From Kiloniellaceae bacterium (lineage in GTDB: Bacteria; Pseudomonadota; Alphaproteobacteria; Kiloniellales; J153), in assembly GCA_021776095.1 (NCBI GenBank), contig JAJFGO010000044.1, positions 39,080-103,079 of the forward strand: 64,000 bases of DNA, in the 5' to 3' direction. Shown here piece by piece: positions 1 to 64,000 of the stretch. The notes beneath the pieces are model-generated. The model was not told where the DNA came from. It saw only the letters and a program-made list of their open reading frames with translations, and did not search any database. The stretch's first letter is position 1. The number at the start of each line of letters is the position of its first letter. The position numbers and the translations under genes were made by a program.

Positions 1-632
1 AAACCCGCCATAGCCCCCGGGTCGTAGCCGGCGCGGGTTAGATAGCGGATGCCGAGCAAGTCGGATTCGTGTTCCTGGTCGCGCGAAAAGCTGCGCAACG
101 CAAGTCCGCCGACGGTGCCAACGGCATCCGAAGCCGCGCTGCCGAACAAGATTCCCAGACCGACCTGCGCGATGTTGGCGGCCATGGCCTGGCCATAGCG
201 CTCGGCACTGTGCCGCGCGGTCACGTGGCCGATCTCGTGCGCCAGGACACCGGCCATCTCCGCCTCGTCGTTAGCAAGCGCTAAGAGCCCACGGGTGATG
301 TAAACGTAACCGCCCGGCAGGGCGAAGGCGTTGACGATCGGCGAATCCAGAATCGTAAAGGTGAAATTCAAGTCGGGCGATTCGGAGGTCTTGGCGAGCA
401 GGCGGCCGACGCTGCCGACATAGGCGTTGAGTTCCGGGGAGTCATAGGCGCCGCCGAATTCCGGGACGATCTTTTGGTGTTCTTGCGCGCCGAGCGCGAC
501 CTCGTCTTCGGCCGACATGCCGCCGGTGAAAAAGGTACGCCCCGTCCCCGGCGCCGTCTCGCATCCGCTCAAAACGGCACCAAGCATTAACAAGGTAACG
601 GCGGCTTTCGCGCGCAAAACCCGCAGACTCAT
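1..632 (-). CDS. M48 family metallopeptidase, lipoprotein; C-terminal part lies outside the window
   Basis: Reverse-strand translation from the ATG at 632 reads MSLRVLRAKAAVTLLMLGAVLSGC... (lipobox LSGC). It later contains ...EMAGVLAHEIGHVTARH, the HExxH zinc motif typical of the M48 family. The ORF runs off the window start. Its ATG overlaps the stop of the upstream thermonuclease gene (ATGA). Confidence 0.8.
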   Translation of the reverse strand, partial: MSLRVLRAKAAVTLLMLGAVLSGCETAPGTGRTFFTGGMSAEDEVALGAQEHQKIVPEFGGAYDSPELNAYVGSVGRLLAKTSESPDLNFTFTILDSPIVNAFALPGGYVYITRGLLALANDEAEMAGVLAHEIGHVTARHSAERYGQAMAANIAQVGLGILFGSAASDAVGTVGGLALRSFSRDQEHESDLLGIRYLTRAGYDPGAMAG

Positions 633-1516
633 GGATCGATCACTTCTAGCTGTTCAGGATGGGTCGCCTCTATCATGGGGCCGTTATAGGACTTTAGCCA
701 GCCGCGGGCGCGCACCTTACGCCCTTCGTAATCCGCCGGATCCAGCCCCGCGGCCTCGAAGCGGCGCCGCGCCGCCGGTCGGATCGTCACTGTGAAGTCC
801 TCGCGCCAATCGTCGCCGAAATTGAGATACGCCTGTCCGCGCACAACCGCAACCGCGCGCACGCGGCCCTCGACCAACTCAAACCCGCCGATGTATCGAT
901 CGGCGTCGTCGGCGCCGCGCACGGCATAGAAGGCATTGGCCCAGATACCGCGCCGCGCCGCGCGCGCCGCACGTTCGTGAGTCAGCATCTCGCGCACCAG
1001 GGCGCGGTTGTCGGCGAAGCTGTAGACCCGCGCCATGCCGAGGCTGAGTAGCTGGCCCTGAATCCACGCACCCTCGGCATCGTAAAGATGCGCCAGGATC
1101 CGGTTGTGCCGGTCGAGGCGGCGCCCGCCATAGGCCAAGGTCAGGGCGCGGCCCAGAGTTAGCGCAGACAAGGCCCGCTTGGCCTTCGCCGCGAGCGGCC
1201 AGGCCTTGAAGCCGGCCCGTCCGAGGGGCAGCTTCGGCGCCTGAATGCCGACCAGTCGAACCTGCCGGCCGTCGTCCAGGACCAGGGTGTCGCCATCGAC
1301 GATCTCCACCACCGCCGCCGTGCCGCCGCCGCTGAGCCCGGCGGGCAGAGCCGGCGCCGGTTCGGCGCGCGCGGCCGGGCCCCAAGACGCGCCCAACAAG
1401 ACCGTTCCGAAAGACAGGACGCCGAAAAAGAACGCGACCGGACCTCCGCGACGCCGGAACCGGCACCGCGCCAAGAGGCCTTCGGCGGCGCCCATGGCCA
1501 GGCGCCGGACCGCCAT
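629..1516 (-). CDS. thermonuclease (SNase-like) family protein, secreted
   Basis: The C-terminal 230 aa of track ORF 629..2371 match the staphylococcal-nuclease fold pattern (VVEIVDGDTLVLDDGRQVRLVGIQAP...DRHNRILAHLY...GIWA). A hydrophobic signal or anchor (VAFFFGVLSFGTVLLGA) follows the start MAVRRLAMG at 1516. The longer upstream extension is antisense to pip and was discarded. Confidence 0.75.
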   Translation of the reverse strand: MAVRRLAMGAAEGLLARCRFRRRGGPVAFFFGVLSFGTVLLGASWGPAARAEPAPALPAGLSGGGTAAVVEIVDGDTLVLDDGRQVRLVGIQAPKLPLGRAGFKAWPLAAKAKRALSALTLGRALTLAYGGRRLDRHNRILAHLYDAEGAWIQGQLLSLGMARVYSFADNRALVREMLTHERAARAARRGIWANAFYAVRGADDADRYIGGFELVEGRVRAVAVVRGQAYLNFGDDWREDFTVTIRPAARRRFEAAGLDPADYEGRKVRARGWLKSYNGPMIEATHPEQLEVIDP

Positions 1517-1585
1517 TGGCAAGGCCACGCCGGGGTGCGATATAGGAAGATCTGCCAGACCCCGTGTTGCATGCGAGCGCCGCGA

Positions 1586-2539
1586 ATGCCCGACCATCCG
1601 TTGTTTCCGCCGATCGAGCCTTTCGAGACCGGCCGCCTGACGCGCGCCGACCCGCATACGATCTATTGGGAACAGTCGGGCAATCCCAAGGGCGCGCCGG
1701 TTGTATTCCTGCACGGTGGACCTGGTGCCGGCGCCTCGCCCGACCACCGCCGGTTCTTCGATCCGCGGCACTACCGGATCGTGATCTTCGATCAGCGCGG
1801 CGCCGGGCGCTCGACGCCCCTGGGGGAAATCGCCGGCAACACGACCCAAGACCTGATCGGCGACATGGAGGCCTTGCGCGAGCACCTGGGCATCGCCCGC
1901 TGGTCGGTGTTCGGCGGGTCCTGGGGCTCGACCCTGGCGCTCGCCTACGCCCAGGCGCACCCGGAGCGGGTCACCGGCCTGATCCTGCGCGGCATATTTT
2001 TGTGCAGCACGGCGGAGATCGACTGGTTTCTCTATGGCATGCGTTGGATTCATCCCGAGGCCTGGCGCCGCTTCGCCGAGCCGATTCCGGACGCGGAACG
2101 CGGCGACCTCTTGAACGCCTATTACCGCCGGCTGGTCGATCCGGACCCGGATGTGCATCTGCCCGCCGCCCGGGCCTGGAGCGCCTATGAAGGCGCCTGC
2201 TGCACCCTTCTGCCCAGTCCGGAGACGGTCGCGGCGTTCTCGCGCGATCAGATGGCCCTCGGCCTGGCCCGGATCGAGGCCCATTACTTCACCAACGGAA
2301 TTTTCATGACGGACGGGCAGATCTTGCGCGACATCGACCGCATCCGGCGTATCCCCAGCGTTATCGTCCAAGGCCGATACGACATCGTCTGCCCTATTGC
2401 AACGGCGGACTCACTGCATCATGCTTGGCCGGAGGCCGATTACGCGATCGTGCCCGATGCCGGCCACTCGGCCATGGAACCGGGGATACGGCGGGCGCTG
2501 GTCGCCGCGACCGAAAGGTTCAAGCAAAATACATCTTAG
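1586..2539 (+). CDS. pip: prolyl aminopeptidase (proline iminopeptidase)
   Basis: MPDHPLFPPIEPFETGRL...IYWEQSGNPKGAPVVFLHGGPGAG...FDQRGAGRSTP...GGSWGSTLALAYAQAHPERV is the characteristic alpha/beta-hydrolase pip signature. The start was moved to the ATG at 1586. Confidence 0.9.
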   Translation: MPDHPLFPPIEPFETGRLTRADPHTIYWEQSGNPKGAPVVFLHGGPGAGASPDHRRFFDPRHYRIVIFDQRGAGRSTPLGEIAGNTTQDLIGDMEALREHLGIARWSVFGGSWGSTLALAYAQAHPERVTGLILRGIFLCSTAEIDWFLYGMRWIHPEAWRRFAEPIPDAERGDLLNAYYRRLVDPDPDVHLPAARAWSAYEGACCTLLPSPETVAAFSRDQMALGLARIEAHYFTNGIFMTDGQILRDIDRIRRIPSVIVQGRYDIVCPIATADSLHHAWPEADYAIVPDAGHSAMEPGIRRALVAATERFKQNTS

Positions 2540-2655
2540 GCACGACTGCCTGGGCTCGCGCGAAACTGGAACGCCAGACCGCGATGTGAAACAGTATATC
2601 CCAGATTAGGGAACCGTGGCCGGCGCCAAACGCTGCCGATGTTGGGGGAGTTTTT

Positions 2656-3174
2656 ATGAATACTGTTTGCCGGATCCTTGGCGCGTTCGCGGCCAGCGTC
2701 CTTCTCGTTGCGGCGCCCGCCTGGGCGGACCCGGGGGAAGAGACCGGGTTTCTGGCCTTGGGTGCGGGCTATTACGATTTCGACGGCGGCGATGACGACG
2801 CGGCCGATTTCCGCCTCGACTACCGGCACGGCCAGGGCTTGTACTTCGTCAAACCCTGGGTCGGCCTTCAAGCAACCAGCGACGGCGCTGTCTGGGGCGG
2901 CGGCGGCATCTATATCGATATCCCGATTTACGAGCGCTTCTACTTGACCGGAACCTTTGGCGCCGGCGGCTATAGCGATGGCGATGGCAAGGACCTGGGC
3001 CATACAATCGAGTTCCGCTCCCAGGCGGAGGCAACGTACCGATTCGAAAACGGCATGCGCCTAGGCGTGGCGATCAGCCATCTCTCGAACGCCGGCCTGG
3101 ACGACCGAAACCCCGGAGTCAACATCCTGAGCGCCATGTACATACTGCCGCTCAGCAGCATCATTCCCGAATAG
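2656..3174 (+). CDS. acyloxyacyl hydrolase / lipid A 3-O-deacylase (PagL)-like outer-membrane protein
   Basis: Has a signal peptide (VLLVAAPAWA|DP), a beta-barrel-like alternating pattern, and the conserved ISHLSNAG (His-x-Ser-Asn) motif of the PagL / acyloxyacyl hydrolase family. Confidence 0.7.
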   Translation: MNTVCRILGAFAASVLLVAAPAWADPGEETGFLALGAGYYDFDGGDDDAADFRLDYRHGQGLYFVKPWVGLQATSDGAVWGGGGIYIDIPIYERFYLTGTFGAGGYSDGDGKDLGHTIEFRSQAEATYRFENGMRLGVAISHLSNAGLDDRNPGVNILSAMYILPLSSIIPE

Positions 3175-3212
3175 CCCGGCCAGCCGCGCGTCGACGTTCG
3201 ACGCGATCCGCC

Positions 3213-4316
3213 CTAGCGGTAAACCGCCACAGCTTCACCTAAGGCGTCCCAGTTCGGCGCGATGCCGAGGCCGGGTTCGCTTGAGGCGCTCATGCGCCCG
3301 TTTTGGCGTTGCGGCGCGCCGCTGGCATTGCTCACCGTGACGTAGCTATTGAAATCGGTCGAGGTGAAGCGGAAGCGTTCCGGTGTCGAATGGGCCAGGT
3401 GGGCGATCGCCGCAGTGACGATATCGCCGCCCCAGCTGTCCTCCAGCGTCATGGGGATACCGAGCGAGACGCAAACATCGCGCATGACCCGCGCCTTCGA
3501 CAAACCGCCAACCTTGGAGATCTTGATGTTGATCGCGTCGATCGCGCCGTCAGCGTGGGCCCGCAGCAGCATGTCGAGCCCATCGATGTTCTCGTCCAGG
3601 ATGAAAGGCAGTGCGGTACGCCGGCGGATGCTGAGCGAGTCCTCGTACGACCGGCAGGGTTGCTCCACATAGACATCGAGATCGGCAATGGCGTTCACGA
3701 CCCGCGCAGCCTCGTGCGCCTGCCAGCCGGTGTTGGCGTCGGCAACTAGGATTTCATCGGGCGACAGAATCGCGCGGACCGCGCGGATGCGCGCGATATC
3801 GTCGTTTGGCGCGCCGCCGACCTTAAGTTGGAAGCGCCGGTAACCCTGGTCGCGATACAGTTGCACATTCTGCGCCATGGCCTCGGCCGAGCCCTGACTG
3901 ATCGCCCGATAAAGCGCCACGCTCTCGCCCTGGCGGCCGCCCATCAATTGGCAGACCGGCGCGCCCAACGACTTGCCGAGCAGGTCCCAGCAGGCCATGT
4001 CGATCGGCGACTTGACGTAAGGGTGACCCAGCAAGGCCTGGTCCATCACCCGGTTGATGCCGGTCAGGTCGCAGGGGTCGTGGCCCAGAATGTGCGGCGC
4101 CAACTCCTCGATCCCGGCACGGGCGCCCTTGCCGAAGGCCGGCAGGTAGAACGGCCCCAGGGGACAGACCTCGCCGTAGCCTTCGAGACCTTCGTCGGTT
4201 TCCAGGGCAATCGCGGTGCTGTCGAAGACCTCGACGTATTTGCCGTCGGCCCAGGCGTAACGCCCCTCGGCCAGCGGCAAGTCGGTCTGATAAATGCGGA
4301 TCGCGGTAATTTTCAT
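3213..4316 (-). CDS. enolase-superfamily enzyme (mandelate racemase / muconate lactonizing family; possibly a proline-betaine/hydroxyproline epimerase-dehydratase type)
   Basis: [15 protein letters not shown]...[12 protein letters not shown]...FQLKVGG...ADANTGW...VEQPC...LDENI...[11 protein letters not shown] is the typical MR/MLE barrel with metal ligands (D, E, D). Substrate cannot be assigned from sequence. Confidence 0.8.
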
Positions 4317-4486
4317 GGGTCGTCCGTGGTTACGGCGGTCTAACGAATTTTGGCCAGGAGCCGCCTAGTGCGGTCCGAGCGCTGCACGCCGGAAATTTGC
4401 GACGGCGCGCCGGACTCTGCAAGGATTAGAACGGAATGGCGGCCGACCAGCCCGGCAAAGTGGCCGGCCCGGGGGGGCAAATCACC

Positions 4487-5047
4487 TCAGGCGGCGACGC
4501 TGCGCAGCTCGTGCAAGCAGCGCAAGAAGGCCGCGACCGCGCGTTCGGGTGAGGTGTCGTTGATCAGGGTCGTGACGTCGGGGCCGTCCAGATCAAAGGC
4601 GGTGGCCCGCCGCAGCCGGCCGGCGACATCCTCGTCCCGTTCACGGCCACGCGCGGCGAGGCGGCGTTGCAACAGGCGCTCCGGCGCGCTCACAGTAATG
4701 ACCGCCAGCGGCGAAAAGCGCTGGCGCGCCTCGGGGACCATGCCCCGCGACGCATTGACCACCACGGTGCGCCCGGCGGCGAGGGCATCCTCAATTCCAC
4801 GCGGAACGCCATAGCCCAGACCATGGGCGCGCCAGGACAAGGCGTAGGCGCCGCGCGCCTGGCGCTCGGCGAACTGGGCCTCGGAGATCGGGACATGGCT
4901 CTCGCTCCTGTCCCCGGCGGGCCGGGTGATCTCGCGCAACGGAAAGACAAAGCGCCATTGGCCGGCGAGCGCCGCCTTGGCGCCCCCGATCAGGGTGTCC
5001 TTGCCGGCGCCCGAAGGGCCAACGATCAGAGTCAAGGTGCCGGTCAT
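4487..5047 (-). CDS. phnN: ribose 1,5-bisphosphate phosphokinase PhnN
   Basis: LIVGPSGAGKDTL P-loop, ...ESHVPISEAQF...ALSWRAHGLGYGVP...VVVNASR...RLAARGRE... is collinear with E. coli PhnN as I recall it. No other phn genes are in the window. Confidence 0.8.
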   Translation of the reverse strand: MTGTLTLIVGPSGAGKDTLIGGAKAALAGQWRFVFPLREITRPAGDRSESHVPISEAQFAERQARGAYALSWRAHGLGYGVPRGIEDALAAGRTVVVNASRGMVPEARQRFSPLAVITVSAPERLLQRRLAARGRERDEDVAGRLRRATAFDLDGPDVTTLINDTSPERAVAAFLRCLHELRSVAA

Positions 5048-5272
5048 GTCCGCTCGAAATGTTCCCGAATGGCGCAGGCGACGCGCCGGTCTGGGGCTTC
5101 ATACCCTGCTTTCCATGATAACCGTATGACGTTAACGGGCGTTTTACGCCGGCCCGCGCCAGGGTGGCTCTTGACCTGAATCAATGCCTGGTCCGGCCCC
5201 AAAGGTGTAAACAAATCAAATAGTCAGGGTGCGATATGCAGGGTGAGGGGATAGCCCGCGTCCACGAATTAA

Positions 5273-5536
5273 ATGGGGAAGGCGAAAGACATGACCGCTG
5301 CAAAAGCGCCAGTGACGCGCGCGCAAGTCGCTGAAATCGCCGGCCGACTCGACGACTTCAAGGTCGTCGCGATTCTCGAGGCCGGGGCAAGCGTCGAGGA
5401 CCTGGAGGAAGCCGCCGCCTGGGCGATAGGAGAAAGCGATGTCATGGCCGCCATGCGTTTGCGCGCGACCCCAACCGTCAAGGCGCTCTACGATATCCTG
5501 ACCGCGGAGCAAAATTTCCCCGAAGATCGCGACTAG
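5273..5536 (+). CDS. small acidic hypothetical protein (81-87 aa)
   Basis: ORF with coding-like codon usage immediately upstream of pncB. The internal ATG at 5291 has a better RBS (GGAAGG about 8 nt upstream). No recognisable family. Confidence 0.45.
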   Translation: MGKAKDMTAAKAPVTRAQVAEIAGRLDDFKVVAILEAGASVEDLEEAAAWAIGESDVMAAMRLRATPTVKALYDILTAEQNFPEDRD

Positions 5537-5577
5537 AACCGGCACCGCCTCGGCCCCGGCCCGGGCGCAGCAAGCCC

Positions 5578-6933
5578 ATGACAGCGAATTTCGGCGCCAG
5601 CCTCCTGCTTACCGATCTGTACCAGTTGAACATGATGCAGGCCTATTTGGAGCGCGGCCTGAACGCGCCCGCGGTGTTCGAATTCTTTGTGCGCAAACTG
5701 CCGGAACGGCGCGGTTTCCTGATGGCGGCCGGGCTGGAACAGGCCTTGGCGTTTCTGGAGAACCTTCATTTCTCCGAGGAGGATCTGGATTGGTTGGGCC
5801 GCACGGGCCGCTTCTCCACGGACTTCGTCGACGACCTCGCCGCGCTTCGTTTCACCGGCGACGTCCACGCCATGGCCGAGGGCACAGTGTTCTTCCCGGA
5901 TCAACCGATCCTACGCGTCACCGCACCCCTGCCAGTCGCCCAACTGGTCGAGACCCGCCTGATCAACCTGCTCCATTTCGAAACGCTCATCGCCTCCAAG
6001 GCGGCGCGCATGGTCCTGGCCGCGCCGGGCAAGACCCTTATCGACTTTGGCTTGCGTCGGGCCCATGGCGCGGAGGCGGGCCTGCTGGCCGCGCGCGCCG
6101 CGACCATCGCCGGCTTCGCGGGTTCCGCCACCATGTTGGCACAACGTGCTTTTGGGGTTCCGATCTTCGGCACCATGGCCCATTCCTTCATCCAGGCGCA
6201 CGACGACGAATCGGCGGCCTTCGAGAACTTTGCCCGATCGCGCCCCGATAACGTCGTGCTGCTGATCGACACCTACGATACCGAGGCAGGCGCGCGCAAA
6301 GTCGTGGCCCTGGCGCCAAAGCTGCGCGACGAGGGCATCGAGATACGCGGCGTGCGGCTCGACAGCGGCGATTTGGGCGCCCACGCCTTCAAGGTCCGCC
6401 GCATACTCGATGACGGCGACCTCCCACAGGTCCAGATATTCGCCAGCGGCGGAATTGACGAAGATATCTTGCTGAGCCTTGGCGCGCGCGGCGCGCCGAT
6501 CGACGGCTACGGAATCGGCACCGCGCTGACCACGTCCTGCGACGCGGCGGCGCTAGACTGTGCCTACAAGCTGCAGGAGTACGCCGGAGTCGCGCGGCGC
6601 AAGCGCTCAGAAGGCAAGGCGACCTGGCCCGGGCGCAAACAGGTTTATCGGCAATACGGCACGGATGGCGTCATGGCCGGCGACGTGCTGACCCTGGAAG
6701 ACGACCGGCGGGACGGCGAAGCCCTGATCGTTACGGTCATGCGCGCCGGGGTCCGCCTTGGTCCCGCGCCCGGCCTGGTGGACATGCGCGCGGGTGCGGC
6801 CCGGCAACTCGCGCGCCTGCCGGCCCCAATGTGCGCCCTAAAGATGGGCACGGATTATCCAGTGGAGATTTCGCCCGCACTGCGCGCGCTGGCCAGACAG
6901 TGCGACCGGCGCATCTCCGCGCCCGGCCGCTAG
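5578..6933 (+). CDS. pncB: nicotinate phosphoribosyltransferase
   Basis: LLTDLYQLNMMQAYL...FEFFVRKLP...GTMAHSFIQAH...DTYDT...GVRLDSGDL is the NAPRTase family signature. Confidence 0.9.
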   Translation: MTANFGASLLLTDLYQLNMMQAYLERGLNAPAVFEFFVRKLPERRGFLMAAGLEQALAFLENLHFSEEDLDWLGRTGRFSTDFVDDLAALRFTGDVHAMAEGTVFFPDQPILRVTAPLPVAQLVETRLINLLHFETLIASKAARMVLAAPGKTLIDFGLRRAHGAEAGLLAARAATIAGFAGSATMLAQRAFGVPIFGTMAHSFIQAHDDESAAFENFARSRPDNVVLLIDTYDTEAGARKVVALAPKLRDEGIEIRGVRLDSGDLGAHAFKVRRILDDGDLPQVQIFASGGIDEDILLSLGARGAPIDGYGIGTALTTSCDAAALDCAYKLQEYAGVARRKRSEGKATWPGRKQVYRQYGTDGVMAGDVLTLEDDRRDGEALIVTVMRAGVRLGPAPGLVDMRAGAARQLARLPAPMCALKMGTDYPVEISPALRALARQCDRRISAPGR

Positions 6934-6985
6934 CGCACGATACGATTCGGTCCAATCGGACCAGACCCCTAAGCTAACAACAGCC

Positions 6986-7186
6986 CTAGCCGTGCAGTTG
7001 CACCGGCGGACAAGGCACAGTGCCGTAGGAGCAGAAAACACAGCAGTCGCCCGCCTTGGGTCGCAACAGGACCTGGCAGCCGGCGCAGTCGTGGAAATAC
7101 AGACAGGCGTCCAGCGGCATGTCCATCTCCTGCCGGTGGCCGCAGTCGGGGCAGGTCAGGACCGATCGGGCGATCACCGCGCTCAT
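6986..7186 (-). CDS. GDCCVxC domain-containing small metal-binding protein (66 aa)
   Basis: MSAVIARSVLTCPDCGHRQEMDMPLDACLYFHDCAGCQVLLRPKAGDCCVFCSYGTVPCPP has an N-terminal CxxC and a C-terminal GDCCVFC motif. The start at 7186 overlaps the stop of the upstream merF-like gene (ATGA). The track ORF 6986..7339 extension was rejected. Confidence 0.75.
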   Translation of the reverse strand: MSAVIARSVLTCPDCGHRQEMDMPLDACLYFHDCAGCQVLLRPKAGDCCVFCSYGTVPCPPVQLHG

Positions 7187-7392
7187 TGCGGCCCGCGCCG
7201 GGCGCGCGCCGCAAAGGCATAGACGGTCAATCCGGCGAAACCGGCCAGCGCCGGGAAGAGAACATAGTCGAGCCATCCGACCAAAGCCGAAAGCCCGAGC
7301 GCGGCCAAGAGGACGACCAGGACCGGCGTGAATCAGCAAAGCGCGACGATCGCCGTGCCGATCAAGCCCGTGCCTAGGAGTCTATTGCTCAT
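7183..7392 (-). CDS. merF: MerF-like mercury/heavy-metal transporter with in-frame TGA at the vicinal-cysteine motif (candidate selenoprotein, 69 aa)
   Basis: From the ATG at 7392 (RBS AAGGAC 7 nt upstream): MSNRLLGTGLIGTAIVALC-[TGA at 7335..7333]-FTPVLVVLLAALGLSALVGWLDYVLFPALAGFAGLTVYAFAARARRGPQ. This is collinear with MerF (..IIGTTLVALCCFTPVLVILLGVVGLSALTGYLDYVLLPALAIFIGLTIYA..). The TGA sits exactly at the second Cys of the CC pair. The gene is absent from the ORF track because of the TGA. Confidence 0.6.
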
Positions 7393-7413
7393 GCGCACGT
7401 CCTTACGGATCGG

Positions 7414-9819
7414 TTACGCGCTGACCGGTTGGTCCGCGGGCGGTGAGGCAATGTCTTTCGCCCGCAAGGGAATATGGCACCTCACCTCGGTCCCTTCGCC
7501 CGGCGTGGACTGCAGATCGACCTGCCCACCGTGCAATTCGATCAAGCTTTTGACCAGCGACAATCCAAGTCCCGCCCCGGACGGCACGCTTTTACCGGGC
7601 TGCGCCGCGCCACGTTCGAACTTGTCGAAGACGCGATCCATGTCGTCCTCGATTATGCCAACCCCACTGTCTGAGACGATCAGTTGTATTTCTTCCGCCG
7701 TGCGTTCCGCCGTGACGCTGACCGTGCCGCCATCCGGCGTAAATTTGAAAGCATTGGATAGCAGGTTGAACAAGGCCTGCTTCAAGCGCCGCCCGTCGGC
7801 GATGACCGAGCCGATGCTGTCGGGGCATTCGACCTGCAGGGTGATGTTCTGGCTGCGTGCCCGTTCGTGGCCCAGGGTTTGGATGCTGTCCAGAATCTCT
7901 TTCACATCCACGGGGTCGAGTTCGAGCTCCATGTAACCAGCCTCGATGGTAGCCAGATCGAGAATGTCGTTGATCAAGGAGATCAGGCGCTGCGAGGCCT
8001 CGACGATGCCGCGGCTGTATTCCAATTGTCGTTCGTTCAAGGCGCCGAAGAACTGGTTCTCCAAAATCTCGGCGAAGCCGACAATGGCGTTAAGCGGCGT
8101 GCGCAGCTCGTAGGAAATGTTGGCGACGAACTCCGATTTCAAACGATCCGCTGTTTCCAGGGCGTCGTTGCGGTCGCGCAGGGCCCGCTCGACGCGGCTG
8201 GAATCCGTCACGTCCAAGAAGGTGAAGAGCGAAGCGCCGTCGGGCAGGGGCACTTGGGCCCAATCGATCACCGATCCGTCGGGCCGAATACGCCGGCCGC
8301 CACGCGCTTCCGCCTCGGTCGCGCGGGCCGCGCGCGTTTCGACAAAGCCGTCCCAAGCTTCGGCGGAAACGTCAAAATAATGCCGGCCTTGCGCCAGCAA
8401 CTGGCGCACGTGCGGCTTTTGCTCCAGGGCCTCGCGCGGCAGGTTCCAGATCCGCGAATAGGCCGGGTTGAAAAGTTTCAAGCGGCCGTCGGCGCCGAAC
8501 ACCGCGACACCCTCGTAGAGGTTATCGAGGGTTTCGCGCTGAACCTCGATCAAGGTGTTGTAGGACCGCTCCAACGTCAGGCGATCGGTCACGTCCTCGT
8601 AGGTGACCAGCACGCCGCCGAAGGGATGCGGGCTGGCCAGGCTGCGCAGGGTCGTGCCGTCCGGCAAGTGGAGCAATTCCTCTTTGGTGTCGATCATATT
8701 CTGCAAGCCGCGAATCCAATCGCGCTTGTATTCCGGGAAATTGGGATGCTCGGGCAGGCGGCGCTGTTCGCGCAGGGTCTCCAGAATGTCGCCCAGCTCC
8801 GGCGCCGTGCTGAGGAAAGATTCCTCCAGTTGCCATAGGCGCGCGTAAGCTGTGTTGAAAAATCTGAGCCGTAGATTCTTGCTAAAGATCGCGATCGCGC
8901 TGCCCAAGTTTTCCAGAACGTCGTCGTGCGCGTCGACGTGGCGCTTGAGCTCGGCCTCAAGGTCCTCGGCATCGGTGCGGTCGATTGCATGGCCGACCAA
9001 AGTGCCGTCGTCCATGGGGCGCTCGTCGATTGCCAGCATGCGCCGCGCGCCGCCGACCACCACATGATGGGACTCGCCGGCCGGTGCCTTGGATTCGACG
9101 GCTCGGCTCGCCAGCGCGCGGGCGGCGTCGCTCTTGGCCTTGCCCAATAGCTCGATGGCCTGGCCGAAGACGGCTGCGGGGTCCGCATCGACCGCCTGGG
9201 CATAGGCCCGGTTGCAATAAACCACGCTCAAGGCTGCATCGCGCCGCCACACCGGCAGGGGCAAGCTGTCCAGAACGCCGGCCAGGGCATCGCGCTCCGC
9301 TTTCGCTTCGGCCAGGGCCGCCTCGCTCGCGCTCGTGTCTTGGAACCAGACGAAATCGACCGCCGCCTCGCCGTCAGTCACCCGCGTGCGGCCGCCGGTA
9401 ACATCGAAGGTGCGGGCGCCGTCGAGGGTCCGCAGCCGGTGCGTGAAACCTTTGCCGCGGGCCAGCAAGGCCTCAAGCGCGACCGAGAGTTGGCGCGACG
9501 CGGCCTCCTCGAACGCACCCAGCACGCCCGACAGGGCCACGGTCGATTTTCCTTCGCCGAGATCGAGCACCTCGATCAAGCGCGGCGAGGCCTGAATCGT
9601 GCCGTCCACATGGGAGAAGGCGAGGCAGCCGAGCGGCGCCGCGGAAAGGGCCGACTCGGCCGATTCGATACGCCCGCCGGCCAGGGCCAAGGCGCCCCGC
9701 GCCGCACGCCAACGGGCCCGGTATCGCAAGGCCTGGATCGCGCAGAGAACGCACAGGCCACTCGCGGCCCAAACGCCGTATTGCAACAGAAGGTCGATTG
9801 CGATTGCGCCCGGCGGCAT
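7414..9819 (-). CDS. membrane-anchored multi-PAS sensor histidine kinase
   Basis: Has an N-terminal TM segment, repeated PAS-like segments, a HisKA box (EFVANISYELRTPLNAIVGFAEIL) and HATPase_c motifs (NLLSNAFKFT, DSGVGI, GAGLGLSLVKSLIELHGG). There is no receiver domain. Confidence 0.85.
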   Translation of the reverse strand: MPPGAIAIDLLLQYGVWAASGLCVLCAIQALRYRARWRAARGALALAGGRIESAESALSAAPLGCLAFSHVDGTIQASPRLIEVLDLGEGKSTVALSGVLGAFEEAASRQLSVALEALLARGKGFTHRLRTLDGARTFDVTGGRTRVTDGEAAVDFVWFQDTSASEAALAEAKAERDALAGVLDSLPLPVWRRDAALSVVYCNRAYAQAVDADPAAVFGQAIELLGKAKSDAARALASRAVESKAPAGESHHVVVGGARRMLAIDERPMDDGTLVGHAIDRTDAEDLEAELKRHVDAHDDVLENLGSAIAIFSKNLRLRFFNTAYARLWQLEESFLSTAPELGDILETLREQRRLPEHPNFPEYKRDWIRGLQNMIDTKEELLHLPDGTTLRSLASPHPFGGVLVTYEDVTDRLTLERSYNTLIEVQRETLDNLYEGVAVFGADGRLKLFNPAYSRIWNLPREALEQKPHVRQLLAQGRHYFDVSAEAWDGFVETRAARATEAEARGGRRIRPDGSVIDWAQVPLPDGASLFTFLDVTDSSRVERALRDRNDALETADRLKSEFVANISYELRTPLNAIVGFAEILENQFFGALNERQLEYSRGIVEASQRLISLINDILDLATIEAGYMELELDPVDVKEILDSIQTLGHERARSQNITLQVECPDSIGSVIADGRRLKQALFNLLSNAFKFTPDGGTVSVTAERTAEEIQLIVSDSGVGIIEDDMDRVFDKFERGAAQPGKSVPSGAGLGLSLVKSLIELHGGQVDLQSTPGEGTEVRCHIPLRAKDIASPPADQPVSA

Positions 9820-9979
9820 TGGTGCGACGCGAATCCTCGCCGGGCCGTGCGCGGCGACGCGCCGCCGCCACGCGACCCGGGCTTTCAGTTGACCAGGTTT
9901 CCGCCGAATCGGCGGATTGGCGCGAGTCTAGGGGTTTCGCGCCGTGCCGACAAGCCGCCGGGAGAGTATCGCCGGACGC

Positions 9980-11380
9980 CTAGTAGCGGTACTGGTCGGC
10001 CTTGAAGGGCCCCTGGACCGGCACGCCGATGTAATCTGCCTGCTTTTGGCTCAAGCTACTCAGGTTGGCGCCAACCTTGGCCAGGTGCAGCGCCGCGACC
10101 TTTTCGTCCAGGTGCTTGGGCAGGACATAGACCTTCTTGTCGTACTGGTCGCCCTTGCTCCAAAGTTCTATCTGCGCCAGCACCTGATTGGTGAAGGAGG
10201 CGCTCATCACGAAGCTGGGATGCCCGGTCGCGCAGCCCAAATTGACCAAGCGTCCCTCGGCCAAAAGGATGATCCGCTTGCCGTCGGGAAAGGCGATCTC
10301 GTCGACCTGCGGCTTAACGTTGACCCAGGTCAGGTTGCGCAGCGCGCCGATCTGAATTTCATTGTCGAAGTGGCCGATGTTGCACACGATCGCGCGATCC
10401 TTCATGGCGCGCATGTGGTCAATGGTGATGACGTCAACGTTGCCCGTGGTGGTGACAAAGATATCGCCGCGCGGGGCCCCTTGTTCCATAGTGACCACCT
10501 CGTAACCCTCCATCGCCGCCTGCAGCGCGCAGATCGGATCGATTTCAGTCACCAGAACCCGGCAGCCGGCGTTGCGTAGCGACGCGGCGGAGCCCTTGCC
10601 GACATCGCCGAAACCGGCGACCACGGCGACCTTACCCGACATCATGACATCGGTCGCCCGGCGGATACCGTCCACCAGACTTTCTCGGCAACCGTAGAGG
10701 TTGTCGAACTTCGACTTGGTCACGGAATCGTTCACGTTGATGGCGGAGAAAAGAAGCTTTCCTTCCTTTTCCATCTGATAGAGGCGGTGCACGCCCGTGG
10801 TGGTCTCTTCGGTGACGCCTTGAATGCTGCCGCCCAGCTTAGCGTAGAAGCCTGGTTTGTCTTTCAGGCGCTTTTTGATCGCGGCGTAGAGAAACTCCTC
10901 CTCCTCGCTTTCCGGCTTATCCAGGACCGAAGCGTCTTTTTCAGCGCGCATGCCCAGGTGAACCAGCAAGGTGGCGTCGCCGCCGTCATCCAGGATCAAG
11001 TTGGGGGCGCCACCATCGTTCCATTCGAAGATGCGGTGGGAGAATTCCCAATAGTCCTCCAGGGTTTCGCCCTTGAATGCAAAAACCGGAATTTTGGCCG
11101 CGGCGATCGCCGCGGCGGCATGATCCTGGGTCGAGTAGATATTGCAGGACGCCCAGCGGATGTCGGCACCCAGCGCCGTCAGGGTTTCGATCAGCACGGC
11201 GGTCTGAATCGTCATGTGCAGAGAACCGGCAATACGCGCGCCCTTGAGCGGCTTCGCGGCACCGTACTCCTCGCGCAGTGCCATCAGGCCCGGCATCTCG
11301 GATTCGGCGATTTCCATCTCCTTGCGGCCCCAGCCGGCGAGCGAGATGTCCTTGACCTCAAAATCGGTGAAATCGGTCAT
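9980..11380 (-). CDS. ahcY: adenosylhomocysteinase
   Basis: [40 protein letters not shown]...[12 protein letters not shown]...ADQYRY is full-length AhcY. The start was moved to the ATG at 11380; the 36-codon upstream extension in the track is unsupported. Confidence 0.95.
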
Positions 11381-11549
11381 GCGTATCTTGTCCTTTTGCA
11401 CTGGAGCCCATCGGTGCGGGCGGTCTGAAATGAGAGCTGGCGCCGGAAGCGGCGCGGGGCTGCAAATCGGGCCGGGCGCCAAAGGCACCCCAATTTCGGT
11501 CCTTTATCAGCCGCGCGCGGCGACGGCAAGCCGGCCCTTTGCCGGTCGT

Positions 11550-13433
11550 TCAGGAAGCCTCGTTGAAGTCGTCCAGCAGGGCGGAAATCCGGCCGGCGTC
11601 GAATTGGTCCATGATCATATGGGCGCGCTGAGTTGCGGCCTGCATGTCTAGGTTTAATATGCGGCTCTTAACACGCGGTAAAGCGTTAGTGGACATGGAC
11701 AGTTCGCGCACACCCAGGCCCAGGTTCAGGGCTGTGAACCGCAGGTCGCCAGCGATCTCGCCACAGATCGAGATCGGGATGCGGGCGCGCAAAGCAGCCT
11801 GGATCGCGAACTGGATCAGGCGCAGGACGCCAGGATGCAAGGGGTTGTAAAGATGCGCGACGCTTTCCTCGCCCCGATCGATGGCCAGGGTGTACATGGT
11901 CAGGTCGTTGCTGCCGATAGCAAAGAAATCGGCCACGTTAGCCAGGGCATCGGCGGCCAGGGCGGCGCCCGGGATCTCGATCATGACACCCAGCGGCGGC
12001 AGAGGATTGGCGATCTTGACGCCCCGGCGTTTGAGCCGCGTGGCCACGCTGGCCAGGATGGCGCGCGCCTCCTTGACCTCGGCGACGGTCGAGATCATGG
12101 GCAGTAAAATTCGCAACTGGCCCTTGGCGCCGGCGCGCAGCATGGCCGCGAACTGGGTCTCCAGCAGTTTCGGCTCCTTCAACGACAAGCGGATGGCACG
12201 CAGGCCGAGCGCTGGATTCGGGGCCTCGGCGAAATGCGGCCCGAAGGACGTGGCGAGCTTTTCGCCACCAATGTCCAGGGTCCGAACGGTCACCGGACGC
12301 CCAGGCATGGCCTCGACGATTTCAATCAGGGCGGCGGTCTGTTCGTCCTCGCTCGGCAGGTCGTCGCGGTTCATGAATAGAAACTCGGTGCGCAGGAGGC
12401 CAATCCCCTCCGCCCCGGCAGCGACCGCCTGGCCGATTTCGCGCGGCAGTTCCAGGTTGGCCTGCAAGGTCACCCGGATGCCGTCGCGGGTGATCGGCGC
12501 GACGTTGCGCAAGCGCGAGAGGGCCTTGGTTTCGCGCTCCATGGCCTTGCGGCGGCGCTCGTAGTCGGCCAGGCACGCCGCCGATGGATTGACCACCACA
12601 ATGCCGTTGGAGCCATCGACGATCACTTTGTCCGCACTGTCCACCCCGCCGATCAAGCCGCCTACGCCAAGCACCGCCGGCAGGCCTAGGGAGCGGGCCA
12701 TGATCGCAGTGTGCCCTTCGGCGCCGCCGATCGCGCAGGCGAAGCCGCCGACGATACGCGGATCCATCAACGCGGTATCCGCCGGCGTGATCTCTTCCGC
12801 TATCACGATGCTGCCGGGCTCCAGATGATCGAAGCCGCTGAAGGATGCATTGGCCAGGTTGCGCACGATCCGCAGGCCGACTTCGCGGACTTCCTGGCCG
12901 CGCATTCTTAGATAGGCGTCATCCATTTCGGCGAAATTCTTAGAGATCACGCCGATCTCCGCCATGACCGCCGCCTCGGCATTGCAGCATCGGCCCTCAA
13001 TCCGCTGGGTAATGCCGCCGAGCAGGCTACGGCTCTTGAGCATGTGCATATGGGCGTCCAAGAGGTAGCCCAACTCTTCCGCCGCCGTGCCGTGGAAGCT
13101 CGCGGCTTTGGCCTTCAATTTCGCGACCTGGCGCAGGGATTTGGTTACGGCCTCGCGCAGACGATCGAGCTCGGCCGAGATCTCGTCCTTGCCGATTTGA
13201 CGCTCAACCACTTGAATGTCGCCGCTATCGCGCATGTGCGAGATGCCGATGGCGATCCCGGGTGACACGCCAAGACCCTCGAACACATGCTGGCCGCGTG
13301 AATCGGGTTGCTGTCCGGCCGGATCCGGCCTTGCCTTACTCTTGGCCGGGCCGGTCTTGAGCGCGCGGGCCGCACCCTTGGCGCTCTTGGTTTTCGCGGC
13401 GGGTTTCTTAGTCTTCATCGAATTTCTTTTCAA
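11550..13433 (-). CDS. ptsI: phosphoenolpyruvate-protein phosphotransferase (PTS enzyme I) with Lys/Ala-rich N-terminal extension
   Basis: Has the EI core (GLGVSPGIAIG..., GGAEGHTAIMARSLGLPAV with the active-site His, ...GSNDLTMYTLA, C-terminal PEP-utilizer TIM barrel). It is preceded by about 45 aa of KKPAAKTKSAKGAARALKTGPAKSKA. There is no GAF domain. The exact start is uncertain (13433 or 13418), and either choice overlaps the HPr gene end. Confidence 0.85.
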   Translation of the reverse strand: MKRNSMKTKKPAAKTKSAKGAARALKTGPAKSKARPDPAGQQPDSRGQHVFEGLGVSPGIAIGISHMRDSGDIQVVERQIGKDEISAELDRLREAVTKSLRQVAKLKAKAASFHGTAAEELGYLLDAHMHMLKSRSLLGGITQRIEGRCCNAEAAVMAEIGVISKNFAEMDDAYLRMRGQEVREVGLRIVRNLANASFSGFDHLEPGSIVIAEEITPADTALMDPRIVGGFACAIGGAEGHTAIMARSLGLPAVLGVGGLIGGVDSADKVIVDGSNGIVVVNPSAACLADYERRRKAMERETKALSRLRNVAPITRDGIRVTLQANLELPREIGQAVAAGAEGIGLLRTEFLFMNRDDLPSEDEQTAALIEIVEAMPGRPVTVRTLDIGGEKLATSFGPHFAEAPNPALGLRAIRLSLKEPKLLETQFAAMLRAGAKGQLRILLPMISTVAEVKEARAILASVATRLKRRGVKIANPLPPLGVMIEIPGAALAADALANVADFFAIGSNDLTMYTLAIDRGEESVAHLYNPLHPGVLRLIQFAIQAALRARIPISICGEIAGDLRFTALNLGLGVRELSMSTNALPRVKSRILNLDMQAATQRAHMIMDQFDAGRISALLDDFNEAS

Positions 13434-13686
13434 TCAAGGCCGCCAGGGCATCGACAGCGGCCTCGGCCTCGGGCCCGGTCGCCGCCAGCACCAGTTCGCA
13501 CCCGGTCGCGGCGGCGAGCATCATCAGTCCCATGATCGACGAACCGGGGACCTCGGTCCCATTGGCCTGCACCGTGATCTGGGCGTCGAAGGTGCTGGCC
13601 AGTTTGACGAATTTCGCCGCGGCGCGGGCGTGCAGTCCACGCCGGTTGGAAATTTTCGCGCGCGCGGTCGCCGGTCTCCCCCTCAC
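13408..13686 (-). CDS. ptsH: HPr family phosphocarrier protein
   Basis: ISNRRGLHARAAAKFV (His-15 site) and VPGSSIMGLMML (Ser-46 regulatory site); 92 aa. ATGA overlap with the upstream EIIA gene. Confidence 0.9.
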   Translation of the reverse strand: MRGRPATARAKISNRRGLHARAAAKFVKLASTFDAQITVQANGTEVPGSSIMGLMMLAAATGCELVLAATGPEAEAAVDALAALIEKKFDED

Positions 13687-14087
13687 GTCTTGTCGGCGAG
13701 CAGCTGCGACGCGACGTTGATGTACTTCCGCCCCGCCTCTTGGGCTTGCGCGACGGCGGAGGGCAAGGTCTCGCTCTCGCGCAGGCCGGCCAGTTTTATG
13801 AGCATCGGCAGATTGACCCCAGCGATGACCTCGACCTGGCCTTGATCGAGCACGGAAATCGCCAGGTTCGACGGCGTGCCACCGAACATGTCGGTCAAGA
13901 GCACGACGCCCTGGCCCTCATCGGCCTTGGCCACGCTCTCGATGATCTCGCGCCGACGTTGCTCCATGTCGTCGTCCGGGCCGATGCAAACCGCGGCGAT
14001 ATTCTTCTGCGGTCCCACCACATGCTCAAGCGCGGCGGCGAATTCCAAGGCCAACCGCCCGTGGGTCACCAGCACCATTCCGATCAT
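13683..14087 (-). CDS. PTS EIIA component, mannose family (PtsM/ManX-like)
   Basis: MIGMVLVTHGRLALEF...LLTDMFGGTPSN is the EIIA-Man fold with the phosphorylatable His in VTHG. Confidence 0.85.
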   Translation of the reverse strand: MIGMVLVTHGRLALEFAAALEHVVGPQKNIAAVCIGPDDDMEQRRREIIESVAKADEGQGVVLLTDMFGGTPSNLAISVLDQGQVEVIAGVNLPMLIKLAGLRESETLPSAVAQAQEAGRKYINVASQLLADKT

Positions 14088-14142
14088 CTCGCCATCCTTT
14101 GAACAACGAACCGCCGGGTTCTAGCGCGAATCCGCGGGCGAA

Positions 14143-15528
14143 TCATCCCCGGATTACCCGACGCGCGGCGCGGCAGGGCGGATCGGCAGGGCCAAGGTCC
14201 CGATGCCCGATCTCAGCCGGCCGCCCGCCGGCCCGCAACCAGACGCCAAGCCGTTCGGCGACCAGGACCGAGCGATGGCGGCCGCCGGTGCAACCGACAG
14301 CGATGGTCAGATAGCTTTTGCCCTCGGCCTCGTAGCGCGGCAGCAAGGGCGCGAGCATGTCGATCAGGCGGCCAAAAAAGCCCTCGAATTCAGGGTCTTG
14401 CTCGATATATGCGGCGACCCTGGGGTCCCGTCCGTCGAGCGGGCGTAGGGTCGGGTCGTAGTGCGGGTTGGCGAGAAAGCGCACATCGAAAACCAGATCG
14501 GCCTCGCGCGGCAGGCCATGGCGAAACGAAAAGGAGGTCACGAAAACCGCCATCCCAGTGCCTTCCCCCAGGCCGAAGTGGCCGGCCATTACCCGGCCCA
14601 GCTCCGCTGGCGGCAGGGCCGAGGTATCGAGTACCAAATCGGCATGGGCCTTGAGCGGCGCGATCAGGGCGCGCTCCGCGGCGATGCCGTCCGCCACCTG
14701 ACGGTCGCGCGCCAGGGGGTGGCGTCGGCGGGTCTCGGTGAAGCGGCGCGCCAGCACGTCGTCCTGACAATCCAGAATCAACAGGGTCACCGCCAGATCC
14801 GGGTTGGCGGAGAGGGCCCGCAATTGCCGAACCACGTTTTGCGCGGCGAAGCGGCGGGTGCGGGTATCGACCCCAACCGCCAGCGGCCGCACCGCCCCAG
14901 CCTCCGACAGAACCGCGTCGAGCAAGCTAAGCGGCAGGTTGTCGATCGTTTCGTAGCCCATATCCTCCAGGGCCTTGAGGGCAGTCGAGTGCCCGGCGCC
15001 GGACATGCCGGTGACCAAGATCACACGCCGGCGCTCACCGTCCGGGCTGCCGGCGCTGACATCTTGAGCGGCGGCATCTTGAGCAGACGGGTTTTGAACG
15101 GCCGGCGCCAGGGCCAGGCGCAGCTTGGCCGGGGTCGAGGCCTCGAAGGGATCGAGGGCGATACGCGGTAGCGCGACCCCCAGAATCGTCTCCTCTGCCG
15201 GTTCCGGTAGGCGCTCCACCGTATCGCCCGGCACCAAATCGACGATCAGCGCCACGCTGACCTCCGCCAGGCGGGGCGCCTCGACGATACCCAGCCCGCG
15301 GGCTTCGATCCGCCCGGCCAGAACCGCGGGCGCCCGCGCCACGATCCGCGCCGGCGCCCGCGCGCTTAGCTCGCATTGATCGTCGGCGACCAGACGGGCG
15401 CCCTGGTCGATCAGGCGCAAGGCCAAATCCGACTTGCCCGACCCGGAGGGTCCGCGCAACAGGACGCCGCACGGTCCGCCTGGCCCCTCGAGCGCCACGC
15501 AGGTCGCATGAATCAGCTGTTTGTCCAT
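14143..15528 (-). CDS. single ORF encoding short HPr kinase/phosphorylase domain (aa 1-~140) fused in frame to RNase adapter RapZ (aa ~169-461)
   Basis: The N-terminal part is LRGPSGSGKSDLALRLIDQGARLVADDQ...RIEARGLGIV, the HprK C-terminal catalytic domain typical of alphaproteobacteria. After a low-complexity linker (QNPSAQDAAAQDVSAGSPDG) comes RRVILVTGMSGAGHSTALKALEDMGYETIDNLP...GCTGGRHRSV, a full RapZ/YhbJ. No stop codon lies between the two. An in-frame GTG at 15024 could also start a separate RapZ. Confidence 0.8.
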   Translation of the reverse strand: MDKQLIHATCVALEGPGGPCGVLLRGPSGSGKSDLALRLIDQGARLVADDQCELSARAPARIVARAPAVLAGRIEARGLGIVEAPRLAEVSVALIVDLVPGDTVERLPEPAEETILGVALPRIALDPFEASTPAKLRLALAPAVQNPSAQDAAAQDVSAGSPDGERRRVILVTGMSGAGHSTALKALEDMGYETIDNLPLSLLDAVLSEAGAVRPLAVGVDTRTRRFAAQNVVRQLRALSANPDLAVTLLILDCQDDVLARRFTETRRRHPLARDRQVADGIAAERALIAPLKAHADLVLDTSALPPAELGRVMAGHFGLGEGTGMAVFVTSFSFRHGLPREADLVFDVRFLANPHYDPTLRPLDGRDPRVAAYIEQDPEFEGFFGRLIDMLAPLLPRYEAEGKSYLTIAVGCTGGRHRSVLVAERLGVWLRAGGRPAEIGHRDLGPADPPCRAARRVIRG

Positions 15529-15579
15529 CGCCTCGTCTATTCCTTGGCCGCTCCCGGTGTCGGCCGGTTTCGGCGCAGT

Positions 15580-17274
15580 CTACCCTCTTGGCAGGTGGAG
15601 GGTAAATCTCGCCCCACAGGTCTTGCCTTGGGCGTCGTGGCGGTTTTCCGCCACGATGGTACCGCCGTGAGCCTCAACAATCTGTTTGGATATGCTTAGG
15701 CCCAGACCGGAATGGGTGCCGAACTTCTCGCCGCTCGGCCGCTCGGTATAGAAGCGATCGAAGATCGCGGTCAACTTGGTATCGGGAATGCCGGGGCCGT
15801 CGTCGCTGACGCTCAGAACCACCCAGGGGCCGTCGCGCCAGGCCGCCAGCACGATCTCGCCATGGGGAGGGCTAAAGGTGATGGCATTATTGACCAAATT
15901 TCGCAGGACCTGGCCAAGACGGTCTTCCATGCCCGAGACGGTCAAGTCCTGCGTGCGATCGAGCTCTAAGCGGAAGCGTGGCGCGTCGACCTGCGCGGTG
16001 GCGTCGCGCGCGGCGACCAGGGACTCAAGTAGATGGGCGATATCGACCGGCATGCTCTCGGTGCGCGACAGCTCGGCATCGAGCCGAGAGGCCCCGGAAA
16101 TATCACTGATCAGCCGATCTAGGCGCTGTACATCATCAAGGATGATCGACATCAGGCGCTTTTGCTGCACCGGGTCCTCGACCCGGGCCACGGTTTCGAC
16201 TGCGCTGCGCAGGGAGGTCAGGGGGTTCTTGATCTCGTGGGCCACGTCGGCGGCAAATCCTTCGATCGCGTCCAGGCGGGCCCACAGGGCCGCGGTCATG
16301 TCGCGCAAGGCGGCGGAGAGATCGCCAATCTCGTCGCCCCGGCGGCTGAAATCAGGAATCTCGAAGGTCCGTCCTTTGCCATGACGAACCTGATCCGCGG
16401 CTAGGGCCAGGCGGCGGATCGGCCGGGCGATAGTGCCTGCCAGGTAAAGCGACAAGAGAACCGTGACCCCCAGGGCGAAGGCGAAGACCAGCAATATATC
16501 CCGGCGCCGATCGCGCACCGCAGCCTCAACCTCAGCGCCGCCCTTGGAGACCATGAGCGCGCCCAGGACCTGGCGGTAACGCTGCACCGGCACCGCGACC
16601 GAGAGGAAAAGCCGGTTCCGCCCATCAACACGGGCAACGCCGAGCGCCTCGCCGAAGAGGGCCCGCTCGACCTCCTGGTAATCGGACGCAGAGGGGGTGC
16701 GGGATTCCAGGTAGAGCGGCAACTCGCCGCTGGACGGCAGCCAGTCGAAAATCCGATCGTACCAACGCCCCAAGGCGGCCAAAATCCCGGCGTCGCCAGG
16801 CGCCGGCAGCTCGACGACCTGCACCAGGCCGCCCGGTCCGACCAGCACGAAACTGTCGGCGACCAGCACGCCGCCGCGGTCGAAGATGCGCGCCCGCACC
16901 CCGGTGTCGCGCAGCAACACCCGCATCAAGTGACGGGCCGATTCCGCCATCAGGCGCTCCTCGCCCAGCGCCGTGCCGACCACAGCGGCGCTGCCCAGGG
17001 TCAGGGCGAAGGTCCGCGCCTGGACCCGCAGGCCATCCAATGCCGAGGCAATCAGGGTTTGCCGGTATTGGTCGAGATGCAGCAGCCCCAGGACGGGGAT
17101 TAACAGCACCAGTACGTTAAGCGCCAGAATCCGCCGGGTCAGTGGCGAGCGCACCCCGCGCAACCGGAGAAACCTGCGCCCAGGACGCGCCGACTTCGCC
17201 CCGGCCTGGGCCCCAAACATCGCAGGGCCCCGGGCGTCGCTGGTGCGGTTTTTGATCTTGCTATCGGTGCTCAT
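15580..17274 (-). CDS. chvG: ChvG/ExoS/BvrS-type sensor histidine kinase
   Basis: Has an N-terminal TM, a large periplasmic stimulus-sensing domain, HAMP, a HisKA box (FAADVAHEIKNPLTSL) and HATPase_c (NLVNNAITFS, DDGPGI, GLGLSISKQIVEAHGG). It sits directly downstream of the chvI-like regulator. Confidence 0.85.
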   Translation of the reverse strand: MSTDSKIKNRTSDARGPAMFGAQAGAKSARPGRRFLRLRGVRSPLTRRILALNVLVLLIPVLGLLHLDQYRQTLIASALDGLRVQARTFALTLGSAAVVGTALGEERLMAESARHLMRVLLRDTGVRARIFDRGGVLVADSFVLVGPGGLVQVVELPAPGDAGILAALGRWYDRIFDWLPSSGELPLYLESRTPSASDYQEVERALFGEALGVARVDGRNRLFLSVAVPVQRYRQVLGALMVSKGGAEVEAAVRDRRRDILLVFAFALGVTVLLSLYLAGTIARPIRRLALAADQVRHGKGRTFEIPDFSRRGDEIGDLSAALRDMTAALWARLDAIEGFAADVAHEIKNPLTSLRSAVETVARVEDPVQQKRLMSIILDDVQRLDRLISDISGASRLDAELSRTESMPVDIAHLLESLVAARDATAQVDAPRFRLELDRTQDLTVSGMEDRLGQVLRNLVNNAITFSPPHGEIVLAAWRDGPWVVLSVSDDGPGIPDTKLTAIFDRFYTERPSGEKFGTHSGLGLSISKQIVEAHGGTIVAENRHDAQGKTCGARFTLHLPRG

Positions 17275-17336
17275 CGTATTGGCGGGCAGCGGCCGCGCGG
17301 GCCTGGCGGAACAACCGGCCGCCCAGCGCCGCCGCG

Positions 17337-18038
17337 CTATCGATCCCTATACCGATAGCCGACACCGTAAAGGGTTTCGATCTCGTTGAAGGCGTCGTCG
17401 GCGTCCTTGAACTTTTTACGGAGCCGTTTGATATGGCTATCGATGGTGCGGTCATCCACATAGATGGACTCGCCGTAGGCCGAATCCATCAGTTGATCGC
17501 GGCTTTTGACGTGGCCCGGCCGGGCCGCCAAGGCCTTGAGAATCAGGAACTCCGTGACCGTCAGGCTGATCGCCTGACCCTTCCAGGTGCAAAGGTGGCG
17601 CGCCGGATCGAGCATCAACTCGCCGCGCGAAATAGGCTTTTCGCCGATATTGGGGTTTTGGCCGTCCTTGGCGAGTTGCTCGCGGCGCAGCAGAGTGCGA
17701 ATTCGTTCCAGCAACAGGCGTTGCGAAAACGGCTTGGTGATGTAGTCGTCGGCGCCGAGACGCAATCCCAAGACCTCGTCGACCTCGTCGTCCTTCGACG
17801 TCAGGAAGATGATCGGCATGGTGGAGGACTGGCGCAGGCGGTTGAGCAACTCCATCCCGTCCATGCGCGGCATCTTGATATCCAGGATTGCCAGGTCGGC
17901 CGGACTGGCGGAAAGGCCGCGCAGTGCCTCGGTGCCGTCGGCATAAGTCCGGACCTTGAAGCCTTCCGCCTCCAGCGCGATGGAGACCGAGGTCAGAATG
18001 TTCCGGTCGTCGTCGACCAGGGCGATGGTGTGCGGCAT
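17337..18038 (-). CDS. chvI: OmpR-family response regulator ChvI
   Basis: [17 protein letters not shown]...[13 protein letters not shown]...TSKDDE... plus a winged-helix C-terminus (TLYGVGYRY). The start at 18038 follows a strong RBS (AAGGAGG). The track start at 18077 was rejected. Confidence 0.9.
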
Positions 18039-18371
18039 GGCCGCCCTCCTTATCTTCGGGCCGTTTGGGGATACCACGGCAGCCGGGCGCGGAACCAGGG
18101 CCCCATGATCCGGCCGCGCCGGAGCGGACCCGCGTTAAGGCCTCCGGCGATGTGGCCGGCGGCGGCCATTGTGATAGCGCCAGACTGTGGCGCTTCTGAG
18201 GCACTTCAGGGCCGCGGGAATCATAATTTTTACCAAGTATTTCATGGTCTTTGGTCCATTTTTCAAACGGCGGCCTTGCGGAAAAACGACAGCTTCATGA
18301 CGCGATTTCGCGCGCGGACCACGCCAGCAACGGGTTAATTGAGCGGCAATAAGCACGAAGGAGACCGCGAC

Positions 18372-19571
18372 ATGACGCAAGAAAGTGCTTCCGGGCAAAG
18401 CCCGGCCGCATGGGCCGATTGGCTGGCCGCGATCGACCGGCCGATCGAACAAGCAACCGGCCTACCCAACATCGCCTACACCGGTGAGGACTTTGCCTTG
18501 CAGGAGCGCGATAGTCTTCTGGCGCGAACATGGACCTGCATCGGCGTGGCTAGCCAAATTCCCGATGCGGGCGATGCCCGGCCGATGGATTTGCTCGGCC
18601 TGCCGCTGATGGGCGTGCGCGGGCGCGACAGCAAGGTGCGCGTGTTCCACAACGTCTGCAGCCATCGCGGCCACCGCCTGATCAGCGCGCCTTGCAAGAG
18701 CCTGACGACCCTGCGCTGCCCCTATCATTCCTGGGCCTACGATTTCGAGGGGCGGCTGCGCGCCACGCCCTCGGTCGGCGGAGCCAAGCAGAACAACGTC
18801 GAGGGTTTCGACAAATCGCGTCACGGTCTGCACGAGGTGCGCAGCATTGTGTGGTTGGACCAGATCTTCGTCAACCTTTCGGGCGACGCCCCGGCGTTCG
18901 AGGACCATATCGCGCCGCTGTCCGCGCGCTGGGCCGATTTCGATTTGAGCCTGATTCGCCACGGCGGCGTGGATTCCACCCTGCGGTTCGAGGTCGGTTG
19001 TAACTGGAAGCTAGCGGTCGAAAATTATTGCGAGGCCTATCACCTGCCTTGGATTCATCCCGGGCTGAACGCCTATTCGCGCCTCGAGGATCATTACAAC
19101 ATCGTGGGCGAGGACTTGTACGCCGGCCAGGGCAGCACCGCCTACACGCCGCAGATGTCGAATGCGGGCCCGGCCCTGCCCCGTTTCCCCAGTTTGCCGG
19201 CCAAATGGAACGAGGCGGCGGAATACATCGCTTTGTTCCCCAATGTCCTCTTGGGCCTGCACTGCGACCATTTTTACGCTGTCCGCCTCGAACCCTTGGG
19301 CCCGGCGCGGACCCTGGAGCATTTCGAGATCTATTACGTCGGCGAGGACCCTCTGGGCCCCGACTACGCCGGCACGCGCGAGGCCAATGCCGAAAACTGG
19401 CGCGCGGTCTTTGCCGAGGACGTGGATGTGGTCGAGGAGATGCAGCGCGGCCGGGCCTCGCCGGCCTTTCGGGGCGGGGTCTTCACCCCGGTGCTGGAAC
19501 CGCCGACCCATTGCTTCCACCGCTGGATGGCGCGTTCCCTGGCCAGGGCGGAGACAGGCGGCAACGCCTGA
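18372..19571 (+). CDS. Rieske [2Fe-2S] non-heme-iron oxygenase, alpha-subunit type
   Basis: Has the Rieske motif CSHRGHRL...CPYHSWAY and a catalytic-domain iron motif region (NWKLAVENYCEAYHLPWIHPG). The start ATG at 18372 follows GAAGGAG. No beta subunit, ferredoxin or reductase gene is adjacent. Confidence 0.85.
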   Translation: MTQESASGQSPAAWADWLAAIDRPIEQATGLPNIAYTGEDFALQERDSLLARTWTCIGVASQIPDAGDARPMDLLGLPLMGVRGRDSKVRVFHNVCSHRGHRLISAPCKSLTTLRCPYHSWAYDFEGRLRATPSVGGAKQNNVEGFDKSRHGLHEVRSIVWLDQIFVNLSGDAPAFEDHIAPLSARWADFDLSLIRHGGVDSTLRFEVGCNWKLAVENYCEAYHLPWIHPGLNAYSRLEDHYNIVGEDLYAGQGSTAYTPQMSNAGPALPRFPSLPAKWNEAAEYIALFPNVLLGLHCDHFYAVRLEPLGPARTLEHFEIYYVGEDPLGPDYAGTREANAENWRAVFAEDVDVVEEMQRGRASPAFRGGVFTPVLEPPTHCFHRWMARSLARAETGGNA

Positions 19572-19634
19572 GGTCGCGGCGCTGCGTACAAGCGATCTGG
19601 GACGGCCCCGCGGATTTGGGCTAGGCTAGCGTCC

Positions 19635-20630
19635 ATGGTTAGTTTGGATGCGCCCCGAATCTTCGGGTTCTTTCTGGTACCGCGTTTCGCCATGTTGGCC
19701 TTCTCCTCGGCGGTCGAACCGTTGCGCGCGGCCAACCTGCTGAGCGGGCAGGAGCTATACCGCTGGCGCGCGATCTCGCGCGACGGCGGGCCGGTGGCCG
19801 CGTCGAACGGCCTGCAAGTAATCGCCGACGCCCCCATGGAAACCGCCGGGCGTCTCGACGACGTGGTCGTCTGCAGCGGCCTGGACGCCCAGCTCTTCAA
19901 GGACAAGGCGGTCTTTGCCTGGCTGCGCCGGGCGGCGCGCGAGGGCGCGCGGGTCGGCGCCCTATCGGACGGCAGCTTTATTCTAGCCCGCGCCGGCCTC
20001 TTGACCGGCTATCGTTGCACCATCCATTGGCAATGCCTGCCCGGTTTCACCGAAACCTTTCCCGATATCGAGGTCGACGCCGAGCTGTTCCGCATCGACC
20101 GGGGCCGCTTCACCGCTTCGGGCGGGACCGCGGCGCTCGATCTCATGCTGCACATGATCGAGCTCGACCACGGCCGCGACCTGGCGATCGCGGTCGCCGA
20201 ACAGCTGCTGCACGAGCGCATCCGCGAGGACGACGACCGCCAGCGCATGCCGCTGCGGGTGCGCCTGGGCCTAGGCCACCCCAAGGTCTTGGAGGTGGTC
20301 GCGATGATGGAGGCGAACCTTGAGGAGCCGGTATCCTGCGTCGACCTGGCCGTGGGCTGCGGTATTTCGTCGCGCCAGATGGAGCGCCTGTTCCGGAAAT
20401 ACTTGGCCTGCACACCCCGGCGTTATTACCTGCGCCTGCGTCTGCAGCGGGCGCGGCGCCTGTTGAACGAAAGCTCCTTGCCGGTCATGGAGGTCGCCCT
20501 GGCCTGCGGCTTCGTATCGCCGTCTCATTTCGCCAAATGCTACCGTGAGCAATATCAGCAAGTACCTAAGAGCACCCGCCAAACCGGCGCGGTCCGCCCG
20601 GCGAGCGGCGGCCCGCTGGCGGCGGAATAG
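19635..20630 (+). CDS. GlxA-family (DJ-1/PfpI domain + AraC HTH) transcriptional regulator
   Basis: Has an N-terminal GATase1-like domain (FGFFLVPRFAMLAFSSAVEPLRAAN) and a C-terminal AraC-type HTH (SSRQMERLFRKYLACTPRRYYLRLRLQRARRLL...FVSPSHFAKCYREQY). Confidence 0.85.
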   Translation: MVSLDAPRIFGFFLVPRFAMLAFSSAVEPLRAANLLSGQELYRWRAISRDGGPVAASNGLQVIADAPMETAGRLDDVVVCSGLDAQLFKDKAVFAWLRRAAREGARVGALSDGSFILARAGLLTGYRCTIHWQCLPGFTETFPDIEVDAELFRIDRGRFTASGGTAALDLMLHMIELDHGRDLAIAVAEQLLHERIREDDDRQRMPLRVRLGLGHPKVLEVVAMMEANLEEPVSCVDLAVGCGISSRQMERLFRKYLACTPRRYYLRLRLQRARRLLNESSLPVMEVALACGFVSPSHFAKCYREQYQQVPKSTRQTGAVRPASGGPLAAE

Positions 20631-20643
20631 CGGGGCCGGCGCC

Positions 20644-21390
20644 ATGGCCCATGTGGCAGCGCAAGCCCGAACCCTGATGCGCGCCGCCGGCCAGGCGGCC
20701 CTGGCCACCACCCTGGCGCGCGACGGCAACGGGCATCCCTATGTCTCGCTGGTTCTGGCCAGCGTCGACCACCGTGCCCGCCCGGTCCTCCTCCTCTCGG
20801 ACCTGGCCGATCATGCCAAGAACCTGCGGCGAGACGCCCGCGCCGCCCTGCTGTTCGAAGACGCGGAAATCAGGCAAGGCACCCGCGATCCCCTGACCCG
20901 GCCACGGGTTTCGGTCTTGGGCCGCCTGGCCGAAGTGAAGCCCGGCGAAGTGCAAGAGCGCCTGAGGGATCGCTTCCTGGCCCGTCACCCCGGCGCCAAG
21001 ACCTATGCCGGTTTCGCGGATTTCCGGCTTTATCGCATGACGGTGGACAGCGCCCATCTGGTCGCCGGTTTCGGCGAGATACATTGGATGACCGGGGCAG
21101 AGACTGTATATCCGGCCGCCGGTGCCGAGGCCTTGGCCCAGGCGGAAGCGGAGATCCTGGAGCGGATCGGTCGCGACCATGGCGCGGCGCTTCGCTGCCT
21201 GGCCCAAGGCCTTGGCGGCGGCACCGAACCGGTCGCACCCATCGGGATCGATCCCGAGGGCCTGGATCTGCGCGCCGGCGAACGCCTGCTGCGGGTACCT
21301 TTCGATAGTCCTGTGGATAACTCGGAGGCCGCGATCAATGCTCTGGTTTCCCTGGCCAATTCCGGCCAGCCCCAGACCCGGGAGGATTAA
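20644..21390 (+). CDS. HugZ / pyridoxamine-5'-phosphate-oxidase-like FMN-binding family protein with DUF2470-like C-terminus
   Basis: ARTLMRAAGQAALATT...GHPYVSLV...RPVLLLSDLADHAKNL...DARAALLF...RVSVLGR...FADFRLYRM follows the HugZ-family split-barrel pattern. The start was moved to the ATG at 20644, after the stop of the regulator gene. Confidence 0.65.
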   Translation: MAHVAAQARTLMRAAGQAALATTLARDGNGHPYVSLVLASVDHRARPVLLLSDLADHAKNLRRDARAALLFEDAEIRQGTRDPLTRPRVSVLGRLAEVKPGEVQERLRDRFLARHPGAKTYAGFADFRLYRMTVDSAHLVAGFGEIHWMTGAETVYPAAGAEALAQAEAEILERIGRDHGAALRCLAQGLGGGTEPVAPIGIDPEGLDLRAGERLLRVPFDSPVDNSEAAINALVSLANSGQPQTRED

Positions 21391-21504
21391 GTGTATCTCG
21401 CGCTTGGCAGCCCGGTCGTCGATATGCAAGTGTGCCGTAAATCCTAGAGGCATACGAAGCTGGCAGAATCCGCGATAGGGCTGCCGCTAAGAGGGAGAGC
21501 GCCA

Positions 21505-23115
21505 GTGAGCGACATCGGACCGGTCATCAGCCGGCACGGCTTAGCCCGCCATGGCATCGCGAATTTCGCGACCGCACATTGGAACCTGGGCGCTCCAGCG
21601 CTCTACGAGCACACCGTCCGCGGCGGGCACGGCCGCCTGGCGCCCGGCGGCGCGCTGGTCGCCTATACTGGCCAGCACACCGGGCGCTCGCCACTCGACA
21701 AGTTCATCGTCGACGAACCGACCACCAGCGACGACATCTGGTGGGGTGACGTCAACGTCGCGACCAGCGAGGAGCGCTTCGATCGCCTGCACGCGAAGGT
21801 CCTGGCATATTTCCAAAACCGGGACCTCTTCGTCCAAGATGTCTATGCCGGCGCCGATCCCGACTACCGCCTGCCGGTTCGGGTGGTCAGCGAGAGCGCC
21901 TGGCACGCCCTCTTCGCGGCCAATATGTTCATTCAGCCGGGCCACGACCAACTGCAGGACTTCAAGCCCGGCTTCACCGTCCTGCACGCACCCTACCTGC
22001 ACGCCGACCCTGAGCGCGACGGCACCAATTCCGAGACCTTCATTGTGGTTCATTTCGGCCGCCGTTTGGTCTTGGTGGGCGGCAGCAGCTACGCCGGCGA
22101 GATCAAAAAATCGATCTTCTCGGTGCTGAACTACATGCTGCCGGTGCGCGGCGTCCTGCCCATGCATTGTTCGGCCAACATCGGCCCGGCCGACGACACC
22201 GCGATTTTCTTCGGCCTCTCGGGCACCGGCAAGACAACCCTGTCGGCGGATAGCACGCGGCGCCTGATCGGCGACGACGAGCACGGTTGGTCGGATAACG
22301 GCATTTTCAATTTCGAAGGCGGCTGCTACGCCAAGGTAATCCGCCTGTCGCGGCAGGCGGAGCCGGAAATCTACGCGACCACGGAACGCTTCGGCACGAT
22401 CCTAGAAAACGTCGCGATGAACGAAGCAACCGGCGAGCTGAACCTTGACGATAACCGCTTTACCGAGAACACGCGCGCCAGCTATCCGCTCGACTTTATT
22501 CCGAACGTGGCTGAAAGCGGGCGCGGCGGACAGCCGAAGAATATCGTCATGTTGACCGCCGATGCCTTCGGCGTTTTGCCGCCGATCAGCCGCCTCAGCC
22601 CGGGCCAGGCCATGTATCATTTCCTGTCCGGCTATACCGCGCGTGTGGCGGGCACGGAAAAGGGCCTGGGCAACGAGCCCAAGGCAACCTTTTCGACCTG
22701 TTTCGGCGCCCCCTTCATGCCGCGCCACCCTTCGGTCTACGCCCAGCTTTTGGGCCAGAAAATGGCGCACACCGGGGCCGATTGCTGGCTGGTCAACACC
22801 GGGTGGAGCGGCGGCTCCTACGGTGTCGGCGCGCGCATGCGCATCGAACACACCCGCGCCCTGGTGCGCGCGGCGCTCGACGGCCGCTTGGCCAAGGCGC
22901 CGACCAAGGCACACCCGGCGTTCGGGGTGGCGATTCCAGAATCCTGCCCCGAGGTTCCGGCTGAGGTGCTCGACCCGCGCAATACCTGGGCCGACAAGGA
23001 CGCCTACGACCAGACGGCGCGCGACCTCTCGGGCCGTTTCGAAGCCAACTTCAAGCAGTTCGAACCCTATGTCGGCGATGAGGTCAAGGCAGCCGGCATT
23101 TACGCCGCGGCGTGA
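21505..23115 (+). CDS. pckA: phosphoenolpyruvate carboxykinase (ATP)
   Basis: Full-length ATP-PEPCK: ...YTGQHTGRSPLDKFIV..., kinase-1a GLSGTGKTTLS, IGDDEHGW, ...NTGWSGG. GTG start at 21505. Confidence 0.95.
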   Translation: MSDIGPVISRHGLARHGIANFATAHWNLGAPALYEHTVRGGHGRLAPGGALVAYTGQHTGRSPLDKFIVDEPTTSDDIWWGDVNVATSEERFDRLHAKVLAYFQNRDLFVQDVYAGADPDYRLPVRVVSESAWHALFAANMFIQPGHDQLQDFKPGFTVLHAPYLHADPERDGTNSETFIVVHFGRRLVLVGGSSYAGEIKKSIFSVLNYMLPVRGVLPMHCSANIGPADDTAIFFGLSGTGKTTLSADSTRRLIGDDEHGWSDNGIFNFEGGCYAKVIRLSRQAEPEIYATTERFGTILENVAMNEATGELNLDDNRFTENTRASYPLDFIPNVAESGRGGQPKNIVMLTADAFGVLPPISRLSPGQAMYHFLSGYTARVAGTEKGLGNEPKATFSTCFGAPFMPRHPSVYAQLLGQKMAHTGADCWLVNTGWSGGSYGVGARMRIEHTRALVRAALDGRLAKAPTKAHPAFGVAIPESCPEVPAEVLDPRNTWADKDAYDQTARDLSGRFEANFKQFEPYVGDEVKAAGIYAAA

Positions 23116-23211
23116 GGCGGCCGAACGCACGGCCAGGGGCCAGCGCCTTTCCGCTCATGCGGGCTCGCGCGGCGGTGCTATCCGAACGAGAAACGCTTCG
23201 GAGGACCGGGC

Positions 23212-23706
23212 ATGATAAAGGGACTACATCACAGCGCCTATATTTGCCGCGATTCCGAAGAGACGCGTAAGTTCTACGAGGACTTTCTGGGTCTACCTCT
23301 GGCCGATGCCTTCGAAATCGAAGTCACGAAATCCGGTCGCGCCACGAAAGTGCTGCATTCATTCTATCGGATGGAAGACAACTCATTCCTAGCATTTTTC
23401 GAGGACCCGGGCCGAGCGCACAACTTCTCGGACAAGCACGATTTCGAGCTTCATATCGCGCTGGAAGTCGATGCCGATACGCTCCATGAGATGTTTCGTA
23501 GAGGCAAGGACGCGGGTGTCGATACCCGCGGCATTGCCGATCACGGCTTTATCCAGTCGATTTATTTTCGCGACCCCAATGGCTATGTCATCGAGCTGAC
23601 CACAAAAACCGAAGACCGCGATAACGATTCGGCGCAACAATCTTTGCGGGCCAAGGCGCAGAAAGCCTTGGCATCGTGGCAATCCACAAAGCCCAAATTG
23701 GCCTGA
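23212..23706 (+). CDS. VOC (glyoxalase/bleomycin-resistance/dioxygenase) family protein
   Basis: MIKGLHHSAYICRDSEETRKFYEDFLGL...HIALEV...QSIYFRDPNGYVIEL is the VOC pattern. It is visibly more AT-rich than its neighbours: two hand-counted 60-nt windows give about 52% and 45% G+C. Confidence 0.8.
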   Translation: MIKGLHHSAYICRDSEETRKFYEDFLGLPLADAFEIEVTKSGRATKVLHSFYRMEDNSFLAFFEDPGRAHNFSDKHDFELHIALEVDADTLHEMFRRGKDAGVDTRGIADHGFIQSIYFRDPNGYVIELTTKTEDRDNDSAQQSLRAKAQKALASWQSTKPKLA

Positions 23707-23833
23707 CTACGCACTGGCGCTGTGCTTTCCACCGCCGGCTTCACACCTACGTGACGCGCGCAAGTGAGCCCTGGATCACCATGGCACTTACCGCTAGTCT
23801 ATTGAGATCGCAGATAAAATTGGTATTTTTTGC

Positions 23834-24607
23834 ATGCCACTATGGGTTCGCTATGCGCACCGGGGGCAAAACGGCTTCGGCGTTTTGGACGGCACGCGGG
23901 TTCGCGTTTACGACGGCGACATGTTCGAGGCGCCGCTCGAAACCCCACTCACCCACGGATTGGACGAGATCACGCTGCTGGCGCCCTGCGTGCCGAGCAA
24001 GATGATCGCGCTGTGGAACAACTTCCATGCGCTCGCCGCGAAGCTAGAGGTGCCGACACCGAAATCGCCGCTCTACCTGCTCAAAGCGAACAGTTCGTTT
24101 CTGGGCCCAGGCGAGACTATTCACCGCCCTCGTTCCTACGCCGGGCCCGTCGTGTTCGAAGGCGAATTGGGGATCGTCATCGGCAAGCGGTGCAAGGAGG
24201 TTTCGGAAGACGAGGCCGCCGCGCACATCTTCGGTTATACCTGCGCTAACGATGTGACCGCGGCCCGCCTCATTAAAGAGGACTCGACCTTCGAGCAGTG
24301 GGCACGGGCCAAGAGTTTTGATGGATTCGGTGTTTTCGGCCCGGCAATTTCGACCGAAGCGAAGCCCCAGGACTGCGCGGTGCGCACGGTGCTGAATGGC
24401 ACGGAGCGGCAGAATTATCCGCTCAGCGATATGGTCATTCCGCCGCACAAGCTCGTCAGCCAAATTTCGCACGACATGACCTTGATACCGGGCGATGTAA
24501 TCTGCTGCGGCACCTCGCTCGGTGTCGGCTCCATGAAGGAGGAGACGAATACCATCGAGGTCACCATCGACGGTATCGGCACGCTGAGCAACGTCTTCGA
24601 GAATTGA
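23834..24607 (+). CDS. fumarylacetoacetate hydrolase (FAH) family protein
   Basis: ...KMIALWNNF...LYLLKANSSFLGPGETI...FEGELGIVIGKRCK...IFGYTCANDVTAR...AKSFDGF...GDVICCGTSLGVG matches the FAH-family decarboxylase/isomerase motifs. Confidence 0.85.
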   Translation: MPLWVRYAHRGQNGFGVLDGTRVRVYDGDMFEAPLETPLTHGLDEITLLAPCVPSKMIALWNNFHALAAKLEVPTPKSPLYLLKANSSFLGPGETIHRPRSYAGPVVFEGELGIVIGKRCKEVSEDEAAAHIFGYTCANDVTAARLIKEDSTFEQWARAKSFDGFGVFGPAISTEAKPQDCAVRTVLNGTERQNYPLSDMVIPPHKLVSQISHDMTLIPGDVICCGTSLGVGSMKEETNTIEVTIDGIGTLSNVFEN

Positions 24608-24642
24608 GTCCGGCGAACGCCGGATCATAGGGGAGGACACAG

Positions 24643-25653
24643 ATGAGGATTTGCGTGGTTGGCGCCGGCGCGATCGGCGGCCTGATGGGCGCCAAGTTCG
24701 CGCTCGCCGGCGAAGAGGTAACCTTGATCGACCAGGGCGCGCATTTGGCCGCGATTCAGGCGAACGGCCTTAAGCTCGTAAGGGAGGACGGCAGCGAGCA
24801 TGTCGTCCAGGACCTCCGCGCGACCGATAAATTCGAGGATGCCGGGCCACAGGATTTGGTGATCCTGGCACTCAAGGCGCACTACTTGGAATCGATCGCG
24901 CGCGATGTGCCGAAATTGCTCGGCCCCGAGACCATGATCGTCACGGTGCAGAACGGCATCCCCTGGTGGTATTTCCAGCGCCATGGCGGGCCCCACGATG
25001 GCCGCCGCCTGGACTCGCTCGATCCCACAGGCGTATTGGAGAAGAACATCGACGCCGCGCGGATTATCGGCTGCGTAGTTTACCCCGCGGCCGATGTGCC
25101 GGCGCCGGGCGTGATCCACCATGTGGAAGGCGACCGCTTTCCCATCGGCGAACTGGACGGCAGCGAGTCGGCGCGGGTGACGCGGCTTCATGACGTTCTG
25201 GTCAAGGCTGGGTTCCGCTCACGCATCCTGGACGACATCCGCTCGGAGATCTGGCTCAAGGCCTGGGGCAACCTCTCGTTCAATCCGATCAGCGCCTTGA
25301 CCCACGCGACGCTCGCCGCAATCTGCCAGTTCCCCGAAACGCGTAAACTGGCCGCAACCATGATGCAGGAGGCGCAGAATATCGGCGGAGAGTTGGGAGT
25401 GACCTTCCGCCACACCATCGAGAAACGCATCGACGGCGCGGAAGGCGTTGGCGCCCACAAGACGTCCATGCTGCAAGATGTCGAGCTGGGCCGCTCGCTC
25501 GAGATCGAGGCAATCGTCGGCGCGGTGTTGGAGCTCGGCCGGATCACCGAAACGCCCGCCCCTTCGATCGCGGCGGTCTATGCCTGCGTCAAGCTGCTCA
25601 ACCGGACCATGCTGCTGGAAGGCGCCGGCGTACGCGTCGGCAGTGCGGCGTAA
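24643..25653 (+). CDS. 2-dehydropantoate 2-reductase family oxidoreductase
   Basis: MRICVVGAGAIGGLMGAKFALAG Rossmann motif, ...LKAH..., ...KTSMLQDVELGRSLEIEAIVG is the ketopantoate reductase (ApbA/PanE) family. Confidence 0.8.
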   Translation: MRICVVGAGAIGGLMGAKFALAGEEVTLIDQGAHLAAIQANGLKLVREDGSEHVVQDLRATDKFEDAGPQDLVILALKAHYLESIARDVPKLLGPETMIVTVQNGIPWWYFQRHGGPHDGRRLDSLDPTGVLEKNIDAARIIGCVVYPAADVPAPGVIHHVEGDRFPIGELDGSESARVTRLHDVLVKAGFRSRILDDIRSEIWLKAWGNLSFNPISALTHATLAAICQFPETRKLAATMMQEAQNIGGELGVTFRHTIEKRIDGAEGVGAHKTSMLQDVELGRSLEIEAIVGAVLELGRITETPAPSIAAVYACVKLLNRTMLLEGAGVRVGSAA

Positions 25654-25657
25654 CGAA

Positions 25658-26566
25658 TTAGCCGAACAAGATAAGCATCAGGATCGCGGCGATCACCAGG
25701 GCGATGCCAAGGAGCTCCAGCGGTTTGGACTTCTCCTTGAAGAAGACGACCGAGGCGATGAAGGTGAAGACCAGTTCGATCTGGCCGACCGCGCGCACAT
25801 AGGCGGCGTTCTGCAATGTAAAGGCCGTGAACCAGCCGACCGAGGCCAGGAAGCCGGCGGTTCCGACGCCGAGCGCCGGCCGCCAGTTGCGCAGCACGGC
25901 CCTCATTTGACCCGGTTCGCGCAGCAGCAAATAGAGTCCCATGAGCACGGTCTGCATGCCGAGCGAGACCACCAGCGCGAAGGCGGCGCGCGGCACCACA
26001 TCGTGATCGCCCAAGGCGAGCGTGGCGCCCCGGTAGAACACCACCGAAGCGCCCAGGAACGCGCCGCACAACAGGCCGATCAAGGTCGGCTTCTCGAACA
26101 GGCTGAGCGCCAGGGCGCGCCAAGTCACCGCGGTGTTGGCAACCGACAAGGCCAGGATACCGAGCAAGCCGAGCGCGATGGCCACAACGCCCATGAGGCT
26201 GACGGTGTCGCCGAGCAAGATCAGGCCGAGGATCGCGACCTGAATGATCTCGGTCTTGGAATAGGTCGTGCCGACCGCAAAATTGCGGAACGAGAACAGA
26301 TAAACCAGCAGGAAGGTGAAAAGGATCTGCGAGACGCCGCCGAGCAGGCAGTAGAGCAGGAACAGCCCGTTCGCCGGCGGCACCGGGTAACCGCCAAACT
26401 CGACGACCGCGACAAAATAAAGGATCGCGAATGGCAACGCATAGAAGAAGCGCACATAGCTCGCGCCACCGGTCGATAGCCGCCCCTTCAGGTGCTTCTG
26501 CAACGCAGAGCGCAGGTTCTGCATGAAGGCGGCGAAAATAGTGATCGGAATCCAAAGCTCGATCAC
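25658..26566 (-). CDS. DMT-superfamily (EamA-like) transporter
   Basis: 302 aa with about 10 hydrophobic helices and a duplicated EamA-like architecture. Convergent with the reductase gene (4-nt spacing). Confidence 0.75.
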   Translation of the reverse strand: MIELWIPITIFAAFMQNLRSALQKHLKGRLSTGGASYVRFFYALPFAILYFVAVVEFGGYPVPPANGLFLLYCLLGGVSQILFTFLLVYLFSFRNFAVGTTYSKTEIIQVAILGLILLGDTVSLMGVVAIALGLLGILALSVANTAVTWRALALSLFEKPTLIGLLCGAFLGASVVFYRGATLALGDHDVVPRAAFALVVSLGMQTVLMGLYLLLREPGQMRAVLRNWRPALGVGTAGFLASVGWFTAFTLQNAAYVRAVGQIELVFTFIASVVFFKEKSKPLELLGIALVIAAILMLILFG

Positions 26567-26660
26567 GGGAGGTGTTTCCTTTGAGGCTTCAAGGGCGCCT
26601 AGGCCCCGGCAGGACGCCGCGAACCTTATCTTCGGGGAGGCTTCCGCATTAGGGATTTAT

Positions 26661-26739
26661 CCTCGCCCTTCGACAAACTCAGGTGAGGAAACCGCCTTGC
26701 CATAACGCCCTTATCCTGAGCCTGTCGAAGGACGAGGGC
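26661..26739. repeat. palindromic intergenic repeat element, copy 1
   Basis: Imperfect inverted arms cctcgcccttcgacaaactcaggtgagg (26661-26688) and ccttatcctgagcctgtcgaaggacgagg (26709-26738). It shares the 15-nt core ctgagcctgtcgaag and the partner arm cttcRacaaRctcaggYtgagg with the copy at 53857-53933. Confidence 0.8.
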
Positions 26740-26762
26740 GCCGGACGTCGCGCGCTTTCCCT

Positions 26763-29435
26763 TTAAGCGGCCTTCATGAGGCTCCTGAGCACGTAGTGCA
26801 GGATACCGCCGTTCTTGTAGTACTCGAGCTCGTCGGTGGTATCGATGCGGCACAACAGGGTTATGTCCTCGCGCGTCCCGTCGGGGCGGGTGATGGTGCA
26901 GGTCATGTCCGTGCGCGGTTTGAGGCCTTGGGCAATGCCGGCGATATCGAACATCTCCTCGCCGGTCAGCTTCAGGGTCTTGCGGGTTTGACCGCCGGTG
27001 AATTGAAGCGGCAGCACACCCATGCCGATCAGGTTGGAACGATGGATGCGCTCGAAGCTTTCCACGATGACGGCGCGCACGCCGAGCAGGCGCGTGCCCT
27101 TGGCCGCCCAGTCGCGGCTGGAGCCGGTGCCGTATTCCTTGCCGCCGACCACCACCAGCGGCACGCCCTCGGCCTGGTACTTCATGGCCGCGTCGTAGAT
27201 CGGCATGACGTCGCCGTCGGGCAGGTGCTTGGTCAAGCCACCCTCGGTCCCCGGCACCATTTCGTTGCGGATGCGAATGTTGGCGAAGGTGCCCCGCATC
27301 ATAACTTCGTGGTTGCCGCGCCGCGCACCGTAGGAGTTGAAATCGGGCGCGCGCACCTGATGGCCCAACAGGTATTCGCCGCCGGGGCTTTCCTTCTTGA
27401 TCGCGCCGGCCGGCGAGATGTGATCGGTGGTCACCGAGTCCGCCAGAACCGCGAGCGGCCGGGCCCCGGCGATGTCCTGAAGCGCCTCGGGCTGTGCCGT
27501 CATGCCTTCGAAGAAAGGCGGATAGCGGACGTAGGTGCTGCCGCCTTCCCAGCCATAGGTCATGCCGGCCGCGGTCGCGATGTTGCGCCAGTTCTCCGGC
27601 CCCTCGAAGACATCGGCGTAGCGCGCGGCGAACATCTGCGGCGTTAGGCAGGCGTCGATGGTTTCGCGGATTTCCTGGTTGCTGGGCCAGACATCGCGCA
27701 GATAAACCGGCTTGCCGTCGGTGTCGATGCCGAGCGGCTCCGTTAGCAGATCGATAGTCATGGAACCGGCCAGCGCGTAGGCGACCACCAGGGGCGGCGA
27801 GGCCAGATAGTTCGCCTTGCAGTGCGGGCTGACCCGGCCCTCGAAATTGCGGTTGCCGGACAGGACCGAGCATACCAGCAGGTCGCCGGCCTCGACCGCC
27901 TTGGCGATCGGCCCCGGCAGAGGGCCGGAGTTGCCGATGCATGTGGTGCAGCCGTAACCGACCAGATTGAAGCCGAGTTTGTCGAGATCATCCTGCAGGC
28001 CGGCCTTGTTCAGGTAGTCCGTGACAACCTGGGAGCCGGGCGCCAGCGAGGTCTTGACCCAAGGCTTGACCTTCAGGCCGCGCGCGTTGGCCTTGCGTGC
28101 GACCAGCCCGGCGGCGACCAGCACGCTCGGGTTCGAGGTATTGGTGCAAGAGGTGATCGCCGCGATCACCACCGCGCCGTCTTCAAGACTGTAATTCGCG
28201 CCCTCGACCGGTACGGCGGCGGCGGAGGCGCCTTCGCTTTTCAGGTGCGCCCCGAAGGCGCTTGCGGCGTCGGACAAGGGCACCCGGTCCTGCGGCCGCT
28301 TCGGCCCGGCCAGGGAGGGAACAACCTGTGCCAGATCGAGTTCCAGCGTATCGGTGAAGACTGGATCGGGCGTGTCGTCCTCGCGCCACATGCCTTGGGC
28401 CTTGGCATAAGCCTCGACCAGGGCGACGCGGGCGGGGTCGCGCCCGGTGAAATTGAGGTAGCGCAGGGTTTCCTTGTCGATTGGGAAAAACCCGCAGGTC
28501 GCGCCGTATTCCGGCGCCATGTTGGCCATGGTCGCCCGATCGGCCAGGGACAGGGCGGACAGGCCGGGGCCGAAGAACTCCACGAACTTGCCTACCACGC
28601 CGCGCGCGCGCAGCATCTGGGTAACCGTGAGCACCAGGTCGGTCGCGGTCGCGCCTTCAGGCAATTTGCCGATCAGTTTGAAGCCGACGACCTCGGGAAT
28701 CATCATGGACACCGGCTGACCCAGCATGGCCGCCTCGGCCTCGATTCCCCCAGCGCCCCAACCCAGCACGGCCAGGCCGTTGACCATGGTGGTGTGGCTG
28801 TCGGTGCCGATCAGGGTGTCCGGATAGGCCTGGGTCTTGCCGTTTTCCTCCTTGGTCCAGACCACCTGGGCCAGGTATTCGAGATTGACCTGATGGCAGA
28901 TCCCGGTGCCCGGCGGCACCACGCGGAAATTATCGAACGCGGTTTGGCCCCAGCGCAGGAAGGCATAGCGCTCGCCGTTGCGCTCGAACTCCTTGGCGAC
29001 GTTTTCCTCGAAAGCCTTGGGCCCGCCGAAGGAATCGACCGACACCGAATGGTCGATCACCAGATCGACCGGCGACAAAGGGTTAATCTTGCGCGGGTCG
29101 CCGCCCAGCTTATCCATGGCCTCGCGCATGGCGGCCAGGTCGACCACGGCGGGCACGCCGGTGAAATCCTGCATCAGCACCCGTGCCGGCCGAAAGGCGA
29201 TCTCGCGGTCGGATCGCCGATCCTTCAACCAGGCGCCCACGGCCTTGATGTCGTCCGCCGTGACCGAGGATCCGTCCTCGTGGCGCAGCAGGTTCTCCAG
29301 CAAAACCTTGAGCGAGAACGGCAGGCGCGATAGATCGCCAAGACCGGCCTGTTCGGCGGCCTCCAGGCTGAAATAGTCGTAGGCTGTATCCTTGACGTTC
29401 AAGGTACGGCGGGTTTTCAGGCTATCAATGCCCAT
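26763..29435 (-). CDS. acnA: aconitate hydratase A
   Basis: [28 protein letters not shown]...[13 protein letters not shown]...TSCTNTSNP...[10 protein letters not shown]...NFEGR... is full AcnA/IRP-type aconitase, 890 aa from the ATG at 29435. The 209-codon upstream extension in the track was rejected. Confidence 0.95.
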
Positions 29436-29793
29436 GGTTTTCGGCCCCCAGAAAGAGATCGCGCGGCAGAACCCGCGCCCGCGGCGCGGTTGCAGTGCAA
29501 CACTAACGAAATAGGGGCCGCTGTCCAGCGGAAGCGCGGACCGCGCGCCGCGCTTTTGCATGCGGTTCCATGACGCGAACCTTGACGCCCCGGCGGGATT
29601 GGACTTACCTAGCGGGCATCGGCCGTTCCGCCCCATAGGGCGGCGCCGGGCGATCAAAATGGCGGCTTCGACCGGCCAAAAAAGAGACGAAAAACAACAG
29701 GGAGGATGGGCGCTTGACCCCATCGCACAACCACCGGCACCCGCACTGGGGCCCGGGGATACGGCGCCAGCGGCATCCGTGCGGAGCTTGCCG

Positions 29794-31758
29794 GTGAGCG
29801 ACCTGCAGGCGGCCGCAGCCGATACCTTTCCTAAATTGCTGCTCGAGATGGCGCGCAGGCGCCCCGAGCAACCAGCGATCCGGGAGAAGGAATACGGCAT
29901 TTGGCAAGCCTGGACCTGGCGCGAGGTTGAGAACGAGGTTCGGGCCCTGGCCTGCGGCCTGGCGGCGCTGGGCCTTGGGCGCGGCGACAAAATCGCGATC
30001 ATCGGCGACAACCGGCCCCGCCTGTATTGGACCATGACCGCCGCCCAAGCGATTGGTGCCATTCCGGTCCCGCTCTATCAAGATTCGGCCGCCCAGGAGC
30101 TGACCTTTGTGATCGAACACGCCGGGGCACGCTTCGTCATGGCCGAAGACCAAGAGCAGGTCGACAAAATGCTGTCGATCCGCGAGCGCTACCCTGCTCT
30201 GGAGCAGATCGTTTACGACGACGCGCGCGGCCTGCGCCACTACCAACAAGATTTCGTGAACGCCTTCGAGGATATCCAGGCCCGGGGCCGCGGTTACGAT
30301 GCCGCCAATCCGGGCTTTTTCGATGCTGCGGTGGCTCAGGGCAACGGCGACGATACCGCGATCTACCTTTACACCTCGGGCACCACGGGCCAGCCCAAGG
30401 GCGTGGTGCTGAACTTCGACAATCTGGTCAAGACCGCGGCCAACGGCATCGCGCTGGAGGGCCTGACCGCCGAGGACGAGGTCATGGCTTACCTGCCCAT
30501 GGCCTGGGTCGGCGACCACTTGTTTTCCTACGGGCAAAGCTATGTCGCCGGGTTCTGCGTTTCCTGCCCGGAATCGAGCGATACGGTGCTGCACGATTTG
30601 CGCGAACTGGGCCCGACCTATTTCTTCGCGCCGCCGCGCATCTTCGAGAACATCCTGACCACCGTGACCATCCGCATGGAGGACGCCGGCTGGATCAAGC
30701 GCCGGATGTTCAAGTATTTCATGGCCTTGGCCCGACGCTGTGGGACCCGGATATTGGACCGGAAGCCGGTTTCCTTGGCCGACCGCCTGATGTACGGCCT
30801 GGGCAATCTTCTAGTCTACGGCCCTTTACGCAATACCCTCGGCTTCACCCGGATTCGCCTGGCCTACACGGCGGGCGAGGCGATCGGGCCGGACATCTTC
30901 GACTTTTACCGCTCTATCGGTGTCAATCTGAAGCAGCTTTACGGCAGCACCGAAGCCAGCGTCTTCATCACCATCCAGCCGGACGGCGAGATCCTGCCCG
31001 ATACCGTCGGCCGACCGGCGCCCGGTGTGGAGATCAAAGTGGCCGAAGACGGCGAGGTCCTATTCCGCAGCCCCGGGGTCTTCGTAGAGTACTACAAGAA
31101 CCCGGAGGCAACCGCCGCGACCAAGTCGCCGGACGGCTGGGTTCATACCGGCGATGCCGGCTACTTGGACGACAACGGCCATCTGAAGATCATCGACCGG
31201 GCCAAGGATGTCGGCCGCCTGAACGACGGCAACATGTTCGCGCCGAAGTACACCGAGAATAAGCTGAAGTTCTTCGCCGATATCAAGGAGGCCGTGGCTT
31301 ATGGTCACCAGCGCAACTACTGCGCCGCCTTCATCAATATCGATCTGGAGGCGGTCGGCAGCTGGGCCGAGCGTAACAACGTTTCCTACGGCAGCTATCA
31401 GGAGCTAGCCGCTCATCCCGACGTTCTGAACACCATCAAGAGCCATGTCGAGGCGGTCAACCGCGACCTAAGCGAGGACCCGCGCCTGGCCGGTTCGCAG
31501 GTCAGGCGGTTCCTGGTCCTGCACAAGGAACTGGACGCCGACGACGGCGAGCTGACCCGCACGCGCAAGGTGCGCCGCGCCTTTGTCGCCGAGAAGTATG
31601 AGTCCCTGGTCGAAGCGCTCTATTCCGATCAAGACCGCGTCTATGTCGAAACCGAGATGACTTTCGAGGATGGCCGCAAGGGCACCATCAAGGCCGATCT
31701 GCAGGTAATCGAAGCCCAAACGTTCGGCCAGAGCGAACCCCTGAAAATGGCGGGCTGA
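29794..31758 (+). CDS. AMP-dependent acyl-CoA synthetase/ligase (long-chain-fatty-acid-CoA-ligase-like)
   Basis: Has the AMP-binding motif [15 protein letters not shown], ...[21 protein letters not shown].... The start is uncertain (GTG 29794 with GCGGAG upstream, GTG 29779 or ATG 29659). Homologues as I recall them begin about 10-20 aa before the DTFPKLL segment. Confidence 0.8.
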
Positions 31759-31770
31759 GCCGGCACATCC

Positions 31771-32580
31771 ATGACAGCTCAAGCCAGAAGAATCGGAGAC
31801 ACCCTGTTGCGGGTCGAGGGCATCACTCTGTCTTTCGGCGGCGTGCGTGCGCTCAACGACATCAGCTTCGAGATCAAGGAGCACGAAATCCTGGCGATCA
31901 TCGGCCCGAACGGCGCCGGCAAAAGTTCCATGTTGAACGTGATCAACGGTTTCTATCACCCACAGGAAGGCACCGTCGCCTTCAAGGGAAAAGAGCGCAA
32001 GCAGATGCGCCCGCACGAAGCGGCCAAGCAGGGTATCGCGCGGACTTTTCAAAACATCGCCTTGTTCAAGGGCATGAGCACGCTCGACAACATCATGACC
32101 GGGCGCGTGCTGAAGATGAAACGCAACTTCCTTTGGCAGGCGCTCTATTGGGGTCCGGCGCTCAAGGAGGAAATCGAAAACCGCGAGTTTTGCGAAAAAG
32201 TTATCGACTTCCTGGAGATCCAGGCAATTCGCAAAACCCCCGTCGGGCGCTTGCCCTATGGCCTGCAAAAGCGCGTCGAGCTGGGCCGCGCCCTGGCGGC
32301 GGAACCGGAACTGCTGCTGCTCGACGAGCCCATGGCGGGCATGAATGTCGAGGAGAAAGAGGACATGTGCCGGTTTATCCTCGACGTGAACGACGAGTTC
32401 GGCACGACCATCGCGCTCATTGAACACGACATGGGCGTGGTCATGGATATCTCGGACCGCGTGGTGGTGCTCGACTATGGGCGCAAGATCGCCGACGGCA
32501 CGCCGGACGCGGTACGTGCCAACCAGGACGTGATCAACTCCTACCTTGGTGTTAGCCACGATCAAATGGCGGCGCAATAA
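31771..32580 (+). CDS. branched-chain-type ABC transporter ATP-binding protein (LivG-like)
   Basis: Walker A GPNGAGKSS, signature LPYGLQKRVELGRAL, Walker B LLLLDEP, and the LivG-type C-terminus. Confidence 0.9.
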   Translation: MTAQARRIGDTLLRVEGITLSFGGVRALNDISFEIKEHEILAIIGPNGAGKSSMLNVINGFYHPQEGTVAFKGKERKQMRPHEAAKQGIARTFQNIALFKGMSTLDNIMTGRVLKMKRNFLWQALYWGPALKEEIENREFCEKVIDFLEIQAIRKTPVGRLPYGLQKRVELGRALAAEPELLLLDEPMAGMNVEEKEDMCRFILDVNDEFGTTIALIEHDMGVVMDISDRVVVLDYGRKIADGTPDAVRANQDVINSYLGVSHDQMAAQ

Positions 32581-32610
32581 GGCCTCGTGAGAAAGAGGAA
32601 AAACTTACCC

Positions 32611-33621
32611 ATGCCCGTGCGTACTCTTTCGATCTGGATAACCGGCGTGCCCTTGGCGATTGGCGCAATCGGATTCGCCTTTAGCCTGATGGCCAGTCTC
32701 AACCCGAGTTTCTTTTTCACCTGGCCCTATTTCTTGGAGGTCCTTAGCGCCGGACTTTTGCAAGGCGTCATGTACTCCTTGGTCGCGCTCGGCTTCGTGC
32801 TGATCTTTAAGGCATCCAGCGTGTTCAACTTCGCGCAAGGCTCCATGGTTCTCTTCGCTGCGCTGACCATGGTCGGGCTGATCGAGATGGGCCTGCATTG
32901 GACCCTGGCCTTCGTCGTCACCGCCGGGGTCATGGTGCTGCTGGCCATCGCCATCGAGCGCATCGTGCTGCGACCCATGGTCAATCAGCCGCACATCATC
33001 ATGTTCATGGCGACGATAGGGATCTTCTATTTCCTAGACGGCTTTGGCCAAACGATCTGGGGTTCGAACGTCAAGATTCTGGACATTGGAATCCCCAAGG
33101 ATCCGATCTTTGTGCTCACCGGCCTGGTCGAGGGCGGCATGCTGGTCAACAGCTTCGATTTGGTGGCGGCTATCGTCGGCGCGATCCTGGTCGCCATCCT
33201 GGCGGTCTTTTTCCAATACACCCGGATCGGGCGGGCCCTGCGCGCGGTCGCCGACGATCATCAGGCGGCGCTTTCGGTCGGTATCCCGCTCAAGACAATC
33301 TGGGTCGTGGTCTGGTCGGTCGCGGGCATCGTCGCCCTGGTCGCGGGTATCATGTGGGGCGGCAAGGCCGGCGTGCAGTTCACGCTGGCGCTGATCGCGC
33401 TCAAAGCCCTTCCGGTCCTGATCCTGGGCGGCTTTACCTCGATACCGGGCGCGATCGTTGGCGGCCTGATTATCGGTGCCGGCGAACAAGTGGCCGAGGT
33501 CTTCCTGGGTTCGCTGGTCGGCGGCGCGATTCAGGACTGGTTCGCGTACATGCTGGCGCTCGTCGTCCTGCTGTTCCGGCCCCAGGGCCTGTTCGGCGAG
33601 AAGATCATCGAAAGGGTATGA
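32611..33621 (+). CDS. branched-chain-type ABC transporter permease (LivH-like)
   Basis: Polytopic membrane protein with FNFAQGSMVLFAA and ...LILGGFTSIPGAIVGGLIIG motifs of the LivH family. The ATG at 32611 is preferred over the GTG at 32587. Confidence 0.85.
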   Translation: MPVRTLSIWITGVPLAIGAIGFAFSLMASLNPSFFFTWPYFLEVLSAGLLQGVMYSLVALGFVLIFKASSVFNFAQGSMVLFAALTMVGLIEMGLHWTLAFVVTAGVMVLLAIAIERIVLRPMVNQPHIIMFMATIGIFYFLDGFGQTIWGSNVKILDIGIPKDPIFVLTGLVEGGMLVNSFDLVAAIVGAILVAILAVFFQYTRIGRALRAVADDHQAALSVGIPLKTIWVVVWSVAGIVALVAGIMWGGKAGVQFTLALIALKALPVLILGGFTSIPGAIVGGLIIGAGEQVAEVFLGSLVGGAIQDWFAYMLALVVLLFRPQGLFGEKIIERV

Positions 33622-33625
33622 CGCC

Positions 33626-34705
33626 GTGATCTACCGCGAAGCCGGTCAATTTAAATCCAGCTACGGCGCCGACCAGGCGATCTTCCCGATCCGCCAGGAC
33701 CGGATCGCCTTGGTGATCCTGCTGGCCCTTGCGGTCGTTGCCGTCCCGCTTTTCGCCGCGCCGTACTGGTTGGAAACCATCTTGGTTCCCTTCCTGGTAT
33801 TTTCCATGGCAGCCATCGGCCTGAACTTACTGACCGGGTATTGCGGCCAGTTGAGCCTGGGCACCGGCGGTTTCATGGCCTGTGGCGCCTTTTTCGCCTA
33901 CAAGCTTTCAACCGCGTTTCCTGAACTGCATATTGTGCTGGTGTTCTTGCTATCGGGCCTGGGCACCGCTTTCGTCGGCATCCTCTTCGGCATCCCGTCC
34001 TTACGTATCAAAGGCTTCTACCTCGCCGTCGCAACTCTGGCGGCCCAATTCTTCCTGGTCTGGATGTTCAACAAGTTTCCCTGGTGGAACAACTACAGCC
34101 CCTCGGGCGTGATCTCGGCGCCGCCGCGCGCGCTCTTCGGCGACATCTATTTGACCGGAATCCAGGCGACGCCGGAGATTAAGTACAGCTTCCTGCTTGT
34201 CTTCGTCGCGGTCATGGCATTGGTCGCCAAAAACCTGACGCGCAGCAGGATTGGGCGTACCTGGATGGCGATCCGAGACATGGACATCGCGGCCGAAATT
34301 ATCGGTATACGGCCGTTGGTCGCAAAGCTCTCCGCCTTCGCCATCTCGTCTTTCTACATCGGTATTTCCGGAGCGCTTTGGGCCTTCATCTACACCGGCT
34401 CGGTCGAGGCGCTGGCGTTCGACATCAACCGCTCGTTCCAGGTTCTCTTCATGATCATCATCGGCGGTCTGGGTTCAATTCTGGGCTCGTTTCTGGGAGC
34501 GGCCTTCATCGTCCTGCTGCCCATTCTACTGAGCAACGCGCCGACGGCGCTCGGCCTGGAAATATCCGTCGAATTGATCTCGCACATGGAGTTCATGATC
34601 TTCGGCGCGTTGATTATCTTTTTCTTGATCGTCGAGCCGCACGGCCTGGCGCGGCTGTGGCAGATCGGCAAGGAAAAGCTGCGGCTCTGGCCATTTCCCT
34701 ATTGA
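33626..34705 (+). CDS. branched-chain-type ABC transporter permease (LivM-like)
   Basis: NLLTGYCGQLSLGTGGFMACGAF..., IGRTWMAIRDMDIAAE..., IIGGLGSILGSFLGAAF are LivM-family motifs. The GTG start at 33626 lies just after the livH-like stop. The track start at 33476 overlaps the previous gene and was rejected. Confidence 0.8.
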   Translation: MIYREAGQFKSSYGADQAIFPIRQDRIALVILLALAVVAVPLFAAPYWLETILVPFLVFSMAAIGLNLLTGYCGQLSLGTGGFMACGAFFAYKLSTAFPELHIVLVFLLSGLGTAFVGILFGIPSLRIKGFYLAVATLAAQFFLVWMFNKFPWWNNYSPSGVISAPPRALFGDIYLTGIQATPEIKYSFLLVFVAVMALVAKNLTRSRIGRTWMAIRDMDIAAEIIGIRPLVAKLSAFAISSFYIGISGALWAFIYTGSVEALAFDINRSFQVLFMIIIGGLGSILGSFLGAAFIVLLPILLSNAPTALGLEISVELISHMEFMIFGALIIFFLIVEPHGLARLWQIGKEKLRLWPFPY

Positions 34706-34806
34706 TCCGGCAGCGATGGGACGATTTGCGGCGGGTCATCGGCAATGTTAGCGTAGTGTCACTTAATGAGGGCCATAGAGCCCTGTCTTAAAGGGAGGAC
34801 TTCAGA

Positions 34807-36120
34807 ATGAATCTCAGAAAATTAGGCCTTGTCGCGTTGGGCGCGGCCCTACTGGTCGGCGGGATAAGCGCGCCGCCAGCGCTGGCTGCGGAGACCCAGT
34901 ACTTCCCCTCGCTGGTCTACCGCACCGGCCCTTACGCCCCCAACGGCGTACCCTTCGCCAACGGATATTCCGACTATCTCCTGATGCTCAACGAGCGCGA
35001 CGGCGGCATCAACGGCGTCAAGGTCGAAGTACAGGAATGCGATACCGCCTATAACAACGATCGCGGCGTCGAGTGCTACGAGCGGCTGAAGGGCTCCGGA
35101 CAGTCGGAGCCCACTCTGTTCAACCCGCTGTCGACCGGCATCACCTATGCCCTGATCGAGCGGGCGCGCGCCGACGGCAACAACATCGTCTCCGGCGGCT
35201 ATGGCCGCGCCGATGCCTCCGATGGCCGGGTCTTCCCCCACGTCTTCACCCTGCCGATCACCTATTGGGCGGGTGCCGATTCCATGATTCAGTACGTCAG
35301 GGCACAGGAGGGCGGCAGCCTAAAGGGTAAGAAGATCGCCCTGGTCTATCACGACAGCGCCTACGGCAAGGAGCCCATCGCGACCCTGGAGCGTCTGGCG
35401 GGCGAGGAGGGTTATACCTTCTCCAAGTTCCCGGTCGCCCATCCGGGCCTGGAACAGAAGGCAACCTGGTTGCAAATCGGCCGCCAGCTGCGTCCTGACT
35501 GGGTCTTCATGTGGGGTTGGGGTGTCATGAACTCGACCGCCATCAAGGAAGCGGCCTCCGTCGGGTTTCCCATGGAAAAGTTCGTGGGCATCTGGTGGTC
35601 TGCCTCAGAGGCCGACGTGATCCCGGCCGGCGATTCTGCCAATGGCTACAAGGCGCTCGGCTTCCACGGCGTCGGCGCCGGGTTCCCGGTCCATGCCGAC
35701 ATCACGAAGCACCTCTACGGCAAGGGAATGGGCGCCGGCAAGGAGACCGTGGGCGACGTGCTCTACAATCGCGGCATGTTCAATGCCGTGGTCGCGAGCG
35801 AGGCCGTACGTATCGCGCAGGGCAAGTTCGGCAAGCGGGCTCTAACCTCCAAGGAAGTCAATTGGGGCCTGAACAACCTTGAGATTAGCAACGCACGCTG
35901 GGCCGAGCTCGGCATGCCGGATTTCGCGCGCGGCATCAAGATCTCCTGCGCCGATCACGAAGGCGCCGGGTCGTCCTATGTGCAGCAGTGGGACGGCAAG
36001 ACATGGAGCAAGGTCTCCGACTGGATCGCCCCGAACAACTCAGCTCTGCGACCGGCCTACGAGTCGAGCGCGGCGCAGTACGCCAAAGAAAACAACATTG
36101 CGATGAGAGACTGCAAGTAA
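34807..36120 (+). CDS. periplasmic substrate-binding protein (type I PBP, Liv-type ABC system)
   Basis: Strong RBS (AAGGGAGGA), signal peptide (LLVGGISAPPALA|AE), 437 aa with type I periplasmic-binding-fold composition. Embedded in the transporter operon. Confidence 0.85.
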   Translation: MNLRKLGLVALGAALLVGGISAPPALAAETQYFPSLVYRTGPYAPNGVPFANGYSDYLLMLNERDGGINGVKVEVQECDTAYNNDRGVECYERLKGSGQSEPTLFNPLSTGITYALIERARADGNNIVSGGYGRADASDGRVFPHVFTLPITYWAGADSMIQYVRAQEGGSLKGKKIALVYHDSAYGKEPIATLERLAGEEGYTFSKFPVAHPGLEQKATWLQIGRQLRPDWVFMWGWGVMNSTAIKEAASVGFPMEKFVGIWWSASEADVIPAGDSANGYKALGFHGVGAGFPVHADITKHLYGKGMGAGKETVGDVLYNRGMFNAVVASEAVRIAQGKFGKRALTSKEVNWGLNNLEISNARWAELGMPDFARGIKISCADHEGAGSSYVQQWDGKTWSKVSDWIAPNNSALRPAYESSAAQYAKENNIAMRDCK

Positions 36121-36135
36121 ACTTGATTCGGGCCC

Positions 36136-36167
36136 GCGGCCATCGCCCCGCTTGGGACGATGGCCGC
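36136..36167 (+). terminator. intra-operon GC-rich hairpin after the binding-protein gene (possible partial terminator or mRNA stabiliser)
   Basis: Perfect 10-bp stem gcggccatcg / cgatggccgc with a 12-nt loop, 16 nt after the stop at 36120. It is followed by a T-rich stretch (gatttcc...tttgattcgtttattgtttt). Confidence 0.4.
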
Positions 36168-36217
36168 GATTTCCGTCGGCGGCTTTGATTCGTTTATTGT
36201 TTTGAGCAACTAGAACC

Positions 36218-37078
36218 ATGTCGATGACCGCTATCCAAGAGACTGGCCCGGGCGCCGCAGCGCGAGACGATTCTGCAACGACCTTGCTCGCCATCAACAA
36301 CATCGAAGTCATTTACGACCATGTTATTCTGGTGTTGAAGGGTGTGTCCCTTACTGTGCCCAAGGGCGGCGTGGTCGCCCTCTTGGGCGCCAATGGGGCC
36401 GGAAAAACGACGACCTTAAAAGCCATATCGAACCTGCTCCGCGCCGAGCGCGGCGAGGTTACCAAGGGCTCCATCGAGTTCGAGGGCAAGCGGATCGACC
36501 GTCTGACCCCGAACGATCTGGTGAAGAGCGGCGTCATCCAGGTCATGGAGGGGCGCCACTGCTTCGAACACCTGACCATCGAGGAAAATCTGCTGACCGG
36601 CGCCTTCACCCGTGGCGGCAGGCGGGCTGAGATTCAGCAGGACCTCGAGAAGGTCTATACCTATTTCCCGCGCCTGAAAGAGCGGCGCACCAGCCAGGCC
36701 GGTTATACCTCCGGTGGCGAGCAGCAAATGTGCGCGATCGGCCGCGCCTTGATGAGCCGGCCCAAAATGATCCTCTTGGACGAGCCCTCCATGGGCCTGG
36801 CGCCGCAGCTGGTCGAGGGCATCTTCGAGACGGTCAAGAGGCTGAACGAAAAAGAAGGCGTGTCGTTCCTGTTGGCCGAGCAGAACACCAACATCGCCCT
36901 GCGTTATGCCAAGTACGGCTACATCCTGGAAAACGGTCGGGTCGTTTTGGACGGCGAGGCCGAGACCTTGCGCCAGAACGAGGATATTAAGGAATTCTAC
37001 CTCGGCCTGTCCGCCGGTGGACGGCGCAGTTACCGCGACGTAAAGCACTACAAGCGGCGCAAACGCTGGCTGGCATAA
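36218..37078 (+). CDS. branched-chain-type ABC transporter ATP-binding protein (LivF-like)
   Basis: Walker A GANGAGKTT, signature YTSGGEQQMCAIGRAL, Walker B MILLDEPSMGLAP. Confidence 0.9.
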   Translation: MSMTAIQETGPGAAARDDSATTLLAINNIEVIYDHVILVLKGVSLTVPKGGVVALLGANGAGKTTTLKAISNLLRAERGEVTKGSIEFEGKRIDRLTPNDLVKSGVIQVMEGRHCFEHLTIEENLLTGAFTRGGRRAEIQQDLEKVYTYFPRLKERRTSQAGYTSGGEQQMCAIGRALMSRPKMILLDEPSMGLAPQLVEGIFETVKRLNEKEGVSFLLAEQNTNIALRYAKYGYILENGRVVLDGEAETLRQNEDIKEFYLGLSAGGRRSYRDVKHYKRRKRWLA

Positions 37079-37083
37079 TCGCA

Positions 37084-38343
37084 ATGGCCAAGGTCCAAGA
37101 ATATTTCGACGATCTGGAAACCCGCGATCCGGCGGCCCGCGAGACCGCGCTGCTGGCCGCGCTACCGGGCCAAATCGCGCACGCTAGAAAGAACGCTCCC
37201 GCCTATGCCCGCCGTCTCGCGGAGGTCGATCCGACCAGGGTAATAGACCGCGCCGCGCTGGCGACACTGCCGGTCACCCGAAAGTCGGACTTTGTCGGCC
37301 TACAGGCCGAGGACCCGCCCTTCGGTGGCTTTAATGCGATTGCGCCGGAGGCAGCCGCGCGCATCTTCGCCTCGCCGGGCCCGATTTACGAATTGGAAGC
37401 CCCACGCGCCGATTACTGGAATTGCGCGCGCGCCCTCTTCGCCGCCGGGTTCCGGTGCGGCGAGGTCGCCCACAACTGCTTTTCCTATCACCTGACGCCG
37501 GGCGGCTGGATGCTGGACGGGGGTCTGCGCGCCTTGGGCTGCGTGGTCGTGGCAGCGGGAACCGGCAACACCGAGGTGCAGGTTCAGACCATCGCCCAAC
37601 TCAAGCCCGCCGGCTATTGCGGCACGCCGGATTTCCTCAAGGTCCTGCTCGACAAGGGCCGGGAACTGGACCTCGACTGCAGCAGTGTCACCAAGGCCCT
37701 GGTTTCCGGCGGGGCGCTGTTCCCGTCCTTGCGCGCCGAATACGCCGAACGCGGCGTTGCCGTCTTGCAGGCTTACGCGACCGGCGATCTCGGCATCATC
37801 GCCTACGAATCCGGCGCCGATCAGGGCTTGATCGTCAACGAGGGCCTGATCGTGGAGGTTGTCCGCCCCGGCACCGGCGACGCCGTATCGGAGGGCGAGG
37901 TTGGCGAGGTCTTGGTCACAACCCTGTGCCCGGAATCACCGCTCATTCGCTTCGCCACCGGTGATCTTTCGGCCCTGATACCCGGCACCAGCGCCTGCGG
38001 GCGGACCAATGCGCGGCTGAAGGGCTGGATGGGCCGGGCCGACCAGACCACCAAGGTCAAAGGCATGTTCGTTCACCCGGCCCAGGTCGCGGCCGTCGTC
38101 AAACGCCACCAGGAGATTACCAAGGCCCGGCTGGTGGTCGCGCGCGACGGCGAGAGCGACATCATGACCCTGCATTGCGAGGCCGGGCCACGCAGCGCCC
38201 TGTCCCAGGACGAAGCCTTGGCCGAGGCCATCGCCCACAGCCTGCACGACGTAGCCAAGCTGAAGGGCAGGGTCGAGTTGCATCCGCCCGGCACCCTGGC
38301 CAACGACGGCAAGGTCATCGAGGACGCCCGCAGCTACGACTAG
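37084..38343 (+). CDS. phenylacetate-CoA ligase family (PaaK / F390-synthetase-like) adenylate-forming enzyme
   Basis: 419 aa: ...LPVTRKSDF...FSYHLTPGGWM...TPDFLKVLLDKG...ATGDLG...FATGDLS...GRADQTTKVKGMFVHPAQV matches the PaaK-like small-ligase architecture. Confidence 0.75.
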   Translation: MAKVQEYFDDLETRDPAARETALLAALPGQIAHARKNAPAYARRLAEVDPTRVIDRAALATLPVTRKSDFVGLQAEDPPFGGFNAIAPEAAARIFASPGPIYELEAPRADYWNCARALFAAGFRCGEVAHNCFSYHLTPGGWMLDGGLRALGCVVVAAGTGNTEVQVQTIAQLKPAGYCGTPDFLKVLLDKGRELDLDCSSVTKALVSGGALFPSLRAEYAERGVAVLQAYATGDLGIIAYESGADQGLIVNEGLIVEVVRPGTGDAVSEGEVGEVLVTTLCPESPLIRFATGDLSALIPGTSACGRTNARLKGWMGRADQTTKVKGMFVHPAQVAAVVKRHQEITKARLVVARDGESDIMTLHCEAGPRSALSQDEALAEAIAHSLHDVAKLKGRVELHPPGTLANDGKVIEDARSYD

Positions 38344-38368
38344 CGGGCCCAGCCACCCCCGAACCGCG

Positions 38369-38638
38369 CTAGAGCATATTCCGACCATATTGCGTCATTT
38401 GACCGGTTTTTCGGGTCTGCTGGCTAGGCGCGGCCCACGCCGCGGTCCGGGTGACCGCAAGTGGGCCGCAACGATGTCCAGCGGGCGCGAAAAACCGGCC
38501 TCCGGTGGGCCAAATCAGCCCATCGGCGTCGTTACGAAACTTGCCCGATGCCCCACACATCGCCCGGCGTTCCGTGCCTAGCCGAGTGACCTGATTTGGC
38601 GCCATCAAATGGTGCGATATGATCGGAATATGCTCTAG
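38369..38638. mobile_element. MITE-like non-coding element (270 bp) with about 25-nt terminal inverted repeats
   Basis: The left end is ctagagcatattccgaccatattgc (38369-38393). The reverse complement of the right end (38614-38638) is ctagagcatattccgatcatatcgc, which matches at 23 of 25 positions. The interior has no convincing ORF. The terminal CTAG at 38635-38638 contains the TAG stop of the lpoA-like gene. Confidence 0.65.
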
Positions 38639-40056
38639 CTGCCCGTGTCTTGGAAGCCGGGCCTGGCGGGATCGATCACCTTGAAGCCCTGGCGCTCCAA
38701 CTCCAGCACCGCCAAGTGCCGGTCTATAGCGCCGTCGGGCAGGAAGCGAAACACGCCATCGATGCCCGCGAAGCCATTGGGTTGGGTCAAGAGGGTTTCG
38801 GCATAGGTGAAAGGCTCGGCCGCGTCGGCGGTGCCGCGCGCCAAGACCGCCGCCAGCGCGGTCGCGTCGTAGGCAAGGGAAACCACCCGCGGCGGCGCGT
38901 TAGCGTAAGTATCGCGGTAGCGCCCGGCAAAGGTCTGCCAAAGCTCGGGCTGGGGGGCGGTAAACCAGCCACCGGCCAGTGACGGCTCGGCGCCAAGGTT
39001 GGGGTCTTCCCAGATCGAGGTCCCCAGAAACCGCACCTCCACCGGATCAACGTCATAAAAAGCCAGGGAGGGCGCGATCACCTGCAGGCGTTTGCCGCCC
39101 TCCGGCAGAATGACCGCGTCAAAATCCGGCCGGCCCAGGGTTTCCAAGCCATCCAAGCGCTTTAGTGCCCGTTTGGCCGCATCGTCGCCGCGCGCCGCCA
39201 GAATGCTCCGCTGGTCGAGCAGGGCCTGGTGACGGGCGTCGTAATCGGCCAGGCTGCGCACCTCCAACGTCAAATCGCCGGTATCCGGCGGATAGGTCAC
39301 CACACGGCTGAGTTCGACACCGTAGCGCAGGGTCGCCTCCTGCAGGGCGGTTACCACCGCCTGACCGTAGGGCGAACTGGGTGCGAGGACCGCGAAACGG
39401 GTTAGGCCCTGACCGCTGGCGAAGCCGACGATGCGGTCGATTTGGGGTTGCGGCGCCAGGCCCATGACATAGACCCCGTCCCCGGCGATGCTGCGGTCGT
39501 TGGAGAATGTGATGATGGGCACCTGCGCGGCCCGCGCGTCGGCGGCCATGGCCTCCAGCGAGGTGGCGAACAGCGGCCCCAGGATCAAGCGCACATTCTC
39601 CGATAGAACCGCGCGGGCAGCCTCCTGCGCGCCCTGTGGCGTCCCACGGGTATCGCGCACCACCAGGGCGAAGTCCTCGTCCGCGATATCGAACAGCGCC
39701 AGTTGCGCGGCATTCTGCATAGCCTCGCCGATACGCGCGTAGCGGCCGCTCAAAGGCAGCAGAAGCCCGACCTTGATCGGCCCGCCCAGCTCGATCGCAG
39801 TGATCGGGCCCTCGGGCCACGGCGGCGTCGAGGGGTCGCTCAGCGGCGGCAAGTCCTCCGCCGAGGTCAGGGGCTCTGGCGCGCCTTGCACGGGGGGAAG
39901 CGGCGCCTGTACCGTGGGCGAGCCGCAAGCCGTCAAGATCGTCAACGCGCCGATCAGCGCCACCAGGCCGCGCACGCGCCGGGCCCGAAAGCCGATAGCG
40001 CCAACGCCAGAGCATGAATCGAATGCCGCGAAAGCCAAGTCGAAGTCCCCCGTCAA
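38635..40056 (-). CDS. penicillin-binding-protein activator (LpoA-like) lipoprotein with type I periplasmic-binding fold
   Basis: Has a lipobox (LTILTAC|GS), a Pro-rich linker, then a PBP-type I domain (IKVGLLLPLSGRYARIGEAM...). It is divergent from rsmI, as lpoA (yraM) is in E. coli. The start is uncertain (ATG 40056 or GTG 39975). Confidence 0.7.
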   Translation of the reverse strand: MTGDFDLAFAAFDSCSGVGAIGFRARRVRGLVALIGALTILTACGSPTVQAPLPPVQGAPEPLTSAEDLPPLSDPSTPPWPEGPITAIELGGPIKVGLLLPLSGRYARIGEAMQNAAQLALFDIADEDFALVVRDTRGTPQGAQEAARAVLSENVRLILGPLFATSLEAMAADARAAQVPIITFSNDRSIAGDGVYVMGLAPQPQIDRIVGFASGQGLTRFAVLAPSSPYGQAVVTALQEATLRYGVELSRVVTYPPDTGDLTLEVRSLADYDARHQALLDQRSILAARGDDAAKRALKRLDGLETLGRPDFDAVILPEGGKRLQVIAPSLAFYDVDPVEVRFLGTSIWEDPNLGAEPSLAGGWFTAPQPELWQTFAGRYRDTYANAPPRVVSLAYDATALAAVLARGTADAAEPFTYAETLLTQPNGFAGIDGVFRFLPDGAIDRHLAVLELERQGFKVIDPARPGFQDTGS

Positions 40057-40952
40057 AGCGCCAAGACCGTAGCGGGCCGCAACCGCGAAGTAAACCAGCG
40101 GCGATCCTGGCGCCAGGCCTCTATTTGGTCGCCACGCCGATCGGCAATTTGGGCGATTTGAGCACGCGGGCCCTGCAAGTGTTGAGCAACGCCGACGAGG
40201 TCGCCTGCGAGGATACGCGCACGACCCGCAAACTGCTGACCGCCCACGGCATGACCGCGAAGTTAAGCGCCTATCACGAGCATAACGCGGCGCGCGCCCG
40301 ACCCCGGCTGATCGCCCGCATTGCGGCGGGCGGCGCTATTGCTCTGGCCTCAGATGCCGGCACGCCTTTGGTGTCGGACCCGGGCTACAAGCTGGTCCGC
40401 GACGCGATTGAGGCCGGCCTGACGGTCACCGCCGTGCCCGGCCCCTCGGCGCCCTTGGCCGCCCTGGCGGTATCGGGTCTGCCGAGCGATCGCTTTTTGT
40501 TCGCCGGATTCCTGCCTGGCAAAAGCGAGGCGCGCAAACGCGCCTTGGCGGAGCTAAGCGCAGTCCCCGCGACGCTGATCTTTTTCGAGGTGGCGCGGCG
40601 CCTGGCGGACACCCTCGACGCCATGAACGACACTCTGGGCACCCGTCCGGCGGCGGTGGCGCGCGAGCTTACCAAGCGCTTCGAGGAGGTGCGGCGCGGC
40701 GCCTTGAACGAACTCGCCGCCCATTATACCGACGCCGGCCCGCCCAAGGGCGAGTTGGTCATCGTAGTCGGCCCGCCGGACGGCGCCCCGGCGGAAATCG
40801 ATGCCGCCACGCTGGACGCCCGCCTGCGCGACGCCCTAGCCGAGGGCGCTAGCACCCGCGACGCCGCGTCAGCGGTGGCGGCGGAGACCGGCCTGCCTCG
40901 CCAAGGCGTTTACACGCGCGCCTTGGTCCTGGCCGGGCGGCGCGATGAGTAA
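40014..40952 (+). CDS. rsmI: 16S rRNA (cytidine1402-2'-O)-methyltransferase
   Basis: PGLYLVATPIGNLGDLSTRALQVL...ACEDTR...SDAGTPLVSDPG is the RsmI tetrapyrrole-methylase-fold signature. The exact start is uncertain. Confidence 0.85.
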   Translation: MNRMPRKPSRSPPSKRQDRSGPQPRSKPAAILAPGLYLVATPIGNLGDLSTRALQVLSNADEVACEDTRTTRKLLTAHGMTAKLSAYHEHNAARARPRLIARIAAGGAIALASDAGTPLVSDPGYKLVRDAIEAGLTVTAVPGPSAPLAALAVSGLPSDRFLFAGFLPGKSEARKRALAELSAVPATLIFFEVARRLADTLDAMNDTLGTRPAAVARELTKRFEEVRRGALNELAAHYTDAGPPKGELVIVVGPPDGAPAEIDAATLDARLRDALAEGASTRDAASAVAAETGLPRQGVYTRALVLAGRRDE

Positions 40953-41355
40953 CGGCCGGGCGCGGCGGGCCTATGCCCCTTCGGACGGCGCCGGTTCGGC
41001 GGCGCGGCGGCGGGCCTATGGGTATGGCCGCAGGGCCGAGCGGTGGGCCGCCTGGTGGCTGCGCCTGAAGGGCTATCGCGTCCTGGCCCGGGATTTCCGG
41101 GTGCCGGCCGGCGAAATTGACTTGGTGGTCCGGCGCGGCGGAGTCCTCGCCTTGGTCGAGGTCAAGGCCCGCAGCAGTCTGGACGAGGCCGCAAGGGCGC
41201 TCGACGCCCGCCAACGCCGCCGCATCGAGCGGGCCGGCGCGGCTTTCCTACAACGCCGCCCCGATCTGGCCGGGATGGACCTGCGTTTCGACATGGTTCT
41301 GTTGGCCCCCGGCCGCTGGCCGCGCCATATGGCGGATGCCTGGCGAATTGGGTGA
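40945..41355 (+). CDS. yraN: YraN family (UPF0102) endonuclease-like protein
   Basis: GRRAERWAAWWLRLKGYRVLARDFRVPAGEIDLVVRRGGVLALVEVKAR is the canonical YraN core. 8-nt overlap with rsmI. Confidence 0.85.
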   Translation: MSNGRARRAYAPSDGAGSAARRRAYGYGRRAERWAAWWLRLKGYRVLARDFRVPAGEIDLVVRRGGVLALVEVKARSSLDEAARALDARQRRRIERAGAAFLQRRPDLAGMDLRFDMVLLAPGRWPRHMADAWRIG

Positions 41356-41442
41356 TCGGCCCCTATCTTATAGACTTATGGTTTTGTCCCGACCGGTGAC
41401 GAGCCGTCGGGACGACGGACGTTCTGCATTCGGGGGAATGAT

Positions 41443-42054
41443 ATGATCATGACTGGCTACCCGGTGCGGCCTCTTTGGGCCGCCATCATCTTCGGCGCGA
41501 TTCTGACCAGCGGCGCCTGCGCGCCCGTGGTTATCGGCACCGGCGCGGCGGTCGGCAGCTCGGCGGCCCAGGAACGCGGCGTCAAGGGTGCCTTGGACGA
41601 CCAGGCGGTAGGCCTGGACATCCGCGAACACTGGTTCCAGGACGACCACGCGGCCTACAGCGAAATAAACCTGCAGGTGCAGGAAGGCCGCGCCCTCTTG
41701 ACCGGCAGCGTCGCGGACCCGGACAGGCGGGTCAAGGCAGTCCGGCTGGCCTGGCAAGCCACGGGTGTGCGCGAAGTCATCAACGAGATCGAGGTGCGCG
41801 ACGACGGCTCGCTGACCGACGCCGCGCAGGATACCTGGATCTCGACCAAGCTGCGCGCCCGCTTGATCGGCGACAAGGAAGTCAAGTCGCGGAACTATTC
41901 GATCGAGACCGTAAACGGCGTCGTTTACCTGATCGGCGTCGCGCAAAACGATGGCGAACTGCAAAGGGTCGTCGCCCATGCCCGCGACGTCTCTTACGTC
42001 AAGCGGGTGGTCGACTATGTGCGGATCAAGGCCGCCGCCGGCACGGCCTCCTAA
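41443..42054 (+). CDS. BON domain-containing protein (DolP/OsmY-like)
   Basis: Has a signal or lipoprotein-like N-terminus (ILTSGAC) and two BON-like repeats (INLQVQEGRALLTGSV...; YSIETVNGVVYLIGVAQN). Its position after yraN parallels E. coli yraP (dolP). Confidence 0.75.
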   Translation: MIMTGYPVRPLWAAIIFGAILTSGACAPVVIGTGAAVGSSAAQERGVKGALDDQAVGLDIREHWFQDDHAAYSEINLQVQEGRALLTGSVADPDRRVKAVRLAWQATGVREVINEIEVRDDGSLTDAAQDTWISTKLRARLIGDKEVKSRNYSIETVNGVVYLIGVAQNDGELQRVVAHARDVSYVKRVVDYVRIKAAAGTAS

Positions 42055-42192
42055 AACGGTTTCACCGGACCGACCTAGCCGATCGCCCCCCGGATCGGCG
42101 AGCACTTTCATGAGGTGAAAAAGCCCTGTCGCGGGTTTGCGCCCGGCCGCTATAGTGCCGGCTGAACTCGAAATTGCCTTTGGACCCGCTTC

Positions 42193-43149
42193 ATGAGCCT
42201 AGCCGTCGCGATCCAGATGGATCCGGTTGAAACCATCGACATCGATGCCGACAGCACCTTCGCCCTGGCCATGGAGGCCAAGCGGCGCGGCCACGGTCTA
42301 TACCACTATCTGACGCAAGACCTATCGTTGCGCGGCGGCCGGGTGGTCGCGCGCGCGCGCCCCTTCGTGCCCCGGCACGACCCGGCCAAGCCGGGCGAGT
42401 TGGGCGCGCCGGTATCGATCGATCTGGCCGCCTTGGATGTGGTGCTGATGCGTCAGGACCCGCCTTTCGACATGGCCTACATCACCGCGACCCACCTCTT
42501 GGAGCACGTTCATCCCGCGACCCTGGTGGTCAACGATCCGGTCCAGGTGCGCAACGCGCCGGAAAAGCTCTTCGTCACCCATTTTCCCGAGTTGATGCCG
42601 CCAACCCTGATCTCCAGCGATCGGCTCGAGATCGAGGACTTCCGGAAAGAACATAAGGACATCATCGTCAAGCCACTGTTCGGTAACGGTGGCGCGGGCG
42701 TCTTTCACATCGCGCCCGAGGACGAAAACATCAACGCGCTCTTGGAGCTTTTTACCGGACTCTATCGCGAGCCTATCGTAATTCAGCGCTATTTGCCGGA
42801 GATCCGCCAAGGCGACAAGCGCATCATCCTGGTCGACGGCAAGGCCGCCGGCGCGGTCATGCGGGTGCCCCCGGACGGCGAGGCGCGGGCCAATCTGCAC
42901 GCCGGCGCGCGCGCCGAGAAGACGACGCTCAATACCCGCGACCGGGAGATTTGCGACGCGATCGGCCCGACCTTGAAAGAACGGGGCCTGATCTTCGTCG
43001 GCATCGACATCATCGGCGGCTACATGACCGAGATCAACGTGACCTCGCCGACCGGCATCCAAGAAATCGACCGCTTCGACGGCGTCTCCCTGGAAAGTCA
43101 GATCTGGGATGCGATCGAGGCTCACCAGGCCGCCGTGCACCGGGCTTGA
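42193..43149 (+). CDS. gshB: glutathione synthetase
   Basis: MSLAVAIQMDPVETIDIDADSTFALAMEAKRRGH...VLMRQDPPFDM...IVKPLFGNGGAGVF...GDKRIILVDG...YMTEINVTSPTG is full GshB (ATP-grasp). Confidence 0.95.
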   Translation: MSLAVAIQMDPVETIDIDADSTFALAMEAKRRGHGLYHYLTQDLSLRGGRVVARARPFVPRHDPAKPGELGAPVSIDLAALDVVLMRQDPPFDMAYITATHLLEHVHPATLVVNDPVQVRNAPEKLFVTHFPELMPPTLISSDRLEIEDFRKEHKDIIVKPLFGNGGAGVFHIAPEDENINALLELFTGLYREPIVIQRYLPEIRQGDKRIILVDGKAAGAVMRVPPDGEARANLHAGARAEKTTLNTRDREICDAIGPTLKERGLIFVGIDIIGGYMTEINVTSPTGIQEIDRFDGVSLESQIWDAIEAHQAAVHRA

Positions 43150-43171
43150 GACCTTACGTGTCCGGAGAAGT

Positions 43172-44032
43172 CTAGGCGGCGCGTTCGGACCGGGGCGGTG
43201 GCGCGGCGGTCACGCCCAAGGCCTCGTCCCACCAGGATATCACCCGTCGATCCAGGGTTCGGGTCGCCAAATTAACGTCGCGGGCGTGAATATCCTTCAA
43301 CAGGCTTTTGACCGCGCGGACCGTCAGGGGATCGATACGGGCCAGGCGGAACAAGGTCGGCCGATAGGTTCCGGTCAACATGGCCGCGGCGAGCGTCTTG
43401 CGGTCGAACCACATGCGCACCGCCCAGCGCCGGGCCAGGCGCCTGAGGCCGGCGACCCAGCGCTCGCTTTCCACGATCGCGCAAAAGCTGTCCGCCAAGT
43501 CGCGTGCTTGGGGCGGCAGATGGGCCGGATCGTTGTCCCACCCGAAAGCGGAAACTGCGGCCGTGCAGAACTCCGGCGAGACCTCGTTCAAGGCACTGAC
43601 ATCTTCGAGCAGCCGCTGCTCGACCAATCCGCGCAGGCCCCGGTTGCCGAACAGGGGATCGCGGAACAAGCCATGCAGGCCGGCGATCGCGCTACGGCGA
43701 TCGCCGCGCGCGAGGGACGCCACGATGGAGCGGGTCAGATTTTCGACGGCGCGTGAAACCTCCTGCGCGCGCGCAGGAGAGGTCCGCCGTGGCCGACGCA
43801 CGCTTTGCTGAACCGTCGTATTGCGGCTGGGCCGGCGCGGCGCGATACGGGGCACCGGGCCGGAATCCATAGCATCGCAGAACCGGTGCGCCCGGCGATA
43901 GGCGGCGCACAGATCGTCGGCCCGGCCCGGTTGGGTTTCAGGATCGATTTCGGCCAGACGATCGGCATAGGCGCGGGCGATCCCGATCCGATCGCGAGTT
44001 CGCTTGATACCCAGGAGGTGCCAGGTCGACAT
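43172..44032 (-). CDS. hypothetical protein with degenerate J-domain-like N-terminus
   Basis: MSTWHLLGIKRTRDRIGIARAYADRLAEIDPE... resembles the first helices of a DnaJ J-domain but has no HPD tripeptide (EIDPET instead). The rest has no recognisable motif. The ATG at 44032 is preferred over the GTG at 44047. Confidence 0.5.
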   Translation of the reverse strand: MSTWHLLGIKRTRDRIGIARAYADRLAEIDPETQPGRADDLCAAYRRAHRFCDAMDSGPVPRIAPRRPSRNTTVQQSVRRPRRTSPARAQEVSRAVENLTRSIVASLARGDRRSAIAGLHGLFRDPLFGNRGLRGLVEQRLLEDVSALNEVSPEFCTAAVSAFGWDNDPAHLPPQARDLADSFCAIVESERWVAGLRRLARRWAVRMWFDRKTLAAAMLTGTYRPTLFRLARIDPLTVRAVKSLLKDIHARDVNLATRTLDRRVISWWDEALGVTAAPPPRSERAA

Positions 44033-44252
44033 GATCCCTAACGACACAGTTTGTCCCGTTTTTCAGCTAGTAGTACGTGGTCCCACAATCGAAACAGAAC
44101 TTGGTTGATGGCCGGTTAACCACGGGTGACCGGACCCGCAGATACTGGAGAAAGGAGGGCGCGCCGGCCGCAGTGCCTTGTTCGCGCAGACGGGGGGCCC
44201 TTACCTTGGGCCCTGAAACAATCCGCCGCCGTATGCGTGAGAGAGGCTGGCC

Positions 44253-44408
44253 ATGAAGACCGTCTATACCGAGGACTATCTGCGGATCGGCGCGCGCATA
44301 GCCGCGCTTGGTCTGCCCACCCTCTTCGTCATGGAAGGCGGCTATGCCGTTGACGCGCTCGGCGTGAACACCGTAAATGTCCTGAGTGGCTTCGAAGCGG
44401 AGGCTTGA
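44253..44408 (+). pseudogene. C-terminal remnant of a histone-deacetylase/acetylpolyamine-amidohydrolase family gene (51 codons)
   Basis: MKTVYTEDYLRIGARIAALGLPTLFVMEGGYAVDALGVNTVNVLSGFEAEA matches only the extreme C-terminus (..V.EGGY..) of about 300-340-aa HDAC-family enzymes. An in-frame TGA lies 4 codons upstream of the ATG, and no N-terminal part is present. Confidence 0.45.
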
Positions 44409-44411
44409 GCC

Positions 44412-44951
44412 ATGATCCAGCCGCGTCGCGGCAGGAACCTATGCCTGACCCTTGCCGCACTCCTGCTTAGCGCTCTGTCGGTTCGCTCCGCGCGGGCGAC
44501 GGATGACCCGGGCATCGCCTTCGTCAACGTCAATGTCCTGCCCATGGACGCCGAGACGGTCCTGCGGGCGCACACGGTGGTGGTCCGTGACGGCGCGATC
44601 GCCGCCATGGGCCCGGCTGGCAGCATCGCGCTGACACCGGACATGAGGCTAATCGACGGCGGCGGCACCGCCTACCTCATGCCCGGCTTGGCCGACATGC
44701 ATGTCCACCTGCGGCGCAGCGGGGCGTCCTGGTTGCCCCTGTTCCTGGCCAACGGCGTGACCACGGTCCTGAACATGAGCGGCACGCCCAACCATCTGGC
44801 CTGGCGCGACCAAGTGGCCATCCGATTGACCCACGATATTGCGATGTATTTCAGTTACCGTCGCGAGCGTCGCCAGCCTGCTGCCCGTGCCTCCGCCTCT
44901 GTGCAGAACCATCGCTCGCCTTTGGAAATGTTGATGGTCGTTGGATTGTAA
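44412..44951 (+). pseudogene. 5'-truncated-product remnant of a metal-dependent amidohydrolase gene (only about the first 140 codons are family-like)
   Basis: Has a signal peptide, then ...VVRDGAIAAMGP...LIDGGGTAYLMPGLADMHVHL...LFLANGVTTVLNMSGTPNHLAWRDQV (the amidohydrolase N-terminal metal-binding HxH region). After about nt 44825 the frame continues as unrelated sequence and overlaps the 3' end of the opposite-strand gene. Full-length relatives are about 400+ aa. Confidence 0.55.
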
Positions 44952-45163
44952 TATTTCCCTCCGCGCACGTGATAGATGCGCTCGCCAGTACTAACGCTGA
45001 TGTTGCCTTTTATGGTGCAGGTACCCGGTAAGAGCTCCCTCCCCCTCCCGTCGAATACGAACCAAGCCACAAGAACCACCGGTGCCACCAGCAGCCAAGA
45101 GGGGAACGGCTTTCGCGACCGCCGCCGGTTTTGCCATTTTGAAAAGCCCACAGGGATCTCCAT
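44855..45163 (-). CDS. sunset-domain / ExoI-like small membrane-anchored protein (102 aa)
   Basis: MEIPVGFSKWQNRRRSRKPFPSWLLVAPVVLVAWFVF (TM anchor), then CTIKGNISVSTGERIYHVRGGKYYNPTTINISKGERWFCTEAEARAAGWRRS, the C.IKGNIS..GERIYH.PG...Y..T.I....GERWFC.E.EA..AGWR.S pattern. G+C is lower than the surroundings. The track start at 45349 was rejected. Confidence 0.65.
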   Translation of the reverse strand: MEIPVGFSKWQNRRRSRKPFPSWLLVAPVVLVAWFVFDGRGRELLPGTCTIKGNISVSTGERIYHVRGGKYYNPTTINISKGERWFCTEAEARAAGWRRSRR

Positions 45164-45224
45164 ACGCTCGCATAAAGTGAGAAGGCTATGGAAACCACTA
45201 TCCTTTCGCTCTTTGATTGACGTT

Positions 45225-45358
45225 CGGTGAATCGGTGGCTCCGCCCACTGAAGTGCCCGGTGGGCGGGCATTGCCGGCTGATGATCGGCCCGCCGGGCGC
45301 CGGCAAGTCCATGCTGGCGCGGCATCCCACCGCCGCTTTCGCCCGCCACGGCGCTGGA
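45225..45358 (+). pseudogene. internal comM/yifB-like gene fragment (Walker A region only)
   Basis: ctgatgatcggcccgccgggcgccggcaagtccatgctggcgc...ggcatcccaccgccgctttcgcccgcc aligns with comM nt about 46100-46200 (ctgatggtgggcccgcccggcgccggcaagtccatgctggcgcagcgcctgcccggcatcctgccgccgctgtcgcccgcc), with an 11-nt deletion and scattered mismatches. It translates as ..GGHCRLMIGPPGAGKSMLA.. versus ..GGHNLLMVGPPGAGKSMLA... Confidence 0.7.
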
Positions 45359-45462
45359 TTGCGCGCCGCCGCGGCCTTAGACTTGCCTGCCTAAAATGGT
45401 ATGTGATGGACGACTGGCGCGAGCGGCCGGCCGCGCCGCCATTTACAGCGCCGGGGGGCGGG

Positions 45463-46995
45463 ATGGTCGCGCGGGTCAATACGGTCGCGTTCCAGGGGGT
45501 CGAGGTCGTCGACGTCGACGCCCAGGTCCAAATGGCCAGCGGCATGCCCGCCTTCACCGTGGTCGGCCTGCCCGACAAGGCGGTCGGCGAAAGCCGCGAG
45601 CGGGTCCGCGCCGCTCTGAACGCCCTGGGCTTGGCTCTGCCGCCCAAGCGCATCACCGTGAACCTGGCCCCGGCCGACCTTCTGAAAGAGGGCAGCCATT
45701 TCGATCTGCCGATCGCGCTCGGCCTCTTGGTCGCCATGGGCGTGCTGCCGGGCGACGAGATCGGCGGTTATTGCGCGCTGGGCGAATTGGCGCTCGACGG
45801 GCGGATCAGCGGCGTGGCCGGGGTTCTGCCGGCGGCCTTGCATGCCCTGGCCCACGAGCGCGGCCTCATTTGCCCGGCACGCCAGGGCGGCGAGGCCGCC
45901 TGGGCCAACGGCATCGAGGTGCTGGCGCCGGACTCCCTGTTGGCGCTGATCAATCACTTCAAGGGCACCCAGGTGCTCACGTCCCCCACCCCGGCCTTGG
46001 CAGACCCGCCGGGCGCGGGCGCGGCTGGGCTCGACCTGAAGGACATCAAGGGCCAGGAAACCGCCAAGCGCGCGCTCGAAGTTGCCGCGGCCGGCGGCCA
46101 CAATCTCCTGATGGTGGGCCCGCCCGGCGCCGGCAAGTCCATGCTGGCGCAGCGCCTGCCCGGCATCCTGCCGCCGCTGTCGCCCGCCGAGGCCCTGGAA
46201 GTCAGCATGATCCATTCGGTCGCCGGGCAACTGGAGGGCGGGCAACTGTTGCGGGAGCGCCCGTTCCGCGACCCGCACCATTCGGCCTCCCTGGCCGCTC
46301 TGGCCGGCGGCGGCCAGCGCGCCCGGCCGGGGGAAATCTCGCTCGCCCATCTGGGGGTGCTGTTCCTGGACGAGTTGCCGGAGTTTACGCGCCCGACCCT
46401 GGAAGCCCTGCGCCAGCCCATGGAGACCGGGCGGATTGCCATCGCACGCGCCAACATGCACGTGACCTATCCGTCGCGGGTGCAACTGGTCGCCGCCATG
46501 AACCCCTGCCGCTGCGGCCACCTGGACGACCCGGCCCTGGCCTGCTCGCGCGCGCCCAAATGCGCGCTCGACTATCAGTCCAAAATTTCCGGGCCGCTGT
46601 TCGACCGGATCGATCTTCATGTGGAGGTCGCGGCGGTCAGCCCGGCCGATTTGTCCCTGCCGCCGCCGGCAGAAGGTTCCAACGAGATCGCCCCGCGCGT
46701 CGCCATTGCGCGCGAGCGCCAGACCGCGCGCTTCCGCGACCTGCCGGCCGAGCGCCGCCCGCGCACCAACGCCGAGGCCGACGGCACCCTACTGGAAGAG
46801 ATCGCGGCGCCCGACGATGCGGGACGCGCCCTGCTGAACCAGGCGGCGGAGCGCATGAAGCTGACCGCGCGCGGCTATCACCGGGTGTTGCGCGTGGCAC
46901 GCACCCTGGCCGACCTGGAGGGCGCGGAGACCGTGCGCCGCACCCAAATCGCCGAAGCCCTAACCTATCGCCGCGTCGCGCCGGGGCGGGGCTAG
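45463..46995 (+). CDS. comM: YifB/ComM family Mg-chelatase-like AAA+ ATPase
   Basis: MVARVNTVAFQGVEVVDVDAQVQMASGMPAFTVVGLPDKAVGESRERV (Lon-like N-domain), Walker A GPPGAGKSM, ...GVLFLDELPEF..., ...HRVLRVARTLADLEG. The start ATG at 45463 follows a G-rich RBS. The upstream extension to 45217 was rejected. Confidence 0.9.
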   Translation: MVARVNTVAFQGVEVVDVDAQVQMASGMPAFTVVGLPDKAVGESRERVRAALNALGLALPPKRITVNLAPADLLKEGSHFDLPIALGLLVAMGVLPGDEIGGYCALGELALDGRISGVAGVLPAALHALAHERGLICPARQGGEAAWANGIEVLAPDSLLALINHFKGTQVLTSPTPALADPPGAGAAGLDLKDIKGQETAKRALEVAAAGGHNLLMVGPPGAGKSMLAQRLPGILPPLSPAEALEVSMIHSVAGQLEGGQLLRERPFRDPHHSASLAALAGGGQRARPGEISLAHLGVLFLDELPEFTRPTLEALRQPMETGRIAIARANMHVTYPSRVQLVAAMNPCRCGHLDDPALACSRAPKCALDYQSKISGPLFDRIDLHVEVAAVSPADLSLPPPAEGSNEIAPRVAIARERQTARFRDLPAERRPRTNAEADGTLLEEIAAPDDAGRALLNQAAERMKLTARGYHRVLRVARTLADLEGAETVRRTQIAEALTYRRVAPGRG

Positions 46996-47005
46996 ACGCC
47001 CGCCC

Positions 47006-47866
47006 TCACCCTCTGCCGGGCCCGCCAGGGCCGCCGCGCCGGGCGATGAGGCCCTTGGCGGGATCGTAGGCGCGGATGGCGGCGCCGAGGAACACGGCGG
47101 TGCAGGCGGCGACGACCCCGAGCGCGGTCCAATTGACCTGGCCGTAGAGCGCGAAGCGAATCAACTCCACCGCGTAGGTGAAAGGATTGAAGGCGCAGAT
47201 GTCGTGCAGCAGGGGGCTGGTCTCCGCCAGACGCCACAGGGGATAGAGCGCCGACGAGGCGAAGAACATGGGGAATATGACGAAGTTCATGATGCCGGCG
47301 AAGTTTTCGAGCTGCTTGATCGCCGAGGACAACAACATGCCGAGCGCGCCCAGCATCATGCCCGAGATAATCAACGCCGGCAGCACGGCGAAATAACCGA
47401 GCGGCGGCGGCCGCACGTCCCAGAACCAGGCGATGGCGAAAAACACATAGACCTGAAGCAGCGACACGGCGACCCCGGCCAAAAGCTTGGCGGTCAAAAG
47501 AAACCAGCGCGGGAAGGGGCTGATCAAAAGCGTGCGCATACTACCCATTTCCCGGTCGTAGACCATGGACAGGGACGACTGCATGCCGTTGAAAAGCTGA
47601 ACCATCGCGACCAGGCCGGGCGCGATGTAAACCTCGTAGAGCACATAGGTCTCGTAGGGCGGCGCGATCGACACGCCGAGCACCGAGCGGAATCCGGCGG
47701 CGAAGATAAACAGCCAAACCAGCGGCCGCACCAAGGCGGCGACGAAGCGTTCGCGCTGATGCAGAAAGCGCAAGCCTTCGCGCCACACGATGCCGCGCAG
47801 GCACACCAGATAGGCGGCGGGGCGCGGCGGCGAGGGTGCGTCGATCGCGGCCGTTGGCGCGCTCAT
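47006..47866 (-). CDS. ABC-2 type transporter permease
   Basis: 286 aa from the ATG at 47866, with six hydrophobic segments and the ABC-2 pattern (REMGSMRTLLISP...). ATGA overlap with the upstream ATPase gene. The long track ORF (to 48556) is a frame artefact. Confidence 0.85.
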   Translation of the reverse strand: MSAPTAAIDAPSPPRPAAYLVCLRGIVWREGLRFLHQRERFVAALVRPLVWLFIFAAGFRSVLGVSIAPPYETYVLYEVYIAPGLVAMVQLFNGMQSSLSMVYDREMGSMRTLLISPFPRWFLLTAKLLAGVAVSLLQVYVFFAIAWFWDVRPPPLGYFAVLPALIISGMMLGALGMLLSSAIKQLENFAGIMNFVIFPMFFASSALYPLWRLAETSPLLHDICAFNPFTYAVELIRFALYGQVNWTALGVVAACTAVFLGAAIRAYDPAKGLIARRGGPGGPGRG

Positions 47867-48639
47867 GCCTGGGTCGCCTCGCCGGTCGCAACCGTGGCGC
47901 ACGAATCGCGGGTCAGTTTTAGGAAGGCCTCGCGGATGTCGCCGGCCCCGGCCGCCGCAATTACTTCGTCGCGCGCACCTTGCGCCAGCACGCGGCCCAG
48001 GTGCAGCACCACCACCTGGGACGATGGCAAGACTTCGTCGATCAGGTGGGTCGCCCAAAGCACTGCCAGGCCCTGGTCGCGGCATAGGTGCTGGACGTGA
48101 TCCATGATGGCTTGGCGCGAGTCCATGTCGAGCCCGGCCGTGGGTTCGTCGAGCAAGAGCAAACGCGGCCGGTGCAAAAGCGCGCGGGCGATTTCGACCC
48201 GGCGCATCTGCCCGCCCGACAGCTTGCGCACCTTGTCGCCGGCCCGCTCCACCAGGCCGAGACGGGTCAATTCCTCCTCTGCGCGACGCTTGGCTTGGCC
48301 GGCCGGCAGACCGTGCAACGCCCCGTGATAGATCAGATTCTGCAGGACCGAAAGATCGAGATCGAGGGTGCGTTGCTGAAACACCACGCCCAGGTGCCGA
48401 AGTGCGGGACGCGGCTGGCACCGCACGTCGTGGCCGAAGACCCGAATGTGGCCGCTGGCGTTGTCGTAAAGCCGGGTGATGAGGGAAAACAGAGTGGTCT
48501 TGCCGGCGCCGTTCAAGCCGAGCAAAACGCAATGCTGGGATGGCGCGATCGCGCAAGTCACCTGATCGAGCGCCTGGCGCGCGCCAAAGGCGTGTGACAG
48601 CGAATCAATTTCCAGCGCCGGAATGGCCGTGGCGGTCAT
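47863..48639 (-). CDS. ABC transporter ATP-binding protein (ABC-2 / DrrA-NodI type)
   Basis: Walker A GLNGAGKTT, signature LSGGQMRRVEIARAL, Walker B LLLLDEPTAGLD. Confidence 0.9.
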   Translation of the reverse strand: MTATAIPALEIDSLSHAFGARQALDQVTCAIAPSQHCVLLGLNGAGKTTLFSLITRLYDNASGHIRVFGHDVRCQPRPALRHLGVVFQQRTLDLDLSVLQNLIYHGALHGLPAGQAKRRAEEELTRLGLVERAGDKVRKLSGGQMRRVEIARALLHRPRLLLLDEPTAGLDMDSRQAIMDHVQHLCRDQGLAVLWATHLIDEVLPSSQVVVLHLGRVLAQGARDEVIAAAGAGDIREAFLKLTRDSCATVATGEATQA

Positions 48640-48741
48640 GAAACCAGATTAGGCACGCGCCAATCCGGCCTGCAAGCTGACTAACCCGGCCCAGGGCGGC
48701 GGAATCGCGGCGCCGCCGTTCCCTTAGACCCGGTTAGCGTC

Positions 48742-49287
48742 TCAGCGCGGCTTGATGGTCTCGAAGGCCGCGCGGGTCGCGTCCTCGAACGGGCTCCAGC
48801 ACTCGCGGCTGACCTTGGCGGAGAGGTTGAGCAACTTCGCCATCTCATCCGCATAGTGCTGCATGGCCTGCTGCGCGAAGTCGCTGTGCGCCTGCATCGC
48901 CTCTTGCATGTTCGTGCACTGGCTCAGGGCCTCTTGGTGTTCCAGGTCCCGGTTCAGGCGCGCGTTGCCGAACTCCATCACCTCGCGCTGCAAGCTGGCC
49001 ATGCTGTCCAGCATGGTCCGGTTCATCTTGGCCAGGGCGTCCAACGCTTCGGTGTTGGTCATGGACTCCCAAACGTCGAAAGCTTGCGCCTCGGTCTCGG
49101 TCGATTTCGGGGCTTTCGGCGTTTCCGGCTTCTCGCTGGTTTCAGCCGTTTCGGAGGCGAGTCGCGGACGCGCCTCCACCACTGTCGCCTTAGGGGTTTT
49201 CAGTTGTGCCGCCTGGGGTGCGGTCTCGCCGATGTCTTCGGGTGAAGCTTCGGGAATCGCTTGGATTTTCTGGGATTGCCGTGCCAT
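48742..49287 (-). CDS. phasin family (PHA-granule-associated) protein with acidic/Pro-rich N-terminal extension
   Basis: The C-terminal about 110 aa (..ALDALAKMNRTMLDSMASLQREVMEFGNARLNRDLEHQEALSQCTNMQEAMQAHSDFAQQAMQHYADEMAKLLNLSAKVS..) fit the alphaproteobacterial phasin helix pattern. Confidence 0.65.
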   Translation of the reverse strand: MARQSQKIQAIPEASPEDIGETAPQAAQLKTPKATVVEARPRLASETAETSEKPETPKAPKSTETEAQAFDVWESMTNTEALDALAKMNRTMLDSMASLQREVMEFGNARLNRDLEHQEALSQCTNMQEAMQAHSDFAQQAMQHYADEMAKLLNLSAKVSRECWSPFEDATRAAFETIKPR

Positions 49288-49387
49288 GTCAGAGTCTCCG
49301 CCAAAGAGGTCTCGCGGCCGTTACCGCCGTCAAACGTGACCCTGAAGAGCACCCTTTGCCGGGCGGCGCGTGGCCAGCCTTATTAGA

Positions 49388-49416
49388 TATTTAGAAATCG
49401 TTAACCATAAATGCAA
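49388..49416 (-). promoter_or_regulatory. candidate sigma70-type promoter for the phasin gene
   Basis: On the minus strand: TTGCAT (49416-49411), a 17-nt spacer, then TAAATA (49393-49388). It lies in the only strongly AT-rich patch of the intergenic region, about 100 nt upstream of the ATG at 49287. Confidence 0.35.
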
Positions 49417-49538
49417 TAGGGTTTTTTGCCGCCATTCAGGCGCGCAGTCCTGCGATGTGCACAAAGTCACAATCCGGCCGGCGCAGTGGCAGATTTCCGC
49501 GATTTAGTTGTCCACAGTGGGCGGACTCCGCCGGGATG

Positions 49539-49907
49539 TTATTTATCGGCCGGCTTGATCATGCGGCCCAGGTTTTTGCCGGCGAAGATGTGCAGATGGA
49601 AATGCGGAACTTCTTGATGGGCGTCGCGCCCGGTGTTCGCCAAAATCCGATAGCCGTTTGCGTCCAGGCCGGCGTCGCGCGCGATCTTGCCGGCAGCGCG
49701 CACCAAAGCGGCGACTTCGCCGTCGCTCGCCTTTTGCGAAAAGTCGTCGTAGGAGATATAGGCGCCCTTGGGAATCACCAAGATGTGGGTCGGGGTTTGC
49801 GGGTTGATATCGTTGAACGCCAGGACGTGTTCATCCTCGTAAACCTTGTCGCAGGGAATTTCGCCGCGAATGATCTTGGCGAAGATGTTGCCGGAGTCGT
49901 AAGCCAT
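49539..49907 (-). CDS. HIT (histidine triad) family protein
   Basis: ...FNDINPQTPTHILVIPK...GRDAHQEVPHFHLHIFAG contains the HxHxHxx histidine triad. Confidence 0.9.
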   Translation of the reverse strand: MAYDSGNIFAKIIRGEIPCDKVYEDEHVLAFNDINPQTPTHILVIPKGAYISYDDFSQKASDGEVAALVRAAGKIARDAGLDANGYRILANTGRDAHQEVPHFHLHIFAGKNLGRMIKPADK

Positions 49908-49955
49908 GGCCGCGCGGCCTCCCTTCCCTGTAAATGGCGTGCGGGTCTCGGGTCA

Positions 49956-50309
49956 TTAGGACCCTGACCGCGAGGCCTTTTCTGTAATCCCCGAGAACCC
50001 TTGGCGGGCCCTGAGCGCGCCCCACACGACGTCCGGTTCAAGGCCGCGCGCCGACCAGAGCACCAGCAGATGATACAAGAGATCGGCGCTTTCAGCGGCC
50101 AGCGCCGCTTTGTCGCCGGCAACCCCCTCGATCACGGTTTCGACCGCTTCCTCGCCGAGCTTTTGGGCGATCTTGTTGGTGCCCTTCTTGAGCAGCTTCG
50201 CGGTGTGCGAAACCTCCGGGTCGGCGCCGTGCCGGCTCGCGATCACCTGGAAAAGCTCGTCCAGCACATGGCCGTTGAGACCGGGCCCTTTGTCTTTTTT
50301 GCCACTCAT
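49956..50309 (-). CDS. hisE: phosphoribosyl-ATP pyrophosphatase
   Basis: [28 protein letters not shown]...[13 protein letters not shown] is the HisE signature. Confidence 0.9.
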
Positions 50310-50377
50310 TCAGGCGTCCCCGTTTGGTTCCGGACCATCGGTATCAAGAATTCGCGCGCCTGTCAGCATGCGGCGTA

Positions 50378-51154
50378 TCAGGAGATCGGCCGTACCGGCA
50401 CCCCGGCGGCGGCGAGCGCGGCCTTGGCCTCACCGATCGAGTACTCACCGAAGTGAAAGATCGAGGCGGCCAGAACCGCCGCGGCATGCCCGTCGCGAAC
50501 CCCTTCGACCAAATGGGCCAGCTCGCCGACCCCGCCCGAGGCAATCACCGGAACCGTGACCGCATCGGCGATCATACGCGTCAAATCGAGGTCGTAGCCC
50601 TGCTTGGTGCCGTCCCGGTCCATGGAGGTCAGGAGGATTTCGCCGGCCCCCAGGTCAACCAAACGGCGCGCCCAGGCCAGAGCGTCGAGCCCGGTTGCGT
50701 CGCGCCCGCCGTGAATGAAGACCTCGTAGCCGCTGGCAAACGCGGGATCGGAGTTCCGCTTGGCGTCGATCGCGACCACGATGCACTGGCTGCCGAATTT
50801 TTCCGCCGCCGCGCGGACCAGGTCCGGCGATTTGACCGCGGCGGTGTTGATCGCGACCTTGTCGGCCCCGGCCAAAAGCAGCGCGCGGATATCCTCGACC
50901 GCCCGCACCCCGCCGCCCACGGTCAGGGGCATGAAGCATTGTTCCGCCGTGCGCGCCACCACATCCAAAATAATACCGCGATTTTCGTGGCTGGCGGTGA
51001 TGTCGAGGAAGGTCAGTTCGTCGGCGCCCGCCGCGTCGTAGAGGCGCGCCTGTTCGACCGGATCGCCGGCGTCGCGCAGGTCGACGAAGTTGACCCCCTT
51101 GACCACCCGCCCGTCTTTCACGTCGAGGCAGGGAATGATCCGCGCCTTGAGCAT
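50378..51154 (-). CDS. hisF: imidazole glycerol phosphate synthase, cyclase subunit
   Basis: [23 protein letters not shown]...LTVGGGVR...[11 protein letters not shown]...[18 protein letters not shown]...ASGG. Confidence 0.95.
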
Positions 51155-51888
51155 CAGGCGGCTTTAGACTTGGCCAGGGCCAGGGCGCTGGCCGGGTCGA
51201 TGCGCCCGTCATAGAGCGCGCGGCCACAGATAACGCCTTCGATCCCGGTGTCCTCGACCGCCATAAGGGCGGCGATGTCGTCCAGGGAGGCGACCCCGCC
51301 GGATGCGATTATCGGTACCGGCACGGCGCGCGCCAATTCGCAAGTCGCCGCCACATTCACGCCCTGCAAGGCGCCGTCGCGGTCGATGTCGGTGTAGACG
51401 ATGGCGGCCACGCCGGCGTCGACGAACTGCCGGGCCAGATCGACCGCCTCCAAGGCGCTCTCCTCGGCCCAGCCCTTGACCGCGACCCGGCCCGCGCGCG
51501 CATCGATGCCGACCGCGACTTGCCCGGGGAAGCGGCGGCAGGCATCGCGCACCAACTGCGGTTGCTCGACCGCGGCGGTGCCCAGGATGACCCGGCGCAC
51601 GCCAGCGGCGAGCCAGCCTTCGACGGTCGCCATGTCGCGGATACCGCCGCCCAGTTGCACCGGCACCTCAACCGCCGCCAGGATGCCCTCAACCGCGGCA
51701 CGGTTCATGGGCTGACCGGCAAAGGCGCCGTCCAGATCGACCAAGTGCAGCCAGGAAAACCCGGCCGCGGCGAAACTGCGCGCCTGGGCCGCCGGATCCT
51801 CGTTGAAAACGGTGGCGCTGTCCATCTCGCCGCGCAGCAGGCGCACGGCTTGGCCCGCCTTCAAATCGATCGCCGGGTAGACAATCAT
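51154..51888 (-). CDS. hisA: 1-(5-phosphoribosyl)-5-[(5-phosphoribosylamino)methylideneamino]imidazole-4-carboxamide isomerase
   Basis: [22 protein letters not shown]...HLVDLDGA...QLGGGIR...VILGTAA...[12 protein letters not shown]...ASGGV. Confidence 0.95.
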
Positions 51889-52481
51889 GCCAATCCGGTC
51901 TCTTCGCTCAGGTCCTTAAAGTAGTACAATCCGGTCTGCCAGCGATCGTCGACCAGGGCATAGTTCGGATGGGTGCCCCAGCGCCGGTATCCCATGGATT
52001 CATAAAGCGCGATTGCGGCCTCTTGGGTTTCGCGCACGTCCAAGTTCAAGATCCGCAATCCAGCGGCGCGCGCCGTTTCTTCGACCTTGAGCACGACCAT
52101 GCGCGCCAAGCCGTGGCCGCGCGCCCAGGGCGCGATGAAGGAGGTCGTGAGCTGGCCGACCGTTTCCTGGGCCTCGTTGTAGCGCGGGGGACGCACCAAC
52201 TGCGCCGAACCGGCGATGGTTTGATCCAGGCGCGCGGCGAAGAGATCGCGCTCGGGCACCAGCAGCACGCCCCGCCAGTAGGTTTCCATGACATGACGCG
52301 GCGGCGGCTTCAGCCAGCCGAAGCCGCCACCGTCGGAGATCGCCGCCTCGGCCGCGTCGCAGAGATCGTGCAGATCGGGCCCGGAAAACTCGGTCACGCG
52401 CTCAACCACGGTGGACGGCGCTTTGGTCCCCGCCCTATCGCCCTCGTTCTTCGGGTCTTGACCAAGGCTCATGGAGACCAC
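51885..52481 (-). CDS. GNAT family N-acetyltransferase embedded in the his operon
   Basis: ...[55 protein letters not shown] is the GNAT motif A/B region. It overlaps hisH (13 nt) and hisA (4 nt). Confidence 0.8.
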
Positions 52482-53113
52482 CTCAGGAAGTTCTGCAGAA
52501 GGCGCAGGCCCGCCGCCTGGCTCTTCTCGGGATGAAACTGCGTGCCGATCATATTAGCGCGACCCACCACCGCCGTAACCCGCCCAGCGTAATCGACCTC
52601 GGCCAAGATCTGGCCGGGGTCCTCGGGCCGCAAATGATAGCTGTGTACGAAGTAGACATGGGGGCTCTGTCCCAGGCCCGCCAGCACGGGATGGTCCGTG
52701 GCGGCGATTCGTAAGTTGTTCCAACCCATGTGCGGTATCTTGAGGGCCGGATCCTGTGGCTCGAGGGGCACAACCTCGCCCGGAATCCACCCCAAGCCCG
52801 CATGGTCGCCATGTTCGCGCCCGACCCCGGCCATCAGCTGCATGCCGACGCAGATGCCCAAAAACGGCCGGCCCTTAGCGATCACCGCCTCTTGCAGGGC
52901 CGCGACCATGCCGGGCACGGCGTCGAGCCCGCGGCGGCAATCGCCGAAAGCGCCGACCCCGGGCAGCACGATCCGGTCCGCCGCCGCCACCGCCTCGGCC
53001 GAGGCGGTCACCGCGACCTGGGCCCGTAGTCCGCCCTCGGCCGCCGCGCGTTCCAGCGCCTTGGCCGCCGAGCGCAAATTGCCCGAGCCATAGTCGACGA
53101 TCGCGACGATCAT
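52469..53113 (-). CDS. hisH: imidazole glycerol phosphate synthase, glutamine amidotransferase subunit
   Basis: [15 protein letters not shown]...LPGVGAFG...GICVGMQL...HMGWN...YFVHSY...FHPEKS. The ATG at 53113 is preferred over the TTG at 53137. Confidence 0.95.
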
Positions 53114-53143
53114 GTTCTTTCCCAAGCGAAGGCCCAATGGGCC

Positions 53144-53731
53144 CTACAGCTTACCCTTGGTCGAGGGCACGGCGTCGGCGCGGCGTGGGTCGATTTCGAC
53201 CGCCTGGCGCAAGGCGCGTGCCAGGCCCTTGTAACAGGATTCCACAATGTGGTGCGCGTTCGCGCCATAGACATTCTCGACGTGCAGGGTTAGCCCGGCG
53301 TGCTGGGCGAAGGCCTGGAACCACTCTTTGAACAGCTCGGTATCCATTTCGCCTAGCTTGTCGCGGGGAAAATCCACCCGCCAGATCAGGTAGGGCCGGT
53401 TCGAGACGTCGAGCGCGACCCGGCTCAAGGTCTCGTCCATGGGTATCGTCGCCTCGCCGAAGCGCCGGATGCCCTTGCGATCGCCCAGCGCCTTGGACAC
53501 CGCCTGGCCCAGGGCGATCCCGGTATCCTCGGTGGTGTGGTGGAAGTCGATGTGCAGGTCGCCCTTGGCCCGCAGGGTGATATCGATCAGGCCATGGCGC
53601 GCCAGTTGCTCGATCATATGGTCGAGGAAGCCGATCCCGGTCTTCACGTCGTAGACGCCGCTGCCGTCCAAATTAACTTCGGCGGAAATCTGCGTCTCGG
53701 TGGTCTTACGGTCGATTTTGGCCCGGCGCAT
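53144..53731 (-). CDS. hisB: imidazoleglycerol-phosphate dehydratase
   Basis: [16 protein letters not shown]...[16 protein letters not shown]...[18 protein letters not shown]...NAHHIVES. Confidence 0.95.
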
Positions 53732-53856
53732 GGGCAGGTTCTTTCGGCTAGGGGCTGGGGGACGGCGCCCTTTTAACAGGAAGCCGGTGACGGTGCCATC
53801 TTCCTTTGGCCGCGCGGCAAAGCAACGGCGTTTGACGGCCCATGCCCATGGGTGCG

Positions 53857-53933
53857 GCCTTCAACAAGCTCAGGCTGAGGGAAATCGCGCGTGGCATGAG
53901 AAAGGGCCCTCATGCTGAGCCTGTCGAAGCACG
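53857..53933. repeat. palindromic intergenic repeat element, copy 2
   Basis: The arms gccttcaacaagctcaggctgaggg (53857-53881) and ccctcatgctgagcctgtcgaagcacg (53907-53933) belong to the same family and orientation as the copy at 26661-26739, sharing the identical core ctgagcctgtcgaag. Confidence 0.8.
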
Positions 53934-53994
53934 CACCAGGCCGATCCGAGGCTTCCCTTGGCATTGTTGAGGCCCTAAGCGAGCACCCTCGCGA

Positions 53995-54864
53995 TTACCC
54001 CACCGCGTCCCGGCTCCAGGCAACCAGGCCGAAAATCATGTGGTCGACTGCAAGGGTCTCTTCCGGAAAGGCCGTCCGCAGGCTTTGACCCAAGGCGGCC
54101 TCGAAACGCGCCAATGTATCGGGGGCCATGGCCGGCCCGACGAATGCGCTGGCCCGGATCCGGCCCAGCCAGGCCTCGTGGCTATACGGCAAAGGGGTGG
54201 TGAAGGCGAAGGCCTCCCAGTCGTCGAAGCCAGCCGCGCTCAAATCCCGGGTCCATTCCGGATAGCGGAAGGTATTCCATAGTCTCGGCGCGGACTTGGA
54301 GGTTATTTCGGGGCTGAAGCGGCGGATCGCCTGGGTCGAGATCTGAACCACGTTTCCGGGCCGGGAATGCCAATCCAGAGCGGCGATGACGAGGCGGCCC
54401 CCCGGCCGAAGCAGCCGGCGCGCCTCGGCCGCCGCCTTGGGCCGGTCGAACCAATGCCAGCAGGTCGCCGCCGAGACCACGTCGAAGCCGGCGTCAGGCA
54501 GGCCGCTGGCCTCGGCCTGGGCCTGGATGTAATCGATCGAAACCTGAGCCGCTTGGTCCGCCGCGCGTCCCTCGGCCAGAAGTTCGGCCGAGAGGTCGAG
54601 CCCGGTCACGTCGCAGCCGGCCTGGGCGAAGGCGCGGGCCAGCAAGCCGGTGCCGGTGCCCAGATCGAGCACGCGTTGTCCCTTGAGCCCGACCTGGAGC
54701 GCCTTGAGGCGGGCGAAAAATTCAGCCGGGAAGCCTTGCCGCCAGCGCCCGTAGTCGGCCGCCGCCTTGCCGAAATCGACCGGCGGGCGCGGGATGGTCT
54801 GCTCAGGATCGCTGGTCACGGGCCGAAACTCCGGTGCGGGGACGGCAAGCGCCCATGATAGCAT
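53995..54864 (-). CDS. class I SAM-dependent methyltransferase
   Basis: Motif [29 protein letters not shown], with post-I and II regions present. Substrate unknown and start uncertain. Confidence 0.8.
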
Positions 54865-54938
54865 CGCCCCGCCGGTCCGGCACCCTGTGCGCCGCCTTCG
54901 CCTTGACCTGGAGGCGCCGACAGGCCATTTGTCACCTC

Positions 54939-55532
54939 ATGTCACAGAGCCAAGACCAAGCCCAGACCTGGCACGGCACCACCATCCTATCCGTGCGCAA
55001 AGGCGGCACGGTGGTGATCGCCGGCGACGGCCAGGTCACCTTGGGCCAGACTGTGATCAAGGCCAACGCCCGCAAGGTGCGGCGCCTGGGCAAGGGCAGC
55101 GACGGCAAGAGCGGGCCGGGCCAAGGCGGCGTGATTGCCGGTTTCGCCGGGGCGACGGCCGATGCCTTCACCTTGTTCGAGCGCCTGGAAGCCAAGCTGG
55201 AGACCTTTCCAGGGCAACTGACCCGGGCTTGCGTCGAAATGGCCAAGGACTGGCGCACCGACCGCTACCTTCGCCGTTTGGAGGCCATGATGGCGGTCGC
55301 GGATGCCTCGGTCTCGCTAGTTTTGACCGGTACGGGGGACGTGCTGGAGCCGGAGGACGGGCTGATCGGCATCGGCTCAGGCGGGTCGTACGCGCTCGCC
55401 GCCGCGCGGGCGCTCATTGACCAGGACGACATGGAGGCCGAAGCGATCGCGCGCAAGGCCATGGACATCGCGGCAGGGATCTGCATCTACACCAATGACA
55501 GCATCGTTATCGAAACCATCGCCGCCGGCTGA
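54939..55532 (+). CDS. hslV: ATP-dependent protease subunit HslV
   Basis: ...[26 protein letters not shown] (catalytic Thr after processing) ...[20 protein letters not shown]...[14 protein letters not shown]. The start was moved to the ATG at 54939. It contains a Gly/Ser-rich insertion ([14 protein letters not shown]) before VIAGFAG. Confidence 0.9.
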
Positions 55533-56859
55533 CGCCGCGCCGGGCGCCAGCGCCGCCTTCAGCCCGCGCGAGATCGTCTCGGAGCTGGACCGCTTCATCG
55601 TCGGTCAGGACGACGCCAAGCGCGCGGTCGCCATCGCGCTCAGAAACCGTTGGCGCCGCCAGCAGCTTTCCGACGAACTGCGCGAGGAGGTCTTGCCCAA
55701 GAACATCCTGATGATCGGCCCGACCGGTTGCGGCAAGACCGAGATCGCGCGCCGCCTGGCGCGTCTGGCGCAAGCGCCCTTCCTAAAGGTCGAGGCGACC
55801 AAGTTCACCGAGGTCGGCTACGTCGGGCGCGACGTCGAGCAGATCGTGCGCGATTTGGTGGAAATCGCCATCGGCATGACCCGCGAACGCCTGATCAAGG
55901 AGGTCAAGGCCAAGGCGGAGCTGAGCGCCGAGGAACGCCTGCTCGACGCCCTGGTCGGCGAGAACGCGAGCGGCGAGACCCGCAGCAAGTTCCGGCGCAT
56001 GTTGCGCATGGGCGATCTGGACGGCCGCGAGATTGAGATCGACGTGGCCGATACCGGCGGCATGCAAATGCCGACCATGGACATCCCCGGCATGCCCGGC
56101 GGCAGTATGGGCATGGTCAATCTGGGCGATATCTTCGGCAAGGCCTTTGCCGGGCGCACCAAGAAACGCCGCCTGAGCGTGCCCGAAGCCATGGAGATCC
56201 TAACCGGCGAGGAAAGCGACAAACTCCTGGATCAGGAAGCGGTCACCGGCGAGGCGATCAGCGCGGTCGAACAGAACGGCATCGTGTTCCTGGACGAGAT
56301 CGACAAGATCACCGCGCGGTCCGAGCGGGTCGGCGGCGATGTCTCGCGCGAAGGCGTGCAGCGCGACCTCTTGCCCCTGATCGAGGGTACCACGGTCGCC
56401 ACCAAGCACGGCCCGGTCAAGACCGACCATGTTCTCTTCATCGCCTCCGGCGCGTTTCACCTAGCCAAGCCCTCCGACCTCCTGCCCGAACTGCAGGGTC
56501 GCCTGCCGATCCGGGTCGAGCTGAACGCCCTCAGCCGCGACGACTTGAAGCGCATCCTGATCGAGCCGGAGAACAGCCTGGTGCGCCAGTACGTGGCCCT
56601 TATGGGGACCGAGACCGTGACCCTGGATTTCGCCGAGGACGCCATCGACGCCCTGGCCGACCTGGCGACCGAGATCAACACGAACGTCGAGAACATCGGC
56701 GCGCGCCGCCTGCACACGGTGATGGAAAAGCTGTTGGAGGATATTTCCTTCACCGCCACCGATCGCGGCGGCGAGACCGTGCGGATCGACGCCGACTACG
56801 TGCAATCCCAAGTCGGCGAACTGGCCAAGAACACGGACTTGAGTAAGTTCATTCTATAA
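55495..56859 (+). CDS. hslU: ATP-dependent protease ATPase subunit HslU
   Basis: [33 protein letters not shown]...[17 protein letters not shown]...[11 protein letters not shown].... The only in-frame start upstream of the conserved N-terminus is the ATG at 55495, which overlaps hslV by 38 nt. Confidence 0.9.
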
Positions 56860-56903
56860 GTCGGCCATAGAGGGCCCCGAGAGGCGCCGACTATTGTGCC
56901 GCT

Positions 56904-58115
56904 ATGGATGGCGATCCCCTAAAGCGGCGGCTTCTGATCTATTTCTCGTTCGGCCATTTGGCGAACGACTGGGCACCCTGTTCGATCTGGCTGATCGCGC
57001 CGGCGATCGGCGTGGCCATGGATCTCTCGCCCGGCGAGGTCGGCGTCTTGATCGGTGTGGCCAGCGCCGGTGCCGCGCTCGGCTACTTGCCCGCCGGCGT
57101 TCTAAGCGACCGCGTCACCCGGCGCGGGTGGCTCTTGCTTGCCACCTTTTGGTGGGTGGCGATCGGCTATGTGGTGGCTTCATTCGCGCCGGGGTTTTGG
57201 ACCGTGGCCCTATTGTTCGCCTTGGCCGGGCTAGGCGACGCGGCCTGGCATCCGATCGCGTCCGGGGTTCTGGTCCAGGCCCTGCCGAAGCGCCGGGCGC
57301 ATGCGCTTGGTATCCACGCCATGGGCGGAACCTTTGCCGAGGTCTTGGGCCCGCTTCTGGTCGGATTTCTGCTGAGTTATGTGGATTGGCGCACTGCCCT
57401 GCAAATTTCCGCCCTGCCCGCGGCGATCATGGGGTTGGTTTTCCTGCGCATTGCCGGCGCCGTCCCGGCGGGACCGCAGCACAGCTTCTCCCGCCATGAC
57501 GTGAGCGGACTCTGGCGCATCTGGACCAGCCGCCGGGGCCTTGCCCTCACGGCCATGATCAGCGTGTACAACATGGCGCTCATGGCGGTGCTGGCCATGA
57601 GCCCGCTTTTCCTGCAGCAGGTGCACAGCTTTTCGCCCCTGGAAACCGGGATCGCGTTTTCAATCATGCTCCTGGCCGGGGCATTGGCCCAACCGGCGAT
57701 CGGCCGTCTGTCCGACGGCATCGGCCGCAAGCCGGTCTTTCTGGCCGGCAATGGGCTAGCCGTGCTGGCCTGCCTCGGGGTCGCGCTGAGCAGCGCGCCT
57801 CTGCCGGCCCTGATCGCCCTGATCGTTACCGTCGGCGCGCTTTACAGCATCAGGTCGGCGGTGCTGGCGGCCGCGGTCGAATTCGCCGGCGGGCGCGAGG
57901 GCACGACCCTGGGCTTGACCTTCGCCTTGCTGGACGGGGTCGGGGCCCTGGGCGCGGTTTTGGCCGGTTGGGTCGGCAATGTCGATCTGCACTATGCCTT
58001 CGTTCTCGCCGCAGGCATGGCCGCGAGCGCCGCGGGCCTGGCGTTGCCGGTCGCCTTCGGGGCCGCCGGTCCTGCGGAAAAAGAGGCCGAGGCCGCGCCC
58101 CAGTCTTCGATTTAA
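56904..58115 (+). CDS. MFS transporter
   Basis: 403 aa, about 12 TM segments, with the MFS loop motif (GVLSDRVTRRG; GRLSDGIGRKP). Confidence 0.85.
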   Translation: MDGDPLKRRLLIYFSFGHLANDWAPCSIWLIAPAIGVAMDLSPGEVGVLIGVASAGAALGYLPAGVLSDRVTRRGWLLLATFWWVAIGYVVASFAPGFWTVALLFALAGLGDAAWHPIASGVLVQALPKRRAHALGIHAMGGTFAEVLGPLLVGFLLSYVDWRTALQISALPAAIMGLVFLRIAGAVPAGPQHSFSRHDVSGLWRIWTSRRGLALTAMISVYNMALMAVLAMSPLFLQQVHSFSPLETGIAFSIMLLAGALAQPAIGRLSDGIGRKPVFLAGNGLAVLACLGVALSSAPLPALIALIVTVGALYSIRSAVLAAAVEFAGGREGTTLGLTFALLDGVGALGAVLAGWVGNVDLHYAFVLAAGMAASAAGLALPVAFGAAGPAEKEAEAAPQSSI

Positions 58116-58118
58116 GGG

Positions 58119-58469
58119 CTAGTCGTCTAGGACCGCCCGCAGGCGTTCGATCCGCTCATCCGGCAGGTTGCCGATTCGTTCCGCCAACAAATTGGCGAAT
58201 TCGGTCGCTTGGGCGCTAAGGCCCGAGGTATCGACCGTCACGCGCGGGTGAGAGAGGTCGGCCAGGCGCTGCAGGGCCTCCGCGTCGTCCCAGATGATCC
58301 CCAAAAACTGGCAGACCTGGTGGACGAAGCGCCGGTTGGGCCGGCCCCGCTGGCCGTGTTCCAGGGCAGACAGATACGCCGGCGAGACGCTCAGGCCGGC
58401 CGCCATGTCCTTGAGCGCTAAACCGCGTTCCGCGCGCAAACGGCGCATTTCCTCGCCGAAGGGGGTCAT
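58119..58469 (-). CDS. XRE-family helix-turn-helix transcriptional regulator
   Basis: FGEEMRRLRAERGLALKDMAAGLSVSPAYLSALEHGQRG is an HTH_3/Cro-C1 type motif. Confidence 0.8.
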   Translation of the reverse strand: MTPFGEEMRRLRAERGLALKDMAAGLSVSPAYLSALEHGQRGRPNRRFVHQVCQFLGIIWDDAEALQRLADLSHPRVTVDTSGLSAQATEFANLLAERIGNLPDERIERLRAVLDD

Positions 58470-58548
58470 CGGCTAGGTCCTTTCGCTTGCGGAATGAGTT
58501 TTCATCAATCGTTCCGCTATCGTAACGGTGGCTGGAGTCCCGGCAATT

Positions 58549-59037
58549 TTAGGTCTCATAAAGCCCCCGGGTCCGATGCCAATCCTCGATCGATTGATCG
58601 GGATACTTGTTGAATTCGGGGTCTTTGGCGCCGCCCGGCGCCTCGACCCAGGGCGCCTTGAAATCGAGCATGATGTGGGCGCGTTCCGGCGGCGCGGGCA
58701 GGGCCGTGTCGATGGCCGAGGCGAAGGGATAGATCCAATCGGGCCAGCGCGGATCGGCGACGTAAAGCGCGCTGCCGCAGTGTTTACAGAAATGGCGCCG
58801 GGCCGGGCTGAGCTCTTGCGGATCGCGTTCGGTGCCCCGCGCGCGATAGACGCTCAGATTTTCGGCGCCCTCAAGCTTTAGGGTCTTGGCGTCGGCCATG
58901 AGGTTGATCGCGTAGCCGCCGCCGCCCGCGGTCTTGCGGCAGATCGTACAATAGCAGCGCATGTAGGGTTGCGGCGTGTGCGAGACCACGGAGAACCGCA
59001 CCGCGCCGCAATGACAGGACCCTTCCAGGCGTGCCAT
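58549..59037 (-). CDS. GFA (glutathione-dependent formaldehyde-activating / CENP-V) family protein
   Basis: GSCHCGAVRF...CYCTICRK...HFCKHCGSAL are the zinc-binding Cys clusters of the GFA family. The start ATG at 59037 follows GGGAGG. Confidence 0.8.
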   Translation of the reverse strand: MARLEGSCHCGAVRFSVVSHTPQPYMRCYCTICRKTAGGGGYAINLMADAKTLKLEGAENLSVYRARGTERDPQELSPARRHFCKHCGSALYVADPRWPDWIYPFASAIDTALPAPPERAHIMLDFKAPWVEAPGGAKDPEFNKYPDQSIEDWHRTRGLYET

Positions 59038-59103
59038 GGCCGCCTCCCAAATCACTTAACCCCATTCGAGTTTAGCGTTCAGCCGCAGGCCTGTCCGCAG
59101 ATT

Positions 59104-59691
59104 TCACCTCCGCGCCTTGCGCAGCAACACGTAGATCGCTCCCAGGCCGCCGTGCTGCCGCTGCGCATAGTCGAAGGCGAGCACGCGGGGACGGTTTTCC
59201 GGGTCGTTCAGCCATTGGGGCACCTGAGCGCGTAAGATCCCGCCGCCACGGCCGATGTCGCCCTTGCCGGTGACCACCACGACGCAGCGCTTACCGGCGC
59301 CTTGCGCGCGCGCCAGGAAGGCGGCCAATTCCTGGCGGGCCTGATCCTGGGAATGGCCGTGCAGATCGAGGGTGGCTTCGATCGGCATGCGGCCGCGGCG
59401 CATGCGCTCGGCACTGCGTTTGTCGAGGTCGGCGATATCGCCGTGACCCAAGCTGGGGTGCGGTTTCGCTCGCGGCTTCGGCACGGACGCCTTGAAGGCC
59501 AGGGCACGCGGTGGCGCGGCCTTCTTGGCCGGTTTTTCTTGCGGGGCTTCGCTTGGCGTGGGAGGCGCAGGCGTCGTTTTCGCGGGTTTCTTTAGCGGTT
59601 TTGCGTCGCGTGTGACCGCCTGCCACAAGGCACGTTCGTCTTCGGAAAGCCCGGGCCCGCGCGGTTTCGATCCGGATTTTTTATCCGGCAT
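59104..59691 (-). CDS. Smr/MutS2-C family endonuclease-domain protein
   Basis: ...ATLDLHGHSQDQARQELAAFLARAQGAGKRCVVVVTGKG...GILRAQVPQWL is an Smr domain, preceded by a Pro/Lys-rich linker. The start ATG is at 59691. Confidence 0.85.
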   Translation of the reverse strand: MPDKKSGSKPRGPGLSEDERALWQAVTRDAKPLKKPAKTTPAPPTPSEAPQEKPAKKAAPPRALAFKASVPKPRAKPHPSLGHGDIADLDKRSAERMRRGRMPIEATLDLHGHSQDQARQELAAFLARAQGAGKRCVVVVTGKGDIGRGGGILRAQVPQWLNDPENRPRVLAFDYAQRQHGGLGAIYVLLRKARR

Positions 59692-60388
59692 TCCCGGGAC
59701 CGTTGCCGCCTGGGCCGTCATCCAGCAGCACGATATGCAGGCGGCGCGGCCCGTGCGCACCGAGCTGTATGGTCTGTTCGATATCCGCCGTGCGCGAGGG
59801 CCCGGTGATGAAGTTGGCGGTGCGCGGTAGCTTGCCATTGCCGAATTCGGCCCGCACGCGCGCCCAGGCATCCTCGTAAGATCCAACGACCTGGGAGGTT
59901 TTGAGCATGACGATGTGGGTATCGGGCAGAAAATTGAGCGTGGTCGGCGCCCGTTCACCGGACAGCAGCATGAGGGTGCCGGTTTCCGCGACCGCGGCGA
60001 AGGCGCCGGAAAGGGAGACCTCGTCGCTCGCCGACGCGCGGCCATGGGCAACGTTCAGCAGGGGATGCCGATCCCAGGGCAGGTTCTCAAGCGCTGGATC
60101 GGGCGCCGCGCGCAGGCGCTGCGGCAAGTTGTGCCCGGATAGGTATTCAGCGATCGCGCCGGGGACGTCCTCCGCCCGCGCCACGCGGGTCAGGGTGGCG
60201 GCGTGTTCCTCCGCCATAGTCTGAAACAGATCGACCTGCGCACCGGGCTCTAGCTGGGCACGAGCCGGAATGGGACCGCGCTGCCGGGCGCCCAGGCGAG
60301 CCTCAACCGCGGCTCGGGCCGCCGCGTCCTCTGGCTGGCGCTTGAGCGAGCGGCGCACCGCGCCCAGGATGGCCTCCCGCCCGCTCAT
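59681..60388 (-). CDS. lutC: lactate utilization protein C (LutC/YkgG family)
   Basis: MSGREAILGAVRRSL...AAVAETGTLML...FLPDTHIVML...TGPSRTADIEQTIQLGAHGPRRLHIVLL. ATGA overlap with the lutB stop. The last 11 nt overlap the smr start. Confidence 0.8.
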   Translation of the reverse strand: MSGREAILGAVRRSLKRQPEDAAARAAVEARLGARQRGPIPARAQLEPGAQVDLFQTMAEEHAATLTRVARAEDVPGAIAEYLSGHNLPQRLRAAPDPALENLPWDRHPLLNVAHGRASASDEVSLSGAFAAVAETGTLMLLSGERAPTTLNFLPDTHIVMLKTSQVVGSYEDAWARVRAEFGNGKLPRTANFITGPSRTADIEQTIQLGAHGPRRLHIVLLDDGPGGNGPGNAG

Positions 60389-61812
60389 CGCCCGCGCCCC
60401 GCTTGGCGTTCCGCCCAAAGGGCCTGAAAGGTCTTGCCCTGAGGGGCCGGGAAATCGCGGTGTCGAGTCCAACCGCCGGCGAAGGGCAGGCGCGCGAAGC
60501 GGCCCTTGCGCCGGCCGATTGCGCCCAGCACCCGCATCTCCAGCCCGATCAGCCAATGGTATAGAGCCGGCCGGCGCGCCAGGAAGGCCCAGGCCGCCAG
60601 ACCGTAGCGCACGGCCGCCGGAGATAAATTGCGCTCGAATTCCCGCTCGCGCCAATGGCGCATAAGCTTGGGCAAGGGAATGCGCATGGGGCAGACGCTT
60701 TCGCAGCGCCCGCAAAAGGTCGAAGCGTTGGGCAGGTTGCCAGCCTCCTCGACCCCGATCAGGGCCGGGGTCAGGACCGAACCGATCGGACCCGGATAGA
60801 CCCAGCCGTAAGCATGGCCGCCGATCGCGTGATAGACCGGGCAGTGATTCATGCAGGCGCCGCAGCGAATACAGCGCAGGACCTCGCGCAATTCCCCGGC
60901 CAGCATCTGCGAACGACCGTTGTCGAGCAGGACGACGTGGTATTCCTCCGGCCCGTCCAGATCCCCCGGCCGTTTCGGGCCGGTCGAGACCGTTGTGTAG
61001 GTGGAGAATTCCTGCCCGGTGGCGGAGCGTGCTAGGACGCGCAGGATGGTGCTCAAGTCCTCCAAGGTGGGCACGACCTTTTCCAGGCTGGCGACCACGA
61101 TGTGAACCTTGGGCAAAACCTGGGTCAGGTCGCCGTTGCCCTCGTTGGTGACGATGACAGACGAGCCGGTCTCGGCAACCAGGAAATTGGCCCCGGTGAT
61201 GCCCACATCGGCCTTGAGGAAACCTTCGCGCAAGACCTGGCGCGCCTCGTCGACCAATTGGCGCGGCTCCGATAGCTGCCGTTCGGCCGGGAACTGCGTG
61301 TGTTCCGCGCGGAAATCCGCCTCGATCAGATCCTTGGTCAGGTGCACGGCCGGCGCGATGATGTGGCTCGGCGGCTCGTGGCGCAATTGGATGATGTATT
61401 CGCCCAAATCGGTTTCGACTGGGGTGATGCCGTTCGCTTCGAGGTGATCGTTGAGCGCGATCTCCTCGGAGATCATCGACTTGCCCTTGGTCACCGTCTT
61501 GGCCCCAACGCGCTGGCAAATATCCAGCACCGCGGCCCGCGCATCGTCCGCGCTGGCGCACCAATGTACCTGACCGCCAGCCGCCTGTACGTTTTCCTCG
61601 TAGCGCTCCAAGTACAGATCGAGATGTTCGAGCGTATGGGTCTTAATGTCGCGCGCGGCGTCGCGCAGGGCTTCGAACTCCGGCAAGCGCGCCGCCGCCT
61701 TGGCCCGCTTGCCGATGAAGCCTGATTTTACGTGACCAAGGGCCCGTTTGAGCTGCGGGTCCGCGACGGCGGCCTTGGCATTGTCCTTGAAGCTGTGGGC
61801 CGTGGAATGCAT
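60385..61812 (-). CDS. lutB: lactate utilization protein B (LutB/YkgF, 4Fe-4S)
   Basis: ...GITGANFLVAETGS...LRCIRCGACMNHCPVY...ASTFCGRCESVCPMRIPL shows two ferredoxin-type Cys clusters and the LutB architecture. Confidence 0.9.
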   Translation of the reverse strand: MHSTAHSFKDNAKAAVADPQLKRALGHVKSGFIGKRAKAAARLPEFEALRDAARDIKTHTLEHLDLYLERYEENVQAAGGQVHWCASADDARAAVLDICQRVGAKTVTKGKSMISEEIALNDHLEANGITPVETDLGEYIIQLRHEPPSHIIAPAVHLTKDLIEADFRAEHTQFPAERQLSEPRQLVDEARQVLREGFLKADVGITGANFLVAETGSSVIVTNEGNGDLTQVLPKVHIVVASLEKVVPTLEDLSTILRVLARSATGQEFSTYTTVSTGPKRPGDLDGPEEYHVVLLDNGRSQMLAGELREVLRCIRCGACMNHCPVYHAIGGHAYGWVYPGPIGSVLTPALIGVEEAGNLPNASTFCGRCESVCPMRIPLPKLMRHWREREFERNLSPAAVRYGLAAWAFLARRPALYHWLIGLEMRVLGAIGRRKGRFARLPFAGGWTRHRDFPAPQGKTFQALWAERQAGRGR

Positions 61813-61828
61813 CGCCGCCGCCTCGCGT

Positions 61829-62620
61829 TCAGTTCTGGGCCGGGTCGCCGATGGCCGGCGTGTCGGTCGTGCCGGCCAGAACTTCGGCGATGTGGCGGAC
61901 CTCGACCGGCGAGCCCGTACGCTTCAACTTGCCGGCCATGTTCAAGAGACAACCCAGGTCGCCGGCCAGAAGCGTACGCGCGCCGCTGTTTGCGATGCAG
62001 CCGCTTTTTTCCTCGACCATGGTGTTGGAGATGTCCGGATATTTGACGCAGAAGGTGCCGCCGAAACCGCAACAGACCTCTGCGTCCTGCATCTCGTTCA
62101 AGCTCAAGCCTTGCACGCTGGCGAGCAGTTGGCGCGGTTGCGCCTTGATTCCCAGCTCGCGTAGGCCCGAACAGGAATCGTGATAGGTGACCGTACCGTC
62201 GAAGCGCGCCTCGACCGCGGTGACGCCGCGCACATCGGTCAAGAAAGAGATCAGCTCGTGGGTGCGCTCCGCGATCAGTGTGGCACGGGCCGACCAGTCC
62301 GGGTCCGTCGCCAGAAGAGCCGGATAATGTTCGCGGATCATGGCGGCGCAGGACCCCGAGGGCGCGACCACGTAGTCGTACTCTTCGAAAGCAGCCAAGG
62401 TTTGGCGCGCGATCGCCTGTGTGTCGGCCCGATCACCCGAGTTATAAGCCGGCTGTCCGCAGCAGGTTTGTGCGCGTGGCACCTCGACCGTACAGCCCGC
62501 GTCCTCCAGCAATTTGACCGCGGCGAAGCCGACGCTGGGCCGCATGGAGTCGACCAGGCAAGTCACGAACAGCCCGACGCGCGCCGGCGCCGGGGTCTCT
62601 TGCGGTGAGTTCTGCGGCAC
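61829..62620 (-). CDS. lutA: lactate utilization protein A (LutA/YkgE, CCG-domain Fe-S oxidoreductase)
   Basis: VGLFVTCLVDSMRPSVGFAAVKLLEDAGCTVEVPRAQTCCGQPAYNSG...HDSCSGLRELG...EVCCGFGGTF shows duplicated CCG motifs. The GTG start at 62620 was inferred, and the track extension to 62833 was rejected. Confidence 0.8.
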   Translation of the reverse strand: MPQNSPQETPAPARVGLFVTCLVDSMRPSVGFAAVKLLEDAGCTVEVPRAQTCCGQPAYNSGDRADTQAIARQTLAAFEEYDYVVAPSGSCAAMIREHYPALLATDPDWSARATLIAERTHELISFLTDVRGVTAVEARFDGTVTYHDSCSGLRELGIKAQPRQLLASVQGLSLNEMQDAEVCCGFGGTFCVKYPDISNTMVEEKSGCIANSGARTLLAGDLGCLLNMAGKLKRTGSPVEVRHIAEVLAGTTDTPAIGDPAQN

Positions 62621-62721
62621 TGAGTTCGGTGTCCTCTTTGGACCTGCGGCGAGCGCGGCGATCCTTCGATATTGCAGCCTGCCGGACAAAAGGCAAGCCA
62701 GGGCGGCGTTTAGCGCCGGAC

Positions 62722-63951
62722 TTAACTGGTCGCCCGGCGCCGCGCCGCAACCGTTTTGGGCAACAGCAGGTAAAAGCGCCCCTGGCGCTTCATGCGTCCA
62801 GCGTGTTCCAGGGCGGGCTCGCCCGAACCCCAAAAGAAATCGGCCCTAAGCGGCCCCTTGATCGCCGCGCCGGTGTCTTGCGCAATCATGAGTTGACGCA
62901 ACGGCCGGTCCTCGGCGGGCCAGGTGGTGTCGAGAAAGACCGGCAGACCGTAAGGCACGAAGCGCGGATCGACGGCAATCGAGCGCATTGCAGTCAGCGC
63001 CACGCCCTCGGCCCCGATCGGGCCGTCGCCTTCGATCCAGCGGAAAAAGATATAGCGCGCGTTGCGCTCCATGAAGGTGCGGCCTTCTTCCGGGTTGGCG
63101 CGCAGCCAATCGCGGATACCTTGCATGGAGGCCTGCCCGCCGGAAATCTTGCCGGCATCCAGCAATAGGCGGCCAATGCCGGTGAAGCGCTTCCCGTTGG
63201 ACATGGCGTAGCCGATTCGCCGCTCGCTGCCGTCGGGAAAGCGCACCTTGCCGGAACCCTGAATGTGCAAAAAGAAAACGTCGACCGGGTCGTCGGCCCA
63301 AAGCAGTTCCAAGCCACGGCCCAAGAGCAAGCCGGCCTCGATCGCATCGCGCGCCGGATAGGGTTGCAGGCGCCCCTTCGCGACCTGGCCGACAATGGTC
63401 TTGCCCGCCAAATCCTCCGCGAAGGCGCCCAGATCGGCGGTGACCAGATCGTCGGGCCGGACATAGATGGGCGCCGTGTAGGCACCGCCGGGAAACAGCG
63501 CGCCACGCAGTTCGGCTTCGTAATACCCGGTAACCAGGCCGGTGTCGTTTTCGGGCGCGGCCATGCGAAAGGGCACAAACCAGGTTTCGATCCAGCGGCG
63601 CGCGTCGTCCAAACCGCCGCCTTGGCCGTCGCCCAGGGCCGCGTCGAGCGCGGCACAAGGCGCGCGCCAATCGGCGACGGTGCCACCGACTTGCCCCGAG
63701 ACGGCGCCGGCGATCTTGCGCCCATCGGGGTGCCTTGCCAAGCGTGCGCAGGAGCGCGCCAAGGCGGGCAGGGCGGCCCCGACATCGTCCTCGGACCAGC
63801 CGGGCAGGTCGGCAAAGGCAACCTCGCTCAAGCTGAGCGGCGGGGCCGGTGGTGGTGGCGGCTTTTTCTCGCAGGCAATCAGGGCCGCGGCGGCCAGAAA
63901 TCCGGCGAAAACGCGCGCCGACACGAAACGGCTAAAGATCTGGCAAGACAC
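62722..63951 (-). CDS. mltA: membrane-bound lytic murein transglycosylase A (lipoprotein)
   Basis: Has a lipobox (AAALIAC|EK), an MltA-specific domain (TGYYEAELRGA...YVRPDDLV...) and a 3D domain (VAVDPRFVPYGLPVFLD...AQDTGAAIKG..RADFFWG). The GTG start at 63951 follows AAGGGGGA. Confidence 0.85.
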   Translation of the reverse strand: MSCQIFSRFVSARVFAGFLAAAALIACEKKPPPPPAPPLSLSEVAFADLPGWSEDDVGAALPALARSCARLARHPDGRKIAGAVSGQVGGTVADWRAPCAALDAALGDGQGGGLDDARRWIETWFVPFRMAAPENDTGLVTGYYEAELRGALFPGGAYTAPIYVRPDDLVTADLGAFAEDLAGKTIVGQVAKGRLQPYPARDAIEAGLLLGRGLELLWADDPVDVFFLHIQGSGKVRFPDGSERRIGYAMSNGKRFTGIGRLLLDAGKISGGQASMQGIRDWLRANPEEGRTFMERNARYIFFRWIEGDGPIGAEGVALTAMRSIAVDPRFVPYGLPVFLDTTWPAEDRPLRQLMIAQDTGAAIKGPLRADFFWGSGEPALEHAGRMKRQGRFYLLLPKTVAARRRATS

Positions 63952-64000
63952 GGCGCGATCCCCCTTCCCGGCACCTTCGGGTTCGTTCCGCCCGGGCAAA

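Follow-up and report, generated by a model that had tools for sequence, protein, structure and literature searches.

The 64-kb stretch of high-G+C alphaproteobacterial DNA that was analysed (the window) contains a gshB gene followed by a conserved hypothetical gene of 291 aa, a tract of 1.4 kb, and comM/yifB (Table 1). The first-pass annotation had divided this tract into four pieces, a C-terminal remnant of an HDAC-family gene, a truncated amidohydrolase gene, an oppositely oriented sunset-domain gene and a comM-like fragment. All four are present, with corrections that are given below. The comM gene downstream of the tract encodes a full-length YifB/ComM Mg-chelatase-like AAA ATPase, and a protein 100% identical to it is present in a protein collection. 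As the 5' half of this resident comM is about as far from relatives as the 3' half, chimerism of the gene is not supported. Scans of the region or window for tRNAs, Rfam families, sigma-70-like promoters and terminators gave no hits.

Table 1. Features between gshB and comM, in window coordinates.
Feature	Position	Strand	Basis or remark
gshB	42193-43149		NF003573, E = 5.5e-130
Conserved hypothetical gene, 291 aa	43172-44047	-	Left edge of the variable gshB-comM interval
HDAC-family (acetylpolyamine-amidohydrolase-like) remnant	44253-44408	+	Alignment to intact 343/344-aa genes of L081 and L005, same interval
Amidohydrolase 5' fragment	44412-44819	+	About 135 of 450-600 codons
Junction filler between amidohydrolase stump and sunset module	44820-44851	.	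Homology to other sunset modules begins only at about 44842-44856
Sunset-domain gene, 102 aa, intact, with N-terminal hydrophobic segment	44855-45163	-	NF051437
Sunset upstream region ending in the X arm (45241-45283)	45164-45283	+	76-86% nt identity to L083-L091 and L095 up to 45265-45288; contexts differ beyond
Truncated comM 3' arm (B'), codons 216-246, with 11-nt deletion; begins at the coding sequence of Walker-A GPPGAGKS	45284-45358	+	66/75 identical to 46114-46199
Native comM upstream region, directly joined to the truncated B' arm	45359-45462	+	Motif GCCTAAAATGGTATG; blastn homology to relatives resumes at 45452
Intact comM/yifB	45463-46995	+	TIGR00368, 516.4 bits against a cutoff of 362.4; profile positions 3-499 of 499

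The interval upstream of comM was compared among relatives. L081, the closest relative (comM 91% identical), carries a 578-aa gene, an intact 343-aa HDAC-family gene and an MHYT histidine kinase between the counterpart of the 291-aa gene and comM. PhoX and a 441-aa gene occupy the same place in L082 (comM 90% identical). The product of the 291-aa gene is 61% identical to those of the genes at the equivalent place in both genomes. In L005 the interval holds a PotD-like binding protein, an intact 344-aa HDAC-family gene and, as read from its translation, a fatty-acid hydroxylase-like gene. In the more distant relatives L016, L027, L055 and L057, gshB adjoins comM with a gap of only 100-175 bp. 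As its content varies in this manner between relatives, the interval from gshB or the 291-aa gene to comM is hypervariable.

The source is apparently a metagenome-derived contig, and an arrangement of this kind could in principle come from a chimera formed in the assembly or binning of a metagenome-assembled genome. A 25-nt exact repeat common to the comM-like fragment and comM (45296-45320 = 46126-46150) could mislead assemblers, and two Logan contigs that cover the region both stop within it. However, the Logan assemblies of two separate runs, SRR15505512 and SRR15505517, matched the window at 100% over 42811-46139 and 44037-45319. One contig (L097) spans all junctions from gshB to comM nt 677, and the contig from the second run (L098) agrees with it. 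Since two independent assemblies reproduce the region at 100%, an assembly artefact is ruled out. Synteny of the window flanks with relatives is normal, and a chimeric origin is very improbable.

The truncations proposed in the first-pass annotation held when the genes were set against those of relatives. The HDAC remnant was 84% identical (E = 2.7e-22) to the C-terminus of the intact 343-aa gene at the same locus in L081. It is not purely C-terminal as had been supposed. Its 51 codons begin with MKTVYTED followed by YLRIGARIAALGLPTLFVMEGGYAV, that is, the native start, with the first 8 codons fused in frame to the last 43. Relative to the gene type of L081 and L005, about 290 codons have been deleted internally and in frame. 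The remnant matched PF00850 only weakly (E = 0.099, 12.4 bits against a cutoff of 27.9) and only at profile positions 253-295 of 298, and it does not comprise a catalytic domain of the histone deacetylase/acetylpolyamine amidohydrolase family.

Concerning the amidohydrolase gene, a loss of family similarity after about codon 140 had been noted, and the searches agree closely. Homologues of 450-600 aa aligned to query residues 10-137 or so, with nearly all matches stopping at 135-137; overall the similarity stops at residue 132-137 (about 44814-44822). When full-length homologues were used as tblastn queries, the matches stopped at 44816-44819. Only the N-terminal quarter of the NCBIfam profiles was covered. 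Of the metal-dependent hydrolase barrel of the amidohydrolase superfamily, the N-terminal 132-137 residues or so are present. The frame (179 codons) stays open to 44951; this extension consists of unrelated sequence and runs antisense to the sunset gene. The missing parts of both genes, which the annotation had proposed to look for, are absent from the whole 64 kb. The internal deletion in the HDAC gene and the truncation of the amidohydrolase gene would represent further deletion events within the same hypervariable interval.

The sunset gene lies on the opposite strand in a segment of lower G+C content, as reported earlier: the value is 0.545-0.57 over 44800-45199 and 0.69-0.775 in comM. Its product matched NF051437 at residues 51-100 (E = 1.1e-10, 41.4 bits against a curated cutoff of 27), and homologues carry PF27542. 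The protein is 75-87% identical to proteins encoded in L083-L091 and L095/96. At the nucleotide level, positions 44842-45288, which comprise the gene, its upstream region and the X arm, are 76-86% identical to the L083-L091 and L095 contigs. The gene is intact in all copies and its dN/dS is 0.27-0.41, values that point to purifying selection and indicate that the gene is functional now or was so until recently. Close homologues sit on many short metagenome contigs in varied contexts. A metagenome scan with the sunset protein yielded distant homologues only (44-78% identical), none of them near comM or a large serine recombinase (LSR) gene, so that the association with these genes described below is limited to the close subfamily. 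Among the contexts of sunset homologues, contig P0128 lacks the X side. Pattern scans for the X arm in viral and metagenome contigs gave no match, and a plasmid search returned matches to generic sunset and comM parts only.

We then examined the comM-like fragment, which had been described as a stray internal copy of the Walker-A region at 45225-45358 with an 11-nt deletion. The similarity is real; blastn inside the window gave E = 1.5e-17, which rules out a chance match. Two repeat blocks were found, 45258-45323 against 46088-46153 at 80% and 45317-45358 against 46158-46199 at 83%. Their offsets are 830 and 841, which confirms an 11-nt gap in the fragment. In a gapped alignment, 97 of 117 positions were identical over 45241-45358. 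The identity is unevenly distributed. To the right, 45284-45358 is 88% identical to the resident comM (34/37 in its first 37 nt), and the translation of this arm matches PF01078 with E = 2e-5. To the left, 45241-45283 shows 31 identities in 43, a value equalled by 79 of 2997 random 46-nt windows of the genome. Taking these two values together, only 45284-45358 is convincingly derived from comM. The change from sunset-module sequence to comM homology falls at 45280-45283, which corresponds to 46110-46113 in comM. The roughly 100 nt after the B' arm carry a motif (GCCTAAAATGGTATG) that is also found upstream of comM in L081 and L082.

The same position is broken in the comM genes of other genomes. 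In L083, comM is cut after codon 215-218 (codons 1-218 joined to TTATTTCTTATTGAC, reading CTGCTCATG/TTATTTCTTATTGAC, where the slash marks the junction), and homology to the window comM ends at 46113. In L001, which is 96.6% identical to L083 across the site, comM is uninterrupted, so that the two constitute an occupied/empty pair. A search with the L083 recombinase gave two further independent cases, L094 and L092/93. On the 4.3-Mb contig L094, the order is rsmI, yraN, BON and gshB, and further on a comM 5' half (247 aa), directly after which come a 516-aa LSR, an OLD-family nuclease, a small resolvase and a Prim-Pol gene. In L092/L093 a 497-aa LSR adjoins a comM 3' half (293 aa), and the element is inverted; the L092 contig is 101 kb long. 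Homology to the window comM ends at nt 651 in the L094 half and begins at nt 638 in the L092/93 half, which delimits the break to 46100-46113 in window numbering (CTGATG/GTGGGC). Identity to the L083 LSR is 62% for the LSR of L092 and 53% for that of L094. The element-side arms, TTATTTCTTATTGAC, TTGTTTTTCATTGAC, TCATAACTTATTAAC and the reverse complement of ATCAATAGAAAACAA, are related to one another. Judging from these alignments, comM has been interrupted at one and the same nucleotide by three independent LSR elements in other Alphaproteobacteria. By homology, the resident comM of the window harbours an unoccupied attachment site, with a predicted attB core at about 46100-46118 (ACAATCTCCTGATG/GTGGG).

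The point at which the fragment switches from module to comM homology coincides with the LSR break point in L083, L094 and L092/93, and the fragment thus has the structure of an attR-type junction, in which an element end (X) is joined to the comM 3' arm. As judged from its sequence, what had been called a stray internal copy of the resident gene is a junction between an element and comM. The X arm would be the element-side half-site, with the predicted crossover within GATG at 45280-45283. The same X/B' junction occurs in L091, truncated there at codon 238 and fused 2 nt ahead of the gshB start codon. In both cases GATG is followed by ATCGGCCCGCCGGGCGCCG, i.e. by comM from the Walker-A motif onward. 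The arm variant ATCGGCCCGCCGGGC is common to the window and L091, the resident comM having GTGGGCCCGCCCGGC instead, and this hints at a common origin of the cassette together with its arm.

These observations bear on a local origin, in which templated repair or a small ectopic duplication would have placed a short copy of resident comM sequence about 0.8 kb upstream, where it then decayed, with no mobile element involved. When the fragment was ranked against 83 comM genes, the resident comM scored best (94), followed by L082 (91), a ranking that does not tell foreign from local origin. The neighbourhood has also gone through several deletions. On the other hand, the left edge of real comM similarity is the LSR crossover nucleotide of three other genomes, the sequence left of that edge is an element module that adjoins an LSR gene elsewhere, and L091 has the same junction in another genome with an arm variant that differs from the resident comM. 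Purely local copying is therefore disfavoured, and we regard it as improbable.

The contexts of the module in other contigs were then compared. In the contigs L083-L086, each of the four from a different sample, X continues into AACG/TTGTTTTTCATTGAC, a P'-type arm, and then comes a divergently oriented 506-aa LSR with Resolvase, Recombinase and Zn_ribbon_recom domains. L087-L090 carry another, unrelated sequence on this right-hand side of X, and L095 carries an IS110-family transposase gene there. In the comM direction, L083 reads comM 5'/P'1, a 142-aa low-G+C gene, a second att-like junction (CGGCGG-N10-CTGATG/TTGAAGTCGATTAACCC, P'2), the sunset gene on the minus strand, X/P'3, and the LSR with its cargo. 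L089 and L091 have the P'2 junction and about 22 nt to its left, and then diverge. The L083 array looks like the tandem accretion of att-bounded units at one site, and the sunset unit, about 0.5 kb long, would be a recombinase-less one; in L083 it lies between two att-like junctions and not at the far end of the LSR element. We found no sunset gene within the 10-kb flanks of the L092 and L094 LSRs, and recovered no example of a simple complete element (comM 5', LSR to sunset gene, X and full comM 3'). The search of IMG/VR for relatives of the L083 LSR found none; its best phage matches were lambdoid YbcK-like proteins, about 32% identical.

The array raises a further possibility, namely that the sunset unit is a non-autonomous mini-cassette with att half-sites of its own, moved and stacked in tandem by comM-targeting LSRs, and that X/B' acts as a pseudo-attB decoy or landing pad that captures elements and spares comM. 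The three att-like junctions of L083 (P'1, P'2 and P'3), the LSR element that sits exactly at X, the P'2 junction that L089 and L091 have in common with differing left flanks, and the varied contexts of the close homologues would all fit such a unit. However, attR-type sites are normally not substrates for LSR integration, X is only marginally similar to the comM B arm, and no occupied/empty pair was found for the cassette alone. In addition, the left (P') end is absent from the window or reduced to the 10-nt motif CGATTGACCC in the filler, which, as read by eye, resembles the P' arm motif of the element. We consider this explanation unlikely, although less so than local copying.

The reading that we prefer, with a probability of roughly 0.78, is that 44852-45358 is what survives, at the right end, of an integrative element that uses an LSR to insert into the Walker-A coding site of comM. 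It is supported by the sunset module adjoining an LSR gene in L083-L086 and by the module boundary coinciding with the nucleotide at which comM is split in three other genomes. The scar at this locus is real although decayed, and events of the kind that left it are known; the scar of a comM-targeting element that the first-pass annotation had proposed is borne out to this extent. The part contributed by the element would consist of the sunset gene, probably its terminal cargo gene, the upstream region and the X half-site, and would end at 45280-45283, where it joins the comM 3' arm. Losses from the locus would comprise the recombinase gene, the remaining cargo and the attL partner, which would read comM codons 1-215 joined to a TTNTTTNTNATTGAC-type arm. 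A search for integrase or recombinase genes had been proposed in the annotation, and tblastn with the L083 LSR and its neighbouring proteins found no match in the 64-kb window; nor did the window contain a gene with Resolvase, Recombinase and Zn-ribbon recombinase domains. Likewise, blastn detected no comM 5' piece or other comM piece in the 64 kb that could represent a comM 5' half joined to a P' arm. As the recombinase, the P' arm and the comM 5' remnant are all absent, the element is known here through homology to other genomes, and attP x attB recombination catalysed by a recombinase at these predicted sites is likewise deduced from such homology.

Several later steps would account for the present arrangement, in which a 3' arm truncated at codon 246 adjoins the native comM promoter and a complete comM. 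One candidate is a tandem duplication of a segment that began upstream of comM (or of gshB), took in the comM 5' half and the element, and ended early in the comM 3' half. In the window and in L091 alike, the end of such a segment is joined to its start, a configuration resembling the new join that a tandem duplication creates; most relatives have gshB upstream of comM, and in L091 the arm is fused next to the gshB start. Alternatively, incoming homologous DNA with one illegitimate end may have replaced part of the locus. comM would have been restored by excision of the element from the right-hand copy or by the homologous replacement, and in either history the left copy would subsequently have been deleted. 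We infer the duplication step from the geometry of the two junctions in the window and L091, and the order of the deletions is similarly conjectural. It is in this last step only that a second comM copy, which the annotation had also invoked, may have had a part in placing the truncated 3' arm ahead of the intact gene.

The locus itself is a decayed scar of modest interest, and its value is comparative, lying in the attachment site, the LSR island family and the possible sunset cassette or decoy. A puzzling mosaic can be explained as the remnant of site-specific integration. The comparison places to the nucleotide a predicted attachment site within the part of comM that encodes the P-loop. This site is used by LSR islands of one family, which occur in free-living Alphaproteobacteria, and the recombinases, together with their sites of about 40-50 bp, could be of use as tools for integration. 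comM is a gene of DNA repair and transformation, and both the tandem arrays and its restoration have a bearing on how bacteria live with insertions into such a gene or undo them. For annotation, the results are a warning that short P-loop 'pseudogenes' beside comM can be att junctions.

The closest known parallel in target gene and recombinase class is the sr1WO group of Wolbachia prophage WO, whose LSR integrates into a magnesium chelatase gene of the comM/yifB family, and in rearranged cases portions of that gene remain attached to prophage fragments (Bordenstein & Bordenstein 2022, PMC9203015). Both systems have alphaproteobacterial hosts, an LSR integrase and a Mg-chelatase-like ATPase gene as target, with gene halves flanking the element and, after rearrangement, gene pieces attached to element fragments. 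The likeness is drawn at the level of the target gene and the class of recombinase. None of the elements described here is a WO-like phage. They carry, among other genes, those for an OLD-family nuclease, Prim-Pol, DUF4411 and a Fic protein as well as the sunset gene, and their hosts are free-living Kiloniellales/Rhodospirillales-like bacteria. In a literature search combining 'comM' with 'large serine recombinase', we found no reports outside the Wolbachia context. A second parallel is provided by the SCCmec and pseudo-SCC composite arrays at rlmH (orfX), which are built by the Ccr large serine recombinases. As in those arrays, the units in L083 are stacked in tandem at one att site, some without a recombinase, and have att-like junctions repeated at their borders. 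The two systems have different target genes and host phyla, and SCC elements spare the coding function of their target, whereas comM is split at codon 215/216; movement of the recombinase-less unit is, in our case, a candidate only. Finally, comM of Acinetobacter baumannii receives AbaR/Tn6022-type Tn7-like islands by transposition, and in Acinetobacter the gene is a hotspot for Tn7-like AbaR and defence islands, with restoration of the interrupted comM by recombination having been discussed (PMC11472951). There too, comM is a recurrent insertion hotspot for islands with defence or resistance cargo. The likeness is drawn at the level of the gene, Tn7-like transposition operating in Acinetobacter and, as we propose, site-specific recombination by a serine recombinase in the elements described here.

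On the minus strand of the window, the sunset frame can be prolonged upstream into an ORF of 164 codons (44855-45349), which runs antisense across the X arm and the truncated comM arm. An ORF of equal length has been called as a protein in the comparison contig L091 (P0126). The 164-codon ORF is probably an over-long gene call and not a real N-terminal extension. At the other end of the sunset gene, 38 nt (44814-44851) lie between the break in the amidohydrolase and the sunset stop codon. These include CGATTGACCC, which is similar to the element P' arm, an element-side arm of the att-like junctions, reading TCGATTAACCC/CATTGACCC in L083 and L089. CGATTGACCC may be all that survives of the left end of the cassette. 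Close homologs of the sunset gene in two other contigs (L095:595-2258 and L096:66-1213) adjoin transposase genes of the IS110 and IS6/IS240 families. L095 has a degenerate X arm, with the IS110-family transposase gene located past it.

Concerning the large serine recombinase (LSR) elements inserted in comM, L092 and L094 both carry a small resolvase of approximately 230 residues, which lies at a distance of 8-10 kb from the LSR. Also present in L094 are an OLD-family nuclease, an SRAP-domain gene and a Prim-Pol/AAA_25 gene. This cargo may have a role in defence or replication. In L083 (region 6227-8298), a Fic-family gene is present immediately upstream of the interrupted comM, with a piece of gshB on either side; the two pieces overlap, covering residues 220-249 and 249-316. 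This suggests that the Fic-family gene represents a separate insertion accompanied by partial duplication of gshB.

Features around comM and in comM-inserted elements
Feature	Location	Strand	Remarks
Small resolvase	L092:20278-20973		
Small resolvase	L094:18370-19062		
Putative ABC-2-type permease	window 47006 onward	minus	by reading alone; one of ORF pair
Putative ATPase of ABC-2-type permease	window 47863-48639	minus	by reading alone; ORF pair partner
181-aa gene	window 48742-49287		
Extra comM fragment near comM	L007:8891-9148		codons 1-85
Extra comM fragment near comM	L021:6643-6753		codons 107-143
Extra comM fragment near comM	L047:15913-18549		codons 226-408, scrambled
Extra comM fragment near comM	L063:13277-13514		codons 427-505

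In the window, about 2.5 kb (46996-49539), which include the ORF pair and the 181-aa gene of the table, lie between comM and the conserved gene that follows it, whereas in the comparison contig L002 this conserved gene begins about 10 nt past the end of comM. The downstream side of comM is therefore also variable. The closest relative, L081, has an intact comM 91% identical to that of the window, and a second comM piece (codons 458-509, 55% amino acid identity) approximately 0.7 kb downstream, with a LysE-family gene in between (region 11534-12440). The second piece resembles a remnant left by another element, one whose target is the 3' end of comM. Extra fragments near comM were also found in four other Alphaproteobacteria (L007, L021, L047 and L063), and comM-adjacent gene fragments are therefore recurrent across the class.
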